Shown one piece after another: positions 1 to 64,000 of a DNA stretch of 64,000 nucleotides. Position 1 is the first letter of the stretch. Each line of letters opens with the position of its first letter. Both the position numbers and the translations under genes were made by a program. The notes below the pieces were generated by a model that worked only from the letters and a program-made list of their open reading frames with translations, had not been told where the DNA came from and ran no database searches. The stretch is from the NCBI GenBank assembly GCA_965203465.1, contig CBDBCR010000003.1, positions 768,001-832,000 on the forward strand, written 5' to 3'. This DNA comes from Nitrosopumilaceae archaeon (GTDB lineage: Archaea > Thermoproteota > Nitrososphaeria > Nitrososphaerales > Nitrosopumilaceae).

Positions 1-167
1 TCCCGCACCGCCCTTACGACGTCCTCTTTGCTTATTTTCGGTCCCAGCGTGTTGCGGATCCATTCCAGATCGGACTCCAGCTTTCCGGTCTTGCCTTCGT
101 CAAGCGCGCGCTCCCTGGCGCGCTCGCGCGTCCGCAGTTCGTAAAGGAAGTTGACGCGGTTTTTGAG
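1..167 (-). pseudogene. 3' part of a VapB-like antitoxin gene interrupted by IS630 (runs off the window start)
   Basis: Minus strand reads LKNRVNFLYELRTRE...DLEWIRNTLGPKISKEDVVRAVR. This aligns with ILKNRVKHLYDSWARE...DLEWIHKTFGSTISKEEVVRSIR of the intact copy at 52356..52640. Confidence 0.75.
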
Positions 168-169
168 TA

Positions 170-1318
170 TAGTATCTTAGATTGACATTCGGTAGTTTTT
201 TGGCACGAATGATCAGACCGTAAGATAGTCATGCATCTTTACGATTTTGATGCGACCGGATCTTAGAGCTTTCAATACTTCCCTTTTCAGCTGCCCGATG
301 TCGTCAAAAAACTGGTTGGCGATGTAGCGCTTGACCTCCCTCCACTGGGCTTCGATCGGCACAAGCTCTGGGGTGTACTTGGGCAGGAACCGCACGACGA
401 TGCCGCCGTCGGTTTTCTCGTACAGCCTCTTGAACACGGCCTCGCTGTGGTACGAGGCGTTGTCCGTGTAGACAAGCAGCTTGCCCATCTTTTTGTACGC
501 CCTTGTGAGGAACGCCTCGACGTTCTCTGCATTGCCCGTGTCGCAGAACTCGAAGTAGCTCTGGCCTCCGGCCCCTACGACTCCGAGCAGGGTGGCCCGG
601 CCTTTCCGCCTGCTCGTGATGTCGACCCTGACCTGTTCGGCGCGCTTGCCCTTCCTCCTTTTCTTGCGGTACCATCCTTTCCGGACTATGCTCTGCATGG
701 ATACGTGCATTTCGTCAAAGGAAACGGCCAGATGCCCGCGCCCAGCGTAGATTGCTACGGTTCTGTGAGCTTTTTTTTGAAATCCTTGATTTCTGCCGGA
801 GACGCCCCCCGTACGTCGCGGGGCGGGGCTTGATGTACACGAAGCCCAGCCGGTTCACCAGATCCCAGACGGAGTGGACATGGTACTCTACGCTGAACTT
901 TTTCTTTATGTGCGTCCTGATCAGCGGTATCGTCCAAGCACCAGATCCGAGTCCGATCGCTGCGGGACCAGCTTCCAGATCCCGCTCGAGCGCCTTGATC
1001 TGGCGCTTGGTGAGCTTGCACGCTGCCCCTTTGTTCTTTATGTCGCATCTCTTGTTCAGGCCGTTCTTCTCGATGTTCCTTATCCAGTTGGTCACCGTGC
1101 TGCGCGGAATGTTCAAGCCCTTGGATATTTCCGCGATGGTCTTTCCCTGCTTCCTTTGTATGCATACCACCAGCCTGCTTTGTGCCTTTGGATCTTTTTC
1201 CTTCCGATGCATGTCGCACAGGCGGGCCATGTTCACTTTGGGAAGAAACCTCCTCGCCATGGGGCCCCCCCGGCGTGCCGCTATTTAGATCTTTACCCAA
1301 AGTCAATCTAAGATACTA
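170..1318 (-). mobile_element. IS630-family insertion sequence (~1.15 kb)
   Basis: Terminal inverted repeats TAGTATCTTAGATTGAC (170-186) and GTCAATCTAAGATACTA (1302-1318), flanked by duplicated TA (168-169, 1319-1320). Encloses an HTH + DDE transposase. Confidence 0.93.
213..1260 (-). CDS. IS630 transposase, frameshifted (HTH part 715..1260; DDE part 213..~775)
   Basis: N-terminal HTH (TIAEISKGLNIPRSTVTNWI; WTIPLIR). Slippery TTC AAA AAA AAG at ~770-781, where the -1 frame gives AHRTVAIYAGRGHLAVSFDEMH. Catalytic FDE / TDNASYH / PELVPIEAQW. One extra 1-bp loss in a C-run at KPRP|RDVRG (~820-828). Confidence 0.85.
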
Positions 1319-1429
1319 TACGACTCCCCGATCTTCGCGCGTGGCGGAGGCGATCGCCGCGGCGCCAAAGGCGGGGGCCCGCGCGGGTTCGGAATTTAAG
1401 GCCGGCAGCAATCCAGAGTCTGCGGGCGC

Positions 1430-1957
1430 TCACAATTTGCCGGGAAAAACGAACTTGTTCCACACGTACCTGAACGATCCGTTCTGCGACTTTGCGGTCT
1501 TTACGTCGAATTCCTTGAGCGTCTCCATCATAAAGTCGTATCTGGACTTGAATTTTTGAGGCTTCAATGCGTCAAACTCTTCCTTGGTTATGCCGTCCGT
1601 GCTTGACTTGTACCGGAAGCCCAGCTTCCGGGCGGCGGCGTTCCCTATGCCGGCCAGATACCAGCTTTCGATCTCGGTCCGGACGATGGCTATGCGGGAT
1701 TCGTCGGCGTTCGGGATCTTGCGTTTGAGTTTTTCCTTGCTCTTGCCAAAGCACGTATGGGGCAAGTCTGAATCTGCGAGCACGATGTAGGGGGAGCCGT
1801 TGCGGTTCAGGCCCTCTATGTACCGTTTGTTTGAATCCGGGCGTTGGGTCGCGTAAAAGTAGGGCTTTATTCGGTATTTTGAGAGTTTGGTACCGAACAC
1901 CTTCTTAAAAAACCGTGCATCGTCCCGGCCCTCCAACAGCACGTGCAACGTCTTCAT
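1430..1957 (-). CDS. TOPRIM-like nuclease partner (DUF4276/DUF4435-like)
   Basis: VLLEGRDD, VLADSD and RTEIESWYLAG motifs. Abuts the ATPase gene; paralog at 12218..12766. Confidence 0.7.
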   Translation of the reverse strand: MKTLHVLLEGRDDARFFKKVFGTKLSKYRIKPYFYATQRPDSNKRYIEGLNRNGSPYIVLADSDLPHTCFGKSKEKLKRKIPNADESRIAIVRTEIESWYLAGIGNAAARKLGFRYKSSTDGITKEEFDALKPQKFKSRYDFMMETLKEFDVKTAKSQNGSFRYVWNKFVFPGKL

Positions 1958-3238
1958 CTAATCACCCAGCAGGCACTGCACATGCATCTCCCCTATGTCC
2001 ATCTCGCTTTCCAAGAACGACTGCACCTCGCTCTCCTCGGATGGGCGCGTGATGAGCGAAGAGCCCGAATCGCCCCTGCTTATCAGCAGGAGTCGGTCTA
2101 TTCCCGATTGCCTCACGATTTCGGGGCTGTGCGTTGTGATGATGATCTGTTTGCTGGACGATGCGTCCTTCATCATGTCCACCATACCCGAAAGCAATGC
2201 AGGGTGCACGCTCCTTTCTGGTTCTTCGATCACGGCGAGCTGCGCGTCTTCGAAATACAGCGCCACGACCAGCGCTACCGCGTTGGTAGTGCCGTCCGAT
2301 ACCAAAGCTGCCGGCAGATGCTTGCCTTTGGAATAACTCTCCTCCGTCATAAACACCAAGGACTTGTCCACCGTGCTTTTGACGCCAAGGGACTTTACGA
2401 ACGGGAGTATGTCGGATGTCAAGTTGTTGAATTGTCTTCTTTTTTCAGCGTTTGACAGTATATCCCTCAGCACTAGCGGAAGGTTGGAACCGTCGGTCTC
2501 CAGTCCGAGCCTGCCCCCTATGGCGGAGGGCCGTTTTGCTAGTTTTGGGGCAAAGTCGTAGATTTCAAGCTGGCTGAAGAAATAGCCTACCCACGGGAAC
2601 ATGATATCTACGACTATGTGCGATTCCAAAATGGACTTGTTCTTGGCGGTCTTTGATCCGTATCCGTACACTGTCCTGTATAGATTCAGTTGTTTTTTGG
2701 ACACGATGTCGATGGGAAAGTCGGGCTCGAAGAACAGCTTGCCGTTTTCCGACTTTATGTTCAGTATGCCGTCTATGCGCCCTTTCTTGTTGGTGCCGTC
2801 TATGCGCCCTTTCTTGTTGGTGCCGGTCATGTAAAAACGCCACGCGTCGGACAGGATCTTGAACCCCGACCTCTGGCCCATCTCTATTTCGAAACTCCAT
2901 TTTACGTGCGTGTTGTGGAGCACGTATTGTTGGTTGGACAGATTTCCGGGGAGCGGTATTTCCGGAAAGTCTATTTCCAGCTCGATCGACATGCGGTTGT
3001 CGCCGTTGAAATTCCGCACGTATTCGATCCCTCCCTGGATTGCCAGCGCGTCGGCCAGTCCCCCGCGCATGTCTTTGAGAAACTGAAAGATCTGCCCAAA
3101 GTTGGACTTGCCCGAAGCGTTAGAGCCCACTAGCACATTGAATTCTTTGAACTCAACGTCCAAATCTACAAAGCTCTTGAAATTGTGCACCTTCAGCCGC
3201 TTCATGAACGCCTCGCGCATGAGGTGCCGGCCCGTCAC
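1958..3238 (-). CDS. ABC/AAA_21-type ATPase (RecF/AriA-like)
   Basis: VHNFKSF, Walker A GSNASGKSN, signature VSDGT, Walker B VIEEPE, H-switch TTHS. Confidence 0.85.
   Translation of the reverse strand: MTGRHLMREAFMKRLKVHNFKSFVDLDVEFKEFNVLVGSNASGKSNFGQIFQFLKDMRGGLADALAIQGGIEYVRNFNGDNRMSIELEIDFPEIPLPGNLSNQQYVLHNTHVKWSFEIEMGQRSGFKILSDAWRFYMTGTNKKGRIDGTNKKGRIDGILNIKSENGKLFFEPDFPIDIVSKKQLNLYRTVYGYGSKTAKNKSILESHIVVDIMFPWVGYFFSQLEIYDFAPKLAKRPSAIGGRLGLETDGSNLPLVLRDILSNAEKRRQFNNLTSDILPFVKSLGVKSTVDKSLVFMTEESYSKGKHLPAALVSDGTTNAVALVVALYFEDAQLAVIEEPERSVHPALLSGMVDMMKDASSSKQIIITTHSPEIVRQSGIDRLLLISRGDSGSSLITRPSEESEVQSFLESEMDIGEMHVQCLLGD
2767..2825. repeat. 27-bp in-frame tandem duplication (GTNKKGRID x2)
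   Basis: tgccgtctatgcgccctttcttgttgg is repeated at 2767-2793 and 2794-2820. Confidence 0.9.
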
Positions 3239-3587
3239 TACAATTAATATCTATACCGCGATCCCGGATTCCGGCAAATCCTGGTGAGCCGGGGCCCGGT
3301 GCGGAGGTACGGCCCCGTCGATCGGGCGTTTTCACGCCGGCTGCGGCCGGATCCGGCCCCGGGCCCCAAGCGCCCGAATCCGCAGCTCTCCGCGGGGGAG
3401 TTCGCCCCCACGGTTTAAGTGAGGCGCGCAGAAAAGGCCGGCAGTGAAGGTCAAAGTAAACGTCAACGTCCTCCCCTTCGGGCACTACAGGACGGAGGAG
3501 GCGCAGTCCGAATCGACCGTCGAGATTGCCCCGACCCCCATAATAAAAGACTACACGTCGGGTTCTGTGTAATCAGCGAGACCCGGC

Positions 3588-4709
3588 CTAGCCCGCGTGG
3601 AGCCGGTGCAGGGCCGCGTTCTGGATCAGCGTCTTCCAGCGATCGGGCCCGTCTATGTCTATCAAGGCCGCGTCCGAGGGCGTCCGGCCGCCCAAGCCGC
3701 CGTGCTTTTTGACGCAGTTGTAGTGGGCCTGGAACCCCGGTATCAGCGGCGTGTGGAACTTCTTGAGGCCCCGGAAATTCACCTCGCGCTCCCGCACCGT
3801 CCCGTTGAGCCGTTCCATCTTGTTGTTGTTCATCTCTTTCCGCAGGTGGATGTACCGCCAGTGCTGGGTATCGGGGCCGAACACCCTGATGCTCGACTTC
3901 ATGTAGTTGGGCAGCCCATCGGTGACGAAGTGGGCCGGCGCCTTACCCAGCTTCCGCTTGGTGGCCTCCAGCAGGTTGTCCGCGTCGTGCTGGAACTTGG
4001 TCTCGGCCATCTCGGCGGCCAGCCAGAACCGCGTGTCGTCCTCCATGGAGCCGAACAGGTACTTTAGTTCGCCGGCTATCTTGATCCAGACCTCGTCGGC
4101 CCGGGCCATGGCCCGGTCGGAGGTGCGCGGCACCACGTCGTGCAGGTATTCGGATACGGACTTTGAATACTCGGCTACCCAGTTGTATATGGTCTTGTGT
4201 GATATTTTGACGCCCTCGGTCTCGAACTCGTCCGCTATATCCCGGACGCTCATGCCCTTGTAATACGTCCGGACGGCCCGGGTTATCGTCTTGGGGCGAA
4301 AGTGCTTCTTTTCGAACCCCGGGTTGTCTGTAAACCTGCGGCCGCAGTCGCCGCACTTGAGCAACTGCACCGGGCCGGCCTTGGTCTTGCGCGTGCCCTT
4401 CTTGGCTACGTTGCCCGAGTCGCAGAACTTGCACACTTGGCGGCCGGCCCTTTCCATGATCCGGAACGGCGCCCGCTTGAAGAGTTGGTTGCGGCAAAGC
4501 GCCCGCAACACAACCTTGATGTGCTTGCAGTCGGCCCCGCGGGTCCGGTGATCCGGGCACTCGCAGACCAGCCCCGAGCCGGTGCGCTTCACCTCGTACC
4601 TCTTGTCCGGGTCCGTCTGCGAGCGGACGCTGAACGTGTCCGGATCTGACTGGCCGGCCGCGCCGGCCTGCTTGAGCATCTCGACTGCGCGGGCGGTGCG
4701 GGCGTTCAT
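3588..4709 (-). CDS. IS6-family DDE transposase with N-terminal SWIM and Zn-ribbon
   Basis: SWIM CECPDH...CKH; CKFC...CGDC; HTH SVRDIA...SHKTIYNWV; DDE triad RADEVWIK / VTDGLPNY / NNKMERLNG. Confidence 0.88.
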   Translation of the reverse strand: MNARTARAVEMLKQAGAAGQSDPDTFSVRSQTDPDKRYEVKRTGSGLVCECPDHRTRGADCKHIKVVLRALCRNQLFKRAPFRIMERAGRQVCKFCDSGNVAKKGTRKTKAGPVQLLKCGDCGRRFTDNPGFEKKHFRPKTITRAVRTYYKGMSVRDIADEFETEGVKISHKTIYNWVAEYSKSVSEYLHDVVPRTSDRAMARADEVWIKIAGELKYLFGSMEDDTRFWLAAEMAETKFQHDADNLLEATKRKLGKAPAHFVTDGLPNYMKSSIRVFGPDTQHWRYIHLRKEMNNNKMERLNGTVREREVNFRGLKKFHTPLIPGFQAHYNCVKKHGGLGGRTPSDAALIDIDGPDRWKTLIQNAALHRLHAG

Positions 4710-4788
4710 GCCTGTAGTCTAAGGCTAGTCTATTAAAACCTTTAGGGCGACGTATAGACTATTATAGCCTGCTCTGGAGGAGGGCGGC
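4710..4788. promoter_or_regulatory. Divergent promoter region with repeated TAGTCTA boxes
   Basis: TAGTCTA at 4715-4721 and 4726-4732, inverted copy TAGACTA at 4755-4761, AT-rich TATTAAAA, and GGAGG before the ATG at 4789. Confidence 0.5.
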
Positions 4789-5046
4789 ATGGACAAGACG
4801 TCGCTGGTACAGGTCAACAAGAGCGACTCGCTGCGCACGACGGTGCCCGCGAGCATCGTGAAACTGCTCGATCTGCGCCAGGGCGATCGTGTAGAGTGGG
4901 ACGTGCTGCCGGACGGAAACAGGTTCGCCGTAAAGATCGAATTCGTAAAACCAAAGGACGCGCGAACCAAAGGACGCGCGAACCAAAGGACGCGCGAACC
5001 AAAACCGGTCAGGGCGCCGCGTTCGTCACGGCCGCGGCAATTCTGA
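4789..5046 (+). CDS. AbrB/MazE/SpoVT-type DNA-binding protein
   Basis: SLRTTVPASIVKLLDLRQGDRVEW is a typical swapped-hairpin signature. Confidence 0.8.
   Translation: MDKTSLVQVNKSDSLRTTVPASIVKLLDLRQGDRVEWDVLPDGNRFAVKIEFVKPKDARTKGRANQRTREPKPVRAPRSSRPRQF
4949..5003. repeat. 16-bp tandem repeat x3.4 (AACCAAAGGACGCGCG)
   Basis: Units at 4949, 4965 and 4981, plus a partial unit at 4997, in the AbrB C-terminal tail. Confidence 0.9.
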
Positions 5047-5079
5047 CCGGCAATTAATTCTTGGCCGGGGGCGGCGCTC

Positions 5080-7896
5080 CTGACCACCAGCGAGCCGACG
5101 GCCAACGCGGCCCTGGCCGAGGTGCTCGACGGCCTGCGCCGGAACTGGTCGGTGAAGGGCGAGCAGATGGGGGGAGTCCTCCGGGGAGGCAAAAGGCCCG
5201 ATCTAATCGCGCTTGAGCAAGGCCGTTCTCCGATCTTAGTCGAAGTTGAATTCTCACCCGCGGCAACGCTGGAAAAAGACGCGCTCGCGCGCCTGCACAC
5301 CGTCACCAAGGACGGCCAAGAGGTGGCGGCCGTCGTGTCGGTCCGGCTTCCGGCACGGCTCAGAAAAGTCGGCGGCGAAAAACTCAGGAAAGAACTGCGC
5401 GCGGCGGCGGATCTGGAATACGCCGTGTACCAGCCCGGACGGTTCCCGAAAACCGGGTACGTCAAGGGCGGCGTCACAGACATCGCGCAAATTATCCAAA
5501 ATGTGTCGCTGCCCGCCGAAATAATCGGCGAATGGGTGAAAGAGATGAGTGGTGCGATAGAGAGCATCGCCAAACTGCTCGCCGGAAGCGGTAGGGACAC
5601 CAAGAAGAAGATAGCCGATCTTCTGTCGCTGAACGAAGGCAGACAGACCTGGCGCATGGCCGGGCTGATACTGTCCAACGCATTCGTGTTCCACAGCCAC
5701 ATAGCGGGCGAGCGCGGCATAAAGACTCTCCAAGAATTGATCGTCTTGGACACGGTGCCCACGGCCAGCTTGGTGGCCGAGTGGGGCAGGATACTCAAGA
5801 TCAACTACTACGCCATATTCGACGTGGCGCGCAGCATCATCACGTACGTGAAAGACGCGGACGCGGAGGACATCATACGGGTGCTGCTGGACACGACCGG
5901 CAAGATCAACGCGCGCGGCCTGTCCACGTCGACGGACATGTACGGCACGCTTATCCAAAAAATGATCGAGGACCGCAAGACGCTCGCCTCGTTCTACACC
6001 CTCCCAGAATCGGCCGCGCTACTGGCCGGCCTGGCCGTCCCGCCAGCAGGCTCCGACGTCTATTCCTCGCCCGAATCCATGAAAGAGTTCAGGTTCGGAG
6101 ACTTTGCGTGCGGGACGGGCGCGCTGCTGACCACGGCCTACAAGGTGCTGATCGCCAACTACGAGGCGGCCGGCAACGATATGCGGAAGATACACGATTC
6201 CATGATGGGTGGGGCCATATTCGGGTTCGACGTGCTGCCCAGCGCCGTCCACCTGACCGTATCGTCGCTGGCCGAGATATTCCCAAAAAAACTGTTCACG
6301 GAGACCAAGGTCGGGAAGCTCTTGTACGGAAGGCGCGACTCCGAGTTGCGTCTGGGTTCGCTGGATCTGATCTCCAAACAGAGCACTCTGGGTGGGGGAG
6401 GCGACTACGTGACCGGTACGGCATCGGACACGTTCTTCAGCCCGACCGTACCGGACGGCTATTTCTCGCTCGTCTTGATGAACCCGCCGTTCACGAGGAA
6501 CGCCAAAGGAGGGGCAGATCGTCACGCAATGTTCGCGTCGTTCGGCACGGACAGGGACGATCAGAGGAAAATGGCGGCAATGGAAAAGAAGCTGTTCAAA
6601 ACCACGTGCGCGCACGGCAACGCCGGAGCCGCGTCCAACTTCGTGGCCATCGCCGACAAGAAACTCAAGCCGGGCGGCGTGTTGGGCTTGGTGCTGCCGT
6701 CCACGATAGCGTGGGGTTCGTCGTGGAAGGCATGCAGGGATCTGCTGAAGGACGGCTACGAGGATCTGACGGTGGTCAGCATCGCCGCGTCCGACATATC
6801 CACCATGGCGTTTTCATACGATACGGACATGGGCGAGGTTCTGGTGGTGGCACGCAAACGCGAGCGTCCGGCCGACGGGCCTCCGCGCGGCCGGTTCGCA
6901 TCGTTGCGCAGGCGCCCGGAATCCGTGCTCAACTCAATCGAATTATGCAAGGACATACTCAACTCGAAACCGAACAGGCTCGACGGCGACAATTACGGAG
7001 GCACGCCGCTCAAGGCGGGCCGAGACGTACACGGAAGCGTGCTGGACTGCCCGCTTGACGATGAATGGTGGTGGCCAGTGGCCGTGCGGGATCAAAACCT
7101 GATCCAGTTCATGTACCGCCTGTACCGCGGACAGTTCGCGCTTCCGAATCCGTTGTGCGGATCCGGTTCGATTCCCATGACTAGGGCGGGAGCCAACTTC
7201 GGCTTGGTGGGAAGGGACATAGCGGACGGCAAAGACGACTGCAAACGCGCCCCCTTCACGAGTCATCCGTACGACACGGGCGCGGTATACCCCGTCTTGA
7301 TGAACAACGATTCAGACAAACAGACACACATGATGGTCAAGCCCGACTGCATGGCAATCCCGAAAACATGCGCCAAAAAAGAAGACGTGGTGAGGGTGGC
7401 CGCGGACGCCACGCGCCTGCATGTCAATAGCACGTGCAGATACACCAGCCAGCGCGTGTTGTTCCCGTATACGGCAAAACCCACGCTTGGTTCGTCCGTA
7501 TTCCCGTCATTCAACACAGCGCCGGAGCACGAGAAGGCCATGGCGGTCTGGGGCAACAGCACGCTTGGAATACTCTGTTTCTGGACGCATGCAGGCAAAC
7601 AGCAACTGGGCCGCGGAAGGGCCAGCAGAACGTCTATGGAAAACATGGCCGTGTTGAACGCGCCAAAACTGAAAAAAACAGCCTTGGCCAAACTCGACAG
7701 GATATTCGACAAATACTGCAAAAAGGAATTTCTGCCAATGAACCTTTGCTACAGGGACGAAAACAGGATGGCCATGGACGCCGAGATGCTCGCGGCCCTG
7801 GGCATCGACGAGCCCATAGACGATCTGCGGGTACGGTTCTGCCGCGAGCCGCTGGTGCGGAGCGGCCGGGAGGATCCGGAGCTGGACGCGCTGTAG
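5080..7896 (+). CDS. Type IIG-like fused restriction endonuclease / N6-adenine methyltransferase
   Basis: N-terminal PD...EVE nuclease motif (RPDLIA...LVEVEF), motif I DFACGTG, motif IV MNPPF and a C-terminal TRD-like region. Start is either GTG 5122 or an inferred CTG 5080. Confidence 0.85.
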   Translation: MTTSEPTANAALAEVLDGLRRNWSVKGEQMGGVLRGGKRPDLIALEQGRSPILVEVEFSPAATLEKDALARLHTVTKDGQEVAAVVSVRLPARLRKVGGEKLRKELRAAADLEYAVYQPGRFPKTGYVKGGVTDIAQIIQNVSLPAEIIGEWVKEMSGAIESIAKLLAGSGRDTKKKIADLLSLNEGRQTWRMAGLILSNAFVFHSHIAGERGIKTLQELIVLDTVPTASLVAEWGRILKINYYAIFDVARSIITYVKDADAEDIIRVLLDTTGKINARGLSTSTDMYGTLIQKMIEDRKTLASFYTLPESAALLAGLAVPPAGSDVYSSPESMKEFRFGDFACGTGALLTTAYKVLIANYEAAGNDMRKIHDSMMGGAIFGFDVLPSAVHLTVSSLAEIFPKKLFTETKVGKLLYGRRDSELRLGSLDLISKQSTLGGGGDYVTGTASDTFFSPTVPDGYFSLVLMNPPFTRNAKGGADRHAMFASFGTDRDDQRKMAAMEKKLFKTTCAHGNAGAASNFVAIADKKLKPGGVLGLVLPSTIAWGSSWKACRDLLKDGYEDLTVVSIAASDISTMAFSYDTDMGEVLVVARKRERPADGPPRGRFASLRRRPESVLNSIELCKDILNSKPNRLDGDNYGGTPLKAGRDVHGSVLDCPLDDEWWWPVAVRDQNLIQFMYRLYRGQFALPNPLCGSGSIPMTRAGANFGLVGRDIADGKDDCKRAPFTSHPYDTGAVYPVLMNNDSDKQTHMMVKPDCMAIPKTCAKKEDVVRVAADATRLHVNSTCRYTSQRVLFPYTAKPTLGSSVFPSFNTAPEHEKAMAVWGNSTLGILCFWTHAGKQQLGRGRASRTSMENMAVLNAPKLKKTALAKLDRIFDKYCKKEFLPMNLCYRDENRMAMDAEMLAALGIDEPIDDLRVRFCREPLVRSGREDPELDAL

Positions 7897-8063
7897 GATG
7901 CCGGTCACGGGTCTCGCTGATTACACAGAACCACACGTCGATATCCGAATCGGTTACCCTGCAGTAGGCCGGCCTTTCCCCGCCTCCGGCCGCGCGCAGA
8001 ATCCGGGCGGCCAACGCCCCAAGCGGCTCGCCGGGCGCGCCGACCCCGGGCGTCCCGCGCGGC

Positions 8064-8770
8064 TCAGGCCTCCGGCCACCTGCGCCGGTAGCGCGTCACG
8101 TCCAGGCCGCCCAGCGTTATCTTGCCCCCCACACGAACGAGGCTCGGTACTTGCGGCTCATCCTCGCTATGCGGCCCGACTCCACGTGCTTTTGGACCTC
8201 CGAGTGCGGCATCACCAGAAAGTCGTTGCAGGCGCCGGAACGCACGACGAACGCATAGTACGCGCCCGGGAGGCCGAACTTTTCGTGCGCGCCGGGCGGG
8301 ATGAAAAACGAGCACTTGTCGCGCACCGGCACGGACGTCTTCACCTGGAAAAGGAAGCGCCTGCCCCCCTTTGCAGCGAAGACGTCAGTTTCCGCGTCGA
8401 CGGCGGCCACGCGGGCGTCGAACCCGTAAAAGAGCAGCTCGCTGGCCACCGAATGCTCGCCGGCCCTGCCGTTGAAGAGGATCCGGCCGGGCGCGTTGGA
8501 CGTCGGCCTTCCCGCGCAGCCGCGCGCGCCCGGAGGTCCCTGCTGGTCGAGCCCGAACCGCTCGCCGCGCCGGACGAATTCAGAGTCCGGGCCGCGCCGC
8601 CGCATGTCGCCCGAAAGGACCGCCTTCATGATCCGTTCCGGCGCCCGCGTCGTTTGGCCCGGATCCAAGAGCCCGCGCTGCACCGCCTTTTTGACGATCT
8701 CGGCAGCCGTAAGCAGCCTGTACCCGTCCGACAGCACCTCGATCGCCGATTTCCTGAAGGGCTGCGCCAC
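8064..8770 (-). CDS. HARE-HTH (HB1) + PD-(D/E)XK nuclease, copy 1 (1-bp frameshift near the 3' end)
   Basis: AIEVL...AEIVKKAVQRGLL...PERIM...SEFVR..FGL winged helix, then GEHSVASELL...TDVFA...FQVKTS. The terminal ITLGGLDVTRYRRRW is in another frame after a G-run at ~8125-8130. Confidence 0.7.
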
Positions 8771-9003
8771 GGCGCGGCCGCGGGCACCCGGCATTCAAGT
8801 CGCCCCCGGAGCCTGGCGCAGCCCCAGCAGCGGCGCGCGGCAGGGCGCCTGCGGTCTCGACGATCCGCGGCAGGCAGGCGCGGCGGCCCCGCCTCCGGAA
8901 TGCGCGGGGCAGCGTCGATCAGCCCGCCGCCCTTCCGGGAAGTTTGGCCACGCAAAGCCGCAGATCAAGCATGTTTAAAAAACGGGGCGCGCGGACGCTC
9001 CGC

Positions 9004-9486
9004 ATGGGGGTATCCCGGGTGTATCTCGATACGTATTACCTGCTGGAGATAGTGCTCAAGGGCCACAAGAAGCACGACGCAGAGAAGATCTTGTACAAGG
9101 CCAGCAAGGGCAGTTTCGAGATAGTCGTCCCCCAGATCGTCCTGGGCGAGGCGGTCTCCAAGATACTGAAGCGCGGCAGGGACGCGCGGCCCCTGATGGA
9201 CCGGCTCGTAGGCACGATCGAAAAGTACGGGATCGACGTAGACAGATGCCTGGTTCCGGTGGCCAAGAGCGCGTTCGAGATCATGGAGGAGGTGCGCGGC
9301 AGGGATCAGCGACTCGACGGCACGGACATCGCTATATTGGCCCACGCGCTGGCCGATCCCGACGCAAAGGTCTTCCTCACGATAGACTGCGACATGACGG
9401 ACAATCCGGCTATCGGCGAATACGAAAGGAAACTGAGAAGCGAGGGGCGGCGGAACGTAAAGCTGAATATCACCGATCGCATTTGA
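9004..9486 (+). CDS. PIN-domain (VapC-like) ribonuclease
   Basis: Acidic PIN motifs VYLDT, LGEA, GTDIAILAHA and FLTID. Confidence 0.8.
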   Translation: MGVSRVYLDTYYLLEIVLKGHKKHDAEKILYKASKGSFEIVVPQIVLGEAVSKILKRGRDARPLMDRLVGTIEKYGIDVDRCLVPVAKSAFEIMEEVRGRDQRLDGTDIAILAHALADPDAKVFLTIDCDMTDNPAIGEYERKLRSEGRRNVKLNITDRI

Positions 9487-9958
9487 TCATGTCCGCGCTC
9501 TCCAGACCGCGCAGCGTCTCCTCTATGAACCCGCGCGTGAACCCGACCTTGGTGTCCTCCGTGTTTTGGAGCAGGATGTCCCTTTCCGGTATGCGCTTCC
9601 TCTTGGAGAGCAGCGTGGCGGCTATCTCCAGCCAGTCGTTGTTCCTGTTGCGGACAAAGTCGAGGAACTGCCCGCTCCTGAACTGTTGCGGAAGCTCGGG
9701 CCGGGCTTTGCTGTATTGCTCCGGGTTTTCCGCCAGGCCGTAGTAGTCTTCCGTCAGGGTCCCCGAATACGGCCCGTACAGGTACATGCCGTGCCTGTAG
9801 GGAACGTCCAGCCCAAAGTACTTTGCCAGGAACACGTACTTTTGGATCCTGAACCGGTTCCAGAAATGGCGGTCTTCCCCGCCCAGTATGTCGAATTCGA
9901 CCAGGTTCTCGCTCTCCAAGTACTTTATGAACCCGGGCAGCACCGGCGCGCCTTCCAC
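9470..9958 (-). CDS. YwgA/SocA(Panacea)-like protein
   Basis: RFRIQKYVFLAK...YLYGPYSGTL...WLEIAATL. GTG start inferred at 9958. Confidence 0.65.
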   Translation of the reverse strand: MEGAPVLPGFIKYLESENLVEFDILGGEDRHFWNRFRIQKYVFLAKYFGLDVPYRHGMYLYGPYSGTLTEDYYGLAENPEQYSKARPELPQQFRSGQFLDFVRNRNNDWLEIAATLLSKRKRIPERDILLQNTEDTKVGFTRGFIEETLRGLESADMIKCDR

Positions 9959-10143
9959 GGGCCGCCGTCCGCGCCGGCGCGTTAAATTTCTTTCCTGCGC
10001 GGGCAGGCGCGGCCCCGCCGCCGGATTGGCGGCGCGCCGGCCCGGCGGCGCGTCCCGGACGGCCGGCCCGGCCGTGGCCGCGTTGCCCAGCACGCCCCTT
10101 TTCCGCCCCGGGCGCCGCGGCGTCCGAACAGGGCAGGGCTTTG

Positions 10144-10824
10144 TCAGGCCCGCGGCCACCTGCGCCGGTAGCGCGTCACGTCCAGGCCGCCCAGCGTTAT
10201 CCTCTTTCCCCAGACGAGATCGGCGCGGTACTTGCGGCCCAGTTTTTCGATGCGGCCCGACCTGACGTGCCTTTGGATCTCGCGGTACGGCATCACCAGA
10301 AAGTCGCTGCCTGCATCCGAGCGCATCACGAACGCATAGTAGGCGCCGGGGCGGCGCAGCTTTTCGTGCGCGCCGGCCGGTATGAAGAACGAGCACCGGT
10401 TTCGCACCGGCGCCGACGTCTTCACCTGGAAAAGGAAGCGCCTGCCGCCCTTTTCGGCGACGATGTCCGCCCCGCCGTCCCCGGCCGCGCGCGCCTCGAA
10501 CCCGCGAAAGAGCAGCTCGGCGGCCACCGAATGCTCGCCGGCCATGCCGTTGAGCAGCGCCCGCCCCGGGTCGGCGCCGGTCGGGCCGGGCCGCAGCAGC
10601 GGGTTGAGCCCGAAAAGGCCGCCGCGCCGCGCGAACCGCGAGCCGGCGCCGAGCCGCCGTATGTCGCAGGAGAGCACCGCGCTCATGGTCCGTTCCGGCG
10701 CCCGCGCCGTTCTCGGATCCAAGAGCTTTCGCCGCGCGGCCTTTTCGACTATCGCGCCGGCAGAGAGGGGCCTGCGCTCGTCGGACAGCACCTCGAACGC
10801 CGAGCTCTTGAAGGGCTGCGCCAC
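10144..10824 (-). CDS. HARE-HTH (HB1) + PD-(D/E)XK nuclease, copy 2 (intact)
   Basis: Close paralog of 8064..8770 with GEHSVAAELL...ADIVA...FQVKTS. TTAAATA box lies ~23 bp upstream of GTG 10824. Confidence 0.72.
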   Translation of the reverse strand: MAQPFKSSAFEVLSDERRPLSAGAIVEKAARRKLLDPRTARAPERTMSAVLSCDIRRLGAGSRFARRGGLFGLNPLLRPGPTGADPGRALLNGMAGEHSVAAELLFRGFEARAAGDGGADIVAEKGGRRFLFQVKTSAPVRNRCSFFIPAGAHEKLRRPGAYYAFVMRSDAGSDFLVMPYREIQRHVRSGRIEKLGRKYRADLVWGKRITLGGLDVTRYRRRWPRA

Positions 10825-10957
10825 GGCGCGGCCGCGGGCCCACCCGTATTTAACGCGCACCGGGGGCCGGCCCGCGTGTACGGGCGCGCGCTGCCGGGAC
10901 GCCGCGCGGAACCCGCGCGCAAGCAATGATTATTAACTCAGGCGCGACGGCCCCGGC

Positions 10958-12217
10958 GTGGCGGGTCCGTTCATCAAGCGCATAAGGGTGCAAAACTTCA
11001 AGAGCTTCGCAGACGCGGATCTGGAACTGGGCAGGTTCAACGTCATCGTCGGCGCCAACGCGGCCGGCAAGTCGAACTTGGTGCAGATCTTTAGGTTCCT
11101 GCGCGACATCCGGCGGGACGGGCTGGACAACGCCGTCTCCATGCAGGGCGGCCCGCAATACATACACAACCTGAGACTGGGCGACAACAGCACGTCGATC
11201 GAACTGGAGACCGCGCTGTCAAAGGGATTTCGCATCCCGGTCCCGACCAAGCACAAGGCATACAGCACGGGGGGGAAATGGCGCCTCGAATTCAAGACGG
11301 AGGGGCAAAAGATCGAGATAGTGGAGGATTCGTGCACGTTCCGCGTCTCCGACTGCGCCGAGCGGGATTTGGGCGACTTTGTGGGCGGCGCGGACGGGCA
11401 GCAGGCGGACGATCAAAAGAGCGGGCGCCGCGAAGGAAGCGTCAAAGTAACGCGCAACGGCGGCCTGTGCTTTGACGTGGATTTTGACGCGGATCTCAGA
11501 GAGGCGCTTGACAACTATACGACCAAATCGCACGCCAGAAAAAACGAGCTGCTCGTAGAATCCGGGCTTTTGGGCCACCTCTTTCCGCGGATCTTTTACT
11601 TTGAGGACATCGGCACGTACGACTTCGACTCCAAACGCGCCGGTGGATCCGTCCCGGTGAAGGGAACGCCGGAGCTGGAAGACGACGGCTCCAACCTGGC
11701 CGTGGTGCTAAAGGACATACTTTCAAACGACGCCGGCAGAAAGTCTCTGCACGCCGTAGCCTCCGACCTGCTGCCGTTTGTAAAGTCCATCGGCGTCAAG
11801 GATCTGGTGAAATCGGTCATGTTTACCCTCACCGAAGAACGCATCGAAAAGACGCCCCTGCCGTCCCCCCTGCTCTCCGACGGAACCGTCAACGCGGTGG
11901 CCCTGATCGTCGCGCTGTATTTCGAGGAGATGCCGGTAGTGGTGATAGAAGAGCCCGAAAAGAGCATGCACCCCTCCCTGATGGCCAGGACGGTGGATAT
12001 GATGAAGGACGCCTCCAGAAACAGCCAGATCATAGTGACCACGCACAGCCCGGAGCTGGTCCGTTACGCAGGACTGGACAGCCTGTACTCGATCAAGAGG
12101 GGAGAGGACGGGTCTTCAGAGGTCAGCCGCCCGTCGACGAACAAAGAGATCAAAAAGTTCCTGGAAAACGACATGGGCATAGAGGAGATGCATGTGCAGA
12201 ACATGTTCGACTGGTAA
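10958..12217 (+). CDS. ABC/AAA_21-type ATPase, paralog of 1958..3238
   Basis: QNFKSF, GANAAGKSN, LSDGT, VIEEPE and TTHS motifs. Confidence 0.85.
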   Translation: MAGPFIKRIRVQNFKSFADADLELGRFNVIVGANAAGKSNLVQIFRFLRDIRRDGLDNAVSMQGGPQYIHNLRLGDNSTSIELETALSKGFRIPVPTKHKAYSTGGKWRLEFKTEGQKIEIVEDSCTFRVSDCAERDLGDFVGGADGQQADDQKSGRREGSVKVTRNGGLCFDVDFDADLREALDNYTTKSHARKNELLVESGLLGHLFPRIFYFEDIGTYDFDSKRAGGSVPVKGTPELEDDGSNLAVVLKDILSNDAGRKSLHAVASDLLPFVKSIGVKDLVKSVMFTLTEERIEKTPLPSPLLSDGTVNAVALIVALYFEEMPVVVIEEPEKSMHPSLMARTVDMMKDASRNSQIIVTTHSPELVRYAGLDSLYSIKRGEDGSSEVSRPSTNKEIKKFLENDMGIEEMHVQNMFDW

Positions 12218-12766
12218 ATGGCCACCGTACACGTGCTTCTGGAAGGCCCCGACGACGAGAAGTTTTTCCTCTCCGTGCTGCGCCCGGAGCTTGCCAAGAC
12301 GTACAGCACGATCAGGACGTACCTGTACGCCCAGAGATCCAAGAAAGATGTGGAAAAGTACGTCAGGGCGCTGCACGGCTCAAAAGAGGACTATGTCGTG
12401 CTTGCTGACTTTGATGTGGGAGGCACCTGCTATGGCGGAATAAAACTCGCGCTGCGTAAAAAAATGCGGCGTGCGGATCCAGGCAGAATCGCGGTAGTAA
12501 GGACGGAGATCGAGAGCTGGTATCTTGCAGGCGTTGGCCGGGCCGAATGCGGGCGCCTCCGGATCCCGTACCGCCCGAACACGGAGCCCGTGTCCAAAGA
12601 GGAGTTCGAGCAGATGCGCGGGAGGGCCGAGCCGATGCCGCGGGCCGAATTCATGTCGAGAATGCTAGCCGTGTTCGACGCAGAAACGGCCAAGAGGCAG
12701 AACGCGTCGTTCGGGTACGTGTGGGGCAGGTTCGTCTCCAAGGCTCCCCGATCTCACCCGCGCTGA
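12218..12766 (+). CDS. TOPRIM-like nuclease partner, paralog of 1430..1957
   Basis: VLLEGPDD, VLADFD and RTEIESWYLAG motifs. TAA-ATG junction with the ATPase gene. Confidence 0.7.
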   Translation: MATVHVLLEGPDDEKFFLSVLRPELAKTYSTIRTYLYAQRSKKDVEKYVRALHGSKEDYVVLADFDVGGTCYGGIKLALRKKMRRADPGRIAVVRTEIESWYLAGVGRAECGRLRIPYRPNTEPVSKEEFEQMRGRAEPMPRAEFMSRMLAVFDAETAKRQNASFGYVWGRFVSKAPRSHPR

Positions 12767-13235
12767 CAACTGCCGGCGATCCGCGCATGCCCGCCGGCGG
12801 CCGCGGCAGTGCAGCGAAGGCGGGCGCCCCGCGGGGGTTTAGAATTGGAGACGGGCTTGCGGCAATCCGGAGGGCGGCGCGCGATTTGCGCCTGCCAGGA
12901 TCTGCCCGGGCCAACCGGGGACGGATCTTCCCCCCGATCCCAGGCACGAGGTCGTGCGCGGCAGGGCACGGGCGGCCGCGGCAAAAGGCGGGCCGGCAGG
13001 CGCAAACCGCGCGCCGCCTCGGAAAATAACCCGACGTCTTGTCGGATCGGCCGGTATTCGGATCCGGCCGGGCAGGTTGCATGGTATTCCCGCCGATGCG
13101 GCGTCGCCGCGCGCGGCCGAGTCTGGCGGCGTCTCCGGCGTGCAGGCCCGCCTAGGTTTCCAAGGGCCGCTCCGGCGAACCGCCGGGCAGGCTCTCGGGG
13201 CGTGCGGGCTTCGGCCGGGCGCCGCGTTTTCGCCG

Positions 13236-13562
13236 TCAGTCGCGCGGCCGCCGCTTTTCCGCGCCCCCCAGCGGCACGCGCCGCACCTCGCCGCACAGCA
13301 GGCACGTGGTCCGCACCGCCCGTATGCCCGAGCGGCCCACCCTGACGCGGGCCGAGACGCCCGGCACCGAGAGGCTCTTGCACCTGCGGCAGCGCAGGGC
13401 CCGCGCGGAGCGCGGCATGCGCGCGCGCCGCCCCGAAGATATCCTGCGCGCAAGATCCATCTCGTTGCGCGCGAGGCGCGGATCCGACGAGGCGTGGCGC
13501 GCGGCCGACGCGGCCAGCCTCCCTATGCGCTCCAGCGCCTCCCGGCGCTCCCTTGGCCTCAA
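13236..13562 (-). CDS. rnp4: Ribonuclease P protein component 4 (Rpp21/Rpr2)
   Basis: LARRIS...CRRC..L.VPG.SARVRV...TCLLCG..RR.P zinc-ribbon pattern. Confidence 0.85.
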   Translation of the reverse strand: MRPRERREALERIGRLAASAARHASSDPRLARNEMDLARRISSGRRARMPRSARALRCRRCKSLSVPGVSARVRVGRSGIRAVRTTCLLCGEVRRVPLGGAEKRRPRD

Positions 13563-13592
13563 CGGCCCCTCCCGCGGGGGGCCCTACAAATA

Positions 13593-13666
13593 TGCAGCCA
13601 GCGGGATTCGGACCCGCGTCGCAGGGTTGGAAACCCCGTATACTCACCAGGCTATACGATGGCTGC
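13593..13666 (-). tRNA. tRNA-Gly(TCC)
   Basis: Acceptor stem GCAGCCA/TGGCTGC; anticodon arm CGGGG-TTTCCAA-CCCTG; T-arm GCGGG-TCCGAAT-CCCGC. Confidence 0.9.
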
Positions 13667-13672
13667 GCGCGC

Positions 13673-14752
13673 CTAGGGCCCGGCCCCGGCATTAAAACGG
13701 TTTAGGACGGACCAGGCCGGCTTTGCCGAGCCGTCCTCGCGCAGCAGGCCCGAGGCGCACACGTAGTGGCCCAGGCGCTCGGCCACGCGGTCGCTGCCGC
13801 CTAGCGAGACGCCCCCCTCGCGCAGCTCCGGCGAGAACGAGCACGAGCCGGCCGGCCTGTCGTACTGCCGGTACCAGGTCACGTACTCTAGCGATCCGCG
13901 GTTCTGCTCGTAGAATTCTAGCAGCTGCTCCGCGAACTCGGCCTGGTCGGCCTCGCTGCCCCCCACGAACTCGGACGTGCTCCATCCCGCCTCCAGGAAC
14001 GCGGCCGGCCGGGGGCCTGCCAGCTCGAGGCCCAGCTCTAGGTCGGCGCGCGCCTCGGAGGGCGTCTTTGATATCTCGTTGAGCGAATCGACCGGAAAGT
14101 ACGTGAACGCGGCGTAGTCGCCCGCGTCGATCGCCTCGACGACTCGCCCCAGGTCCTTGTTTATGACCCCGTGCAGCGAGTACGCGTTGCCCACGCGCAC
14201 GTCGGGGTGGCGCGCCTTTATCTCAGAGTACACGCGCCCGAACAGCTCCAGGTACTGCGGGATCTCGCTCTCAGAGTACCGGAAGCGCTCTTCGGCCTGC
14301 CCCGCCACGACGAGCGAGTCCACCGCGCCGTACCTCGAAAGGGCCGCGTCGAGCACCGAGACGAGCGCGTCCGGATCCAGCGATTCCAGGTCGGGCTCTC
14401 CCATCCAGCCGGGAAACGGCCCCAGGTCGGCGCCGTTGACCAGCGAGAAAAAGAGCGTCACCGAGAGGCCCCGCTCGGCTGCCAGGAAGACGGCCGGATC
14501 CGTGCTGCTCCAGTCGAACATGCCCGGCTCGGGCTCGACCAGGTTCCAGAACATGTACGCGTTGGTCCGGCCCACGCCGGTCGAGGCGGCCTGCTCGTAT
14601 ATGCCGCGCGCCCCCTCGGCGTCGGTGGCCCCCGGCGCGTTTACCACCAGGCCCAGCCCCGCGTCGGCTTGGGGCCCGCCGAGCGTCGCTGCTACAACGA
14701 CGGCAGCCGCGGCGGCCGCTGCCGCTGCGCCCGCGACGACTGCCCTCTTCAA
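13673..14752 (-). CDS. Membrane-anchored glycoside-hydrolase-like TIM-barrel protein
   Basis: N-terminal hydrophobic anchor; WNLVEPEPGMFDWS; AFLEAGWST; GLLREDGSAKPAW, typical of clan GH-A. Family uncertain. Confidence 0.6.
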   Translation of the reverse strand: MKRAVVAGAAAAAAAAAVVVAATLGGPQADAGLGLVVNAPGATDAEGARGIYEQAASTGVGRTNAYMFWNLVEPEPGMFDWSSTDPAVFLAAERGLSVTLFFSLVNGADLGPFPGWMGEPDLESLDPDALVSVLDAALSRYGAVDSLVVAGQAEERFRYSESEIPQYLELFGRVYSEIKARHPDVRVGNAYSLHGVINKDLGRVVEAIDAGDYAAFTYFPVDSLNEISKTPSEARADLELGLELAGPRPAAFLEAGWSTSEFVGGSEADQAEFAEQLLEFYEQNRGSLEYVTWYRQYDRPAGSCSFSPELREGGVSLGGSDRVAERLGHYVCASGLLREDGSAKPAWSVLNRFNAGAGP

Positions 14753-15117
14753 CGGCGCGCCGTTCCCGGCGGGCGGTAAAAAAGTTGCCGCCGGCCGGGC
14801 CTGCCTGCACGCGGCCCCGAAAAAACACGCAGGGGCCTGGGCTGCCGGCGGCGCGGGCGCCGGGCGGTCATGCGCACGCTCGAGCGTTTCCTGACTCTTG
14901 TCATTAACAGAACTTGCCGGTCATGTACCACACGCACGGTAATACGACAGTCCCCGACCCCGTATTTGTACGGCCAAGAGTTCTTTATCTTTGCTAGATG
15001 TACAATGGGGTTTTCTAGAACATGGTCGGTCTTTGTCAGGATGCGCTCAACATCGCTGCTTGCAATCTTGTCAAGATCCCGGACGGCTTTTTCTGACCAT
15101 TCTGCACTCCAAGTCAT
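14749..15117 (-). CDS. RelE/ParE-family toxin (divergent)
   Basis: MTWSAEWSEKAVRDLDKI...YKYGVGDCRI...RVRKRSSV. Overlaps the upstream antitoxin by 4 bp (ATGA). The GC-rich tail after ~14870 is probably read-through. Confidence 0.7.
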   Translation of the reverse strand: MTWSAEWSEKAVRDLDKIASSDVERILTKTDHVLENPIVHLAKIKNSWPYKYGVGDCRITVRVVHDRQVLLMTRVRKRSSVRMTARRPRRRQPRPLRVFSGPRAGRPGRRQLFYRPPGTARR

Positions 15118-15332
15118 AAGCCGTATCTTTGCTTGACTTTTTCGTGCGGAACGCACCTGCCTTCTTCGAATTCTTTTTTCGCCTCTTCGGCATCCAAGAC
15201 GTCCTGCCCCGAGAGATTCTCGTCCTCGGCCAAGTCAAGCACCCTGTTAATCATCTGATCCATGTCTTCGCCCGGGCGGATGTTGGACTCCAAGCGCCCC
15301 ATGGACTCGTCCGATACACGTATGGTGGCCAT
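15114..15332 (-). CDS. RelB-like antitoxin (RHH-like N-terminus)
   Basis: MATIRVSDESMGRL...DQMINRVLD and acidic C-terminus EEGRCVPHEKVKQRYGL, directly upstream of relE. Confidence 0.75.
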   Translation of the reverse strand: MATIRVSDESMGRLESNIRPGEDMDQMINRVLDLAEDENLSGQDVLDAEEAKKEFEEGRCVPHEKVKQRYGL

Positions 15333-15380
15333 CAGCGCACGGCTGCACGGCCAGCTTAATGCTACGAGTCGAAGCCGGGC

Positions 15381-18300
15381 CTATTCTGCCGGTCGTGGAA
15401 GATTTCGCCCCGTGCCTGTCTGGTGCGTGGAGGAGGCGGAATTTTCACGCCCGCGGGAATGGGCGCGCGCAAGGCGCCTGTACGCCACCACCGCCGCGGC
15501 CGGCGAGCCGAGCAGCGCGGCGTTGAACAGTATCACCAGCGATCCCAAAAGGGCCACCTGCTCTTCGGAGCCGGGCTCTGCCAGCGACATTGCGCCAAGG
15601 GACCAGAGGAGAGGCTGCAGCGAGGCCCGGACGAGCTCCTTGAACGCCGGGCTCTGCCTTTCCAGGTCGGCGACTGCCGGCGAGAACGCATAGTAGAGCT
15701 GGTTGAACCCGGACAGAAACGCCGCCCCGGCGCCGGTCGAGTCCACCGTGCCGTCGCGCAGCTCGCGCAGGGCCTGCACCTGCGGGGCCATCTCCGTCCC
15801 GTACACTGCAGTAGCTATCAGGCACCCGCCGCCGTCGTCGGCCCGGACGGGCTCGCACGTGCCGCCCTCGGAGAGGAACGTGCCCGGCCCGCACACGAGC
15901 TCTTGTACTGCCGGCTCCTGGGTGACTGGCTCTTGCGCGGCCGGCTCTTGCGTGATCGGCGCCCGGGGCTCGGGCGCGGGCGGCGCCGGCTCTGCGGGCG
16001 CCTCCCTTGCCGGCTCGGCCGGCTTGGGCTCGGCTGCCGGCTCCTGCTGCGGGGCCGGCTCCGGCGCCGCCGGCGTCAGCGTGGCGGCTGCCGGCGGCGC
16101 GGGCACCTCGAAGGTCCGGGTGCCCGTGCACGAATCGATGTTTATCGATTCGGCGTCCGAGACTATGGTGCGGGCCGAGACGAGCGTGGCAGATATCCGG
16201 GCATAGTATTCCGAAGAGTCGAACGGCGCGGTAAAGACGCCGTACCCGGGCGCGTCGCCCGACGGCGTCATCCTGACCAGCCCGGCGACCGGCATGCGGA
16301 CTGTCACGTCGAGCGAGCCGACCGCCGGGCCGGCCACCACGGTGATCAGGCGGGTGTCGCAGTCCCACGAGGCCGACCGTATGTAGACCGCATCTGCGCC
16401 GGACCTGTCGAGGGTGGTGCCCGAGACGCTGCTGCCTCCCCCGCCACCGCCGCCTCCACCGCCTCCACCGCCGGTGTAGGCGGGCTGCCGCGGCGCGGGC
16501 GCGGGAGCTGGCGTGGGAGCTGGCACGCGCTCCAGCGTGGCCGTCCCGAACTGCGAAAAGTGCTTCGTCCATATCGAGTCTAGCGGATCCGAAAAGCACG
16601 CCAGGTTGTCGTGTACGGACGCGTCCGCGTCGAGCGCCGAGATGAACGCGTCGGCGCTCTGCCACGTGCCCGCCGCGCTGCAGGCCGGTATGAGCCGCAC
16701 CGCGCCGGCCGTGTCTATGGAAAAGACCACCGTCCCGGTCCCTATGGCGCCCTCGCCGAGGGCTATGCGGACGGGCCTGTCGAACGCAAGATCGCGCGCC
16801 GGATCGCCCACCTGCCACACCACGGCGTCCGAGAGGGCGTACTGCGCGCCGTACGACGATATGTCCACGTCCGGCGCCGGGCGCGTCGTCGGCGCGGACA
16901 GCTCTATGCGTATGTTCTCGGCCGCCCCCACCAGGGCCGTGCGCGGGGCAAAGTACACGGCCGGGGCGCGCTCGTCGGCGGAATCGACGGCCACGGGCCT
17001 GTCGGGGAACGTGAGCGACGAGAGCACCAGCGCGGAATCGCCCCTGAGCGTTATGGCAGAGTACAGCTGCCGCGTCAGATCGACGGGCGCTGCCGGCGCG
17101 AACGATACGTCCATCCTGTAAGAGTCCGACGGGCCGACCGCGTCGAACAGGTGCATCGAGAGGCCCTGCACGGCGACGGTCGCCGAGGCCAGTTTCAGCC
17201 CTATCCGGTCCGCAAAGCCGGCGGCAAACTGCCCCGAATCGTACTCCAGCACGAGATCCCGGGCGGACAGGTCCAGCGGGGACGAGGCGACGAGATCGAC
17301 GCTCGGCGAGCCGGTCACCGCGGGGTGGCCCGAGACGGTGCGCGCGCCCGCCGAGGCGCCCGACAGCGTCCATACCAGGGTAGACGAGGAGGCCTCGGCG
17401 GTGACCGGCTCGCTGAACAGCGCCGTTATGGTGTTGCGGTTCTTTATCTCCGCAGAGACGAGCGACGGGGGCGTGGTGTCCTTTCTTACGTACAGCTCGG
17501 CGGACGGCCGCGACTCGTTGGAGGCCGGATCCGTCGCCGTGGCAGTCACCGAGTTGAGCCCCTCTGAAATGTCCAGCGTCACCGACCAGGCGCCGGCCGC
17601 GGCGGTCGCCGTCTTTGTCGAATGTACCGTAGTGGCGCTGCCCGTGCTCACCCTGCCCGTCACGGTGACCAGCGAGCCGTCCTCGGCGGTGCCCGATACG
17701 GCGTGCGTCGAGGAGCTGATCAGCGCCCGCGCCGTCGATATGACCGGGGGGGCCGGCGGCATCGTGTCCAGCACGACCGTCTGGGCGGCCGAATCTGCCG
17801 ACGCGTTGCCGGCCGCGTCGAGCGCCCGCGCGGAGACGGAGTTGGACCCTTCGGCCAGCGTCAGCTGCGCGCTCCAGTCGCCGGACGCGTCTGCGGTGGC
17901 GCTCGGGCCCGCGGTGCCGCCCAGCACGAGCCGGACGGTCGAGCCGGGCGCGGCGGTGCCCGACACGGCCAGCGAGGCGCTGTTTGTCAGGGCCGGCAGC
18001 GAGTTGACCGACGGCGCCGGCGGCGGGATGCGGTCGGATGCCGGACCCGTAAAGTCTGCCAAGGCGTTGCCCGCGTCGTCGCCGATGTTGCCCCCAGAGT
18101 ACGCCACGGTGATCTGGGGATCCAGGCTGGCAAGATTCTGCGTGAGGCGCAGGGTGGCCGTAGACGAGAGGCCCGTCTCGCTTATGCCCCCGTAAGAGCT
18201 GACCGCGGCGGGATCGCCGGTTATCGACCAGCCGAACGGCGCGTTGCCGGCGTGGAGCAGTTTGGCGCCTTCCGAAAACGCCACGGTCAGCTGGTTCCTG

Positions 18301-21300
18301 GCGGATGCCTGGACCGAGACGACGGACGGCGGGATCTTGTCCGTTACGGGGAAGGTTCCGGCCTCCATCGATACGGACCGGTCGTCCTCTATCAGGCCGG
18401 TTGTCGCGTAGGATGCCGTCGTGCCGGTCGGGTCCGTGTCGGGCAGGTTGCCGTCCAGCGTGAGCACCAGCGCGCCCGTGAGGGACGAAAGGGAGGTGGT
18501 GGCTCTGACCTGCAGCGAGCCGGCGTCCGTGCCGCCCAGGGTCCACGCGGCGGCGGCCTGGGCGTCGGTGGCGGTGCTGCGCACCGGCCTGTCGAACGTA
18601 ATCTTTATTGAATTCACGGAGACGGCCTCGGCCGACGATACAGACGGCTTGCTCGTGTCCCTTTGGAGCACGATCAGGCCGGCGGAGTCGGACAGCACGG
18701 GCCTGCCCGAGGTGTCCTCTATTGCGTCCCACTGGTTGGTAAGCCTGACCGGCTCGTTCGATCTTGCGAACGCGAGCGCGGCCGAATCCACCGCGAAAGT
18801 GGCCGTCAGCGAGCTTGTCACCATGCTCGGCTGTAGCGTCGAAGAGACGCCGTTCCGGACATCCACCACCACGTACTGCGTCAGCGGCAGCGAGTTGCCA
18901 GAGCCCTCCAGGGCGAACCTGGACGGCTCGCCGCTCTGCAGCACCACCGTCTCGTTGAACCTCACGGACAGCAGAGACGACTGGTGGTCCAGCGCCGCCG
19001 AGCTTATGCGCGGCGGCGTCCTGTCCGGCTCCACGAAGGTAAGCGACGTGAACGGGACCGCCTCGTTGGGCTCCTGCACGTACTTTACGGCGCCCGCCTG
19101 AATCTCCAGCTGCAGGGCCTTGGACAGCAGGTCTTGGCGTATGCTCTCGTCCAGCCTTATCACGAGCCGCGCGCCGTCCAGCGAGTTCAATACCGACGAG
19201 GTTCCAGTCGAGCTGGACAGCGCGTGGAAGACGGTCGGCGCCGACTGCTCGGTCCCCGCCAGGACGAACTTTTCAAGGTCAACCTCGGAGACGTCGATTG
19301 GCCTGTCGAAGACGGCCACCAGCGCGCTCGGGCCCAAATACAGGCCCGCCTGCCTGAAGACGGGCTTTATCTCGGTCTTTGTTATCGTATTGTCCGCCGA
19401 GGCGGCGATGCCGCGCGAGGCCACGTTGGTGAACGCCGAGGCCGCAATGTCCAGCTCTGCCGAGGCTATGTTCATGACCGTGGTCTGGAGCGTCGGCGAC
19501 AGCCTTATGCGCACCTTTATGTCGTCGCTCTCGGTCAGTACCGTCGAGCCGGTCAGCGCGTGCTGGTTGGCCTGGCCGGTCTCCGAGATGTACACGTCGC
19601 CCAGCTTTGCGCTCGTGATGGCCGAGACGTCCATAATGTCGTCGAATTTGAGCTCGAGCACCGTGCCGCCCACCAATACGGCCGACTCCAGCAGCGGGTC
19701 GGTCGTGTCCGGTATCCCGCCTATCCGGAATATCCCGATGCCCTCGTTGGCAAAGGCCGGCTGCGTGCCGCGAGAGGCCACGGCGGCGTACACGTACCCG
19801 CCCGTCTCGAAGGCGGCCACGCCCTGGGGCCACACCAGCTTTATCTTGTCGATCGTCACGGCGTTGCCGGATGTGTCTTTGTGCGCGTTGGTGTACCAGT
19901 TGCGCAGATCCCCGTTCGTCGGGTTTGTCGGATCCGACAGGTTGGCAAGCTGTATGCCGTCGCATCCGTTGGTGGCCCTAAAGTTGGTGTGTCCCAAGCC
20001 GTTCTCGCAGGTGAACACCGCGTACGTAGAGCTGCCCAGCGTGAAGACGTCCACGCCGAAGGCGCCGCGCAGCTCCGTAAAGCTGCCGCCCGTATTCTGG
20101 TCCTGCTGGGCCGAGGCCCGCGTCGGATTCGTCGCGCTGCTCACGTTCAGCACTGTAAAGCCCGTATCGCCCGCATCGGCGCCCTTGCCGGCCCCGGTCG
20201 CCACCACGTACGGCGTGTCGTTCACCACGAACGACTTTATCCCTATCGCCCGGTCCAGGTACGTGTTGGCGTCGTCTGTAACCGTGCTCTGGTGCACCAA
20301 GTTGTTCGGATCCTCCACGTCTATGATTACCACGGCGTTGGCCCCCGGCGCGGCGACGGCCACGTGCGTCCTAGTGCCTATCTCGAACGCGTCTATCCCG
20401 TACGGGTTTCCGAGCGCGGCGACATCGCTCTTGGTTATGCTGCCCATCACGGCCGGGTTGACGGGATCCGTGATGTCGACCACCGAGACGGCCCCCTCCG
20501 TCCTAGCCGTGACCGCCGCGTACGTCTTGCCGTTGTCCGTATAGACCGTCACGCCCCTAACGAGCCCCAGGTTCAGGGTGGCGTCGTCCCGCACGCTGGA
20601 GGTCTGCACCGGGTTGGACGGGTTCGTGACTTCCAGTATGCGGAACCCCCCCTTGCCGCTCGCCAGTATGAGGTAGGTCTTTTCGTTGGCCCCCGATCCG
20701 AGCTTGAACGACTCCAGCTCGTACAGCTGCTTGAGCTCCGCGTCCTTGAACTCCGTCGTATAGTCTGACGAGACCGACGAGGCCGGCGTCGGCTCGAGCG
20801 GGTTGGTCACGTCGATGATCTGCACGCCCCCCTCCAGGGGGATCTGGGCCGTTCCCGTCCCGTACGCGGTCACGGCGATGTACGTCCTGCCGTCTATCTC
20901 AAAGTCCTCCACGAAGAGCGGCGTCTCGAGCGTGGAGAACCCCAGCGCCCCGTCCTGGATCACGCCCCTCGCTAGGAACGCCAGCGTGGTCGTGTCCGTA
21001 AACTCTATCATCTGCAGCGCGTCGTCGTCCTGCGCCGATATGGCCGCGTACGTCTTGCCGCCTACCGTGATCAGGTCGATGCCGGTGGCCCCCGCCAGCC
21101 CGCTGCACACGTTCCCTATGGAATCCGATTCCTCGTCGCGCGTGTCCGAGACGGCCCGCGGCGAGGCCGGGTTCGACAGGTCCACGAACTGCACGCCGTT
21201 GTCGTTCCACGCGGGCACGAACAGGTACGGCGTGCCGCCCAGCGACTCGATGTGCAGTCCCTGCGCGCCCGCGAGCGTGTTGAAGCCGCCCCGGTCGTCC

Positions 21301-22367
21301 GTCATCGTGGCCACGATGTTCGGGCTGGCCGGGGTGCTCAGGTCTATCACGTGCACCACGGTCTTTTCCCCCGAAGATGCCGAGACCACCGCGTACGGCT
21401 TGCCGCCGATGGTCGTCGTCACCACGTCTTTGGGCTCCGATATGGACTGCGCCCACGTGTTGGACGAGAACACCAGCGACGGAGAGGACGGGTTGGCCAG
21501 GCTCACTATCTGCAAGTTGCCGTCGTGGTCGGCGTCGAGCGTTTTGTTGGTCAGCTCGCCGTTGACGGCCACCACCGCGTGCTTTACGGCGTTGATCTCG
21601 ATGACGTCGATCGCGTTGCGGTACCCCTCCAAGCTGGACAGCCACGTCCCGTCGGACTGCCAGACGAACGACGGCGAGGCCGGCGTCGATACGTCTATCA
21701 CGGTCAGGCCGCCCGGCAGCAAATTCCCAAAGTCGCCCGCCGATATGGCGTACGTGTTGTTGCCCGACGAAAAGACCGCGCTCGAATACGCCCCTCCCAG
21801 GTGGTCGTATTTCGTGTCCGTGTTCGGATCAGAGTCCACGTCGGTGCCCTGCCCCACGAAAGAGACGAACGCGGGCGCCGTCGGATCCGTAATATCTACC
21901 AGCTGCAGGCCGGAGCCGCGCGCGCTGCTTGCCGAGGCGGGCGCTTTTTCGGTGGGAGAGAAGAAGCCCAGCCCCAGGCGCCCGGGCGAGGTGACTAGCA
22001 TGTATTTTTTGCTGTCGCCCGTCACGCTGAACGACTCTATGTGGGTGGGGTCGTAAAGCCCCCACTCGTTGGCGTTGCCCGCGTCGTTGTTGCGCTGCTC
22101 CCAGACGATGTCCATCTCGTCCTGATCCGTGATGTCAAAGACGCCCAGCGCGTTGTCGCCAGAGGCCGTCGCGATCGCGTAGATTTTGCCGTTGTGCTCG
22201 ACCAGCAGCACGTCCTCCGGGGACCCCAGATAGTGTATGGTGCCCTCGTCGTCGTCGATGTCGGCCACGTACCGGAACGCAGGGCCGGTGTCGAACGTCT
22301 GGGCCGTCGCTGCCGGCACAAACGCCACGGAGACGGCGGCCAGCGCCATTATAATGCCAATCTTCAA
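15381..22367 (-). CDS. Giant secreted surface protein (2328 aa): LVIVD-like propeller repeats, Ig-like domains, CFI-box-CTERM
   Basis: Signal peptide; many (V/L)QxxDxSxPxxP repeats; DTTPP/DRIPP Ig-like junctions; Gly- and Pro-rich linkers; GGGCLIATAVYGTEMAPQVQALRELRD followed by a TM helix. Confidence 0.85.
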   Translation of the reverse strand: MKIGIIMALAAVSVAFVPAATAQTFDTGPAFRYVADIDDDEGTIHYLGSPEDVLLVEHNGKIYAIATASGDNALGVFDITDQDEMDIVWEQRNNDAGNANEWGLYDPTHIESFSVTGDSKKYMLVTSPGRLGLGFFSPTEKAPASASSARGSGLQLVDITDPTAPAFVSFVGQGTDVDSDPNTDTKYDHLGGAYSSAVFSSGNNTYAISAGDFGNLLPGGLTVIDVSTPASPSFVWQSDGTWLSSLEGYRNAIDVIEINAVKHAVVAVNGELTNKTLDADHDGNLQIVSLANPSSPSLVFSSNTWAQSISEPKDVVTTTIGGKPYAVVSASSGEKTVVHVIDLSTPASPNIVATMTDDRGGFNTLAGAQGLHIESLGGTPYLFVPAWNDNGVQFVDLSNPASPRAVSDTRDEESDSIGNVCSGLAGATGIDLITVGGKTYAAISAQDDDALQMIEFTDTTTLAFLARGVIQDGALGFSTLETPLFVEDFEIDGRTYIAVTAYGTGTAQIPLEGGVQIIDVTNPLEPTPASSVSSDYTTEFKDAELKQLYELESFKLGSGANEKTYLILASGKGGFRILEVTNPSNPVQTSSVRDDATLNLGLVRGVTVYTDNGKTYAAVTARTEGAVSVVDITDPVNPAVMGSITKSDVAALGNPYGIDAFEIGTRTHVAVAAPGANAVVIIDVEDPNNLVHQSTVTDDANTYLDRAIGIKSFVVNDTPYVVATGAGKGADAGDTGFTVLNVSSATNPTRASAQQDQNTGGSFTELRGAFGVDVFTLGSSTYAVFTCENGLGHTNFRATNGCDGIQLANLSDPTNPTNGDLRNWYTNAHKDTSGNAVTIDKIKLVWPQGVAAFETGGYVYAAVASRGTQPAFANEGIGIFRIGGIPDTTDPLLESAVLVGGTVLELKFDDIMDVSAITSAKLGDVYISETGQANQHALTGSTVLTESDDIKVRIRLSPTLQTTVMNIASAELDIAASAFTNVASRGIAASADNTITKTEIKPVFRQAGLYLGPSALVAVFDRPIDVSEVDLEKFVLAGTEQSAPTVFHALSSSTGTSSVLNSLDGARLVIRLDESIRQDLLSKALQLEIQAGAVKYVQEPNEAVPFTSLTFVEPDRTPPRISSAALDHQSSLLSVRFNETVVLQSGEPSRFALEGSGNSLPLTQYVVVDVRNGVSSTLQPSMVTSSLTATFAVDSAALAFARSNEPVRLTNQWDAIEDTSGRPVLSDSAGLIVLQRDTSKPSVSSAEAVSVNSIKITFDRPVRSTATDAQAAAAWTLGGTDAGSLQVRATTSLSSLTGALVLTLDGNLPDTDPTGTTASYATTGLIEDDRSVSMEAGTFPVTDKIPPSVVSVQASARNQLTVAFSEGAKLLHAGNAPFGWSITGDPAAVSSYGGISETGLSSTATLRLTQNLASLDPQITVAYSGGNIGDDAGNALADFTGPASDRIPPPAPSVNSLPALTNSASLAVSGTAAPGSTVRLVLGGTAGPSATADASGDWSAQLTLAEGSNSVSARALDAAGNASADSAAQTVVLDTMPPAPPVISTARALISSSTHAVSGTAEDGSLVTVTGRVSTGSATTVHSTKTATAAAGAWSVTLDISEGLNSVTATATDPASNESRPSAELYVRKDTTPPSLVSAEIKNRNTITALFSEPVTAEASSSTLVWTLSGASAGARTVSGHPAVTGSPSVDLVASSPLDLSARDLVLEYDSGQFAAGFADRIGLKLASATVAVQGLSMHLFDAVGPSDSYRMDVSFAPAAPVDLTRQLYSAITLRGDSALVLSSLTFPDRPVAVDSADERAPAVYFAPRTALVGAAENIRIELSAPTTRPAPDVDISSYGAQYALSDAVVWQVGDPARDLAFDRPVRIALGEGAIGTGTVVFSIDTAGAVRLIPACSAAGTWQSADAFISALDADASVHDNLACFSDPLDSIWTKHFSQFGTATLERVPAPTPAPAPAPRQPAYTGGGGGGGGGGGGGSSVSGTTLDRSGADAVYIRSASWDCDTRLITVVAGPAVGSLDVTVRMPVAGLVRMTPSGDAPGYGVFTAPFDSSEYYARISATLVSARTIVSDAESINIDSCTGTRTFEVPAPPAAATLTPAAPEPAPQQEPAAEPKPAEPAREAPAEPAPPAPEPRAPITQEPAAQEPVTQEPAVQELVCGPGTFLSEGGTCEPVRADDGGGCLIATAVYGTEMAPQVQALRELRDGTVDSTGAGAAFLSGFNQLYYAFSPAVADLERQSPAFKELVRASLQPLLWSLGAMSLAEPGSEEQVALLGSLVILFNAALLGSPAAAVVAYRRLARAHSRGRENSASSTHQTGTGRNLPRPAE

Positions 22368-22849
22368 AGGTCACACCCCCCCCCCCAGCCTAGGTGCGGG
22401 CATGATACGCGCTCAGCAAGCTCGTCCACGGGCAGTTTCCTCGATTGGGCATATAAATATCAGATCTCGGGCTGTTGCCCGCCGGCGGCGCTACCGCATG
22501 CCAAAGTCCGGCCCCGCCCGATCGCCTCGCGCCGTTGCACGGCGCTGTAAGGGCGGCCCGGCGTCAGCCTCCGCGCCGCTACGAAAAAACCCGCGCCGGT
22601 TCAATCGCGCGCCGCCGCCTGCGCCGAGCCCTGCAGGCGGCGTTCAGCTGCGCGCAAAATCGGTCGCGCGCACCAAAAGCGCGTGCTCTGACGCTGCCGC
22701 CCGCAGTATCTTCGCGCGGCGCGGTTTCCGGAGGATCCGCCCGGAACGTGCTCTCCGAGGGGCGCCCGGCGTCCCCGTCTATGAGACCCGCGTCCCTCGC
22801 CGCGCCAGACCGACGCCGCCGCGTCGCCTGCGGATGTTTTGCCCGCCAT

Positions 22850-23743
22850 GTGATCCCGCATGTGTCCGGCAAGCAGCAGGGCGAGCAGGACGTTAGTTGT
22901 GTGATCTGTTTTTTTGTACGGTTTTTTCTTGGATACGAATGTGCCGGCAAAGTCGCTGCGGTTTTTTGCGTCCGTGCGCGTGATGGTGACCGCGTTGCCT
23001 AGATCCAGCATGCGGCCGACGGACTCTGCGATGTCGGCTATGATCTAGCCCGGACTGTATCTGCCGTTGTCGAATTTGCCCGCCTTCATCGCGGTAAGTT
23101 TGGGAAACGCGCCGAACGCTTCTGCGATGTCGTTCATGGTAGATCCCCGGATCAGCAGCCCTGTGTCATGGGCCTGCTTGGCAACCTCTATCTGGCGGTT
23201 GCTCCGAAGGCCCACGGTGCCCAGCGCCGAGGCCGTAAGCTTGTCGCCCAACAGCCATCCGCGCGTCAGGATGCGCATGTCCGCCGGCGTCGCAAAGTCG
23301 AGCACCTCGTAGCCGGCCTTGACGGTTCTTGAGCCCATTGCAATCTCGGCATCGCAGAAAAAATCCACCTTGACGTGCGTTCTGTTTCCGAAACAAGAAT
23401 CAAAGAACGCCTTGTAAGATACCAAGTTCTTGAGCGGGTATGGTTTTTTGGGTTCGTGCAGTTCGAATGATATCTCTTCCGGCATCCAGCCGTCCCCCCG
23501 CATGGCAGCGTCTACCGCCGCTACGGGCAACGTGGCGGCAAGATCCACATCCAAGCTCACCCGGCCCGCCCGCATAGAACGACATGCACAGGCCCCCTCT
23601 TGTGACGCAGTCGAGCCGGCCGGCTATGTGGCTCCAACTAAGTCCATCACGAATTTTTCGACCATGTCGCCGTGTGCGAACTTGTACGCGTCGGTCATTG
23701 CCGCGATGGCTCCCTTTTCTAGCGAGCGTGCAAGACGCAACAC
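22850..23743 (-). pseudogene. AbiEii-like nucleotidyltransferase toxin, disrupted (3' end approximate)
   Basis: Three frames join to ...DMVEKFVMD / HIAGRLDCVTRGGLCMSFY / RVSLDVDL...LLGDKLTA...EVAKQAHD. An in-frame TAG at 23045-23047 is followed by in-frame continuation. Confidence 0.65.
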
Positions 23744-23744
23744 G

Positions 23745-25640
23745 TCAGGCGCCCCCCATGTACGATTCTATCTTGGAAAACCCCGCCCTCTTTGCAAGGG
23801 ACCTTATCCTGTCCGGATCCGCCAGGCCCCGATCCACGAGATCCTCCAGAACGCCGTCCAGCTCGTCCCGGTACATGGTGACCCCGTTCCTGACCACCTC
23901 TAGGCACAGGTCAAACCACGCCCTGTCCGGAAGCGCCCACGTGGAAGCGATCCTCCCCGCGCCCTCCCTGACCGCCACGAGCCTGCGCGTCTTGGCGAGA
24001 TCGAGCACCGTCCTGATCTGGTGCGGCTTTGGGTTGAGCACGGCGTCGAACTCGTCCTCGATCTCTTCGAGCAGCGCCTGGCCCGCGCCCCGCGCGGTCC
24101 TGACCGTGTACACGGCCTGCCTGTAGCCCTTGCTCAAAAACGACGACAGGGTGCTGATGCCGGTGAACTGGAACTTGCGGTCAAACCCGGCCACCAGCCG
24201 GTCGTGCAGCCCTACGAGCTCGTCCGCTAGAGCATAGTCTGGAATGCGATCCGGCACCGTGTGGACGCCGTCGCCGTGCGCCTTGTTTCGGAGCGACGCG
24301 TGCATGAATCTTGTCCATCTCTTGTTGCGCTCCGCAAGGAACGACTCGGCGTCCGGCGGCCCCGACGCAAGAAGCTCCGCCTCTATGCCTATCCAGCCCA
24401 GCAGGAAGAGGGGGTTTCTAAACGCCTCGAAGGCGCGGCTGTCTCTGCGTATGGTTATCGAGGCCTTGTCTGGGGAGGCGCGCATGCTGTATATCCCGTC
24501 GGGGCCGTCTTCGAACCCGACTTTCATATCGAATCCGTTTCTGGACGCCGAAAACCCGTCGGCGCCTGCCATGAGCTTCCGGGCCGGCTCTGCGGACATC
24601 CTGGCCCCGAACGGGCCCGGATTGGGCCCGAAGGCGCTGCTGACGTCGTGATCCTCCGGCGCGCCGCGCAGGCAGGCGCGCAGCACCGCGAGCACGGATT
24701 CGTCGTTTTTGAAGCTTTCCACGGCCCGGACGTACTCGGGCGACTCTTCTATAAAGCCGGTCTTGTGAAAATTTACCGGCACGTGATCCAGCGACACGCT
24801 CCCGATTATTCCGGACACGGCAGGGTGGCGGCGTACGCCGAACTTGTCGAACGCCCTGATCAACCTCCCCCTCCAGTACAGGTGTATCCCGTAGTCCCCC
24901 TTTACGGACCTTTTTTGCAGCATGCCGACCCAGCCGGTTATTCTGTCGTTTCCGCCGAGGGATATCGATACTTCGCGCCTGGTGCCCTCTTGTATGGCCG
25001 GCGTTGCCGGAACGCACTTGCGCGAGTTTATGTGTATGTGCGTACGGCCATCGGCGAGGTGCGGTCCGTACCGCACGCCGAACCGCTTGGCAAAGATCGA
25101 CACCTGGTTGGGGTACAGGGGGACTCTCGTCTTGGCGATCTCTACGGTCGTGCCGTGCCTGCTCTCGGACGTCATTCCTTCGGTGATCGCAAAGTTGCGC
25201 CATCCCGACGAGCCGTCTTTGAGCCACTCGTCCTCGTCGTATCTTGCCACAAACTCCCTTTCAGATCCCGCGGCCGTGGTGGTAACTGCAAACGCCGCGC
25301 CTAGGCTGGAGCAGGAGCTCTTCATGCCGATCCCGAATTTGCCCAGGCCCTCGCCCGAATGTTTGGCTATCGTCAGCGCGTCGATCAGGTCGTCGTAGCC
25401 CATGCCGCGCCCGTCGTCGCTTACCGTGATCTTTTTTTCCGCAAAATCGAGCCTCACCTGTACCCGCACGCTGCCGGCCCGCGCGTCGATCGAGTTGTCC
25501 ACCAGTTCTGCCACCGCCTGCTCTGTACGGTACCCGGTCATGCCCAGCTTGCTGATCAGGCTCTTGTCGGGCGTAATGTCCACCTCATGGCGCCTGAGCT
25601 GCTGCCTGCCTGCCGGACCTGCAGCATTGTGGTGTTCCAC
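23745..25640 (-). CDS. MORC-type GHKL ATPase (+S5 domain) with AbiEi-like C-terminal region
   Basis: AELVDNSIDA, DDGRGM, GKFGIGMK and HGTTVEI (GHKL); GIHLYWRGRLI...VNFHKTGF (MORC S5); C-terminal WALPDRAWFDL resembles the AbiEi T/S-PE(R/K)A..D motif. Confidence 0.8.
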   Translation of the reverse strand: MEHHNAAGPAGRQQLRRHEVDITPDKSLISKLGMTGYRTEQAVAELVDNSIDARAGSVRVQVRLDFAEKKITVSDDGRGMGYDDLIDALTIAKHSGEGLGKFGIGMKSSCSSLGAAFAVTTTAAGSEREFVARYDEDEWLKDGSSGWRNFAITEGMTSESRHGTTVEIAKTRVPLYPNQVSIFAKRFGVRYGPHLADGRTHIHINSRKCVPATPAIQEGTRREVSISLGGNDRITGWVGMLQKRSVKGDYGIHLYWRGRLIRAFDKFGVRRHPAVSGIIGSVSLDHVPVNFHKTGFIEESPEYVRAVESFKNDESVLAVLRACLRGAPEDHDVSSAFGPNPGPFGARMSAEPARKLMAGADGFSASRNGFDMKVGFEDGPDGIYSMRASPDKASITIRRDSRAFEAFRNPLFLLGWIGIEAELLASGPPDAESFLAERNKRWTRFMHASLRNKAHGDGVHTVPDRIPDYALADELVGLHDRLVAGFDRKFQFTGISTLSSFLSKGYRQAVYTVRTARGAGQALLEEIEDEFDAVLNPKPHQIRTVLDLAKTRRLVAVREGAGRIASTWALPDRAWFDLCLEVVRNGVTMYRDELDGVLEDLVDRGLADPDRIRSLAKRAGFSKIESYMGGA

Positions 25641-25900
25641 GACGTGTAAACGGGGTGTTTTTATTTAGGTTTTTCACACCGCGTTTTCCGTGTGTAGTTT
25701 TGGACTGTTTCTATAACATTTTTTGTTCGTTATAACGAATTTCAGCGCCTGCCGCCCACGTCGGGGCAGTCCGGCCCGCCGGAGGCTCCCGCCGGGCAGG
25801 TACGGTGCCCGGCCGCGCGATCGGCGCCGAGGCGCGCCTGCCCGCCTCTTGTATCGAAATTAGGTCCGCCTAAGTTCGAGCGGCCGGCTGCTTGCGCTCC

Positions 25901-26446
25901 TCATCCGGCGGCTTCGGCCCGGCACCCGGTCCACGCCTGGTCTGCAAACTCGGATTCCGAGCAGAACCGCGTGTACTGGCCCGAATGGCCCTCGCGTATT
26001 AGCAGCTCGTTGATGCTCGGCATCTGCGGCCCGTCGCAGTACACCAGGCTCAGGTGGCGCCCGAACCTGTCCGTCGGCTGCGGGTCGTTCTGGTCGTAGG
26101 CCACCTGCCTGTCCAGGCACCTCTCCTTGACAAAGTCGGTCGCCTCGTCAAAGCCCGGCTCGCCGCGCTCGGGCGTGTCCACCAGGACCAGGCGGTGGCT
26201 CTGGCCGTCCAGGTGGACTGTGTCGCCGTCTACCACCCGGGTGACCGTCGCCTGCAGCACGTCGTCCCCGGCGGGCGGGCCGGCCGGCCCGCCGTCCAGG
26301 ACCAAGCTCGCCCCCGCGGCCGCGGCGGCCCCCACGGCCAGGCCGGCCGCGAACGCCGCGGCCAGCCGGAACCTTGCCACGCGGCGCGCGGCCCTGCGCC
26401 GCGTTAAATACGCGCGGATCGGCCTTTCGGGCGGGAAAATCTGCAA
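25901..26446 (-). CDS. Membrane-anchored thermonuclease (SNase-like)
   Basis: VTRVVDGDT, RLVLVDTPE, DRFGRHL and INELLIREG motifs, with an N-terminal TM segment. True start probably ~26380. Confidence 0.88.
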   Translation of the reverse strand: MQIFPPERPIRAYLTRRRAARRVARFRLAAAFAAGLAVGAAAAAGASLVLDGGPAGPPAGDDVLQATVTRVVDGDTVHLDGQSHRLVLVDTPERGEPGFDEATDFVKERCLDRQVAYDQNDPQPTDRFGRHLSLVYCDGPQMPSINELLIREGHSGQYTRFCSESEFADQAWTGCRAEAAG

Positions 26447-26480
26447 AGGGTTTTAAGCTCAGCTCTGTTCCGGCGGGCAG

Positions 26481-26556
26481 GCTCCCATGGTGTAGTCCGG
26501 CCAAGCATACTGCCCTTTCAAGGCAGTGATCTCGGGTTCGAATCCCGATGGGAGCA
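26481..26556 (+). tRNA. tRNA-Glu(TTC)
   Basis: GCTCCCA/TGGGAGC acceptor; CTGCC-CTTTCAA-GGCAG anticodon arm; TTCGAAT T-loop; upstream TTTAAG. Confidence 0.95.
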
Positions 26557-26599
26557 CAGTCAAGGTTTAATTACGCGCGGAGCGCATCAGCGCACGCGC

Positions 26600-27451
26600 T
26601 TGGATCGCAAGAACGCAGAGGCCGTGCCCCTCTTCGACTCGTACTCTGAATACGTCGGGAGGATAAACGGCGCGCTGTCCCGCGAGCTGGAGCTGTACTC
26701 CGAATCCGAGTTCGTCGGGCCGCTGAGGTACGCCCTAGAGGGCGGCAAGCGCGTCAGGCCCGTCATACTCGTGCTGTCGGCCGAGGCCGCCGGCGTGGCG
26801 GACGAGAACGCGTACGCGGCCTCGTGCGCCGTCGAGTTCCTCCACATGGAATCGATAATACACGACGACATCATAGACAAGGAGACGCGGCGCAGGAGGC
26901 GCGATCCGTTCCACGTCAGGTACGGCTACAACACCAGCATACTGACCGGCGACTTCGTCCTGGGCCTGATACTGGCCGTCTCGTCGCGCCTCAACAACGC
27001 CCGCATAACCAAGGATCTGGCCACCACGGCGATGCTGATGAGCGAGGGCGAGATGATAGAGGCCAGGCTCGAGGAGAGCGGCGACGCCACGTTCGACGAC
27101 TATATCAAGACGGCCGAGTACAAGACCGCTACGGCCTTCGAGGTCTCGGCGCGCGTGGGGGCCGTCCTGGGCGGCGGCGCCGAGGAGCAGATAGGCGCGC
27201 TGACCGAGTACGGCCGCAACATAGGCATCGCCTACCAGATACGCGACGACCTGCACGACTGGCAGAACGAGGACAAGCTCTTCAACCAGCTGATCAAAAA
27301 GAGCTCCGATCCGCGCAGGGTCTTCGACCGCATGGAAGAGCTGCTCTCGGACTATTCGGGCATGGCGCGCGCCGCGCTGCGCCGAGTGCGCGACTGCCCG
27401 GCAAAGTCCAACCTCGAGAGCCTCATAGAGTTCACCTCGTTCAAGGCATGA
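26600..27451 (+). CDS. Polyprenyl (geranylgeranyl) diphosphate synthase
   Basis: GGKRVRP, HDDIID...RR, KTA and AYQIRDDLHD motifs. Confidence 0.92.
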   Translation: MDRKNAEAVPLFDSYSEYVGRINGALSRELELYSESEFVGPLRYALEGGKRVRPVILVLSAEAAGVADENAYAASCAVEFLHMESIIHDDIIDKETRRRRRDPFHVRYGYNTSILTGDFVLGLILAVSSRLNNARITKDLATTAMLMSEGEMIEARLEESGDATFDDYIKTAEYKTATAFEVSARVGAVLGGGAEEQIGALTEYGRNIGIAYQIRDDLHDWQNEDKLFNQLIKKSSDPRRVFDRMEELLSDYSGMARAALRRVRDCPAKSNLESLIEFTSFKA

Positions 27452-28895
27452 GCGGCGAGGCCGACTGCGCTAGGCCGATCAGTGGATCGGGGTACACGCC
27501 AAAGGCCACCATGAACGCCATCGAGGCCGCCAGTATGGCGACGGCCGAGCGCGGCTCGCGCGCGCGCTCGCCGGGGCCGTCCTCAAAGTACATCTTGCGT
27601 ATCACCCAGCCGTAGTACGCTAGCGAAAGCGCGCTGTTGAGCACGCCGGCCACGGCCAGCCAGACCGTCCACGGGACGGCCGAGCTTGCGTCCAGCGCCG
27701 AGCCGAACAATACCAGCTTGGACCAGAACCCGCTCAGCGGCGGCACGCCGGCAAGCGAGAGCAGCGATACGGTCAGGCCGGCGGCGGTGAACGGCATGCG
27801 GCGCCCGAGGCCGCGCAGCTTTTCGAGGTGCGTGACGGCCAGGGCCACGGCGATGCCTGCCACCGCGGCAAAGGCCGCCCCCTTCATGACCGCGTGGTTC
27901 ATCACGTGCAGCAGCGAGCCGTGCAGGCCCATGGCCGAGTATGGGGCCACCGACAGCCCGATGAGCAGGTACCCCGCGTGGCCTATGCTAGAATAGGCCA
28001 GCATGCGCGCGAGGCTCTTTTGCATGATGGCCGCCACGTTGCCGACCGTCATGGTCATGACGGCCAATATCCCCAGCGCCAGGGCCCAGTCGGCGCCGGC
28101 GGCCACCATCCCGAGTATCACAACCCGTATGGCCGCCGCGAAGCCGGCCTTTTTGGTGCCGGCCGAGAGCAGCACCGCGACGGGCGCCGGCGAGCCCTCG
28201 TAGGCGTCGGGCAGCCACATGTGGAACGGCACCAGGCCCATCTTGAAGCCGAAGCCGGCCACGAACAGCCCGACCGAGAGCAGCGCCAGCGGCATCATCG
28301 ACGCGTCGGCAGAGGCCAGGCCGGCGGCCACCTCGGCTATGTTCGTAGAGCCCGTTATTCCGTACGCCAGCGATATGGCGTACACTATGAGGGCCGACGA
28401 GAACGCGCCGAACAGAAAGTACTTTATGGCAGCCTCGTTGGAGCGCGGGTCGCGCTTTGCAAAGCCTGCCAGCGCGTACGTGGGGATGCTCATCAGCTCC
28501 CAGGCCACGAACAGCATTATCAGGTCGGTCGAATATGCCACCAGCACCATGCCGACGGCCGAGAGCAGTATCAGCGAATAGTACACCGCGTGGTGGCCGT
28601 GCTTGCGCATGTAGCTGAACGACGAGACGGCCGTCATCAGCGCGACTGCCAGCATGGCGATGGCAAAGAACCCGCCGAACATGTCGTCGGCAAGGACGCC
28701 TCCCGAAAATACGGCCCCCTCGTCGGCCGAGCCTGAGAGCACGGCGTACGCCGCGTACAGCAGCGCGGCGGCCAGCGCCCCCAGCGCCACTAGGGCGTAC
28801 AGCTGCCCGCCCCGCTCGCCGCGCGCGATGCTGATCACTGGCAGGGCCGCGCCGGCCGAGCCGAGCAGCGCCATGAGCAGTATCGGGGTGTCCAT
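27441..28895 (-). CDS. nuoN: Complex I subunit N
   Basis: EAAIKYF, FKMGLVPFHMWLPDAYEG and RMLAYSSIGH motifs. Confidence 0.95.
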   Translation of the reverse strand: MDTPILLMALLGSAGAALPVISIARGERGGQLYALVALGALAAALLYAAYAVLSGSADEGAVFSGGVLADDMFGGFFAIAMLAVALMTAVSSFSYMRKHGHHAVYYSLILLSAVGMVLVAYSTDLIMLFVAWELMSIPTYALAGFAKRDPRSNEAAIKYFLFGAFSSALIVYAISLAYGITGSTNIAEVAAGLASADASMMPLALLSVGLFVAGFGFKMGLVPFHMWLPDAYEGSPAPVAVLLSAGTKKAGFAAAIRVVILGMVAAGADWALALGILAVMTMTVGNVAAIMQKSLARMLAYSSIGHAGYLLIGLSVAPYSAMGLHGSLLHVMNHAVMKGAAFAAVAGIAVALAVTHLEKLRGLGRRMPFTAAGLTVSLLSLAGVPPLSGFWSKLVLFGSALDASSAVPWTVWLAVAGVLNSALSLAYYGWVIRKMYFEDGPGERAREPRSAVAILAASMAFMVAFGVYPDPLIGLAQSASPLMP

Positions 28896-28899
28896 GGCC

Positions 28900-30966
28900 T
28901 CACACCATCAGCAGCAGGACCACGAAGAGCAGCCCCGCCCCGAAGACGAAAAGATAGGACTGGGCCACGCCCGTCTGCGTGCCCTGCACCACGCGCGCGC
29001 CCCAGCCGGCGGCCCGCTCGAAGCCGAGGTTCATGCCCGCGTCGACGGCGGTCCTCTCAAAGTAGCGGTGCACGCCGCGCGCCAGCCACAGCGGGGCCAC
29101 CACGAACCCCCAGTATATCATGGCGTTGAGGTACCACCTGTTGAGCATCAGCTTGTGCAGGGCGTAAAAGAAAACGTTGGACGCGACGAGCCTCTCGGCG
29201 CTGGCCTGCCTGCCGATGTAAAACAGGTACCCCAGGCCTATGCCGGCTGCAAAGGCCGCCAGCGACGAGCCGAGCGCCACGGGGTTGAGGCCCAGCAGCC
29301 CCTCCTCGCCGGCGCCGTGCTCGGAGTGTATGCCGAACGCGTCGTCGAGGTACACTTCGAACATGTGGTGGAGGTCCTGCTCGAGGCCCAGGCCGACCAG
29401 CCCCAGCCCTATGGTCATGGCCGCCAGCACCCCGTAGGGCACCCACATCGAGATAGAGACTTCGTGTATGCGGCCCTGCTCGTCGAGCTCTTGGACGCGC
29501 GCGCTGGGCTTGCCGAAGAACACCATGCCTATCATGCGGGTCGTGTAGAACGCGGTGATGACGGCCGTAAGGACGGCTATGGCGTACAGGGGCAGCGCCC
29601 ATTCGCTGCCCGACGTGTACACGGCCGCGAATATGGCGTCCTTTGACCAGAACCCCGTCGTGATGAACGGGGCCCCCATCAGGGCCAGGCCGGCGGCCCA
29701 CATGAACGCGTAGGTCTTGCGCATCTTTTTGCGCAGGCCCCCCATGTCGGTCATGAACCGCGAGCCGACCACGTGCAGCAGGGAGCCGGCGGCCATGAAC
29801 AGCGAGGCCTTGAACATGGCGTGCGATATGAGGTGGAAGAAGCCGGCGGTGTACCCGTCCACGTACTGCCCCGAGAGGCCGGCCACCCCGAGGGCCATCA
29901 TCATGTAGCCTATCTGCGAGCCGGTCGAATACGCCAGGACCTTCTTGATCTCGGGGTTGACCATGCCCTGCGTGGCCAGCAGCAGCGCGGTCATGGCGCC
30001 GACCCACGCTATTATCTCGAAGAACTGGTCCACCATGATGCCCGCCGCCGCCAGGGCGAAGAACAGCGGCCCTATGCGCGCCACCAAAAACACGCCGGCC
30101 TTTACCATGGTGGCCGCGTGTATCAGCGCCGAGACGGCCGTCGGGCCCGTCATCGCCTCGAGGAGCCACTCGTTGAGCGGGAACTGCGCCGACTTGCCTA
30201 TCGCACCGCCGAAGAGCAGCACGGCGGCCGGCACCAGCAGGCCCTCGGCCTGCATGGCAGAGGCCCACGCAGTGTCGGCCCCCAGCTCCCGGAACCCGAA
30301 CGTGCCCGCGTAGGCGAATATCAAAAACATGCCGGCCAGCATCATCACGTCGCCCACCTTTGTCATGATGAACGCCTTCATGCCCGCGTGCGTGGGCGAA
30401 TAGTACGCGGCAAGGCCCAGGGCCGTGTGCCCCTCGGTGCCCACGTAGTCCTTCTTTTTGTCGCGGTACCAGAAGCTGATCAGCATGTACGAGGCCAGCC
30501 CCACGCCCTCCCAGCCGAAGAACACCTGCAGCAAATTGTCCGAGAGCACGATCAGCTGCATCGAGCCGACGAAGAACATCATCCAGAACCAGAACCGCGG
30601 CAGGGCCGGATCGCCGCGCATGTAGCCGGTCCCGTATATCATGATGAGCAGCGATATCCAGCCGACCACGTTGGCCATGATGACGGCCAGCGGGTCCGCA
30701 AGGACGCCGGCCCCCACGCCGACCGACTCTATCCAGGGTATCTGATCGTGGACCTCGGCGCCGCCGAGGGCCCCGGGCAGCAGCAGCGCCGCCGAAAGGG
30801 CGCTTGCCAGCGCGAAGCCGACCGCCACGTAGCCGGTCCCCCGATGCGTGAATTTCCCGACGGCCGGCATTACCAGGGCCGCGACGAACGGCAATACCCA
30901 GACCGCCCAGGCGGCCTCGGCGCCCACGGCGAACGGGAGCTGGAAGGGCTCGGCCATGCTAGGCAC
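28900..30966 (-). CDS. nuoL: Complex I subunit L
   Basis: GWEGVGL, GKSAQFPL.WLLEAMTGPT..SALIHAATMV and KKVLAYST motifs. Confidence 0.95.
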   Translation of the reverse strand: MPSMAEPFQLPFAVGAEAAWAVWVLPFVAALVMPAVGKFTHRGTGYVAVGFALASALSAALLLPGALGGAEVHDQIPWIESVGVGAGVLADPLAVIMANVVGWISLLIMIYGTGYMRGDPALPRFWFWMMFFVGSMQLIVLSDNLLQVFFGWEGVGLASYMLISFWYRDKKKDYVGTEGHTALGLAAYYSPTHAGMKAFIMTKVGDVMMLAGMFLIFAYAGTFGFRELGADTAWASAMQAEGLLVPAAVLLFGGAIGKSAQFPLNEWLLEAMTGPTAVSALIHAATMVKAGVFLVARIGPLFFALAAAGIMVDQFFEIIAWVGAMTALLLATQGMVNPEIKKVLAYSTGSQIGYMMMALGVAGLSGQYVDGYTAGFFHLISHAMFKASLFMAAGSLLHVVGSRFMTDMGGLRKKMRKTYAFMWAAGLALMGAPFITTGFWSKDAIFAAVYTSGSEWALPLYAIAVLTAVITAFYTTRMIGMVFFGKPSARVQELDEQGRIHEVSISMWVPYGVLAAMTIGLGLVGLGLEQDLHHMFEVYLDDAFGIHSEHGAGEEGLLGLNPVALGSSLAAFAAGIGLGYLFYIGRQASAERLVASNVFFYALHKLMLNRWYLNAMIYWGFVVAPLWLARGVHRYFERTAVDAGMNLGFERAAGWGARVVQGTQTGVAQSYLFVFGAGLLFVVLLLMV

Positions 30967-32476
30967 CCAGCACCCCGCTCATGTACGGCATTATGCCGCC
31001 CAAAAATATGTCCGGATATATGCCAAGCACGACCGTAAAGCCGGCAAGGACCATCATGGGCGCGGTCATGTGCCAGCCGGCCTCGCGCACCTTTGCAAGC
31101 GGGGCCGGCGTCTTGCCGAAAAAGACGCGCTTCAGCATCCACAGAATATACGACATGGTCAGGGCCGTGGCCACCAGGCCCAGTCCGAAGGTCACCATGC
31201 GCAGCGTCGAGCCCTCCGATATGGCCGTCTCGAGGGCCCCGTAGAACATTATCCACTCGCCCATGAAGCCGCTCGTGGGCGGCACGCCCATTATGGTCAG
31301 GGCCCCCACGACGGCGCACACCGCCGTGATGGGCATGCGGCCGGCGAGGCCGCCCAGCTTTGATATGCTGCGCGTGCCCACGTTTACTATGATGATGCCG
31401 GCGGTCATGAACAGTATCCCCTTGCCGAGCGCGTGCGTGACGTACATCATCTCGGCGCCGGCCAGGCCCATCGCAGAGTAGGTCCCGATGCCGAACAGCA
31501 GGTACCCCATCTGGCTTATGCTCGAGTACGCAAAGAGCCGCTTGATGTCGTCCTGCATCAGCGCCATGGCGCCCCCGTAGAACATGGTCACCAGGCCCCA
31601 GACGTGGAACCATATGGACAGGTCGGCGAACGCGGAGGGCAGCATCTCGACTACCAGCCTGAATATCCCGTAGGCCCCTATGCCTATCATGGCAGGCGAG
31701 AGCAGCGCGCTGATGGGGGTCGGCGCGGCCCCGTGCACGTACGGCAGCCATATGTGGAACATGAATGCGGCCAGTTTCACGCCGAGGCCTATGGATATGG
31801 CCACGGCCGAGGCCAGCAGTATGTCGGCGGGCAGCGACCGGGCGTCTATGGAATCGAGATCGAACGTGCCGGCGGTCAGCCCCACCATCAGGAACCCCAG
31901 CAACAACACCACGGCGCCCACGTGCGTCCAGAACAAAAACATGAGCGCGATGCGCCGGCGCGGCCCGTCGCCCCAGAACGCTATCAAAAAGAACCCCGGT
32001 ATCAGCATCACCTCGAAGAACACGTAGAACTGTATCAGGTTGGTGGCCAGCACCGTCCCGACCATGCCCATGGCGAACGCCATGTAGAGCGCGTAGTAGG
32101 CGCCCGACTTTGCGTTGACGTACGACTGCAGGCCCGCCTCGTCCGGGCCGCGCTCCTCGCGGTACTGCTCGGCGAACTTGTGCTCCATGTAGGGGCGCGA
32201 GTACAGCGCTATGATGGTGCAGAGCACGTATATCATTATGGCGAAGGGCGAGGCCAGCCCGTCGAGCGAAAAGCCGAACCCGCCGAACATCTCGGTCCAC
32301 GGGTATTGCTCGGCCTTGCCGTCCAGCGATCCGTAGACTACCAGCGCGGTGCAGTACAGCAGCACCCCGAAGGCCATCCAGGTGGCCGCGGCCATCCCGT
32401 AGCGCCTGCCCACCAGGTAGGCGACGGGCGAGAGCAGCAGGGGCAGGAAGACGGCCTGCAGCAAGGAATATTCCAT
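30959..32476 (-). CDS. nuoM: Complex I subunit M
   Basis: FYVFFE, FHIWLPYVHGAAP and KRLFAYSSISQMG motifs. Confidence 0.95.
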   Translation of the reverse strand: MEYSLLQAVFLPLLLSPVAYLVGRRYGMAAATWMAFGVLLYCTALVVYGSLDGKAEQYPWTEMFGGFGFSLDGLASPFAIMIYVLCTIIALYSRPYMEHKFAEQYREERGPDEAGLQSYVNAKSGAYYALYMAFAMGMVGTVLATNLIQFYVFFEVMLIPGFFLIAFWGDGPRRRIALMFLFWTHVGAVVLLLGFLMVGLTAGTFDLDSIDARSLPADILLASAVAISIGLGVKLAAFMFHIWLPYVHGAAPTPISALLSPAMIGIGAYGIFRLVVEMLPSAFADLSIWFHVWGLVTMFYGGAMALMQDDIKRLFAYSSISQMGYLLFGIGTYSAMGLAGAEMMYVTHALGKGILFMTAGIIIVNVGTRSISKLGGLAGRMPITAVCAVVGALTIMGVPPTSGFMGEWIMFYGALETAISEGSTLRMVTFGLGLVATALTMSYILWMLKRVFFGKTPAPLAKVREAGWHMTAPMMVLAGFTVVLGIYPDIFLGGIMPYMSGVLGA

Positions 32477-32781
32477 CAGCCCTTCAGGCTCCTGAACTCG
32501 GCCACGTCCACGTTGCGGTACATGCGGTAGGCCACGATGATGAGCGAGAGGCCGACGGCGACTTCGGCGGCCGCCACGGCTATGGAGAACAGCGCCAGCG
32601 TCTGCCCGCCGCTGTCGGGCACGAACCGCCCGAAGGCGACCAGGTTGAGGTTTGCCGCGTTTATGATTATCTCGACGGCGAAGAGCATCCGTATGGCGTT
32701 GCGCTTGACGGACAGGCCGTATATCCCGACGCCCAGCAGGGCTATCGAGACGAGCACGAAGTCGCTAAGCTCGGCCGCCAT
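32476..32781 (-). CDS. nuoK: Complex I subunit K
   Basis: RNAIRMLFAVEIIINA and AVAAAEVAVGL motifs. Confidence 0.95.
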   Translation of the reverse strand: MAAELSDFVLVSIALLGVGIYGLSVKRNAIRMLFAVEIIINAANLNLVAFGRFVPDSGGQTLALFSIAVAAAEVAVGLSLIIVAYRMYRNVDVAEFRSLKG

Positions 32782-33271
32782 TCTCCTCCTCCCTCCTCGC
32801 CAGCACGAGCGCGCCGGTCACCGACGCGGACAGTATCAGGGCCATGGCGACCAGCGCCGGCCAGTAGTGGACCACGAAATCTGCCCCGATGTCCCTAAAG
32901 TCCACGGGCGGCTCGTCGGTCGATATCTGGCGCACGCCCGACTCCAGTATCACCGCGCCGAGGCCCACCATCAGCACCAGCATGAGGCCGATGCCGGCCA
33001 TCTTGCGGCGCGGATCCTCGACCTTTTTGAATATGAGCTCGCGGCGGACCAGCATCACGGTGAACAGTATCAGCACGGCGATGGAGCCGACGTAGACTGC
33101 TATCTGGAACATGGCCACGAACGGGGAATCGAGCAGCAGAAAGAACCCGGCCACGCCGCCCAGCGTCCCCATCAGGGCTATGGAGCCGTATATGAGCGAG
33201 CGCAGCTCGAGGGCCGCGACGGCCGAGCCGATCGTGAGCACCGAGAGGGCCAGGAACGCGCCGTCAGCCGT
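32765..33271 (-). CDS. nuoJ: Complex I subunit J
   Basis: FQIAVYVGSIAVLILFTVML. Start is either GTG 33241 or an inferred ACG 33271. Confidence 0.92.
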   Translation of the reverse strand, partial: TADGAFLALSVLTIGSAVAALELRSLIYGSIALMGTLGGVAGFFLLLDSPFVAMFQIAVYVGSIAVLILFTVMLVRRELIFKKVEDPRRKMAGIGLMLVLMVGLGAVILESGVRQISTDEPPVDFRDIGADFVVHYWPALVAMALILSASVTGALVLARREEENGGRA

Positions 33272-33761
33272 GGGAGGCGCCCCTCCCGTCTATCGTGATC
33301 TCGGCGTCCTGCGAGACGTCCGGCTTTACCTGCAGCTGCGCCGGCGTGTAGATGAGGCCCTCCTTGGTGAAAGAGGAGAGCTCGTAGTCGTTGCTCATGT
33401 ACAGCGCGTAAAAGGGGCAGGCGTCCACGCACAGCCCGCAAAAGACGCACTTGCCGTAGTCTATCTGCGGCATGATGGATTTTTTGTTCTGCTTCCAGCT
33501 CTCGGGCACCTTGACCATCGAGATCGCCTCGGCCACGCCCTCGCAGGCGATGGAGCACAGCTGGCACCCGGTGCAGTGGTCGTGGAAGAGCATGTGCCGC
33601 CCCTTGAGGCCGGCTATGCCGACGCCGGTGGTCGGGTCGAACTGGTAGCCGTCGCCGACGAATTTCAGCTTTTCCTCGGGGTAGCGCAGCGTGAAGCGCC
33701 GCACGGCCAGGTGCCGCACGCCCGAATTCAGCGCCTTTATTATGCCAGCGGCGGTCCCCAT
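33264..33761 (-). CDS. nuoI: Complex I subunit I (2x[4Fe-4S])
   Basis: CTGCQLCSIAC and CVFCGLCVDACP. ATG at 33761. Confidence 0.95.
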   Translation of the reverse strand: MGTAAGIIKALNSGVRHLAVRRFTLRYPEEKLKFVGDGYQFDPTTGVGIAGLKGRHMLFHDHCTGCQLCSIACEGVAEAISMVKVPESWKQNKKSIMPQIDYGKCVFCGLCVDACPFYALYMSNDYELSSFTKEGLIYTPAQLQVKPDVSQDAEITIDGRGASHG

Positions 33762-35062
33762 CACAACATCCCCCCAGGTCCGAGTACTCCGGCGTAAAGC
33801 AGGCCCAGAGCTATAAACATGTTGACGAAGGCCAGCGCTATGAGGCGGAACCAGCCCAGCTCGAGCAGCATGTCTATGCGTATGCGCGGGAAGACCCCGC
33901 GGGGCAGCAGCACGAAGAATATGACCGCGACCGTCTTTAGGACGAACCAGATGGTGCCGTTTATCATCTCCTGCGAGAGCAGCGGCAGGCCCTGTATGAG
34001 GACCGTCACCGGGCCGGCCTCTATGCCCTCGGTGATGATCTCCTCGGGGAACGGCGGCCACAGCATGGGGCCCTGCCAGCCGCCCAGGAACAGCACCGTG
34101 AACAGGGCCGCGAAGGCGTACAGCTTTAGGTACGTGCCAAGCTGCACCAGGCCGTACATCATGCCGGAAAACTCGGTCAGCCAGCCGGCCACTATCTCGC
34201 TCTCGGCCTCGGGCAGGTCGAAGGGGATGCGCTCCAGCTCGGCCAGCATGGTTATGAAGAAGACCACGGCGCCTACCGGCAAAAACAGTATCCACGGGAA
34301 CGCAGACTGGCTCTCTACTATCTCGGAGAGGTTGAGGGTGCCGGTCAGTATCACCACGCCGAGCAGCGAGAGTATCAGGGGTATCTCGAACGAGACCATC
34401 TGGTGGAGGGCCCGTATGCCGCCGATGAACGGGAACTTGCTGTTGGCAGACCAGGCCGAGAGCACCGTTATGATGGGGAAGAACCCGATCACGGCAAAGA
34501 CTGCCAGCAGGCCCACGTCCAGGTCGGCGACCACCCAGCCGCCCGGCGCGACCGGTATGAGGGCCACGAAGGCCGCGGCGGCCCCGACGAACAGCAGGGG
34601 CGCGGCCCAGAAAATGGGCTTGTCGGCCTTTGCGGGTATGATTATCTCCTTTGATATCAGCTTTAGGCCGTCGCCGGCAAGCTGCAGTATCCCCTCTATC
34701 TTGCCGCAGTAGAACGGCCCGACGCGCAGCTGGAGTTTGGCGAGCATCTTGCGCTCGACGAATATCGTTCCGGCTGCCAGCAGCGCCGCGAAGCCGAACC
34801 CCGGAAAGACGGCCACCCTGAAAAAGTCCGAGGCCATCAGGGCGTGGACCAGCGGCAGGGCGCGCGAGGGGTCGGCCAGCATGGTCAGGGCCAGGAACGG
34901 CGTGACCAGCTCGCCGTCCACGACGGGCAGGTCCACGTATATGAGCACCACCTGTATGGCCGGTATCCCGATGAGCGAGACTATGAGCACCGCCCAAAAG
35001 ACGTTGTCCAGTATGGACTTGATAAAGTAGCCCAGGCTGAACTTGGGCGCCAGTATCGACAC
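33761..35062 (-). CDS. nuoH: Complex I subunit H
   Basis: ERKMLAKLQLRVGP, DGLKLISKE and RIPFDLPEAESEIVAG motifs. Confidence 0.95.
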   Translation of the reverse strand: MSILAPKFSLGYFIKSILDNVFWAVLIVSLIGIPAIQVVLIYVDLPVVDGELVTPFLALTMLADPSRALPLVHALMASDFFRVAVFPGFGFAALLAAGTIFVERKMLAKLQLRVGPFYCGKIEGILQLAGDGLKLISKEIIIPAKADKPIFWAAPLLFVGAAAAFVALIPVAPGGWVVADLDVGLLAVFAVIGFFPIITVLSAWSANSKFPFIGGIRALHQMVSFEIPLILSLLGVVILTGTLNLSEIVESQSAFPWILFLPVGAVVFFITMLAELERIPFDLPEAESEIVAGWLTEFSGMMYGLVQLGTYLKLYAFAALFTVLFLGGWQGPMLWPPFPEEIITEGIEAGPVTVLIQGLPLLSQEMINGTIWFVLKTVAVIFFVLLPRGVFPRIRIDMLLELGWFRLIALAFVNMFIALGLLYAGVLGPGGML

Positions 35063-36195
35063 TAGCGGTCCGCCTCCACCGGCCAGTAGTTGAGGCTCCA
35101 GTACACGGCCGGCATGTTGCCCAGCTTTTCGCCCTTTAGCAGGTAGGGCATGGCCACCAGGTTCCGGAACGAGCCCACGCTGAGTTTCACGCGGTACGGC
35201 TCGGGCTTTTTGTCCGAGACGATGTAGGCGCCCAGCGAGCCGCGGCCCGACTCGACGCGCCTGTACACCGATTCCAGGCCGCCCTTGGGGTTGGGCTTTA
35301 GCTTGAGGCGCACCGAGCCGGACTTTGGCATCTTTGAGAGCGCATCGCGTATTATGCGGCAGCTCTGCATCATGTCCATCCAGGGGACGCGCGAGCGCGC
35401 GTAAGAGTCGCCGTCCTTTAGCACGCAGGTCTCGAAGTCCATGGAATCGTAGACGTCGTAGGGCTCTTTTTTGCGCACGTCAAAGTCCACGCCGCTGGCG
35501 CGCAGCACCGAGCCGGTCGTGCCCAGCCTCACGGCGTCCTGCCTGGAGAGCACCCCGGCGCCGCGCGTGCGCGACATCAGTATCGGGTTGTCGTAGAATA
35601 TGTCGGCGTATTCCCTTATGCGCTTTTCGAAATAGTCGACCTGGCGCAGGCACACGTCCTCGAAGTTGGCCGGCAGGTCGTTGCGCACGCCGCCGGGCAC
35701 AAAGTACGCGTGCGTCACGCGCGCGCCGGTCATCTTTTCGAGCAGGTCTATCAAGAGTTCCCTGTCGCCGGCCGGCCACATGAACATGGTCGAGTGGCCC
35801 AAAAATATCCCGTATATGGCAAGCCAGTACAGGGTGTACACGCACCTGTTTAGCTCCGAGGCGATGACGCGCACGTACTTTGCGCGCTCGGGCACCTCTA
35901 GGCCGAGCAGGTCCTCGACGCCGAGGCAGTACGGGTAGAGCACGTTGCAAGAGTCGTGTATGACGGGCCGCTCCAGGTGCGGTATGTTTGTTATGTAGTT
36001 GCGGTACTCGGCCATCTTTTCCTCGCCGCGGTGCACGTACCCCGGGTCGGGGTCGCACGCGACGATGTAGTCGCCGTCTATCTGGACTATGAGGCGCATG
36101 TGGCCCGAGCCGGGGTGCTGGGGGCCGACGTTGAGCGTCATTATGCGCTCGTCCACCTGCTGGAGCTGCAGGCCCGGCGGAAGTTGCGCTGCCAT
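35062..36195 (-). CDS. nuoD: Complex I subunit D
   Basis: NVGPQHPGSGH and GYVHRGEEK motifs; C-terminal VEADR. Confidence 0.95.
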   Translation of the reverse strand: MAAQLPPGLQLQQVDERIMTLNVGPQHPGSGHMRLIVQIDGDYIVACDPDPGYVHRGEEKMAEYRNYITNIPHLERPVIHDSCNVLYPYCLGVEDLLGLEVPERAKYVRVIASELNRCVYTLYWLAIYGIFLGHSTMFMWPAGDRELLIDLLEKMTGARVTHAYFVPGGVRNDLPANFEDVCLRQVDYFEKRIREYADIFYDNPILMSRTRGAGVLSRQDAVRLGTTGSVLRASGVDFDVRKKEPYDVYDSMDFETCVLKDGDSYARSRVPWMDMMQSCRIIRDALSKMPKSGSVRLKLKPNPKGGLESVYRRVESGRGSLGAYIVSDKKPEPYRVKLSVGSFRNLVAMPYLLKGEKLGNMPAVYWSLNYWPVEADR

Positions 36196-36197
36196 CC

Positions 36198-36887
36198 CTA
36201 CCTACCCTTTATCGCAAAGTCCTTGCGCAGCGGCGGTATGTCCGCCCAGTCCTCCGGCAGGAGCAGCCGCCGGTTGTCGGGATGATCCTCAAAGTACACG
36301 CCGAGCATCTCAAAGCACTCGCGCTCGTGGAATTCGACGCTGTAAAAAACCTCGCGCAGGCTCGGGACCGCCGTGGAGTCGCTGCCCGGGCTGGGCACCT
36401 CCTCGCGGGGGGCCCGCGTGGCCAGTTCGAGCACCTGCCGCGAGAGCGACTCGTCGGTGTACGAGCCGAGGTGGTAGACCACCTCTATCTCCTTGTCGGC
36501 CGGATAGTCCACGCCGGTGACCGATTCGGCGTGGTCGAAGTTGAGCTCGTCGCGCAGGTAATAGGCCACCTCGCGCACGTCCTCGCGGGCCACCTTTATG
36601 CCCACCCTGTCCGGCTTTACGAACCGGATCTGGGCGCGCTCGCCGAACTGCCCCGCTATCTGCTCTGACAGTTTTTTCTCGAAGGCGGGCAGCTCCGGCT
36701 CGGCCGGCTTTGGGGGGGCCGCTTGGGGCTTGGGCTCGGCCGGCTTTGCCGGTTCGGGCTTTGCGGCGGCCGGCTCTGCCGGTTTTTCGGCGGGCTTGGT
36801 TTCGGGTTTGGCTTTCTCGGGCCGTTCTGCCGGCTCGTCCTTGGGCTTTTCCACGGGTTTGGTTTCGGGTTTTGCGTCTTCGGCCAT
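36198..36887 (-). CDS. nuoC: Complex I subunit C with low-complexity KPAE-rich N-terminus
   Basis: VTGVDY, ERECFEMLGV and LLLPEDW...PLRKD motifs. Confidence 0.93.
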   Translation of the reverse strand: MAEDAKPETKPVEKPKDEPAERPEKAKPETKPAEKPAEPAAAKPEPAKPAEPKPQAAPPKPAEPELPAFEKKLSEQIAGQFGERAQIRFVKPDRVGIKVAREDVREVAYYLRDELNFDHAESVTGVDYPADKEIEVVYHLGSYTDESLSRQVLELATRAPREEVPSPGSDSTAVPSLREVFYSVEFHERECFEMLGVYFEDHPDNRRLLLPEDWADIPPLRKDFAIKGR

Positions 36888-37414
36888 CAGACTTCCTTCC
36901 TGGCCTTCATTCTCTTGATCTTTTCCTGAAGCAGCATGCACCCCTGTATCAGCGTCTCGGGCCGGGGCGGGCAGCCGGGCACGTACACGTCGACTGGCAG
37001 CACCCCGTCGATGCCGGGCAGCACGTTGTAAGAGTCAAAGTAGAGGCCGCCGGTTATGGCGCACGCGCCCATCGCTATGACGTACTTTGGCTCGGGCATC
37101 TGGTCGTACACCAGGCGGAGGCGCGGGGCCATCTTGCGAGTTATGGTCCCCTGCACCACGATGAGGTCGCACTGGCGGAGCGAGCCGAACGCCTCGATTA
37201 TGCCGAACCTTTCGACGTCGTAGCGCGGGCTGGAGGCCGCGCCGAACTCGACGCTGCAGCACGCAGTCTCGATGTGCACCGGCCACAGCGACCATATCCT
37301 GCCCCAGTTTATGGCGTACCCGAGCGGCTTGTCTATGGCCCTTTCCAGCACGTCGCCCAGCCTGCCCACGAAGACGTTGGCGTTGTGCGGGGTGATCAGA
37401 TCCTTGATCGTCAA
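36887..37414 (-). CDS. nuoB: Complex I subunit B
   Basis: TACCSVE, MGAC and VDVYVPGCPPRPE motifs. TTG start at 37414 inferred. Confidence 0.95.
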   Translation of the reverse strand: MTIKDLITPHNANVFVGRLGDVLERAIDKPLGYAINWGRIWSLWPVHIETACCSVEFGAASSPRYDVERFGIIEAFGSLRQCDLIVVQGTITRKMAPRLRLVYDQMPEPKYVIAMGACAITGGLYFDSYNVLPGIDGVLPVDVYVPGCPPRPETLIQGCMLLQEKIKRMKARKEV

Positions 37415-37421
37415 GCCGGCA

Positions 37422-37796
37422 TCACCATATGTTCCGCCTCCTCGACTGGTAGAGCGCAAAGGCCATGGCCGCGAACATTATGCCTAGGAACACGATTATC
37501 GGCAGCGTCGCCTCCCTGGGCAGGTTGAGTATGGTGCTGCCCCACGCGTACAGGAATATGGACATAACGTCGAATACGACGAACATGAGGATGTAGGCGT
37601 AGTACTGCATCATGAAGTGTGTGCGCCCCTCCCCCTTGGGCACCTGGCCGCACTCCATGGGCAGGAACTTTACAGGGTTGTTGTGCCTGCGCGGCGAGAC
37701 CATGCGCGATATGAGAAGCGCCGGGGCGGTGGCCACCACCGCAAAGCCGAACATGAGCAGGACTTGGCTGTAATTGCCCGCTACTTCGCCCACCAA
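37422..37796 (-). CDS. nuoA: Complex I subunit A
   Basis: PMECG and QYYAYILMFVVFDV motifs. Confidence 0.95.
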   Translation of the reverse strand: MVGEVAGNYSQVLLMFGFAVVATAPALLISRMVSPRRHNNPVKFLPMECGQVPKGEGRTHFMMQYYAYILMFVVFDVMSIFLYAWGSTILNLPREATLPIIVFLGIMFAAMAFALYQSRRRNIW

Positions 37797-38079
37797 GCCG
37801 AATCTCGCGGCCGGGGCTTGTTATATAAAACTACAGACGGTTTTTCCCACGCCGCCGGCGCGCAAAAAAGCGGCGCGCCGCGCCGCGGCGGATTCCCGGC
37901 CTAGTGCCTAGGCACGATCCGAACCGGGCCCGGATCGGGCTCTGCCCCGAGCCGCGGGCGTACGGAAAACGGAGCGCGCGCCTGCCAGCATGTAGGCGCG
38001 CGGCCGCCGGGAAAAAGCGCGGGCCCGGGCGCCGCGGCGGGTTTGCGGGCAGGGCGGCCTGAAACTCTCCGGCGGAGCG

Positions 38080-38350
38080 CGCGTCGCGATCGCGCCTTTG
38101 CCTTGCAACTTGTTTTCGATCCGGACGCTTGCGGATCCGCTCCGGATCGGCCGGCGCGCCCGCGATTAAGTGCTCGGCCCGGTTGAGCACGTCCGGCTCT
38201 TGCCGGCGGCCCGGCTTCGCTCCGGATCACGGCGCGTCTTTTTAGGCGCCGTCGGCGGTTTCGGCGACCGCCGCCGTACTGCGCGAATCCGGCGATTGCG
38301 CCGTTGTCGCGGAGGCGACTGCGCGACGGGCTCAAGAAACGGCCGTTCCC
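38080..38350 (-). pseudogene. Heavily eroded relic of the vapB-like gene and its upstream region
   Basis: Nucleotide similarity to 52356..52720, e.g. ACGGGCTCAAGAAAC(G/T)GCCGTTCC, AAAGACGC(G/T)CCGTGATC(C/T)GGAGCG and GCCGATC(C/T)..GAG(C/T)GGATCC. Peptide relic PADPERIRK...RRDRDAR. Confidence 0.6.
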
Positions 38351-38504
38351 GGCCACAGATCCGGCGGGCGCCGCCCCGCGTCCTGCGCCGGGGCTTGCGC
38401 CTGAACTGAAGGGGGGCGGCCGTGCGCCGCCGGATTTTGCCCCGTTGGGCTTTGTCCGCGATCGGAGGCGGCCGCGGTGCGCGCTCTTGCGCGTACCGGA
38501 TCCG

Positions 38505-38890
38505 TCCAAGCCTCGGCCGACGAGATTGTCGGAATCCCGCGGCGGCGCGCCGCATCCGACATCTCGGCGTCGTCGGTTGCCAGAACCGGCCCCCCGCGTT
38601 CTGCCGCGACTACGTACGCAGAATCGTAAAACGTGAGCCCTGTAGAGGCGGCCATGTAGTGTTCCAAGCCGCGCATGTCGATGACGTGATGCTCTCCGTA
38701 ACTTGCATGCACCTGTTGAACTGCAACATGGCATCTTTGTCTTTGGTCTGTTTTTTCGATACTGCGTGCCGAGCTCGTATTTCGTGAGATCTAACGGGGC
38801 TTGGCCAACGAAGTGGTCATGTTGTGTGGTTTTAGAATGTTGAAAAACGCGCTGGCGTCGTAGAGCCTGTCCGTCTTACCTTGCGTCGCG
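38505..38890 (-). pseudogene. VapC (PIN) toxin pseudogene
   Basis: RLYDASAFFNIL / LDLTKYELG / GLTFYDSAYVVAAE..LATDD in different frames. Stop TAG changed to TGG relative to the copy at 50856. Confidence 0.8.
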
Positions 38891-39144
38891 GCCCGCGCGT
38901 ATGAGCCTCACGACCTCTTTGCTCATCGTCGATCTCGGCGTGCCCCGGATCCACTCGAAATCGGCCCGGGTGAGTTCGGGCCGGGCGTCTCTGCCGACCA
39001 CGTACCCTTCGTTCTTGCGCTGCCACAATTCAAAGAGGAGCTGTGCCCGCTTTTTGAGCATGGCCGCTTCGGCTTAGCGGCTCGCTGCTGTTCGGCATCA
39101 AGCCCGGCTTCGGGTTCTTCCGCGGTTCCGGCAGTAGTGGCCAC
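38876..39144 (-). pseudogene. VapB-like antitoxin, frameshifted
   Basis: MLKKRAQLLFELW...ADFEWIR..STMSKEVVRLIR.GRD.R (38876..39061). The N-terminal VATTAGTAEE from GTG 39144 is in another frame. Confidence 0.65.
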
Positions 39145-39355
39145 GTTGCGCGCCGCGGCCGGCAGACGTTTCGTTGTTGCTACAGCATTCTGCGTCCGCC
39201 CTTTCCGTCCGGCCGGAACCGGCGCCCGCCGCGGTTCTCGGCGTCCAGAAATCCCGGGCGGGCCCCGCGGAGCGGAGCCTGCGCCCGCCGCCGGGCCGGC
39301 TTTGCCGGGCCTTTCCCAGACGCTATATATTGCGACTTTGGGGCCGCGGCCAGTC

Positions 39356-40285
39356 ATGAAGGTCGCGGTCATAGGCGCAGGCTACTGGGGCGCAAAGCAC
39401 GTCAGGGAATACCTGGCGCTCGGCTGCGAGGTGACCGCGGTCGATACCGACCCCGAGCGCCGCAAGTACTGCATGAGGTTGGGGGCGCGGGCGGCCTCGC
39501 TGGCCCGGGCGCTGTCAGATCCGGCGATAAAGCACGTGAGCGTGTGCGCCCCCAACGCGCTCCACTTCGATCTGGCCTCGCGCGCGATAAAGGAGGGCAA
39601 GCACCTGCTGGTCGAAAAGCCGCTCTGCCCGACCTCTGGGCAGGCGCGCTCGCTGCACCGGCTGGCCCTCAAAAAGGGCTCAAAGCTGCTCTGCGGCCAC
39701 ATATACAGGTTCAACAACGCCGTGGAGAGGGCCGGGCGGCTGATGCTGTCCGGCAGGCTCGGCGACGTGCTGCAGGTAAAGTGCTCCTGGCACCAGAACC
39801 TGGACTTTGTGAGGGACCGCAACATACTGCTCGACATCGGGCTGCACCCCGTCGACATCGTGCACTGCTGGCTGGGGGGCGCGCCGCGCAGGGCGGAGTG
39901 CGTGCCGCGCGCGTTCACGGCGGGCTACGCCCAGAGCGCGTTCCTCGACTACGCCGTCCATTTTGAGGGGCGCAGGATCGACGTGGCCGTGGACCTGAAC
40001 TGGATATCGCCGCTGCGCAGGCGCGACGTCGTGGTGCTCGGGACGCGCCGGGCCCTGTCCCTGGCGGCGGCCGAGCAGAGCCTGACGCTGTACGACGGGG
40101 CAGGGCGGGCCTCGCGCGTGCGCCTGAAAAAGAACAACGCCCTGCGCGACCAGCTGTCGTACTTTGTGCGCCGCGACGCGCGGGCCATAGAGGGCGGGAC
40201 GAAGGCCAACGGCCGGGCGGCGGCCGAGATCCTCAGGATACTGGAGCTCGTCGACGGGGACAGGCTGGCGCGCTGCCATGCATGA
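39356..40285 (+). CDS. Gfo/Idh/MocA-family oxidoreductase
   Basis: VAVIGAGYWG, HLLVEKP, GHIYRFN and DIGLHPVD motifs. Confidence 0.9.
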   Translation: MKVAVIGAGYWGAKHVREYLALGCEVTAVDTDPERRKYCMRLGARAASLARALSDPAIKHVSVCAPNALHFDLASRAIKEGKHLLVEKPLCPTSGQARSLHRLALKKGSKLLCGHIYRFNNAVERAGRLMLSGRLGDVLQVKCSWHQNLDFVRDRNILLDIGLHPVDIVHCWLGGAPRRAECVPRAFTAGYAQSAFLDYAVHFEGRRIDVAVDLNWISPLRRRDVVVLGTRRALSLAAAEQSLTLYDGAGRASRVRLKKNNALRDQLSYFVRRDARAIEGGTKANGRAAAEILRILELVDGDRLARCHA

Positions 40286-41030
40286 GCTCTCGCTGCTGGT
40301 GCTCACGCGCAACTCGGAGGACATGGTGCTCGACGGCCTGGAAAAGATACGCTCGTACCTTGCCGGGTGCGACGCCGTGGGGGAGTTCGAGGTGATCGTC
40401 TGCGACTACAGCCAGGATTCTACGCCGGAGCTGGTGCGGCGGGCGGCCGCCGAGGCGCCGCAGATCCGGTACTGCGGGGCGGGCCGCGCCGGCATAGGGG
40501 CCGGCATACGGGCGGGGCTAGCCGCCGCGCGCCTGGAATACGCCATGACGTACCCCATAGACATGGCCTGGGACCTGGAGGTCATCGGGGATTCGGTGCG
40601 GGCGCTCGGCTCCGCCGACGTGGTCTTTGGGTCCAGGTACGCTGCGGGCTCGCAGGTGAGCAGGCCCCTCCTGCGGCGCCTGTTTTCGCTGGGCTACCGC
40701 CTGCTGGTGCAGGCGGTCTTTGGCCTCGGCGTGCGGGACTTGAACGGGACCGTGGCGGTCCGCATGGAGGCGGCGCGCGCCATCCGGGGCGGGCTGTCCA
40801 GCGACACCGCGTTCCTCCCCACCGAGATGGCCATAGAGGCAAGCTCGCGCGGCATGAGGATAGCAGAGATACCCTGCCGCGTGGTGGACATGCGCAACAA
40901 CAGCGTGGCGACGGTCTCGGGCCACACGCGCGACATGCTGCGCGACATGATCAGGAAAAAGCGCGCCGCGGGGCGCCGCGGCCGTGAGGGCGCGGCGCCG
41001 TCGGTGACCGGGGCCGGCCCGCGCGCATGA
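40278..41030 (+). CDS. Glycosyltransferase family 2 (DPM-synthase-like)
   Basis: EVIVCDYSQDST, GIGAGIRAG and ADVVFGSRY motifs. The DxD is atypical (PID). Confidence 0.8.
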   Translation: MHELSLLVLTRNSEDMVLDGLEKIRSYLAGCDAVGEFEVIVCDYSQDSTPELVRRAAAEAPQIRYCGAGRAGIGAGIRAGLAAARLEYAMTYPIDMAWDLEVIGDSVRALGSADVVFGSRYAAGSQVSRPLLRRLFSLGYRLLVQAVFGLGVRDLNGTVAVRMEAARAIRGGLSSDTAFLPTEMAIEASSRGMRIAEIPCRVVDMRNNSVATVSGHTRDMLRDMIRKKRAAGRRGREGAAPSVTGAGPRA

Positions 41031-41650
41031 GCCTCGCGACATCCTCTGCCCACCGTCGATCTCAGCGTGCCCCGCATCCGCTCGGATCTCGCCCCTTGCC
41101 GCGTGTTTTTACGGGCTCGTTTCGCGTGTTTACGAAGTGCCCCTCAGAGCATCTTCCCCCCTCCAATCCCGGGATTCATGGGCAGCTTGAACAAATGTCA
41201 TATTTGGCTCTTGTTCACGGATTCCAACAGCTCTTAAATAAATGCGTTTTAACAATATCTGGCTTTTCCCTGCCCATTGAATAATACTATCCCAGGAACC
41301 CGCCCACGGAGCGATCCGGGGGCTAGGAAAGCCAGCCTTGTCAACAAATTCGGTATTTCCAGCAGCTGAATAGATCAAATTTGGCAGAAGGCGTTTTTTT
41401 GGTATGGTTTTGATACTTTTGGCATCATTGGTTGTAATCTACGCATCGAGAACCGATGGCCGGGTTGCCCCCAAGACCAGCCCCAAGAGCGGGGTACGCG
41501 GTGATCCGCTTCGGGGGCGACATCAAGCGGCCGGAGCGGTGCGCGCGCCCGATCCGGGCCGCGCGGGAAAGCGCGCCGCCCTTCGCGGCCGGCCCTCCGG
41601 CCGGGCGCGCGGCCCAAGGTTATAATATGACGGCCCGGCGCCGCGCCCCG

Positions 41651-42115
41651 ATGGTGGAGGTAGGCCAAAAGGCCCCCGGCTTCGAGATACCCGACACGGA
41701 GCTCAAGATGCGCACGCTCCAAGAGTTCGCCGGCAAGAAGGTCATCGTCTCGTTCTTCGTGGCGGCAAGCTCGCCGGTCTGCGAGACGGAGCTGTGCGCC
41801 TTCCGCGATTCCCAGTCCGAACTGGCCTCCATGGGCGCGCAGGTAGTGGCCATCAGCAACGACGGCCCGTTCGCCAACAAGGCCTTTGCGGAAAAGAACG
41901 GCATCGAGTTTCCCGTCCTGGCAGACTACGCCAGCAAGGCCATAAGGGACTACGGCGTGCTGATGCCCGACCTGCTCCACATAAAGGGGTACAACGCGGC
42001 CAAGCGCTCGGTCTTCGTGGTCATGGAGGACGGGACGGTCGGCTACAAGTGGGTCTCTGACGATCCCCTAAAGGAGCCCGACTACGGCAAGATACGCGAC
42101 TTTGTGAAGGGCTAG
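41651..42115 (+). CDS. Peroxiredoxin / redoxin family protein
   Basis: VGQKAPGF, SPVCETELC and AKRSVFVV motifs. Confidence 0.9.
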   Translation: MVEVGQKAPGFEIPDTELKMRTLQEFAGKKVIVSFFVAASSPVCETELCAFRDSQSELASMGAQVVAISNDGPFANKAFAEKNGIEFPVLADYASKAIRDYGVLMPDLLHIKGYNAAKRSVFVVMEDGTVGYKWVSDDPLKEPDYGKIRDFVKG

Positions 42116-42603
42116 GATATCTCGGCTATCACGTCGCCCTTTGCGACGTTGCCGCCCTCGGATACCTTGACCGACTTTACGGTGCCGGCCCGGTGGGCCG
42201 CCACGCTCACCTGCATCTTCATCGATTCGAGCGTGCAGACCGCGTCCCCCTCCGCGACCTCGTCGCCGGCCGAGACCGAGACCGAGACCACCTTGCCCGG
42301 TATCCTGCTGCGCAGCGCGGCGGGCACCCCGCCTTGGGCCGCGCCGCCCGCATTCTTGTACACGACCGCGTCCATGCCCGGGTTCAGGTTAACAGAGACG
42401 GGCACCCCGTCTATGACCAAGTCCAGCGACGAAGAGCCGGCGCCGGCGTACCTGGCGCGGTGGTACTTTCCGTCCAGCATGAACTCGACGGTGTCGCCCT
42501 CGCACGACAGCACCCTGAGGCCCAGCTCCCTGCCGTCCACCGAGACGGAATTGGCCGACATCGAGGCCTCGCAGTCCCTGCCGTTTATCCCGTAGCGCGC
42601 CAT
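42112..42603 (-). CDS. accB: Biotin carboxyl carrier protein of acetyl/propionyl-CoA carboxylase
   Basis: LESMKMQ biotinylation motif. ATG at 42603. Confidence 0.92.
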   Translation of the reverse strand: MARYGINGRDCEASMSANSVSVDGRELGLRVLSCEGDTVEFMLDGKYHRARYAGAGSSSLDLVIDGVPVSVNLNPGMDAVVYKNAGGAAQGGVPAALRSRIPGKVVSVSVSAGDEVAEGDAVCTLESMKMQVSVAAHRAGTVKSVKVSEGGNVAKGDVIAEIS

Positions 42604-44084
42604 CACCACCCCATCCTGGCCTTCCAGGCCGACCGGTCGCGCTCGGCCGGGCGGCGCCGCCCGCCCCGGTAGAGCAGGGCCGCCGCGGCGGCGGCCTCGC
42701 GCTTTGATTCGGCGTCGGACTTTAGGTCGGCCGCCAGCCTCTCGACCATGCCGTGCCTCTTTACAAAGTCCGTCGACAGGTTCCCGTCGATGTACTCTTT
42801 GCTGCGCAGTATCGTCTTGTACAGGGGGATGGACGTCTCGACGCCCTCTATGTAAAAGTCGCCCAGCGCCGAGAGCATCCGCGTGCGCGATTCCTCGAAG
42901 GTCTGCCCCCACGCGCACAGCTTTGCCATGAGGGAATCGTAGTACGGCGAGACGGTGCAGCCGGGGTACAGGTAGGTGTCGCAGCGCACGCCGGGCCCCG
43001 ACGGCAGCTCGACGCGCGGCACCGGGCCCGTCGAGGGCGCAAAGTCGGCGAACGTGTCCTCGGCGTTTATGCGGCACTCTATGGCGTACCCGTTCATCTT
43101 GAGATCCTTTTGCTCGAACGGTATGGGCAGCCCGTTGGCGATGTCTATCTGGAGTTTCACCAGGTCCAGGCCCGAGACCATCTCGGTTATGGGGTGCTCT
43201 ACCTGGAGCCGGGCGTTTATCTCTATAAAGTAGAACTCCCCCTCGTCGGAGCGCAGAAACTCGGCCGTGCCCAGGTTGGTGTACCCGACCGCGTCGGCCG
43301 CCTTTACCACCAGGTCCCCGATGCGCTCGCGCGTCGCCTCGTCGACTGCCGGGGACGGGGTCTGCTCTATGAGCTTTTGGTTGCGCCGCTGTATGGAGCA
43401 CTCGCGCTCGAATATGTGGACCGCCTTGCCCTGCGCGTCGCGCGCGAACTGGTACTCGATGTGGCGCGTCTTTTCGAGGAACTTTTCCACCAGGACGGCC
43501 GACTTGCCCACCGCGGCCATCGATTCGCCGGTCACCGCCTCGTAGGCGGCGGCCAGCTCGCCGTCGCCTCCCACCAGCCGTATGCCGCGCCCGCCGCCCC
43601 CGTACACCGACTTTAGCAGCACGGGGTAGCCTATCTTGGAGGCCACCGAGAGCGCCTCCTCCGCCCCCGAGACCAGGCCGGGGCTGCCCGGGACGGTCGG
43701 CACGCCGGCCTTTAGCATGGCCGCCTTGCACTCCATCTTGTCGCCGCACAGGTTCATCGACTTTGACGTGGGCCCGACAAAGTTCACCCCGTTCCTCTCG
43801 CACAGGTCGGCAAAGTCGCCGTTCTCGGACAAAAACCCGTAGCCGGGGTGCACCGAATCGGCGCCCGACGACAGTACGGCCTCGAGTATCTTTTGCTGGT
43901 TGAGGTACGACTCGGCCGGCGCGGCCGCGCCGATGTGGCGAGCCTCGGTGGCGCGCTTTACGTGGAGCGAGTCGGCGTCCTCGTCCGAATACACGGCGAC
44001 GGTCTTTATGCCGAGGCGCGCGCAGGTGCGCATCACCCTCAAAGCTATCTCCCCGCGGTTGGCTATGAGCATCTTTTCTATCAT
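42603..44084 (-). CDS. accC: Biotin carboxylase
   Basis: IANRGEIA, HPGYGFLSEN, GGGGRG, RECSIQRRNQK and NARLQVEH motifs. Confidence 0.95.
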   Translation of the reverse strand: MIEKMLIANRGEIALRVMRTCARLGIKTVAVYSDEDADSLHVKRATEARHIGAAAPAESYLNQQKILEAVLSSGADSVHPGYGFLSENGDFADLCERNGVNFVGPTSKSMNLCGDKMECKAAMLKAGVPTVPGSPGLVSGAEEALSVASKIGYPVLLKSVYGGGGRGIRLVGGDGELAAAYEAVTGESMAAVGKSAVLVEKFLEKTRHIEYQFARDAQGKAVHIFERECSIQRRNQKLIEQTPSPAVDEATRERIGDLVVKAADAVGYTNLGTAEFLRSDEGEFYFIEINARLQVEHPITEMVSGLDLVKLQIDIANGLPIPFEQKDLKMNGYAIECRINAEDTFADFAPSTGPVPRVELPSGPGVRCDTYLYPGCTVSPYYDSLMAKLCAWGQTFEESRTRMLSALGDFYIEGVETSIPLYKTILRSKEYIDGNLSTDFVKRHGMVERLAADLKSDAESKREAAAAAALLYRGGRRRPAERDRSAWKARMGW

Positions 44085-44090
44085 CGTACA

Positions 44091-45638
44091 TCACAGGTTT
44101 ATGTTGCCGTGCTTGCGCGGCAGGTGCCTCTCGCGCTTGCCTGACAGCATGCGCAGCGCCCTTATCACGGCCGGGCGCGTCTGGGCCGGGTCTATCACCG
44201 AATCGACGGTGCCGTGCGAGGCGGCCACGTACGGGTTGTCGAACTTTTCGGCGAACTCGCCGGTCAGTTTTTCGCGCAGCTCGTCGGGTTTGTCAGAGGC
44301 GGCCAGGTCCTTGCGGTTCATTATGCGCACGGCCGCCTCGGCCCCGAGCACCGCGCAGCGCGCGCTGGGCCACGCGTAGTTTACGTCGGTGCGCAGGTTC
44401 TTGCTGCCCATGGCGATGTAGGCGCCCCCGTAGGCCTTGCCCACCACGACGGTCACGCGCGGGACCGTCGCCTCGCAGTACGCGTAGAGCAGCTTGGAGC
44501 CGTGCCGTATGATGCCGCCGTGCTCCTGGTTGGAGCCGGGCATGTAGCCGGGCGTGTCGACCAGCGTGACTATGGGTATGTTGAACGCGTCGCAGAACCG
44601 GATGAACCGCGCTGCCTTGTTGGAAGAATCGATGTCGAGCGCGCCGGCAAGCGACGAGGGCTGGTTGGCGACCACGCCGACTGTCCCCCCGTCCATCCGC
44701 CCGAAGCCGGTCACGATGTTGGTGGCGAAGTTTTCGTGCACCTCGAAAAAGTCGCGCTCGTCGAGTATGGACAGCACTATCTGCTTGATGTCGTACGGGT
44801 GCCTCGAGTCCTCTGGCACCACGGCCGCGAGCGTGCCGTCGACGCGGCCCGGATCGTCGGACGTCTCGGCGCGCGGCGGCTCCTCGGCGTTGTTCTGCGG
44901 CAGGAACGAGAGCAGCCTCCGTATGCGGTCCATGCACTCGTACTCGTTGGACGCGACAAAGTGCGCCACGCCGCTGCGCGAGCCGTGCGAGGCGGCCCCG
45001 CCCAGCTCGTCGGCCGTCGTCTCCTCGCCGAGCACAGTCTTTACGACGTCGGGCCCGGTCACGAACATGGTCGCGGTCTTTTCGACCATCACGATAAAGT
45101 CGGTCATGGCCGGCGAGTACACCGAGCCGCCGGCCGACGGGCCGATGCTGGCCGTTATCTGCGGGATCACGCCGGACGCCTTTTGGTTGTGGTAGAATAT
45201 GTCGGCAAAGCCGTCGAGGCTCATTATGCCCTCCTGTATGCGCGCGCCCCCCGAATCCATGATGCCGACTATGGGGCAGCCGGTCCGCATGGCGTGGCCC
45301 ATCAGCTTTGTTATCTTTTTGGCGCCCATCTGGCTGAGCGTGCCGCCCAGCACGGTAAAGTCGTAGGCGAAGACGAACGTCTTGCGGCCGGCCACCGTCC
45401 CGTAGCCGCCGACCACGCCGTCGCCGTAAAAGACCTTGTCCTGCATGCCGAACTCGTGGTAGTGGTGCGTGGCCATCGAGTCCATCTCGGTAAAGCTGCC
45501 CGGATCCAGAAGCAGCGATATGCGCTCGCGCGCGGTCAGCTTGCCCTTGCCGTGCTGCACGTCGATGCGCCCCTGCCCGCCCCCCTCGAGGGCGGCGCTG
45601 CGGCGGCCGTGGTAGTCGTCGAGTTTTGCAGAATGCAT
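44091..45638 (-). CDS. pccB: Carboxyltransferase subunit of acetyl/propionyl-CoA carboxylase (3HP/4HB cycle)
   Basis: GKLTARERI, DSGGARIQEG, DTPGY and KAYGGAY motifs; C-terminal RKHGNINL. Confidence 0.93.
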   Translation of the reverse strand: MHSAKLDDYHGRRSAALEGGGQGRIDVQHGKGKLTARERISLLLDPGSFTEMDSMATHHYHEFGMQDKVFYGDGVVGGYGTVAGRKTFVFAYDFTVLGGTLSQMGAKKITKLMGHAMRTGCPIVGIMDSGGARIQEGIMSLDGFADIFYHNQKASGVIPQITASIGPSAGGSVYSPAMTDFIVMVEKTATMFVTGPDVVKTVLGEETTADELGGAASHGSRSGVAHFVASNEYECMDRIRRLLSFLPQNNAEEPPRAETSDDPGRVDGTLAAVVPEDSRHPYDIKQIVLSILDERDFFEVHENFATNIVTGFGRMDGGTVGVVANQPSSLAGALDIDSSNKAARFIRFCDAFNIPIVTLVDTPGYMPGSNQEHGGIIRHGSKLLYAYCEATVPRVTVVVGKAYGGAYIAMGSKNLRTDVNYAWPSARCAVLGAEAAVRIMNRKDLAASDKPDELREKLTGEFAEKFDNPYVAASHGTVDSVIDPAQTRPAVIRALRMLSGKRERHLPRKHGNINL

Positions 45639-45778
45639 GGATACGCGGCCGCGCCCCTCAGCTGGCTATATTAAGCTAGTCTGATCGGGCGCGCGCCGGG
45701 CCGGGGATCGGGGCGCGGCAGGCGCCCCCTCCGTATTGCCGGAAACCCCCGGCCGGCTGCCGGTGCGCGCCTCTCCGG

Positions 45779-46099
45779 CTACAGCCTGCCCTGCGCGGCC
45801 GGCTTCGGCGGGCGGGCGGCGGCCTCGCGGTACTTGGCGAGCGCGCCCGGCCCCGCCGCGCACGCCGCGCATATGCACGCCTGCGAGACCTTTTCCAGGT
45901 CGCAGTCCTCGGAGAATTCGCACGACGGGCAGCCGGCCGGCGAGCCGCACACTATGCAGGCGAGCTCGCGCGCCTCGGCGCACTCTTCGTGGCGCACGCC
46001 GGCCCCCTTGAGCCACATGACCTGGCTGCCGACCGGTATGGCCTCGCCGCAGACGGTGCACTTGCCCGGGTACTTTAGCGGGATGCGCCGCCAGCTCAC
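45779..46099 (-). CDS. Cys-rich zinc-finger hypothetical protein
   Basis: GTG start overlapping the RFC-L stop (GTGA); CTVC...H..C...CIVC...CPSC...CICAAC. Confidence 0.7.
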   Translation of the reverse strand: MSWRRIPLKYPGKCTVCGEAIPVGSQVMWLKGAGVRHEECAEARELACIVCGSPAGCPSCEFSEDCDLEKVSQACICAACAAGPGALAKYREAAARPPKPAAQGRL

Positions 46100-47173
46100 A
46101 GCCCGGCCGCCTCCGCGTATGGCATGTGCACGGACGCGGTGCTGCGCGAGCAGTGCGTCAGGGCGCCGAGGCGCGCGTTGCGCTCGCGCTCCTTGGGGGC
46201 CGTCCCACCGTATGCGGTTGAGCAGCTGCCACGATATGCCGTACGGCGAGTACCGCAGGCCGGCGGTGTGCCCGTGCATGCCGGCCAGCACCGCGTCGAG
46301 GTACCGCAGGAGCCTCCAGTTCTGCGTGCGCAGTATCCTCCCGTGCAGCACGTCGGCGTCGGACAGCACGCGCAGGAGGCGGCGCGCCGCGGCCGGCTCG
46401 GCCGAGACCGAGCTGGCGTAGAGCGCGTTTATCTTTTCGCGCGGGTCGGCGCGCACCGAGCGCAGCGCCTCGAGCGCCTCCCCGCGCGAGGACGCCTTGA
46501 GGAACGCGCCTATCCCCTCCTCGACCGAGCGCGCCGGCGGCTGCCGGCCGAAGGATTCCAGGCCCGCGTCGGCCGCCTGCGCGGAATTCAGCATGTAGCG
46601 CATGTCCCCTCTGGACTCTATGACGAGGCGTATCACGGCGCCGGGCCCCAGCGGCGAGTTTTCCCTGTCGAGCACGTCCTGCAGGTACGTGCGCAGCAGG
46701 CGCGGGGGCACCGGCCGGAACCGTATAGTCTGGACCGCCTTGGATACGGACTTCATCTTTGGGGATTCGTCCGAGTTTGCCGCCAGCACCGCCGGCACGG
46801 CGGCCTCTTTCAGTATGGAGACGAGCGCGTCGGCGCCGCCAAAGTCCGAGCGGCCGTGTATGCCGTCGGCCTCGTCCACGAACGCCAGCGGCGGGCCGTG
46901 CAGCCCGGCGCTCTGCCCCACCGGCCCGAGCACCTCTTTGATGCGCGACTTTGTGCGCGCGTCGCTCGCGTTCATGCCCACCACGTCGTAGCCGAACCTC
47001 GCCGCGGCCAGCACGGCCAGCGTGGTCTTGCCCGTGCCTGGCGGGCCCACCAGCAGGACCGGGCGCGTGCCCTTTCTCCACGAGGCCAGCCACGACAAGA
47101 GCTCCGAGCGCGCCTCCTCGTTGCCGACCATCTCCGAGACGTCCGACGGGCGGTACTTTTCGGACCACATCAA
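46096..47173 (-). CDS. rfcL: Replication factor C large subunit (1-bp frameshift near ~46197)
   Basis: WSEKYRP, GPPGTGKT, MNASDAR and DEADG motifs. Dropping one C gives RWDGPKERERNARLGALTHCSRSTASVHMPYAEAAGL*. Confidence 0.85.
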
Positions 47174-48291
47174 CGCGCATCACCCGGCAGCGACGAGGCC
47201 ATCTTGTCCCACGGCGCCGAGCTTGCCAGCCGGCCGTGCCAGAACCTGTTGTAGTGGTCGATGGTGAGGAACAGAAACTCGAGGAACTCGCGGTGGGCGA
47301 ACCCGCCGGGCAGCGAATCCAGGGCCAGCCGGGCCGAGCGCAGGTACGCGTCGGCCCTCTGCAGGGCCAGCTCGAAGCCCCGCTTTACGTCGCCGCACAG
47401 CAGCGAATAGTACAGCGGCCACGACGGCACTTTGACGCGGCCCGACTTTAGGGAATCTTCGATCTCGTTGCCGCACCCGGCGGCCTCTGCAGAGTGGGCC
47501 ATGCCCGCGTAGAATATCTCGCCCAGCGGCCGCCGCGCCAGCGCCATGTTGCGGCCGGCGGTCCCCATCACCGAGCGGTACTTGCGGTACGACGAGTCGA
47601 GGTCCTCGGCGGTCATGCGCGCCGGCCGCGACTGGAGCTGCTCGTCGATGCGCTGCCCCTCGCGCGCCTGCGCAAAGCCGTGCTCGAACGATTCGAGGAC
47701 GCCGGGGCCGGCCCTCGCGATGCGCCCGCGGGCCAGCTTTAGCATGTACGGGCACAGGAGCCGGTAGTCGTCGAGGTATTCGAGATCCTCGTCCATGTCT
47801 ATGATGCGATCCATCGGCTCGCTCAGGTCTATGGCGATGATGTGCCCCTCGACCACGTCCTGCCTAAGATCCGCGCCCCTGCCCTCGTGCTCGGCAGCCG
47901 CGTCGTACAGCCCGTACATCACCGGGAACGTCATCTTTACGAAGTTGGAGTCGAGCATGCGGTTCACCCTGTCCGAGACCGCGCCCTTTTCGGAGAGGCG
48001 GGCCCGGACCGCGCCCGCCTTGGAGCCGTCGAGCGAGAGGGCCGGCTGGCCGGATTCTTTCGCGAACGCCTCGACGGCCGAGGCCGGATCGGGGTCGGCG
48101 GCTATCGCCGAGTGCAGATCCTCGGAGAGCCGCTGGGCGAACCCCGCGAAGTTCCCCTCGGCCTCTTTCTTGTAGGCGGAAAACTGCCGGTAGCCGCGCG
48201 AGCGCAGCAGGCCGGCCTTGAGTATCTGCTTGCCCGGCGCCGTGGACAGGAGCGCCTCCTTGCCGGTCGCCGAGCTGTCCTTGCCGATCAC
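47170..48291 (-). CDS. Hypothetical protein (helical, no recognised domain)
   Basis: Long ORF with normal amino-acid composition, coupled to rfcL by a 4-bp overlap. Confidence 0.75.
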   Translation of the reverse strand: MIGKDSSATGKEALLSTAPGKQILKAGLLRSRGYRQFSAYKKEAEGNFAGFAQRLSEDLHSAIAADPDPASAVEAFAKESGQPALSLDGSKAGAVRARLSEKGAVSDRVNRMLDSNFVKMTFPVMYGLYDAAAEHEGRGADLRQDVVEGHIIAIDLSEPMDRIIDMDEDLEYLDDYRLLCPYMLKLARGRIARAGPGVLESFEHGFAQAREGQRIDEQLQSRPARMTAEDLDSSYRKYRSVMGTAGRNMALARRPLGEIFYAGMAHSAEAAGCGNEIEDSLKSGRVKVPSWPLYYSLLCGDVKRGFELALQRADAYLRSARLALDSLPGGFAHREFLEFLFLTIDHYNRFWHGRLASSAPWDKMASSLPGDAR

Positions 48292-48344
48292 GGTGCCCGG
48301 CGCCGCGGCTTTGGACTTATAAATTGCGGGCGGGGCCCCCGGGC

Positions 48345-49136
48345 GTGGACAGGATAGACGTGCTGCTCGGCGCGGCCCGCGCCGTCCGCGAGCGCGTGCG
48401 GGGCATGGCCGGGACCGAGGCCGCCTGCGGGGACAACGGGGTGGGCGCCGGCGGGGACGTCTCGCGCAACATCGACATAGCCGCAGAAGAGGCCGTCATG
48501 GCGCACGTCGAAAAAGAGGGCATGGCCTGCACCGTTTTGGGCGAAGAGTGCGGCAGGGTGGACATGGGCGGCCCCGGGTGCCTGATAATGGACGCCATAG
48601 ACGGCTCGGCCAACGCGGTGCGCGGCGTGCCGTTCTACTGCTGCTCGCTTGCCTTCGCGCCCGACCGGAGGCTCAGCTCGGTGACCGATTCGGTGGTGTG
48701 CGACCTGTCTTCGGGCAGGACGTACTGGGCCTCGGAAAAGGGGTGCTTTGCCGACGGGCGCAGGGCCGCCGTGCAGCGCGGCGAGCCGGCGTACAGGATA
48801 GTCTGCGTGAACACGTCCGGCGCCGGGGCCGGCACTATGAGGGACCTGCACCCCCTCTTCGAGAACCATTCGAGGCACATGGGGGCCAACGCGCTCGAGA
48901 TGGCCCTGCTGGCCGACGGCAGGATAGACGCCATGGCCGACCTGCGCGGCAGGCTGCGCGTGCAGGACGTGGCCGCCGGGTGCCACCTGGTGCGGGCCGC
49001 CGGCGGGGTCGTGCTGGATCCGGAGGGCGCGGATCTCGACTCCGATCTGGAATACGGCACTAGGCTCTCTTTCGTGGCCGCGTCGAGCAAGGAGACCGCC
49101 GAGCAGGTGATGCGCGGCGTTCCGGGCTGGGGATAG
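48345..49136 (+). CDS. Inositol monophosphatase / FBPase family
   Basis: LGEECG, MDAIDGSAN and QDVAAG motifs. Confidence 0.9.
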   Translation: MDRIDVLLGAARAVRERVRGMAGTEAACGDNGVGAGGDVSRNIDIAAEEAVMAHVEKEGMACTVLGEECGRVDMGGPGCLIMDAIDGSANAVRGVPFYCCSLAFAPDRRLSSVTDSVVCDLSSGRTYWASEKGCFADGRRAAVQRGEPAYRIVCVNTSGAGAGTMRDLHPLFENHSRHMGANALEMALLADGRIDAMADLRGRLRVQDVAAGCHLVRAAGGVVLDPEGADLDSDLEYGTRLSFVAASSKETAEQVMRGVPGWG

Positions 49137-49192
49137 CGCGCTTGGGCCGAGCCGCGGGATCGAGTTAAATCAGAGGCGGCCGCGCGGGTTCC

Positions 49193-50387
49193 GTGAGCGA
49201 GCGCGCAAACCCGTTCAGGCCGGCGCCCGGCCTGAATCCCCCACCTGGCCGGGCGCGAGCTTGAACGCGAGATGTTCGCGCACATGCTACGCGACATCAA
49301 GGGCGGCATGATCGGGAACATTGCGGTGCACGGGCTGCGCGGCATGGGCAAGACCGTCCTCTTGAGAGAGTTTGAGCAGATGTGCAGGGACAGAAATTTT
49401 CTTCCCGTCTCAGAGCCCCAGTACAGCCCCCACCACTCCGAGCCGTCCGAGTTCGTGAGGATACTAAAGTACAACATGCGCGCCGCGATCGAGACGTTTT
49501 CGCGGCTGGAGAAGACAAAGTCCAAGATCCAGTCGGCGGTGCGCTACATAAAGCCGTCGAGCATGGGAGTGCCGGGGATCGTTTACTATGAGCCGTCGTA
49601 CGAGCCGGGGGAGTACATGCCGCTTAGGAACCACATGACGGACTATCTGATCGAAAACTGGAACGTCGTAGAAAAGGGCGGCTACGACGGCGTGGTGTTT
49701 CTGTTAGACGAGTTCCACGTGATCCAGAATTCGGAGAGAGTCAAGTGGTTCGTCTTGTCTGACTTTATAGGCGCTCTGGACGAGGTGCAGAAGAAGGGGT
49801 ACAAGTATGCGGCCGTCCTGTGCGGCCTGCCCGTCTTGCAGAGCAACCTAAAGGCGGCCCGTTCGTATTCTGAGAGGATGTTCCGGTCGTTGAGGGTTTC
49901 CTTTCTGGAAGAGGACGCGGCCAAAAACGCCATAACAAAGCCGCTCGAGGGGATCGAGCGCAGTTTTTCGCGAGATCTGATAAACGCGATCGTAAAGGAC
50001 ACGGGGGGCTATCCGTACTTTGTGCAGTTTTACGCCAAGGAGATACTGGATCGCGTAGACAAGGACAGCGTCGGGATGAGGGACTATGGCAGGGTCAAGA
50101 GCAAGATAACGGCGATCTTGGATCAAAGCTTTTTCGATCAGCGCATGGAGCAGATTACCAATAGCCAGAAGAAGGTTCTGTACGCCATGGCCCAGATTCC
50201 CGATGCCAACATTACGTTCTCTGTGGTCAAAAAATGCACGGGCATCAGCAAGGGCACGTTTGCAAAAAATTTGGTACGACTGGAAGAAAAAGGCTTTATC
50301 CACAAGGTGGATCACGGGATTTACAGATTCTCGTTGCCCATGCTGCGGGACTATCTGCTACGGCGAGCCACGCGAGATTCAAGCTAG
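49193..50387 (+). CDS. AAA_16-type (archaeal/STAND-like) ATPase with C-terminal winged helix; frameshift near the start
   Basis: NPFRP.PG..P | HLAGRE..; Walker A GLRGMGKT; LLDEFH; TGGYPYFVQ; wHTH ..LVRLEEKGFI...G.YRF. C-run frameshift at ~49238-49242. Confidence 0.8.
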
Positions 50388-50635
50388 GCACGGGGCCCGC
50401 GCCTGAAAGTTGGCAGAGTTGGCAAGAGGGGCCCGAACCTGCAGGGCGGTGGCAAGCTAGGCACGGGGCCCGCGCCTGAAAGTTGGCAGAGTTGGCAAGA
50501 GGGGCCCGAACCTGCAGGGCGGTGGCAAGCTAGGCACGGGGCCCGCGCCTGAAAGTTGGCAGAGTTGGCAAGAGGGGCCCGAACCTGCAGGGCGGTGGCA
50601 AGCTAGGCACGGGCCCCGTGCCTGAAAGTTGGCAG
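50380..50635. repeat. 73-bp tandem repeat, 3.5 copies
   Basis: Units start at 50381, 50454, 50527 and 50600. Each contains the hairpin AGGCACGGGGCCCGCGCCT. Confidence 0.95.
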
Positions 50636-51140
50636 GAGCCGGCGGGTCGTGGTTTTGGATCGCTGGGTTGCGCTCCAGAGAGTGTCCCGTACGGACGGGA
50701 CGCCGCGCGCGCGTCCGGCGCCGCGCCTGCTCCAAGGCAACGGCGATCGTGCGCCGGATGCGGGGGCGGCGCACAACGCCGCCGGATTTTGGCCAGTCGG
50801 GCTTTCCGCGAACGGGAATTGCCGCCGCGCGCGGTCTTGCGCGGGCCGGATCCGCCTAAGCCTCGGCCGACGAGATTGTGGAAATCCCGCGGCGGCGAGC
50901 CGCTTCCGACATCTCGGCGTCGTCGGTGACCAGGACCAGCCCGTACCGTTCTGCCGCGACGACGTACGCAGAATCGTAGAACGTCAGCCCGGCAGACGCC
51001 ATGGCGACTGCATCCTTCTCCAAACCGTCTATGTTGAACACGCGCATGTGATGTATGATGTTCATGCACCTGTTGAACAGCGGCAGCATGTTGTCTTTGT
51101 CGGCTTTGGCGTGCTTTGACACGGCGTTGCCGAGCTCGTA

Positions 51141-52250
51141 TAGTTCTGGACAAAAGTTCGCCGTCAAAACTTGGCGTATCTTTTCGGGCGCTGGTTCATG
51201 CACTTGATCGGATCTATGTTGTAGTGCACGGTCCTGTAATGCTCCGACAAGTCTTTGCAAAAGTCTTCGAACGATGCGTGGTACTTGTACGAGACGCTCG
51301 ATCTGCTCTTGACTAGCCACATGTGCTCGGCCGGATTCACGTACGGCGAACCGACGGGCGTATACCGCAAGACGATCTCCGGGTTGTCGCGCAAAAACTC
51401 CTGAACCTTGCGCGATTGGTGGTACGACGCGCGGTCTTCGTATATGAGGAGCGGCCCGAACCGCCTGTGCGCTTCCTTGAGAAAATCGATGAACGTGTCG
51501 GAGTTGGCCCTGTCGTACAGCCGGACCATGTGTCTTGTGTCTTCCAGCAACAGCCCGTGCGCCGACACTTTTTGGGGGTCGTTGGTGAAGGTTCCGCTTA
51601 CCGGCGTGCCTTGCTCCGTCCAGAACAAGGCGTTGGACTTGTCGTCCCTGCGGTGGTGCGACTCATCCCCCCACCCCACGGTGCGCCCTTTGCGCCTGTG
51701 GTAGGCAATAACGCGCCTTTCGCGCTTCTGCCACTTGCTCACGGCGGCCGGGCTGGCGTGGTTTACGTGGACGTACTGTATTTTCTTGGGAGAGAGGTTG
51801 CGGCCGCGCATGAGCCTCAGGACATGCCTGCTGCTGTAGCCCACGCCGGTCTTCCGTTTTATCGCGTCGCTGACCTCGTGCGGCCGCACCCGTTTCCGGG
51901 ACGCGTCGTCTATGATCTTGTTGAGTTTGTCTTTCCTTACCTTGGGCGGCCTTCCTGCACGCGGACGGTCGCGGAGGGCGTCCAGCCCGCCGCTCTCGTA
52001 CCTGTCCACCCACTGCCGCACCCAGTCGTCGGACATCATCAGGCTCTGCGCAACATCGTCGACTCGCTGTCCTTGCACCGCCACCATGTTGACGGCCACT
52101 ATGCGCAGGCTGACCCGGGCGTCCTTTTCCTTCTTGAGTGCCTTTTTCAGCACCGTTGACGTGTTAGTCATGGGTGTAGCCTGATCCCGTAGTAAATAAG
52201 TGCGTGAGAAAAAAATTGTTGACAAACCGACGAATTTTCGTCCAGAACTA
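51141..52250 (-). mobile_element. IS630-family insertion sequence (1110 bp)
   Basis: IRs TAGTTCTGGACAAAAGTTCGCCG / CGACGAATTTTCGTCCAGAACTA with TA duplication (51139-51140, 52251-52252). Confidence 0.93.
51164..52171 (-). CDS. IS630 transposase (single ORF)
   Basis: HTH (WVRQWVDRYESGGLDALRDRPRAGRPPK) and DDE WGDESH / EDRASYH / NPAEHMW. Confidence 0.9.
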   Translation of the reverse strand: MTNTSTVLKKALKKEKDARVSLRIVAVNMVAVQGQRVDDVAQSLMMSDDWVRQWVDRYESGGLDALRDRPRAGRPPKVRKDKLNKIIDDASRKRVRPHEVSDAIKRKTGVGYSSRHVLRLMRGRNLSPKKIQYVHVNHASPAAVSKWQKRERRVIAYHRRKGRTVGWGDESHHRRDDKSNALFWTEQGTPVSGTFTNDPQKVSAHGLLLEDTRHMVRLYDRANSDTFIDFLKEAHRRFGPLLIYEDRASYHQSRKVQEFLRDNPEIVLRYTPVGSPYVNPAEHMWLVKSRSSVSYKYHASFEDFCKDLSEHYRTVHYNIDPIKCMNQRPKRYAKF

Positions 52251-52355
52251 TATTTTGTGAGATCCAGCACCGCTTGACCTGCAAAACGGCCGGGTTGGGA
52301 GTCTCCGTGCAACAAGAGGTTGAAGACTGCGCTGGCGTCGTAGAGTCTTTCGAGC

Positions 52356-52640
52356 CTACCGGGTGTCGCGATCATGCCTTATCGACCTTACAACTTCTTC
52401 CTTGCTTATTGTTGATCCGAACGTCTTGTGGATCCACTCCAAATCGGCCGGCGTCACTTCGTGCTCGGTGTTTTTGCCCAGCGTGTCGCCGTCGATGCGC
52501 TCGCGCGCCCACGAGTCGTACAGGTGCTTCACCCGGTTTTTGAGTATGTCCAGCTCTTTTGTCAGCGACTCGACCTGGCGCTCCAGATCACGGAGCGTCT
52601 TTGTCTCGGCACCCTCCACGGTTTCGGCAGCCGTCGCCAT
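52356..52640 (-). CDS. VapB-like antitoxin (intact)
   Basis: Small ORF overlapping the vapC start. C-terminal ISKEEVVRSIRHDRDTR is typical of archaeal VapB tails. Confidence 0.75.
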   Translation of the reverse strand: MATAAETVEGAETKTLRDLERQVESLTKELDILKNRVKHLYDSWARERIDGDTLGKNTEHEVTPADLEWIHKTFGSTISKEEVVRSIRHDRDTR

Positions 52641-52762
52641 GTCGCGCTCAAATCCGGCGAGTATATCATTGTTGCGGACGGGGCGGCGCCGCAACGGGCT
52701 CAAGAAACTGCCGTTCCGGCAGCGGATCCGGACTCTGCGCCCGGTAAGCCACTAAATGGGGG

Positions 52763-52836
52763 CGGGTCTAGCGGGATTCGAACCCACGACACCCGGCTTA
52801 AAAGGCCGGCGCGCTACCTGGCTGCGCCATAGACCC
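52763..52836 (-). tRNA. tRNA-Lys(TTT)
   Basis: GGGTCTA/TAGACCC acceptor; CCGGC-CTTTTAA-GCCGG anticodon arm; TTCGAAT T-loop. Confidence 0.95.
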
Positions 52837-52918
52837 CGCGCCGCGCGGCGGCGCGCGCAATTTAGCCTTTGGCGGCCGCGCAAAGTTTTAAACACCGGCC
52901 CGGGCGCGCCCGTCCGCG

Positions 52919-52996
52919 GCCCTTGTAGTATAGCCCGGTCTAGAATTCGGCCCTGTCACGGCTGAGACGCGGGTTCAAATCCCGCCGAGGGCGCCA
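52919..52996 (+). tRNA. tRNA-Asp(GTC), encoded CCA
   Basis: GCCCTTG/CGAGGGC acceptor; anticodon loop CTGTCAC; TTCAAAT T-loop; ends GCCA. Confidence 0.95.
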
Positions 52997-53016
52997 TCCA
53001 CAAAGCCGTATCCGTC

Positions 53017-53949
53017 TCACGCGCGGCGGTTCCACAGCTCCGTGGCCGTCTCTTCTATCATGTCGCCCCATACGAGGCGCTCCAGCCATTCGGGCGGGAT
53101 CCCGTCGATCCCGTAGTGCGCGCCGGCAAGCTGCCCGAATACCGCGCCGGTCGTGTCCGCGTCGTTGCCCAGGTTGACCGCCAGCAGGCAGCCCTCCCTG
53201 AAGCTGGACGACTTGTAAAAGGCCCAGAGGGCGGCCTCCAGCGATTCGACGACGTAGCCGGTACCGCGTATTTCGGGCGGCTCTTTGGACTTGAACGAGC
53301 CGACCGCCACCGAATCCACGGCGGCGGACAGGGGCTTCCTTTTTGCGTCCCGGCAGCCGTAGCGCTCCGAGAGCAGCGCCTCCTTCGGTTCCCCGCGCGC
53401 GGCGCCGGCTATCATGGCGCCAAGGTACCTGCACGCGGCCACGCAGGCCATGGCGCCGTGGGTGACAAGCGAGCTCTCCCCGCTCAGCTGGAACGCCTTT
53501 GCGGCGTCGCGCGCGAAGAACAGCGGCACCGGGGCCAGGCGCATTATCGAGCCGTTGCCGGCCAGGTGGTCGTCGGTGGAGCCGCAGTACACCTCGTCGG
53601 TCTCTTCGTGTATCTCAATCGACTCGCGCGTGGTGTTGCCGATGTCGAAGCATCTCCCGTTGTGGCTCATGTAGCCCTTCCTGTACCAGCGCACGTAGCG
53701 GTCCGCCTGGTCTTTGGCGTCGAATCCCTTGCGCGCTATCAGGCTCTCGGCCAGGCACAGCGCCATGGACGTATCGTCGGTCCACTCCCCGGCCTTCAGC
53801 CCGTGGGGCCCGCCGCCGCGCATGCCGGTGACGGGCTCGAATGTCCCGGGCTTTTTGAACTCGACGGCGGCCCCCAGCGCGTCGCCGACGGCCAGCCCGA
53901 CCAGGGATCCGGCGAACCTGTCCCGGCCGGTCACCACGGTGCTACCCAT
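53017..53949 (-). CDS. ADP-ribosylglycohydrolase (DraG/ARH family), copy 1
   Basis: [21 protein letters not shown] and GNDADT motifs. Confidence 0.92.
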
Positions 53950-54862
53950 CCGCCGGGCCCCCGGGCCTCGCGTCCCACAGCTCCCCGGCCGTCCTCTCTA
54001 TCATGCCGCCGCGGGCTATGCTGCCCCTCCACTCGGGCGGGATCCCGCCGATGCCGTAGTGCGCGCCTGCAAGCTGCCCGAATACCGCGCCGGTCGTGTC
54101 CGCGTCGTCCCCGAGGTTGACCGCCATCAGGCAGCCCTCCTTGAAGCTGGACGACTTGTAAAAGGCCCAGAGGGCGGCCTCCAGCGATTCGACGACGTAG
54201 CCGGTCCCCCGTATTTCGGGCGGCTCTTTGGACTTGAACGAGCCGGCCGCCACCGAGGCGATCTCGGCGCACAGCGGCCCGCCCCGCCCGTAGCTCCCCG
54301 AGAGAAGCTCGTCCTTTGGCTCCCCGCGCGCGGCGCCGGCGATCAGCGAGCCGAGGTACCTGCACGCGTCCACGCACGCGTCCGCGCCGTGCGTGGTGCG
54401 CGAGCTGTGCGCGCTCATCTCGGCGGCTTTTTGCGCGTCGGAGTAAAAGAACAGCGGGACAGGGGCCAGGCGCATTATCGAGCCGTTGCCCGCAGAGTGC
54501 TCGTCGGTCGGGCCCGAGTACTCCTCTCCGGTCTCTTCGTACTCTTCCAGCGCGCGGCGGGTGGTGTACCCCATGCCGAAGCAGCTGCCGGTGCTGGACA
54601 TGTGCCCCTCCCTGTACCAGCGCAGGTAGCGGTCCGCCTGGTCTTTGGCGTCGAATTGTTTGCGCGCTGTCAGGCTCTCGGCCAGGCACAGCGCCATGGA
54701 CGTATCGTCCGTCCAGTATCCGGCCGGCAGCCCGCGCGGCCCGCCGCCGCGCATGCCGGTGACGGGCTCGAACCCTTCGGCGAACTCGACCGGCTCGCCC
54801 AGCGCGTCGCCGACTGCCAGCCCGACCAAGGAACCCGCGAACCTGTCCCGCCCGGAGACCAT
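53942..54862 (-). CDS. ADP-ribosylglycohydrolase (DraG/ARH family), copy 2
   Basis: Same motifs (WTDDT, GDDADT). Overlaps the start of copy 1. Confidence 0.92.
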
Positions 54863-55029
54863 GCGCGGGGCGCCGTGGGCGGGGTTTATCGATGTTGCGC
54901 AGGTGATCGCCACGTTTTAACGGGGGCCCCGCGCCGCGCCGGGAGGCGCGCCGGGGTATACTGTGCCAAGAGCGCACTCGGAGCCGGCCTGTCCGGCGTG
55001 GGCCTCGCGCCCTTGCCGGCGCGCCGCCC

Positions 55030-56115
55030 TCATCCAGAGGCGTGATCCGACCTGAGCTTTTCGTACAGCTCGGGCAGTTTCTCGTACAGCCTCTTGTGCG
55101 GGCGCGCCGAGTTGCGGCTGATCACGTACAGCGCCAGTATGGGGAAGGCTATCGAGGCGTCCGCGTACACGGTGCAGTTGCCGCTGTGCGCGTCGCGTAT
55201 CTTGCCCCAGCTCTTGCCCTCCTGCAGGGTGGCCCCCGAGAGCCCGCCCGTGTCGGGCCGCGCGTCGGTTATCTGCACGATGTAGTCCTGCCCGCCGCCG
55301 CCGCGCCGCAGTATCTGGTCGAGCAGCGGGCCGGTCTGCTGCGCGGAGTTCTTGGGCACGCCGCCGCCTATCTCGACTATCCCGGACTTTTCGGACCCGT
55401 GCAATATGGCCCCCTGCTCGAGCACCTCGCGCACAAAGTCCAGCTTGTACACCCTGCCCTGCAGCCGGTATATGGCCAGGTTGAGCGCGAGCGAGGAATC
55501 CTTGAGGGTCGAGACGTACACGGGCACGCCGCGCTCGTAGGCGGCTGCCACAAAGCTGCGCTCGGGGTGCGGGGCGCTCTCCGAGGCGGTCTTGCCCATA
55601 AAGTTGCAGAACTCGGCCGTGGTGAACGGCCGCTCGCCGAAGCCGTCGCGCACGGCGCGCTGCACCACCTGGTCCTGGGCCTCGAGGGTCTCGTAGAACT
55701 TTATGTACACGTCGCGTATCCGGACTATCTCGTTTTCGTACAGCTTTGCGTCGTCGACGTCGTGGTGGCCCTGCCTGATGGGCAGCCCCCACGCAAAGTG
55801 GTCCTCGTGGTACACGTTGGCCCCCGTCGTTATCATCCAGTCGACGAACCCGCGCTCTATCAGGTCCCTGAATATGCCCCCGAAGCCCAGCGGCGTCATG
55901 GCCCCCGAGACGGTCAGGCAGACCGTCGCGTCCTCGCGTATCATGCGCTCGTAGAGCCGCGCCGCCTCGCCCAGCTTGCGCGCGTTGTAGCCGGTGTCGG
56001 CGAACATGTCCACGAGCCCGCCGATGTCCGTATTTTCGTCCAGCCGTATGTGCGGTATGTCTTTGCCCCCGAAGCCGTGCCTGTCCACTCGCGCGCCTCT
56101 TTGGCGCACCCACAT
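55030..56115 (-). CDS. Deoxyhypusine synthase-like / homospermidine biosynthesis protein
   Basis: SGAMTP.G, TTGAN, IGGGVPKN and DTGGLSGATLQEGKSWGK motifs. Confidence 0.88.
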   Translation of the reverse strand: MWVRQRGARVDRHGFGGKDIPHIRLDENTDIGGLVDMFADTGYNARKLGEAARLYERMIREDATVCLTVSGAMTPLGFGGIFRDLIERGFVDWMITTGANVYHEDHFAWGLPIRQGHHDVDDAKLYENEIVRIRDVYIKFYETLEAQDQVVQRAVRDGFGERPFTTAEFCNFMGKTASESAPHPERSFVAAAYERGVPVYVSTLKDSSLALNLAIYRLQGRVYKLDFVREVLEQGAILHGSEKSGIVEIGGGVPKNSAQQTGPLLDQILRRGGGGQDYIVQITDARPDTGGLSGATLQEGKSWGKIRDAHSGNCTVYADASIAFPILALYVISRNSARPHKRLYEKLPELYEKLRSDHASG

Positions 56116-56125
56116 AACGATTTTG

Positions 56126-57661
56126 CTACAGCAGGCGCCTGGCGCAGACCAGCGCGGCCGCGGGGGCCCCCGCGTACACGCCCGCGTTGGCCAGTATCAC
56201 CAGTATGCCGAGGCCGGCCACCTGGAACTCGGAGCCCGGCTCCGCCAGCTCCATCGCGCCGAGCGACCAGAGCGCCGGCGCCAGCAGGGCTCCGACTGCC
56301 GCGCGCAGCTCGGGGCTCTGCCGCTGCGCGTCGGCGACGGCCGGCGAGACCGTGTAGTAGGCGTGGTTGAACGCGGACATGAACGCCGAGCCCGAGGCCG
56401 TCGACATGACCGTGGAATCGCGTATCTCGCGCAGCGACTGCACCCGCCCGGCGAGTTCGGTGCCGTGCGCGGCGGTGGCTATCAGGCAGCCGCCGCCGTC
56501 GGCCTCGGCCGGCTGGGCCGTGGGCGCGGCCGGCGCCGGCTCTTGGCACTCTAGGTCGCGCGCGCCGTCGTAGTCGAATACCTGCCCGCCTTCGTAGGTC
56601 ACGCGGGCCAGGCCCTGCCTGCCTATCTCGGCGACGTCCTCCGGTATGGGCACGTAGAGCAGGCCGGGCGAGAACCGCTGGCCGTCGGTTATCATCCAGT
56701 GCACGAGGTGCACCGTGGCCCCGGCAAGGTCGGCCGAGCTGACGGCCCTGTCCAGCTGCTCGTAGAGCAGCAGGTAGGTAAAGCTGGTGATGGGGTACGA
56801 GCTGGGGCCCGGCGCGTTGACTATGCTCACCTGGCTCCAGTCGCAGTGCGACGGGGGCAGCTCGGCTGCCGCGCCCGCCGAGGCGGCCGAGAGCGTCTCG
56901 AGCGTGGGCTCTATAAAGGCGGTCCCGTCGGCGTTCTGTATGCTGGCGTAGGTGGCCTCGTTCTGGAACGCGTACGCAAGCTCGATGTACCCTATCGAGT
57001 ATTCCGTGTTGAGCACGTTGGCCGTCACGCCCTCGTTGCCCTTGCCTCCGAGGCCGCCGGGCCACGGGACGCTCTTGCCCTTGCCAACGGACTCTTCGAA
57101 CTCGGCGCTGACCGCGCTCAGATAGTCGGTGAAGACGAACGTGGTGCCGGAGCCGTCCGAGCGGTGGACGGTCACTATGGGCTCGCCGGGCAGGTCCATT
57201 CCCGGGTTGAGCGACGATATCCGGGGATCGTCCCAAGACTGCACCTTTTCCATGAATATGTCCGCTAGCACGCCGCCGGTCAGCTCCAGGCCGCTTGGCA
57301 CGCCCGGCAGGTTGTACGCCACCACGACGCCCCCGATGGTCTCGGGTATGTGTAGCGTGCCAGGCGCCTGCTCTGCCTCTGCGCCGAGCGGCTTGTCCGA
57401 GGCCGCGAAGTTGACCGTCTTTTCGATGTGCTGGCGTATGCCGCCGCCGCTCCCTATGGACTGGTAGTTTAGGTTGACGTTGTCGTACTCGTTCTTGTAC
57501 TCTACCCTCCACTTGTCTATGAGCGGGAACGGGAACGAGGCGCCGGCGCCGAGTATGTTGAAGGTCTGCGAGGGGTCCGGCTCGGCCGGGGCCGGCGCGG
57601 CGTGGGCCGCGGGCAGCGCCGCTATCAGCACCGCCCCGAGCGCGATCCACGCGTTCCTCAT
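56126..57661 (-). CDS. pstS: Phosphate-binding protein PstS with CFI-box-CTERM anchor
   Basis: GAGASFP, YQSIGSGGG, HRSDGSGTT and YPITSFTY motifs; C-terminal GGGCLIATAAHGTELA. Confidence 0.92.
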   Translation of the reverse strand: MRNAWIALGAVLIAALPAAHAAPAPAEPDPSQTFNILGAGASFPFPLIDKWRVEYKNEYDNVNLNYQSIGSGGGIRQHIEKTVNFAASDKPLGAEAEQAPGTLHIPETIGGVVVAYNLPGVPSGLELTGGVLADIFMEKVQSWDDPRISSLNPGMDLPGEPIVTVHRSDGSGTTFVFTDYLSAVSAEFEESVGKGKSVPWPGGLGGKGNEGVTANVLNTEYSIGYIELAYAFQNEATYASIQNADGTAFIEPTLETLSAASAGAAAELPPSHCDWSQVSIVNAPGPSSYPITSFTYLLLYEQLDRAVSSADLAGATVHLVHWMITDGQRFSPGLLYVPIPEDVAEIGRQGLARVTYEGGQVFDYDGARDLECQEPAPAAPTAQPAEADGGGCLIATAAHGTELAGRVQSLREIRDSTVMSTASGSAFMSAFNHAYYTVSPAVADAQRQSPELRAAVGALLAPALWSLGAMELAEPGSEFQVAGLGILVILANAGVYAGAPAAALVCARRLL

Positions 57662-57896
57662 GCCCCGCCCTGCCCGCGGGGCCGATATACGTCAGCCGAT
57701 CATAAATTACGTGCCCGGGCGGACTTTACGTGGGCTATATAGAATCCCCGCGGGCCGCGCCCGGAGGGAGGCAGGCGCATCGCGCCGGGCCAGGCGCGGG
57801 AAAAGTACACCGCTTTTCCCTCGAACGTACTAGACGAACCGGGAGTGCGCCACATCCTGCATTACGTTATTAAACTTGCATCGCGTGTCGAATGCA

Positions 57897-59891
57897 ATGC
57901 GTCTGAAAAAAGTCAGGGTGCAAAACTACCGCTCCATACTGGATTCAGGCGACGTGGAGATAGACGGCCAAATAACCAGCATAGTCGGCATGACCGGCAG
58001 CGGCAAGACGTCCTTTCTGAAGATGATCTCGGGGATCGACAGCGCGGTGACGTTTTCGGCGGGCGAGCTGCCCTTGAAATCCCAGACCAAGCAGGACTTT
58101 CTAGACAACAAGATCTCGGCGGAGCAGATAGACCAGCTGACCGCGGTGTTCGAAGTAGAAGAGTCGGATCGGGCCTCCATGCCCGACAAATACAGAGGGG
58201 TGGACGAGATCGAAGTAAGGAGGAATTTTGACGGCCGGATCACCCTGATTCCAAAAGGCAACGACATACCGAAAATCGACATCGAAGCGGAATCAAACGT
58301 CATAAAATCAAGGCTGGACGATATGCTGACCGCGTTCGAAGACGGTGTAAAGCGTAGCATAGACGGCTTGGCCCAACATCGCAACATGTTTACGGAGACA
58401 ATAGGTGAATTTGGCCGATCCGATTTCCGTAACGTCAAGGAAGTGGATCTGTCCACCAACGCGTTGAGAAACACGGTAAATTCGATTCCGAAAGACGGGC
58501 GTCTGCGCGACGAACTTGCCGCCGCAATCGGCAGCATAACCGCCGCAAGAAACAGCATACAGAACAAGAACAAAAACCACCCGTATCTGAAACTGTACGA
58601 GGTCATGCCCAAACCAGTATACAGGGACGCGGTGTTCAAGCTGGAGGATGAGATGCCCGTAGACGGGTTCATCGCGGATCCGAAAAAATCAGACACTTTC
58701 TACAGCATCGCGGTGGTGGCCGGCGTGACGCCGAGCGCCCTGCAAAAGATCAGAAACGCTAGGCGGGCCGAGATCGAAAGCTACTTGGACGCAAAATCGG
58801 CCCAGCTGAGCAGCCGTCTGAACGGGTTTTGGAAGCAGGAGGCCTACGAATTCGAACTGGGGATGGACAACGACAGGCTGACGTTCCTGGTCAGGGACAA
58901 GACCACCGGAACCAAGACGTCGGTGCTGTACAGGAGCGAGGGATTCAGGTGGTGGACCGCGTTCTTTCTCGAGGTGTCCACGATACTGGCGCAAAAACTG
59001 GGACGGAGCATCATACTGCTGGACAACCCGGCAACAGAGCTGCACGACGAGGGCAAGGCCGACGTTCTCCGGTTCATATCGAGCGCGGCAAGCTCCGATC
59101 AACTCCAGATAATATACTCGTCCCACGAGCGCGCGCTCGTGGATCCGTGGAGGACGGACAGGGTCAGGATCACGGAACTGACCGAAAACGGGACGAAGAT
59201 ACGAAAGGTGGGCAACAGTTCACGGCACGACCTGCTGCACGCCATACGCAAGAACATAGGATCGCCGGCGCGGTACTCTCTGTTCGGCGCTCCGGTCACC
59301 GTGTTCTTTGAGGGGATATCGGACATGAACATAGTCTCTGCCGTCAACGAGTACGCGGAAAGGCAGAACGGCTCTGGCGCGCGCCTGAACAAAGACTCTT
59401 TTTCAATCAACGCGATCAACGGCGTGGCCAAGGCGCCCGCCGCCCTGGACTTGTACTGCCAACTTGGTCTGCGGTTCGTCATAGTGGTGGACAGCGGAAC
59501 GGCCACCGAAGACGTAAAGAAGACGATCGACCCCGAACTGTGGAGGGCGCATTTCGTAGAAGTCAAGCAGATCATAAACAGGGACGGGGACACCGAAGAC
59601 ATGGTGCATCCGGGGCTGTACCACGCCGCGTTCAAGTCGGCCTACGCCAAGATCCTGGATCGCGTGCCCGAACTGGAAGAGATCCGATCGCAGGGCGCCG
59701 GCAAGAAACGCACGTCCCAGTACGACCGGTGGCTGGGGGGCCGCGGAAAGCTCGACAAGGCCATGGTGTCCAACCAGATGTTCAGCGTCCTGATGGGGCG
59801 CGACGCGGCGAATCTGGAGCCGGAGTGGCTGTCGCATACAACAAAGAACTTCGAGGCCCTCTTCAAAGCAATCCAGTCAAAGATCGAGTGA
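57897..59891 (+). CDS. OLD-family-like ABC ATPase-TOPRIM nuclease
   Basis: QNYRSI, GMTGSGKT, RSEGFRWW, LLDNPATELH and YSSH motifs; TOPRIM FFEGISD...IVVD. Confidence 0.8.
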   Translation: MRLKKVRVQNYRSILDSGDVEIDGQITSIVGMTGSGKTSFLKMISGIDSAVTFSAGELPLKSQTKQDFLDNKISAEQIDQLTAVFEVEESDRASMPDKYRGVDEIEVRRNFDGRITLIPKGNDIPKIDIEAESNVIKSRLDDMLTAFEDGVKRSIDGLAQHRNMFTETIGEFGRSDFRNVKEVDLSTNALRNTVNSIPKDGRLRDELAAAIGSITAARNSIQNKNKNHPYLKLYEVMPKPVYRDAVFKLEDEMPVDGFIADPKKSDTFYSIAVVAGVTPSALQKIRNARRAEIESYLDAKSAQLSSRLNGFWKQEAYEFELGMDNDRLTFLVRDKTTGTKTSVLYRSEGFRWWTAFFLEVSTILAQKLGRSIILLDNPATELHDEGKADVLRFISSAASSDQLQIIYSSHERALVDPWRTDRVRITELTENGTKIRKVGNSSRHDLLHAIRKNIGSPARYSLFGAPVTVFFEGISDMNIVSAVNEYAERQNGSGARLNKDSFSINAINGVAKAPAALDLYCQLGLRFVIVVDSGTATEDVKKTIDPELWRAHFVEVKQIINRDGDTEDMVHPGLYHAAFKSAYAKILDRVPELEEIRSQGAGKKRTSQYDRWLGGRGKLDKAMVSNQMFSVLMGRDAANLEPEWLSHTTKNFEALFKAIQSKIE

Positions 59892-59905
59892 CGCTACGGC
59901 TCAGC

Positions 59906-61048
59906 TCAGGCCCCCAGCTTTTTCAGTTCCGCGACCGCGCCGCATATGATGCCCGCCGCCTCGCGTATGTCCTCGAACGTGTTGAACCTGCCCATGCCTA
60001 TCCTGATAGACGAGTGGGCCTCCTCGCCGAGCCCCATGGCCAGCAGCACGTGCGACGGCTCGACGGTGTCGGCGGCGCACGCGGAGCCGGCCGATATGGC
60101 TACGCGGTCCGAGACGGCGGCTATGACGGCCTTGCTCTCGGTTCCCGGAAATCGTACGCTGACGTTGCCCGCAAGCCGCCTCTCGGGGTGGCCGTTGAGC
60201 ACGCCGCCCGCTTTCGAAAACTCGCCCATCATGTAGCGGGCCCACTCGCGGAACCGCCCGTTTTCTTCTTCCATCTCGTCGGCCGCGATGCGCGCGGCCC
60301 TGCCGAACCCGACGATGGCCGGCACGTTGGACGTGCCAGACCTGATCCCGCGCTCCTGTCCGCCCCCGCGGATCTGCGGCTCTAGCCGCACGCGCGGGGA
60401 CACGCCCCTCACGTACAGCGCGCCGACGCCCTTTGGGCCGTGCATCTTGTGAGACGACAGCGACATGAGGTCTATGCCCATGCCCTCCACGTCCAGCTTT
60501 ACGTGGCCGCCCGCCTGCGCGGCGTCGGTGTGGAACAGCGCCCCCTTTGCGCGCGCGATCCCCGAGACCCTCGCCAAGTCCGTGACGGTGCCGACCTCGT
60601 TGTTGGCCGCCATGACCGAGACCAGCGCGGTGTCTTCGGTCACCGCCTCCTCGAGCAGGCCCGCGTCCACCTGCCCGTGCTCGTCGGCGGGCACGTACGT
60701 GACCCTTTTTCCCTCCCCCTCGAGGGCCCGGGCCGTCTCGAGGACCGCCTCGTGCTCGGCGGAGCACGTGACCAGGTGGTCGCCCCTGTCGGCGTGCCGC
60801 CGCATCGCCCCCCGGATGGCCAGGTTGTCCGATTCGGTGGCCCCGCTGGTGAACACGATCTCGCGCGGCCGGGCCCCGACCAGCGAGGCCACCGCCGCCC
60901 TCGCCTCCTCCACCGCCGAGGCGGCCTCGGCGCCGTAGGCGTGGTCCGAGCTGGACGCGTTGCCGAACTTGTCGGTCATGTACGGCATCATCGAATCGAG
61001 CGCCCGCGGATCCAGCGGGGCCGTCGCGTTGTGGTCCAGGTATATCAG
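59906..61048 (-). CDS. dndA: Cysteine desulfurase (DndA/IscS)
   Basis: IYLDHNAT, FTSGATE, HTDAAQ, SSHKMHGPKG and SAGSAC motifs. Coupled to dndE; CTG start inferred. Confidence 0.88.
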   Translation of the reverse strand: MIYLDHNATAPLDPRALDSMMPYMTDKFGNASSSDHAYGAEAASAVEEARAAVASLVGARPREIVFTSGATESDNLAIRGAMRRHADRGDHLVTCSAEHEAVLETARALEGEGKRVTYVPADEHGQVDAGLLEEAVTEDTALVSVMAANNEVGTVTDLARVSGIARAKGALFHTDAAQAGGHVKLDVEGMGIDLMSLSSHKMHGPKGVGALYVRGVSPRVRLEPQIRGGGQERGIRSGTSNVPAIVGFGRAARIAADEMEEENGRFREWARYMMGEFSKAGGVLNGHPERRLAGNVSVRFPGTESKAVIAAVSDRVAISAGSACAADTVEPSHVLLAMGLGEEAHSSIRIGMGRFNTFEDIREAAGIICGAVAELKKLGA

Positions 61049-61431
61049 CGCGAGCGCTCCTCCGTGACGGCCCTGTCGATGTCGGCGATGTCTCGCACCC
61101 GGGCGAACAGCGATATCACGCCGCGGTTAAAGTGGGCCCTTGCCGCCCTGTCCAGGTACGCTCGCGGATCCATCCCCTCGCGCTCCAGCCTCTCGGATAA
61201 AAGTTCCCTGTAGATCTCTTCGTACGCGCCGAACAGCACGGAAGGTATGATCTCGGATCCCTTCTCGTCGTACTCGTCGGGGTTGGGCGGGGACGGATCG
61301 TTCAGGGACATGCAGATGGCCAGCCTGCCGGCTACGTTGGGCGCCAGGCCCGTCCTCGACTTTATCTGCGCGAGCAGGTTCTGCGAGCGGTAGCTCATGC
61401 GCAGCCGGCCCAGCCGGAGCGGCTCAGCCAC
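61045..61431 (-). CDS. dndE: DNA phosphorothioation protein DndE
   Basis: IKSRTGLAPNVAGRLAICMSL...LFG...RAHFNRG, located after dndD. Confidence 0.88.
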   Translation of the reverse strand: MAEPLRLGRLRMSYRSQNLLAQIKSRTGLAPNVAGRLAICMSLNDPSPPNPDEYDEKGSEIIPSVLFGAYEEIYRELLSERLEREGMDPRAYLDRAARAHFNRGVISLFARVRDIADIDRAVTEERSR

Positions 61432-63409
61432 GGCCCCCGCCCCAAAAGTACCCCTCGCGCACGACCGTCGAGCAGCTCCTGCCGTCATAGTCCACCGAAT
61501 ACGACCTCGCGATGTGCGGCAGCAGGGCGCGGTGTCGCTCTTCGTCGATCTCAGAGTCGGTCGAAAAGACCACCACCTGGTGCGAGGCCGACGGAAGGAA
61601 CTTTTCGACTATGTTGGAGCGGTGCGCCGCGTCGAGCCGGGCCAGCGGCGTGTCTATCATGAACGGGAGTGGGCGGCCCGACGTCCTGGCCAGGGCCCAG
61701 AGCACCGCGGTGGCCAGCATCTGCCGCTCGCCCTTGGACAGCCCCTCGGAGGGCAGCTCTTTGCCGCCCGCGCGCACGCTCACGCGGAACGTCTGCGGGT
61801 CCACGCGCGCCCCGTCCACGAAGCCCTTTTTGCGCAGCAGTGTTCGGAGCGCCTCGGACAGGTGGCCCTCCAAGATTTTGGCCTTCCTTGCCGTGAGCGC
61901 GCCGGCAAACTCCTCCAGGACCCCCTGCACCCTGCCGGACAGCTCCGAGGCGGTCCCCGCCCTCTCGGCCCTGTATATCCGATCCGAGACGCCGCGCAGC
62001 TTCGACTCGGCGTGGCGCGCGAGGGCCAGGCTAGCAGATATTTTCTGCTCGATGTGCTCCATCTCGGCGCGAAGCTGCCCCTCCTGGGCGCGCAGGGCCC
62101 CGGCCTCCGAGACGAGCCGGCCCAGCTCGTCGTCGCGCGGGGCGCTCGCGAGCGAGCGCTCGAGGGGCGCGATCTGCGCGTCCAGCTCCGATATCTCGGA
62201 TGCAAGCTCGGCGAGCTCTTGCGCTGCAAGCTCGGCCTCGGCGGCGACGCTGCGCATCCAGGCCGCCTGCTCTTCCGAAGGGCCCGGCGGTGGATCGGGC
62301 GGCGCCTCTTCCTCCATGGCACCGAGCAGCCGGCCAAGCGCCCCCGAGGCCCTAGCCGCGTCCGCATCGGACAGGCCGGCCCCCCTCCAGAATTGGTCCC
62401 CGCACGCCCCCCTTATCCTCGACAGCTGGGCGCTCGCCGCCCCGTGGCCGGCGGCCCTGCGCCGCGCCTCCTCGAGCCCGCGCAGCCTGCCCGCCAGAGA
62501 TTCCATGCGCCGCGGTATCATCGCAAACGGCAGCGCCCCCGAGCACAGATCCGCCAGGCGCCGGGCGCGGTCCTGGCGCGCCGACTTTTTTTCGGCCATC
62601 GTCCGCACGGTCTGCTCGCGCCGCTCGGCAAAGCCGCCGCCCACCCGCCGTATGCGGGATTCGGCGGACTCGATGCCGGCGAGGACCTGATCGAGCTCGC
62701 CGCGCTTGCGCGCGAGCGCCTCGCGCAGGCGGGCGGCCGCTTGCGCGCCCTCCTTGGCCTCGGCCCTGCACGCCTCGAACTCTTTTCTGAGCTCGGCGTC
62801 CGGCCCCGACAGGCGGCGCGCCGCGCCCACGCGCAGGTCGTCTGCCAGCTGCTCTGCCAGCTCTATGCCGAGCAGCGAGCGGAACGCCTCGCGCACCGCC
62901 TCCTGCTCGCCGCTCTCGGCCATCCTGGTTATCTTTTCGCCGTCGAAGAAAAACAGTTCGGCTATCCCCCGGGGCACCAGGTCGCCGAGGAACGACTGCC
63001 AGTGGGCGCGCTCGACGGTGTCGAGCCGGACGGCCGGGCCCCCGGGCGGGCCGCGGCTGACCTCGAGCCGCTCGTCTATCCGGTCGCCGGTCCACGAGCG
63101 CTCGACGGTGTACTCTGATTCTTCCCCGCCGCGGAAGATCCGCAGGCGCACTTTTACCGAAGCCCCTGTCCGGCGGCCGCCGGGGCCGCGGTGTATCAGC
63201 GAGCGGAGCATGTCGTGGTAGGCCTTTTTGCCCATGCGCGGCGGCGCGCCGTACAGGCAGAGCGTGACCGACTCGAAGAGCGTGGTCTTGCCGGCCCCGT
63301 TCATGCCGCCGACCAGCACCACGGGCCTGCCGTCGGCCGGCTCGAGGTCGAACTCGCAGGTGCCCGCGTACGCGCCGTAGTCGCGCAGCACCACCCGGGA
63401 TATGATCAT
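61424..63409 (-). CDS. dndD: DNA phosphorothioation SMC-like ATPase DndD
   Basis: GGMNGAGKTT, FFFDGEKI, coiled coil, LSKGERQ, IDTPLARLD..HR and HQVVVFSTDSEI. Confidence 0.93.
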   Translation of the reverse strand: MIISRVVLRDYGAYAGTCEFDLEPADGRPVVLVGGMNGAGKTTLFESVTLCLYGAPPRMGKKAYHDMLRSLIHRGPGGRRTGASVKVRLRIFRGGEESEYTVERSWTGDRIDERLEVSRGPPGGPAVRLDTVERAHWQSFLGDLVPRGIAELFFFDGEKITRMAESGEQEAVREAFRSLLGIELAEQLADDLRVGAARRLSGPDAELRKEFEACRAEAKEGAQAAARLREALARKRGELDQVLAGIESAESRIRRVGGGFAERREQTVRTMAEKKSARQDRARRLADLCSGALPFAMIPRRMESLAGRLRGLEEARRRAAGHGAASAQLSRIRGACGDQFWRGAGLSDADAARASGALGRLLGAMEEEAPPDPPPGPSEEQAAWMRSVAAEAELAAQELAELASEISELDAQIAPLERSLASAPRDDELGRLVSEAGALRAQEGQLRAEMEHIEQKISASLALARHAESKLRGVSDRIYRAERAGTASELSGRVQGVLEEFAGALTARKAKILEGHLSEALRTLLRKKGFVDGARVDPQTFRVSVRAGGKELPSEGLSKGERQMLATAVLWALARTSGRPLPFMIDTPLARLDAAHRSNIVEKFLPSASHQVVVFSTDSEIDEERHRALLPHIARSYSVDYDGRSCSTVVREGYFWGGGRG

Positions 63410-64000
63410 TTCGCGCGCCGCTCCAGGTCCTTTACTATCTCGGACAGATCCTCGCGCCACTCCTCTGACAGTATCTGCTCCAGCCGGGGGAATATGCGCG
63501 AGTGGCGCGCCATGCCTGAAAACTCGCGCTCGGCGTCGAGCAGCTTGGATACGAGCAGCGGGGGAACGCCGCGCCGGGAGCATATCCGTTCGAGCACCTC
63601 CTGCTCGGCGCCGCCGAACCTGCCCGCGTCGTCGGGCGGAGGCTCGAGCTCTTTTCCGCAGACCCGGTGGTATATGGCGTACGCGGAGTTTTTCCAGTCC
63701 CCCCGCTCGGCCCTCCACAGGCGCTGTATCTCGTGGATCTCGTCCTCGCCCACGAGGGTCATGCGCGGGTCGGGCCCCTCTTTTCTGACCCGCTCCTGGG
63801 CCTGGAGCAGCTTTTCGAGGAATTCCCGGCAGAACTCCAGCGTGTACGGGCCCGGGACCAGCCTCGATTCGGGGTCCTGGGGCGCGCCGGCCTCGCGGTT
63901 TTTCTTTTCGAAACTCTCCCTGCGCGCCTCGTCTATCAGCTTCATCTGGCCGGTCCTGCGCTTGGGCGAGCGCACCTGCCGGCGGCGGGACGGCTCCTGC
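63406..64000 (-). CDS. dndC: DndC, C-terminal part (gene starts beyond the window)
   Basis: PGPYTLEFCREFLEKLLQAQ...DEIHEIQRLW. Overlaps the dndD start. Confidence 0.85.
   Translation of the reverse strand, partial: QEPSRRRQVRSPKRRTGQMKLIDEARRESFEKKNREAGAPQDPESRLVPGPYTLEFCREFLEKLLQAQERVRKEGPDPRMTLVGEDEIHEIQRLWRAERGDWKNSAYAIYHRVCGKELEPPPDDAGRFGGAEQEVLERICSRRGVPPLLVSKLLDAEREFSGMARHSRIFPRLEQILSEEWREDLSEIVKDLERRAK

Follow-up and report, generated by a model that had tools for sequence, protein, structure and literature searches.

A passenger-carrying IS6-like transposon with a predicted single-chain restriction-modification gene in an ammonia-oxidising archaeon

Positions 3561–7932 of the window (the whole stretch of 64,000 nucleotides that was analysed) form, with a probability that we put at roughly 85%, one autonomous DNA transposon that was active recently and belongs to an IS6-like lineage of archaea, whose members characteristically carry passenger genes between their own two ends. 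The unit measures 4,372 bp from tip to tip and holds three open reading frames (ORFs): a transposase gene on the reverse strand and, on the forward strand, a small AbrB-like gene and a large restriction-modification (R-M) gene. The host is an ammonia-oxidising archaeon, in which amoA is present and whose relatives are named Nitrosopumilus.

Ends and genes of the element

The left terminal inverted repeat (IRL, 3561–3585, forward strand) reads GGTTCTGTGTAATCAGCGAGACCCG and is complementary at 25 of 25 bases to the right one (IRR, 7908–7932, reverse strand). Identical copies of the 8-bp target-site duplication ACACGTCG abut the two repeat tips on the outer side, at 3553–3560 and 7933–7940. Direct reading confirmed every coordinate that an earlier note had given for the repeats, the duplication and the 4,372-bp unit; the outer stop codons, placed by the same note within about 12 bp of the repeats, lie 2 bp from IRL (transposase) and 11 bp from IRR (large ORF). 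With up to three mismatches, the 25-mer of the repeat occurs in the window at these two sites only (chance expectation 0.00, from 100 shuffles), and the same two sites are the only ones in the 2.26-Mb genome, which thus contains a single copy. Both tips read GGTTCTGTG... and begin GG..CTGT, and a search with the 16-nt tip (up to three mismatches) found no third, internal end. The AbrB-like and R-M genes, which are not transposition genes, sit between the element's own IRL and IRR together with a single transposase, an arrangement that corresponds to a tIS, the term used for insertion sequences (IS) with passenger genes in the available part of a review of the IS6 family (PMC7986276). The surrounding insertion region is rich in IS debris, and positions 3263–3360 resemble the ends of another IS.

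The transposase (3588–4709, reverse strand; 373 aa) is a zinc-finger DDE protein with an N-terminal SWIM-like CxC..CxH motif (C49, C51, C61, H63), a zinc ribbon (C93, C96, C119, C122), a helix-turn-helix, and a catalytic set formed by D205, D264 and E299 with R306 seven residues after the glutamate. The DDE(R) catalytic and zinc-ribbon residues are invariant across 34 aligned homologues. The Pfam model DDE_Tnp_IS240 (PF13610) matches with E=3.9e-10 and 40.4 bits (cut-off 27). Among NCBIfam models that of IS6 is by far the best-scoring (1.8e-35, versus 2.4e-12 for the next), followed by weaker matches to the IS1, IS481 and IS66 models; the IS6 model, NF033587, is covered over positions 1–201 of 202 and reaches 122.5 bits, which is below its equivalog cut-off of 125. 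In a tblastn search of plasmids, all but one unannotated entry among the 15 matches listed are annotated transposases, mostly of the IS6 family, and the best of those listed are IS6100, IS240 and IS26 at 24–31% identity. A 57% homologue carries the NCBI (PGAP) name 'IS6 family transposase'.

Divergent from the transposase gene, across an AT-rich 'hinge' of 79 bp (4710–4788) between the two starts, lies the gene (4789–5046, forward strand) for a predicted small DNA-binding protein of the AbrB/SpoVT fold (85 aa, motif SLRTTVP), matched over residues 13–43 by the MazE_antitoxin model PF04014 at 28.9 bits (gathering cut-off 24.7). The 3' tail of this ORF contains a perfect tandem repeat of 16 bp in 3.4 copies (4949–5003, forward strand), inside which contigs from runs X3, X5 and X6 break (4974–4978). 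AbrB homologues occupy the same hinge position in loci L011 and L040, and an AbrB-like gene is found at the same divergent spot by the transposase in 14 of the 40 bounded elements described below, whatever their cargo. It had been proposed that this gene is the R-M gene's own regulator, a proposal that needs qualifying, since conservation beside the transposase irrespective of cargo makes the gene look like part of the transposon core instead. Its product would probably serve the element itself, repressing or timing expression of the transposase and of the cargo operon. The hinge may function as a promoter or operator; its one 8-bp palindrome (TAGTCTAT at 4726–4733, ATAGACTA at 4754–4761) is weak evidence in 79 bp.

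The large ORF (5122–7896, forward strand) encodes 924 aa when read from a GTG. Its predicted fold assigns it to the type IIG/IIL-like single-chain R-M enzymes, with nuclease, methyltransferase and target recognition predicted in one polypeptide, in line with the fused type IIG enzyme that had been suggested. The predicted domain order is a PD-(D/E)xK-like nuclease, an HsdM-N-like helical domain, a gamma-class N6-adenine methyltransferase and a target-recognition domain. The methyltransferase contains DFACGTG and NPPF, which we take to be motifs I and IV of the gamma class; across 61 sequences D352, C355, G356, G358, N479, P480 and P481 never vary, and at least 90% of them conserve F482, while D52 and E66 of the nuclease are likewise invariant in the R-M alignment. 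The AF2 model (pLDDT 87.3) has BpuSI as its top Foldseek match (E=3.2e-20), and DrdV aligns with model residues 18–919 at Z 22.6. Matches of the N-terminal domain alone are middling (Z 7–9), with 8.6 for the BpuSI nuclease domain and 7.4 for DrdV in a match list made up mostly of PD-(D/E)xK nucleases; Foldseek by itself returns no match for this domain at E≤0.001. At the sequence level, profile matches are limited to the methyltransferase motifs (DrdV, E=0.008; BrxX, 3e-6). The predicted domain order is the same as in the type IIG/IIL enzymes BpuSI (3S1S), DrdV (7LO5) and the MmeI-like ones, but the nuclease motif is E16...PD52...E66-x-E68 rather than ExK and, unlike in the enzymes compared, the first helix precedes the first canonical start codon. 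Distant R-M homologues are mostly not transposon-borne, with a transposase nearby at 1 of the 12 loci examined.

Copies in other contexts and archaeal relatives

The same element, about 99.9% identical, is present on contigs from two other studies, joined there to different DNA that begins exactly at the repeat tips. One contig (X3 record 5) matches 5673–7932 with two differences and continues into 327 nt of unrelated DNA; another (X5 record 13) leaves the window sequence after 7932 for 278 nt of unrelated DNA; and a third (X5 record 9) has 1,162 unrelated nt before the element, its match to the window breaking at 3560/3561. The window's own right junction is spanned by X7 record 30. Near-identical copies with different flanks at the tips argue that the element has recently moved or been rearranged, which upholds the earlier suggestion of a recent insertion in this broader form. 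The copies in other contexts are assembled contigs in which left and right flanks never occur together, so that no new duplication can be read, and a rearrangement at the tip, e.g., an adjacent deletion, could not be told from a fresh insertion. The empty-site allele was not found: no contig in four runs joins 3560 to 7941, and the element's flanks have no DNA match in four other genomes of the genus.

By analogy with IS6 and IS26, the transposase would bind the 25-bp repeats and move the whole 4.4-kb unit by a copy-in route, in which a cointegrate would form and be resolved by host recombination, leaving the 8-bp duplication. Four relatives (L031, L032, L043 and L045) have repeats without a duplication, which is compatible with the cointegrate route and falls short of showing it.

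The wider family was surveyed at 79 transposase loci from named genomes of Nitrosopumilus, Bathyarchaeia, Methanoperedens and Asgard archaea. IS6-type repeats and an exact 8-bp duplication bound 40 of them, and these elements measure 1,970–7,034 bp. Among 20 loci picked by transposase score, six have IS6-type tips with an exact 8-bp duplication and four more have repeats only, with sizes of 2.7–6.8 kb. R-M-type Pfam domains are present in 12 of the 40 bounded elements, and among the 16 nearest relatives (the Nitrosopumilus group) 10 have R-M-type genes. The same genome contains a second element of 4,435 bp, with the duplication GGGCAGGG, an AbrB gene, a methyltransferase gene and an ORF of 435 aa. 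The 40 bounded elements with their many different cargoes bear out the idea of a family with swappable cargo and, together with the one transposase and the lack of a third end, that of a single-transposase archaeal transposon. The element is a member of a large group of transposons in archaea, all of which have additional genes on board. This group is apparently undescribed: the literature found records no archaeal passenger-carrying transposons and, in the portions available, one IS6 passenger gene, that of ISDsp3.

Family membership, completeness of the cargo and present mobility

In the accessible part of the IS6 review (Varani et al., 2021, PMC7986276), the family is defined by terminal repeats that have GG at the tip and the motif cTGTt further in, and by an 8-bp target duplication; its ISfinder members measure 0.7–0.9 kb (1.76 kb at most), the archaeal ones included being short (700–750 bp), and ISDsp3, with non-transposase DNA between its own ends as in our element, stands alone among the catalogued members in having a passenger gene. 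Like IS26, IS6100, IS240 and IS257, the element has an IS240/IS6-type DDE transposase with the following K/R residue, repeats with GG and cTGTt, and an 8-bp duplication, and like clade h an N-terminal zinc-finger extension. It differs in lacking the 'caaa' motif of IS6 at its tips and in holding three ORFs, two of them passengers, in 4,372 bp instead of one transposase ORF filling about 0.8 kb; compared with the members catalogued in that part of the review, it adds a SWIM-type finger and the divergent AbrB-like gene, and passengers, the single exception there, are the rule in the archaeal clade (all 40 bounded elements reach at least 1,970 bp). It is conceivable, though rather unlikely, that the lineage makes up a family of its own inside this DDE superfamily, marked out by its long zinc-finger transposase, by the regulator at the hinge and by space that is always given to passengers; its transposition pathway may then differ from the IS26 cointegrate model. 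The sub-threshold equivalog score, the low identity to classical transposases, the sizes of 2–7 kb and the weaker IS1, IS481 and IS66 matches would fit such a family; the large lead of the IS6 model, the defining tips and duplication, the PGAP naming of relatives and the inclusion of the zinc-finger-extended clades h and i in the review stand against it. With an NCBIfam score that narrowly misses the cut-off and no more than 24–31% identity to the classical IS6 transposases, 'IS6-like' is the safer label for what is, at the sequence level, a borderline member: of the earlier assignment to the IS6 family the likeness stands, on the Pfam and NCBIfam models, the tips and the duplication, and full membership is less secure.

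The word 'intact' fits the repeats and the duplication, which are perfect, but a conserved N-terminal segment of the large ORF lacks a canonical start. The in-frame stretch 5047–5121 (forward strand), which according to translation, alignments A1 and A3 and the AF2 model encodes the beginning of the R-M protein's first, conserved helix, contains no ATG, GTG or TTG between the AbrB stop (TGA, 5044–5046) and GTG 5122. If translation begins at this GTG, the protein may lack its first nuclease helix and restriction may be lost or weakened. We regard it as a tentative possibility that the start codon was lost in this lineage and the cargo is a methyltransferase only, or an attenuated R-M enzyme, deprived of most of helix alpha-1. 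Glu16 and Asn20, both encoded in the stretch, are conserved in at least 90% of 63 R-M sequences, homologues at 78–82% identity start with a Met upstream of the helix, and the predicted helix (residues 16–28) belongs to the PD-(D/E)xK-like domain in both models. On the other side, the arrangement is kept in near-identical copies (X3 record 4 spans 4974–5700 with one difference), gene calls for an 89%-identical cluster (P0002) begin at that position too, D52, E66, E68 and the remainder of the domain are all in place, and translation might start at an unusual codon (ATT 5053 or CTG 5080) or re-initiate behind the AbrB stop, which abuts the stretch. As for the element itself, it is very unlikely to be a relic that has kept its structure, can no longer move in this genome and owes its active look to a single past insertion: the genome has only one copy, no empty site was seen and IS debris surrounds the insertion, but perfect repeats, an exact duplication, a complete catalytic set and the near-identical copies with other flanks in two studies favour a recently active transposon.

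Related systems and the role of the cargo

Bacterial precedents exist for R-M genes in transposon-like units. In the part available of the work of Furuta, Abe and Kobayashi (2010, PMC2853133), such genes are enclosed by inverted repeats, in some cases with a short duplication of the target, and in one unit a gene with a transposase motif lies beside a type IIG homologue; most units described there are without a transposase, and what moved them was left unexplained by the authors. Our element, by comparison, comes with its cognate transposase intact, with a family of relatives and with copies found in other contexts. Tn7-like elements (PMC8649781) and Tn3-family toxin-antitoxin modules (PMC7157771), as portrayed in the accessible portions of these sources, share the concept of variable, defence-rich cargo and a small AbrB/MazE-fold or antitoxin-type gene beside the transposition genes, but they are bacterial, much larger, and use unrelated transposase families and mechanisms, and the AbrB-like gene here, unlike in the Tn3 modules, has no toxin partner beside it.

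If the cargo were a methyltransferase only, the element would spread an epigenetic mark or protective methylation, not restriction. As a single-chain R-M enzyme, the assignment favoured above, it would mark the host's DNA by methylation at an N6-adenine motif and cleave incoming DNA that lacks the mark. The host would profit from this, and losing the element may become costly as well.

Boundaries, affiliation and mobility of the element

The element at window positions 3561-7932 is a real IS6-like cargo transposon, complete and recently mobile, whose passenger is a type IIG/IIL-like restriction-modification (R-M) gene. Direct reading of the sequence places the left terminal inverted repeat (IRL, GGTTCTGTGTAATCAGCGAGACCCG) at 3561-3585 and the right one (IRR), its exact reverse complement, at 7908-7932, with an 8-bp target-site duplication, ACACGTCG, abutting both repeat tips (3553-3560 and 7933-7940). 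All coordinates of the earlier note, which had described perfect 25-bp repeats and an exact 8-bp duplication bounding 4,372 bp, are thereby reproduced. The IRL/IRR pair is the longest inverted repeat that a repeat finder returned for the region and, at up to three mismatches, the 25-mer occurs in the window only at these two end sites (0 in 100 shuffles). These are also its sole occurrences in the 2.26-Mb, four-contig genome, which thus holds one copy, and a search with the 16-nt tip at up to three mismatches gave no third, internal end. Three ORFs fill the element, i.e., a transposase (3588-4709, minus strand, 373 aa), an AbrB-like protein (4789-5046, plus strand, 85 aa) and the R-M protein (5122-7896, plus strand, 924 aa). 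The outer stop codons lie 2 bp and 11 bp away from the terminal repeats, in agreement with the compact unit noted earlier, in which both had been put within ~12 bp. No tRNA gene was found in 1-12000, nor any Rfam match at E≤0.1 in 3000-8600.

Affiliation of the transposase with the IS6 family is indicated by several searches. It matches the Pfam model DDE_Tnp_IS240 with 40.4 bits (cut-off 27), and its best NCBIfam model by far is the IS6 equivalog (1.8e-35), although the score of 122.5 bits is just below the 125-bit cut-off. Residues 49-63 of the protein form a SWIM-like CxC...CxH motif and residues 93-122 a CxxC...CxxC ribbon, and D205, D264, E299 and R306 are present; across 34 aligned homologues, none of the three acidic residues, R306 or the four ribbon cysteines varies. 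Among the PLSDB plasmid matches listed, 14 of 15 are annotated transposases, mostly of the IS6 family (IS6100, IS240, IS26; 24-31% identity), the remaining row being unannotated, and a 57%-identical Nitrosopumilus protein carries the NCBI name 'IS6 family transposase'. Neither the transposase nor the AbrB-like protein matched any PADLOC model. According to the review of the IS6 family, its hallmarks are GG tips accompanied by a cTGTt motif, target repeats of 8 bp and a size of 0.7-0.9 kb (maximum 1.76 kb), a length taken up by the transposase (Varani et al., 2021; PMC7986276). The focal element shares with the family the GG/cTGTt-type tips and the 8-bp target duplication but differs in size and content, having 4,372 bp and three ORFs. 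The proposed IS6 membership thus holds for the best model, the tips and the duplication, and not for the model cut-off or the size.

Recent mobility, which had been proposed from the intact ends, is borne out by assembled contigs of public sequencing runs from two other studies, in which the element at ~99.9% identity ends precisely at its repeat tips and is joined there to different sequence. A 2,587-nt contig of run X3 (study P2) follows the window over 5673-7932 with two differences and continues into 327 nt of unrelated DNA; the flank following 7932 (30 nt queried) is absent from the host genome. In run X5 (study P3), one contig leaves the window after 7932 into 278 nt of unrelated DNA, and another has 1,162 unrelated nt ahead of 3560. 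A contig of run X7 spans the window's own right junction by 75 nt. In the X3 and X5 contigs, an adjacent rearrangement at the tip would mimic a fresh insertion, and a new duplication is unreadable in these assembled copies as the two flanks are never seen on one of them. The empty-site allele that the earlier note had suggested looking for did not appear: none was found in the four other genomes of the genus, where a DNA search with window 1-12000 matched transposase-gene similarity and not the flanks, and no joint of 3560 to 7941 occurs in the contigs of runs X3, X5, X6 and X7. Likewise, a 22-nt end pattern gave no matches in either metagenome or genome contigs. A joint of 3359 to 3793 in X5 was considered as a variant of the focal element and rejected, since it is read as part of another, 1.5-kb IS.

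The host has archaeal amoA, and its relatives are named Nitrosopumilus or Cenarchaeum in public records. The insertion site is intergenic and non-coding, ~190 bp from an end remnant of another IS (3263-3360) that resembles the end of a plain 1,507-bp IS of the same genome. The left neighbour, an AAA_21/AAA_15 ATPase gene (1958-3238, 426 aa), matches the PADLOC HEC-01A, AriA(-like) and mad3 models and forms with a 175-aa ORF a gene pair at 1430-3238; a diverged paralogue of the ATPase is found ~7.8 kb away at ~10900-12000 in the opposite orientation. The setting looks like a defence island. The right neighbour is a HARE-HTH gene (8117-8794, minus strand, E=8.6e-9) with a paralogue on the same host contig, C3 (740095-740912, 76-85% DNA identity), that adjoins a transposase pseudogene of the same superfamily (C3:741284-742072). 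Further to the left, window 168-1320 is a 1.15-kb repeat with two consecutive minus-strand ORFs (181 and 165 aa) and at least five further genome copies at 89-94% identity, which looks like another insertion sequence.

The AbrB-like gene and the R-M enzyme

The AbrB-like protein matches Pfam MazE_antitoxin (AbrB/SpoVT fold) with 28.9 bits (cut-off 24.7), and shares an SLRTTVP motif with the AbrB-like proteins of two related elements, L011 and L040. A profile built from these three proteins detects such a gene in 14 of 40 surveyed elements. In all 14 its strand is opposite to that of the transposase and it lies immediately ahead of the transposase start, regardless of the cargo, and recognisable R-M genes are present in only two of them. 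The AbrB-like gene is therefore transposon core and not cargo, and its earlier description as the R-M gene's own regulator does not stand. The remaining elements carry at this position unrelated small ORFs of no significant family; those of the AT-rich relatives L031, L038, L041, L042, L043 and L045 were read by eye as ribbon-helix-helix proteins, a reading that was dropped (best Pfam match RHH_1, E=0.031). In the focal element, the hinge between the transposase and AbrB starts is an AT-rich stretch of 79 bp (4710-4788) containing a palindrome formed by TAGTCTAT (4726-4733) and ATAGACTA (4754-4761). The AbrB-like protein may repress or time both divergent promoters, for which the palindrome by itself is weak evidence.

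Against family libraries, the R-M protein gives weak matches in its methyltransferase region to Eco57I, N6_Mtase, PglX and type IIG models, and PADLOC likewise matches only this region, weakly. It has at least 233 relatives, mostly of 900-1,000 aa, some of which are full-length bacterial proteins with 33-35% identity; D52, E66, DxxCGxG and NPP are among the invariant residues. A confident AF2 model of window 5047-7896 (pLDDT 87.3, pTM 0.89) has as best Foldseek match the type IIG enzyme BpuSI (E=3.2e-20), followed by BrxX/PglX, CamA, DrdV and LlaBIII, and a second aligner returned CamA (Z 25.7 over 293-920), DrdV (Z 22.6 over 18-919) and BpuSI (Z 20.3 over 128-943). Folded alone, the first 150 residues (pLDDT 92.3) match TT1808 (Z 8.7), the BpuSI nuclease domain (Z 8.6, rmsd 3.1, 119 residues), an HsdR N-terminus (Z 7.6), DrdV 20-148 (Z 7.4) and Hjc resolvases. 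This list, from an all-against-representatives aligner, consists almost wholly of PD-(D/E)xK nucleases, though the Z values are middling; Foldseek on this domain alone gave nothing at E≤0.001, and a 61-sequence profile run against solved structures gave motif-level matches only. From the structural matches of the model, the predicted architecture is that of a single-chain type IIG/IIL R-M enzyme, in line with the fused nuclease-methyltransferase of type IIG that had been recognised earlier.

The start of this protein is unusual. In the model the nuclease domain opens with helix 16-28, of which Glu16 and Asn20 are conserved in at least 90% of 63 sequences, and homologues of 78-82% identity begin with a Met upstream of it. 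In the focal element this segment is encoded in frame at 5047-5121, directly after the AbrB stop (TGA, 5044-5046), a stretch that holds no ATG, GTG or TTG, and the first canonical start of the R-M ORF is GTG 5122, i.e., Val26. Either translation begins at a rare start or by re-initiation, or the protein of this lineage is made without the first nuclease helix. The near-identical X3 copy retains the arrangement, with one difference over 4974-5700. Just upstream of the R-M frame, a perfect tandem repeat (16 bp x 3.4, 4949-5003) extends the AbrB tail. To judge from the reading frames, a change in its copy number would shift the AbrB stop among 5044, 5055 and 5081, beside the start-less R-M frame; the copy number in other samples is unreadable as contigs of three runs break at 4974-4978.

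Of 301 genomes of the family, 20 have a homologue of the R-M gene. The idea that this gene family is always transposon-borne was rejected, since a transposase lies near only one of 12 homologous loci, L088, which is also the sole one within a bounded transposon (~9 kb, duplication GATATGGT). For this reason the R-M gene is taken as ordinary chromosomal stock captured by the element. At another locus, L081 (genome G022, C1:683000-698500), a 41%-identical homologue is flanked by perfect inverted duplications of at least 600 bp (4114-4724 and 10567-11177), which may be a different mobile or invertible arrangement.

Related elements in the host and other archaea

The host genome contains 13 transposase-like matches. 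A second bounded unit of 4,435 bp is found at C3:312218-316652 (L011 2219-6653), with repeats matching at 37 of 38 positions and beginning GGTACTGTTGCG and GGCACTGTTGCG, the duplication GGGCAGGG and a 317-aa transposase of 43% identity to that of the window. It also carries an AbrB-like gene, an N6_N4 methyltransferase in two frames, possibly frameshifted, and ORFs of 435 and 85 aa. The plain 1,507-bp IS (C3:897039-898545) has 24-bp repeats (GATTCCGACAAATCC...), the duplication AGGCCGCC and a 36%-identical zinc-finger transposase; a degenerate copy of 1,481 bp lies at C3:499301-500781. At C3:932610-935210, two facing transposase fragments are enclosed by two long perfect inverted duplications, reported as at least 60 bp (932610-932669/935151-935210 and 932944-933003/934814-934873).

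Transposase homologues were present in 20 of 41 related genomes searched, the host included, and the 20 best-scoring loci were fetched as a first sample. Six have IS6-type tips and an exact 8-bp duplication (L036, L038, L040, L041, L042 and L046; 2,680-6,770 bp), with a one-base register ambiguity in that of L040; four have repeats matching at 19-20 of 20 positions and no duplication (L031, L032, L043, L045), one is weak (L037) and nine gave nothing. Their cargo includes type I HsdM and HsdS, a Dam-type methylase with HNH, an N6_N4 methylase, an 821-aa type IIG enzyme, AbiV and unidentified ORFs. For a second sample, which was not hand-picked, one genome per species was searched with a 34-sequence profile. 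This gave 584 stretches, of which 526 were confirmed relatives, and 79 loci were kept; these derive from Nitrosopumilus, other Thaumarchaeota, Bathyarchaeia, Methanoperedens, Methanoregulaceae, Asgard archaea and two bins labelled bacterial. An element was called by script where tips agreeing in at least 14 of 20 positions and an exact 8-bp duplication spanned the gene, and 42 of the 79 loci passed. Removal of L117 and L119, whose 'duplications' are palindromic and whose tips are not GG-type, left 40 elements, a sample that overlaps the first (L099 is the L031 locus) and under-counts repeats-only elements.

These 40 elements measure 1,970-7,034 bp (median ~3.7 kb), and none is as small as a transposase with its ends. 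A Pfam census of their 145 non-transposase ORFs of at least 70 aa found R-M-type domains in 12 elements, among them CfrBI, BsaWI and BglII nucleases, EcoRI and N6_N4 methylases, GmrSD and three type IIG/MmeI-like enzymes, one of them broken by another IS. R-M genes are the commonest recognisable cargo of the clade, concentrated in the Nitrosopumilus group (10 of 16, with transposases 53-60% identical to the window's) as against 2 of 24 elsewhere. NurA, ParB with DprA, NYN, GNAT and SocA are among the other cargo, and about half of the elements hold unannotated ORFs only. The cargo architecture is the norm for this transposase clade across Nitrosopumilaceae, Bathyarchaeia, Methanoperedens and Asgard archaea, and the family with swappable cargo that had been surmised from one copy is thereby found. 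In the broken case, a 7,034-bp element (L121 4173-11206), an inserted DDE_Tnp_4 transposase gene separates the MmeI_N, helical and methyltransferase domains from the target-recognition and C-terminal domains. A 2,997-bp element (L038 9092-12088, duplication GAATCCTG) has a third, internal end-like sequence at 10813 (16 of 20 positions) that bounds a 1,722-bp transposase-only sub-unit, which hints that cargo may be captured by using a more distant end.

Regulation, precedents and significance

A more ambitious reading, which we consider improbable, is that the clade is a dedicated, self-regulated archaeal gene shuttle with AbrB-coupled transposase and cargo, in which the 16-bp repeat toggles between restricting and methylation-only forms. 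The conserved core would be the transposase and the divergent AbrB-like hinge regulator, which might couple transposase expression to the safe establishment of downstream cargo, comparable to the timing of R-M genes by C proteins. The repeat at the AbrB/R-M junction could then be a slippage-prone switch for the amount of full-length nuclease, and the element could alternate between the two states.

As for precedents, passages of the IS6 review name one passenger-gene member of the family, ISDsp3, cargo being otherwise moved as two-copy pseudo-compound transposons (PMC7986276). A 2019 survey of thaumarchaeal mobile elements describes IS-like transposons of one or two genes and states that passenger-carrying transposons were not detected in archaea, and Furuta et al. 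(2010; PMC2853133) reported R-M units of bacteria that are enclosed by inverted repeats and for the most part lack a transposase. No description of the present architecture turned up in full-text searches of the literature. In bacteria, passenger-carrying transposons are the main short-range vehicles of defence and resistance genes; passenger carriage is the rule in a wide archaeal clade.

In all, the example that the window offers, from an ammonia-oxidising archaeon, is clean, complete and evidently live. Cargo transposition offers a concrete mechanism by which R-M systems, and with them methylation patterns and virus resistance, could become patchily distributed among closely related strains of archaea. 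The compact set of transposase, ends and regulator is a possible genetic tool for archaea, and new defence genes may be sought among the many cargo ORFs that lack annotation.

Follow-up and report, generated by a model that had tools for sequence, protein, structure and literature searches.

A MORC-type ATPase fused to a DUF6577 domain precedes an AbiEii-type nucleotidyltransferase gene, here decayed, in Nitrosopumilaceae

AbiE, described from Streptococcus agalactiae and Lactococcus, and MenA/MenT of Mycobacterium tuberculosis are type IV, now proposed type VII, toxin-antitoxin (TA) and abortive-infection systems, and systems of this AbiE/MenAT kind are widespread. To our knowledge, the signal that releases their toxin is still an open question. 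MORC ATPases, the other family relevant to the locus described here, are elsewhere known for ATP-driven dimerisation and DNA clamping.

The AbiEi C-terminal domain alone was reported to be enough to neutralise AbiEii, the canonical AbiEi N-terminal domain to serve autorepression, and AbiE systems to be able to give phage resistance (Dy 2014). A recent preprint describes AbiEi binding to AbiEii and inducing its auto-phosphorylation on Thr/Ser, which switches off nucleotidyltransferase (NTase) activity; the phospho-acceptor is T65 in AbiEii, with T39 of MenT1 and S78 of MenT3 as equivalents (Arrowsmith et al. 2026 preprint). Iyer, Abhiman and Aravind (2008) described the MORC and paraMORC ATPases of prokaryotic R-M-like systems as GHKL plus S5 proteins of patchy, mobile distribution, with a MORC-specific S5 motif (GhXhhpXXRhl); they proposed that prokaryotic MORCs survey DNA, and they noted that paraMORCs carry effector or adaptor domains, such as nuclease and TIR, at the C-terminus.

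The window, which is the whole 64,000-nucleotide stretch of Nitrosopumilaceae DNA analysed, contains a two-gene locus that resembles both groups. Its features are as follows.

23745..25640, minus strand: intact gene for a MORC-DUF6577 fusion protein of 631 aa (open reading frame, Pfam, homologues, alignment)
25140..25532, minus strand: GHKL (Bergerat-fold) ATPase domain, residues ~37-167 (Pfam and invariant columns)
24714..24944, minus strand: probable S5-fold domain, residues ~233-309 (Morc6_S5 just below cut-off, motif, invariant K293)
24258..24713, minus strand: middle region, residues ~310-461, no Pfam match (conserved columns only)
23748..24257, minus strand: C-terminal domain, residues 462-631, homologous to DUF6577, without the winged helix (hhalign and Pfam matches in the family)
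22665..23743, minus strand: AbiEii/DUF1814-type NTase pseudogene (tblastn, profile A7, PADLOC)
23624..23640, minus strand: lesion 1, frameshift, after which the original frame meets TAG 23626-23624 (tblastn, raw sequence)
23560..23570, minus strand: lesion 2, frameshift in a G/C run, with return to the first frame immediately ahead of RVSLDVDL (tblastn, raw sequence)
23045..23047, minus strand: lesion 3, in-frame TAG in conserved sequence, RYSPG*IIADIAESV (tblastn, raw sequence)
22775..22808, minus strand: lesion 4 (probable), frameshift before the C-terminal tail (weak tail match)

Like AbiE and MenA/MenT, the cassette is bicistronic, its antitoxin gene preceding one for a DUF1814/AbiEii pol-beta NTase, it shares the NTase motifs hGG, RxSxDxD, DK, and KxxxD, it places the antitoxin C-terminal domain directly before the toxin gene, and it tolerates loss of the toxin. 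It differs in that the antitoxin has ~630 aa, with a MORC-type GHKL domain, a probable S5 domain and a linker in place of the winged helix, compared to ~200-300 aa in the known systems; its C-domain belongs with DUF6577 instead of matching AbiEi_1; the NTase, at ~375 aa, is longer and has additional helices at both termini; and the hosts are archaea (Nitrosopumilaceae). The GHKL domain and the MORC S5 motif, in a probable GHKL plus S5 arrangement, are shared with the prokaryotic MORCs, whose partners in Iyer 2008 are, in contrast, helicases, methylases, and nucleases, with only three archaeal MORCs reported; the accessible part of the main text of that paper contains no NTase or TA partner of MORCs.

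The first-pass annotation had described a 631-aa protein with complete GHKL and S5 motifs, and this description was borne out by the open reading frame, by Pfam, and by the alignment. HATPase_c_3 and HATPase_c matched the fusion with 77.8 bits (cut-off 25) and 37.7 bits (cut-off 26.4), respectively, and the GHKL motifs E45xxxN49, D75xGxG79, G100xxG103xG105, and G163-T164 are all retained. Across a 28-member alignment (A1), E45/N49, D75/G79, G100/G103/G105, G163/T164, K293, and G251/R259/L260 are invariant, and the window copy keeps every family-invariant column. Morc6_S5 scored 23.5 bits in the window copy, slightly below the cut-off of 26.2, and a PF17942 match is already on record for several relatives of the fusion. 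The MORC S5 motif reads G251-IHLYWRG-R259-L260-I, with G, R, and L invariant (n = 28); the residue at its 'p' position is polar in 25 sequences and W in the other three, the window copy among them. We infer that K293, the invariant basic residue in the S5 region (n = 28), is the conserved basic residue of the S5-fold domain. Conserved residues of the middle region are F404, N409-P410-L411, E420, and R438-N439. Full-length homologues have 560-658 aa and begin near residue 17-20 of the window protein, so that translation may actually begin ~16 codons after the GTG at 25640. PADLOC and NCBIfam scans of the fusion returned N-terminal GHKL matches only (MzaB, TmtA, MutL, sacsin). MzaB of the MZA anti-phage system was the best match to this domain; membership was rejected because the match, at 52.3 bits, stayed below the cut-off of 850 and covered residues 31-161 only, ~130 N-terminal residues.

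The C-terminal domain carries the motif REx7TWAxP(E/D)(K/R)AW(L/F)DL. Pfam gave DUF6577 (PF20217) matches in 15 of 28 fusion family members (best 5.5e-10) and none in the window copy itself; the DUF6577 link rests on family profiles. A same-genus copy exceeded the cut-off with 38.3 bits, and the homologue P0023 reached 27.3 for a cut-off of 27.8. In hhalign, the fusion C-domain profile aligned with stand-alone DUF6577 at 99.5% (E 2.3e-22) and, in a second comparison, at 99.94% (E 8.4e-37). Of the Pfam model, the homology takes in positions ~36-200 of 204 and so begins past the winged helix. A single-sequence search with residues 440-631 found no short relatives; a profile search did find them. 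The PDB sequence search gave 0 matches with the C-domain profile and winged-helix proteins only, over profile positions 1-95, with the DUF6577 profile. The best ESM Atlas matches of P0023 residues 465-634 carry unrelated names (DUF6551 and AbiGii; 0.92 and 0.91; only 152-157 shared features) and were discarded as noise.

The stand-alone DUF6577 proteins share this C-terminal domain with the fusion (hhalign 99.9%) and differ from it in having 272-280 aa, an AbiEi_4-type winged helix at the front, and no ATPase. At the five stand-alone loci from other Thermoproteota archaea (L038, L040, L042, L043, and L051), an AbiEii gene above the Pfam cut-off lies directly downstream in every case; the N-terminus is a winged helix matching AbiEi_4, above cut-off in 2 of the 5. 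Seven more stand-alone representatives exceeded the DUF6577 cut-off and had winged helix-turn-helix (wHTH) matches. Since the stand-alone proteins combine an AbiEi_4-type winged helix with a downstream AbiEii gene, DUF6577 is, as judged from sequence, an AbiEi-type antitoxin family, and in the fusion the MORC module takes the winged helix's place. In a tree built with a quick method, the fused C-domains form one side of a branch within the stand-alone DUF6577 diversity (SH-aLRT 92), which points to a single origin of the fusion.

The relation to AbiEi itself is more distant. The Pfam scan of the fusion C-terminus found no AbiEi family, including AbiEi_1, and no wHTH match anywhere in the fusion; the C-domain profile (A3) showed no detectable homology to canonical AbiEi of the same class in hhalign (E 0.2-0.25). 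Stand-alone DUF6577 proteins aligned over their whole length with canonical AbiEi_1 proteins at 96.3% (E 2e-9), and the two C-domains, with the winged helix removed, at 20% (E 1.1e-3) over 54 columns around the E(K/R)xxVD motif, so that homology between these C-domains is only suggestive. The AbiEi relation proposed earlier runs by way of DUF6577 (hhalign 99.9%, E 8e-37), a route that the first-pass annotation did not have: an AbiEi-like C-terminus is upheld by architecture and context, and its direct homology to AbiEi stays at the level of a suggestion.

The downstream gene had been read as a DNA-pol-beta-like NTase starting within 2 bp of the fusion gene and broken into a true pseudogene, and each of these points was confirmed. 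The fusion stop TGA lies at 23747-23745 and the NTase frame opens with GTG at 23743-23741, leaving a spacer of 1 nt. Five intact orthologues matched the pseudogene in tblastn with E 3e-49 to 2e-75, with high-scoring segments in different frames, and profile A7 searched against the genome itself gave the pseudogene 242.6 bits with 2 TAG inside and found no other NTase of its subfamily. The first frame runs from 23743 to ~23640 (..VEKFVMD..) and then meets TAG 23626-23624; homology at ~23654-23565 lies in another frame (..HIAGRLDCVTRGGLCMSFYAGG); the first frame resumes near 23565, from RVSLDVDL to RYSPG, and beyond TAG 23047-23045 the homology continues in unchanged frame to ~22808. The C-terminal tail matched weakly in a third frame (22775-22665, E 0.08-0.28), which suggests one more frameshift, so that the two frameshifts and in-frame stop counted earlier were all found and are probably an undercount. 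The remains extend to ~22665, past the earlier left edge of 22850. The catalytic motifs TRGG, RVSLDVDL, GDKLT, and AKQAHD are readable. The 176-aa open reading frame at 23045-23575 taken alone scored 16.4 against the Pfam AbiEii cut-off of 22.5, as the gene is broken, and matched PADLOC AbiEii at 1.8e-7.

Intact orthologues have 364-432 aa. All 6 tested exceeded the Pfam AbiEii (PF08843) cut-off of 22.5 with 32.8-46 bits, and PADLOC AbiEii matched intact orthologues down to 1.2e-29. The motifs GG, RxSxDxD, DK, and KxxxD are invariant among the aligned orthologues (G54-G55, R68/S70/D72, D173-K174, K195, and D199; n = 20). The NTase profile gave no meaningful match in the PDB sequence search, and neither it nor the C-domain profile matched a MenT, AbiEi, or AbiEii chain there.

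Of 401 Nitrososphaeria genomes, 37 contain the fusion family; 35 of these belong to the 223 Nitrosopumilaceae genomes, and several copies per genome are frequent. Among 29 assessable loci of relatives, the NTase behind the fusion is intact in 19, cut or unclear in 2, broken in 5, and absent in 3; in a species-wide scan of 43 loci, a sample that overlaps with the former, it is intact in 31, broken in 7, cut in 1, absent in 3, and not assessable in 1. The NTase or a remnant of it therefore follows the fusion in 26/29 loci and in 39/42 assessable loci of the second sample; the two genes are -11 to +24 nt apart in relatives where the longest open reading frame does not overshoot. The adjacency of the two genes, on which the first-pass annotation depended, thus recurs in many Nitrosopumilaceae genomes, and the intact two-gene loci that it proposed to seek in Nitrososphaerota exist. 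All 43 scan loci are titled Nitrosopumilaceae, Nitrosopumilus, Cenarchaeum, Thaumarchaeota, or Nitrososphaerota, which bears out a Nitrososphaerota origin. Neighbourhoods vary between relatives; we found neither a defence island nor a third conserved gene near the cassette, and no flanking family of open reading frames in more than 4 of the 43 loci. An SNase homologue lies upstream in the window and is not conserved at relatives' loci.

The decay of the cassette is asymmetric. Of the 7 loci with a broken NTase in the species-wide scan, 6 have a best MORC match free of stops. The 8 indels of a variant strain all fall within 22562-23639 and none in the MORC gene; they include 4 extra bases at 23634/23639 (lesion 1) and 2 extra at 22806 (lesion 4). 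Programmed frameshifting or stop read-through of the NTase was rejected because there are 3-4 separate lesions of different kinds as well as strain-to-strain indels. As far as the reading frames tell, the toxin in the window genome is dead (3-4 lesions) and the intact MORC-antitoxin gene is an orphan antitoxin/ATPase, a state expected if toxin loss is tolerated and antitoxin loss is not. Repeated NTase decay beside an intact fusion gene makes this a clear case of asymmetric toxin and antitoxin loss.

It is extremely improbable that the breaks are assembly or sequencing errors in a gene intact in the organism. Frameshifts in G/C runs are common in long-read assemblies and the genome comes in only 4 contigs; against this, one lesion is a substitution-type TAG, the adjoining 2328-aa open reading frame is unbroken, and contigs from three other studies carry identical lesions with 0 gaps across them: X3 over the whole stretch, although X3 is possibly the source of the window DNA itself, X7 over 23351-23882 and 23063-23377, and X8 over 22964-23438 and 23478-23628. 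We also judge it very unlikely that the MORC plays the leading part, as a DNA-directed ATPase with an R-M-like or chromatin-type function, with DUF6577 as a general adaptor and the NTase as a dispensable accessory rather than a controlled toxin. Three of the 29 relatives' loci (L002, L016, and L025) hold a fusion with no trace of an NTase, so that the ATPase may have a role of its own; the in-genome paralogue L002 adjoins a large divergent open reading frame without a Pfam match, and in the window the MORC gene is intact after the death of the NTase. The frequency of the NTase or its remains behind the fusion (26/29 and 39/42 loci) argues against such a division of roles, as do the agreement of the NTases with the AbiEii model and the pairing of each stand-alone DUF6577 examined (5/5) with an AbiEii gene.

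An ordinary addiction-type TA pair, with the MORC as a DNA-binding autoregulator or tether that does no sensing and the cassette as a selfish element rather than a defence system, is unlikely. The split between autorepressing N-domain and neutralising C-domain in canonical AbiEi (Dy 2014) would suit it, and so would the variable contexts lacking conserved partner genes, the multiple copies per genome, and the repeated decay of toxins. A ~460-aa ATPase with all its catalytic motifs invariant (n = 28) would, however, be an expensive replacement for a winged helix of 60 aa; elsewhere, prokaryotic MORCs go with conflict systems of the R-M type (Iyer 2008), and phage resistance can be conferred by AbiE systems (Dy 2014). 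The reading that we favour, and hold to be reasonably probable, is a two-gene TA/abortive-infection cassette of the AbiE kind in which the antitoxin's winged helix has been exchanged for a MORC ATPase and a ~150-aa linker.

By analogy with AbiE, the DUF6577 domain of the fusion would hold the neighbouring NTase inactive, possibly via the invariant Ser of R-x-S-x-D-x-D. The MORC module may couple this neutralisation to the state of DNA or ATP, so that the entry of foreign DNA or a collapse of energy would release the NTase, and the released enzyme would block translation and abort the infection. We infer that the fusion could act as an ATP- or DNA-gated antitoxin controlling a tRNA-targeting NTase; a defence role of the cassette is suggested by analogy only. 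That it represents a kind of defence cassette not described before, in which a MORC ATPase of Nitrosopumilaceae senses infection (foreign DNA or ATP state) and the antitoxin domain fused to it keeps an AbiEii/MenT-type, tRNA-targeting NTase phosphorylated and silent, is possible but doubtful.

AbiE/MenAT pairs are already known, and what appears to be new here is the MORC ATPase in place of the winged helix in an antitoxin of the AbiE kind. Our literature search found no description of a MORC paired with an AbiEii-type NTase, although the supplements of Iyer 2008 and PMC7848895 might list such neighbourhoods, and no mention of DUF6577. In that search, AbiEi and GHKL never occurred together, and MORC and AbiEii only in papers under unrelated titles that mention MORC once; AbiE has been noted in sponge Thaumarchaeota, with no link to an ATPase in the accessible part of that source.

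The exchange of a winged helix for a MORC points to a concrete trigger for toxin release, namely an ATP- or DNA-dependent conformational change. Prokaryotic MORCs would gain an effector other than restriction enzymes, the uncharacterised DUF6577 a role as an archaeal AbiEi-type antitoxin, and ammonia-oxidising archaea of marine and sponge habitats, whose antiviral systems are little known, a candidate defence module. If the proposed mechanism is true, a type VII toxin-antitoxin switch would for the first time be seen to be gated by an ATP-driven DNA clamp, and prokaryotic MORCs, whose activity has to date been deduced from gene neighbourhoods only, would gain a functional read-out.

The MORC protein and its neighbours are encoded as follows.

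15381-22367, minus strand: giant ORF of 2328 aa, directly downstream of the NTase pseudogene
23745-25640, minus strand: MORC-DUF6577 fusion gene, ORF of 631 aa
25901-26446, minus strand: SNase (staphylococcal-nuclease) protein, 181 aa, 33.6 bits, hydrophobic N-terminus

A Pfam scan of the window protein identified the GHKL ATPase domain (HATPase_c_3, 77.8 bits, residues 37-128; HATPase_c, 37.7) and the MORC-type S5 domain (Morc6_S5, 23.5 bits, residues 233-309, just below the cut-off of 26.2). NCBIfam and PADLOC models matched the N-terminal GHKL part only; the top match, MzaB, reached 52 bits where the cut-off is 850, and this identity was therefore rejected. Alignment of 28 family members showed that the ATP-binding motifs (E45/N49, D75/G79, G100/G103/G105, G163/T164) are invariant, as are K293 and G251/R259/L260. 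The latter three lie within G-IHLYWRG-R-L-I, which matches GhXhhpXXRhl, the signature uniting MORCs in the main text of Iyer et al. (2008). Because the ATP motifs are invariant and the signature fits, the N-terminal two thirds of the fusion is, by its sequence, a bona fide prokaryotic MORC module, predicted from the kept motifs to be catalytically competent. The complete GHKL and S5 motifs reported by the first-pass annotation are thus borne out, with Morc6_S5 under its cut-off.

The MORC stop codon (TGA, 23747-23745) is followed by a frame opened by GTG at 23743. Five intact NTase orthologues aligned with the window from ~23740 to ~22808 (34-41% identity, E 3e-49 to 2e-75) in more than one frame. 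The first frame extends to ~23640, with a TAG following at 23626-23624; a different frame (~23654-23565) encodes ..HIAGRLDCVTRGGLCMSFYAGG, after which RVSLDVDL is again in the first. Another in-frame TAG (23047-23045) falls inside conserved sequence, and the C-terminal tail is weakly matched in a third frame (22775-22665, E 0.08-0.28), pointing to one further frameshift before it. The earlier description of a true pseudogene with two frameshifts and an in-frame stop therefore stands as to frame changes and TAGs, with an additional frameshift suggested. A profile of 20 intact NTases scored this site, with its two TAGs, at 242.6 bits and found no second copy in the genome. We rejected assembly artefacts as the source of the lesions, since contigs of three other studies show this sequence without gaps across the lesions: X3 covers the whole stretch, although it may be the window DNA's own source, and X7 and X8 span the lesion sites in separate pieces. 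The adjacent 2328-aa ORF, noted against an assembly error, is uninterrupted; its product is rich in Ala/Thr/Ser/Pro, with a predicted signal-like N-terminus, a poly-Gly run and a C-terminal hydrophobic segment, and is probably a surface protein.

The broken fragment itself scored 16.4 with Pfam AbiEii (cut-off 22.5), whereas all six intact orthologues scanned exceeded that cut-off (32.8-46 bits), with PADLOC AbiEii matches down to 1.2e-29. The GG, R-x-S-x-D-x-D, D-K and K-x-x-x-D motifs are invariant in 20 NTase sequences and still readable in the pseudogene, in agreement with its first assignment as an AbiEii nucleotidyltransferase.

The fusion C-terminus matched no AbiEi Pfam model and had no relative in a PDB sequence search. 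DUF6577 was matched by 15 of the 28 family members (best 5.5e-10, model positions ~36-200 of 204); the copy in the window gave no match. Across 401 genomes of the phylum, the DUF6577 model also recovered stand-alone genes in other archaeal families. Five such proteins were scanned (272-280 aa): all exceeded the DUF6577 cut-off, all were immediately followed by an AbiEii gene above cut-off, and four matched AbiEi_4, two above its cut-off. Searching 1.84 billion representatives with the MORC C-domain profile yielded 193 proteins (E <= 0.001), comprising ~620-670-aa fusions and many ~230-310-aa proteins with the domain at the C-terminus; 7 of 10 scanned exceeded the DUF6577 cut-off, with winged-helix matches to AbiEi_4 or TrmB.

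Profile-profile comparisons.
MORC C-domain vs 7 stand-alone DUF6577 proteins: 99.5%, E 2.3e-22
MORC C-domain vs C-domains of 69 stand-alone proteins: 99.94%, E 8.4e-37
Whole DUF6577 proteins vs 17 canonical AbiEi_1-type proteins, same class: 96.3%, E 2e-9
DUF6577 vs canonical AbiEi_1-type, winged helices removed: 20%, E 1.1e-3
MORC C-domain vs canonical AbiEi: <1%, E 0.2-0.25

The alignment without winged helices covers 54 columns around a shared E(K/R)xxVD..A.RR stretch, and common descent of the DUF6577 and canonical AbiEi C-domains is plausible. By build and gene context, we read DUF6577 as an AbiEi-type antitoxin family, and the MORC protein as having the C-terminal, antitoxin-type domain of that family but lacking its winged helix. 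The proposed AbiEi-like C-terminus is thus supported through DUF6577, but not by a direct match to canonical AbiEi. In a quick tree, a branch within the stand-alone diversity set all 28 fused domains apart (SH-aLRT 92, not decisive), and the window copy was sister to its own genome's paralogue.

Of 401 Nitrososphaeria genomes sampled, 37 encode full-length MORC-protein relatives (35/223 in the own family, 1/78 in a second, 0 in the other 18), often in 2-3 copies. Thirty relatives' loci lie outside the window and 29 were assessable, L022 stopping within the MORC gene. An uninterrupted NTase ORF (364-432 aa) directly follows the MORC gene at 19; the NTase is truncated by the end of the locus or unclear at two (L033, L034), a remnant or stopped at five (L011, L014, L023, L024 and L028, the last called by eye from ~40 N-terminal residues) and absent from three (L002, L016, L025). 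At L028 (G335:C6), near-identical peptide-coding stretches on both sides of the MORC gene (~983-1441 and ~3387-4204, reading ..ALPRP.AW.HPSNPRCSEGCISLA.. and ..PLPA.AFRPCGALKLGPVAVPL..) interrupt the NTase after ~40 codons, as if a repeated or mobile element had entered the toxin gene. Scanning one genome per species (185,579 species) for the pattern gave 43 loci, a sample overlapping the 29 and not additive with it, all titled Nitrosopumilaceae, Nitrosopumilus, Cenarchaeum, Thaumarchaeota or Nitrososphaerota, with the MORC part upstream in 43/43. Here the NTase was full-length and stop-free at 31, broken or reduced at 7, cut by a contig end at 1, absent at 3 and not assessable at 1. Intact two-gene loci, which the first-pass annotation had said must be sought elsewhere, therefore exist in other Nitrososphaerota. 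No conserved third gene was found; since any flanking ORF family is common to at most 4 of the 43 loci, MORC and NTase make up a self-contained unit of two genes whose surroundings vary. The SNase gene, 260 nt upstream of the MORC gene on the same strand, is not recurrent at relatives' loci. Cassette G+C is ~62%, lower than the 65-67% of flanking 2-kb windows (window 22000-26000), compatible with acquisition from elsewhere.

In the window the NTase is dead and the fusion gene intact, so the local copy can at most be an orphan antitoxin or ATPase. A toxin-antitoxin relation predicts this kind of asymmetry in decay. Among the seven broken-NTase loci of the 43, the best MORC match was stop-free in six. 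A strain variant from another study differs from the window by 8 indels, all within 22562-23639, with no gaps inside its MORC gene in the pieces listed. Two strain variants occur together in some metagenomes (X7, X9; window 22500-25700); over the NTase region X9 shows 57 differences from the window in 657 bases, plus indels (~91% identity), but only 6 in 1517 bases of the MORC gene, suggesting a recombination boundary near the MORC/NTase junction. The in-genome paralogue L002 (C1:63901-68727) is 57% identical and lacks an NTase; its intact MORC gene (locus 1492-3339, plus strand, 615 aa) is divergent from a large ORF (>476 aa, no Pfam match) and followed by a small ORF and a cobalamin-type methyltransferase-like ORF. 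The genome also holds two canonical AbiE loci, AbiEi_1 then AbiEii (C1:546307-547437, L036/L037; C2:131097-132379, L035/L073). At the C1 locus, AbiEii model positions 2-70 and 99-180 are matched in two separate open frames, and this toxin gene, like that of the cassette, may therefore be broken.

The AbiEi C-domain alone suffices to neutralise the toxin, the winged helix serving autorepression (Dy et al. 2014), and AbiEi, on binding AbiEii, causes it to auto-phosphorylate at T65 (corresponding to T39 of MenT1 and S78 of MenT3), which abolishes its NTase activity (Arrowsmith et al. 2026 preprint). The fusion's DUF6577 domain would, by analogy, hold the neighbouring NTase off, and the invariant Ser of R-x-S-x-D-x-D is a candidate phospho-acceptor; the NTase profile matched no MenT or AbiEii chain in the PDB onto which this Ser could be mapped. 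The MORC module takes the place of the antitoxin's DNA-binding head, and a role in surveying DNA within R-M-like systems has been proposed for prokaryotic MORCs (Iyer 2008; Tiamat preprint). For these two reasons, we find most attractive a reading in which an ATP- and DNA-dependent conformational change gates neutralisation, so that infection would release the NTase. More plainly, the module may merely tether or regulate; or the ATPase may have a function of its own, as the three loci without any NTase would favour.

We found no paper that mentions DUF6577 and none combining AbiEi with GHKL. Papers containing both MORC and AbiEii name MORC once each, the main text of Iyer 2008 contains neither 'nucleotidyltransferase' nor 'toxin', and the body of the Tiamat preprint contains neither 'AbiE' nor 'nucleotidyltransferase'. 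We read the cassette as an AbiE-type system with a MORC-fused antitoxin.
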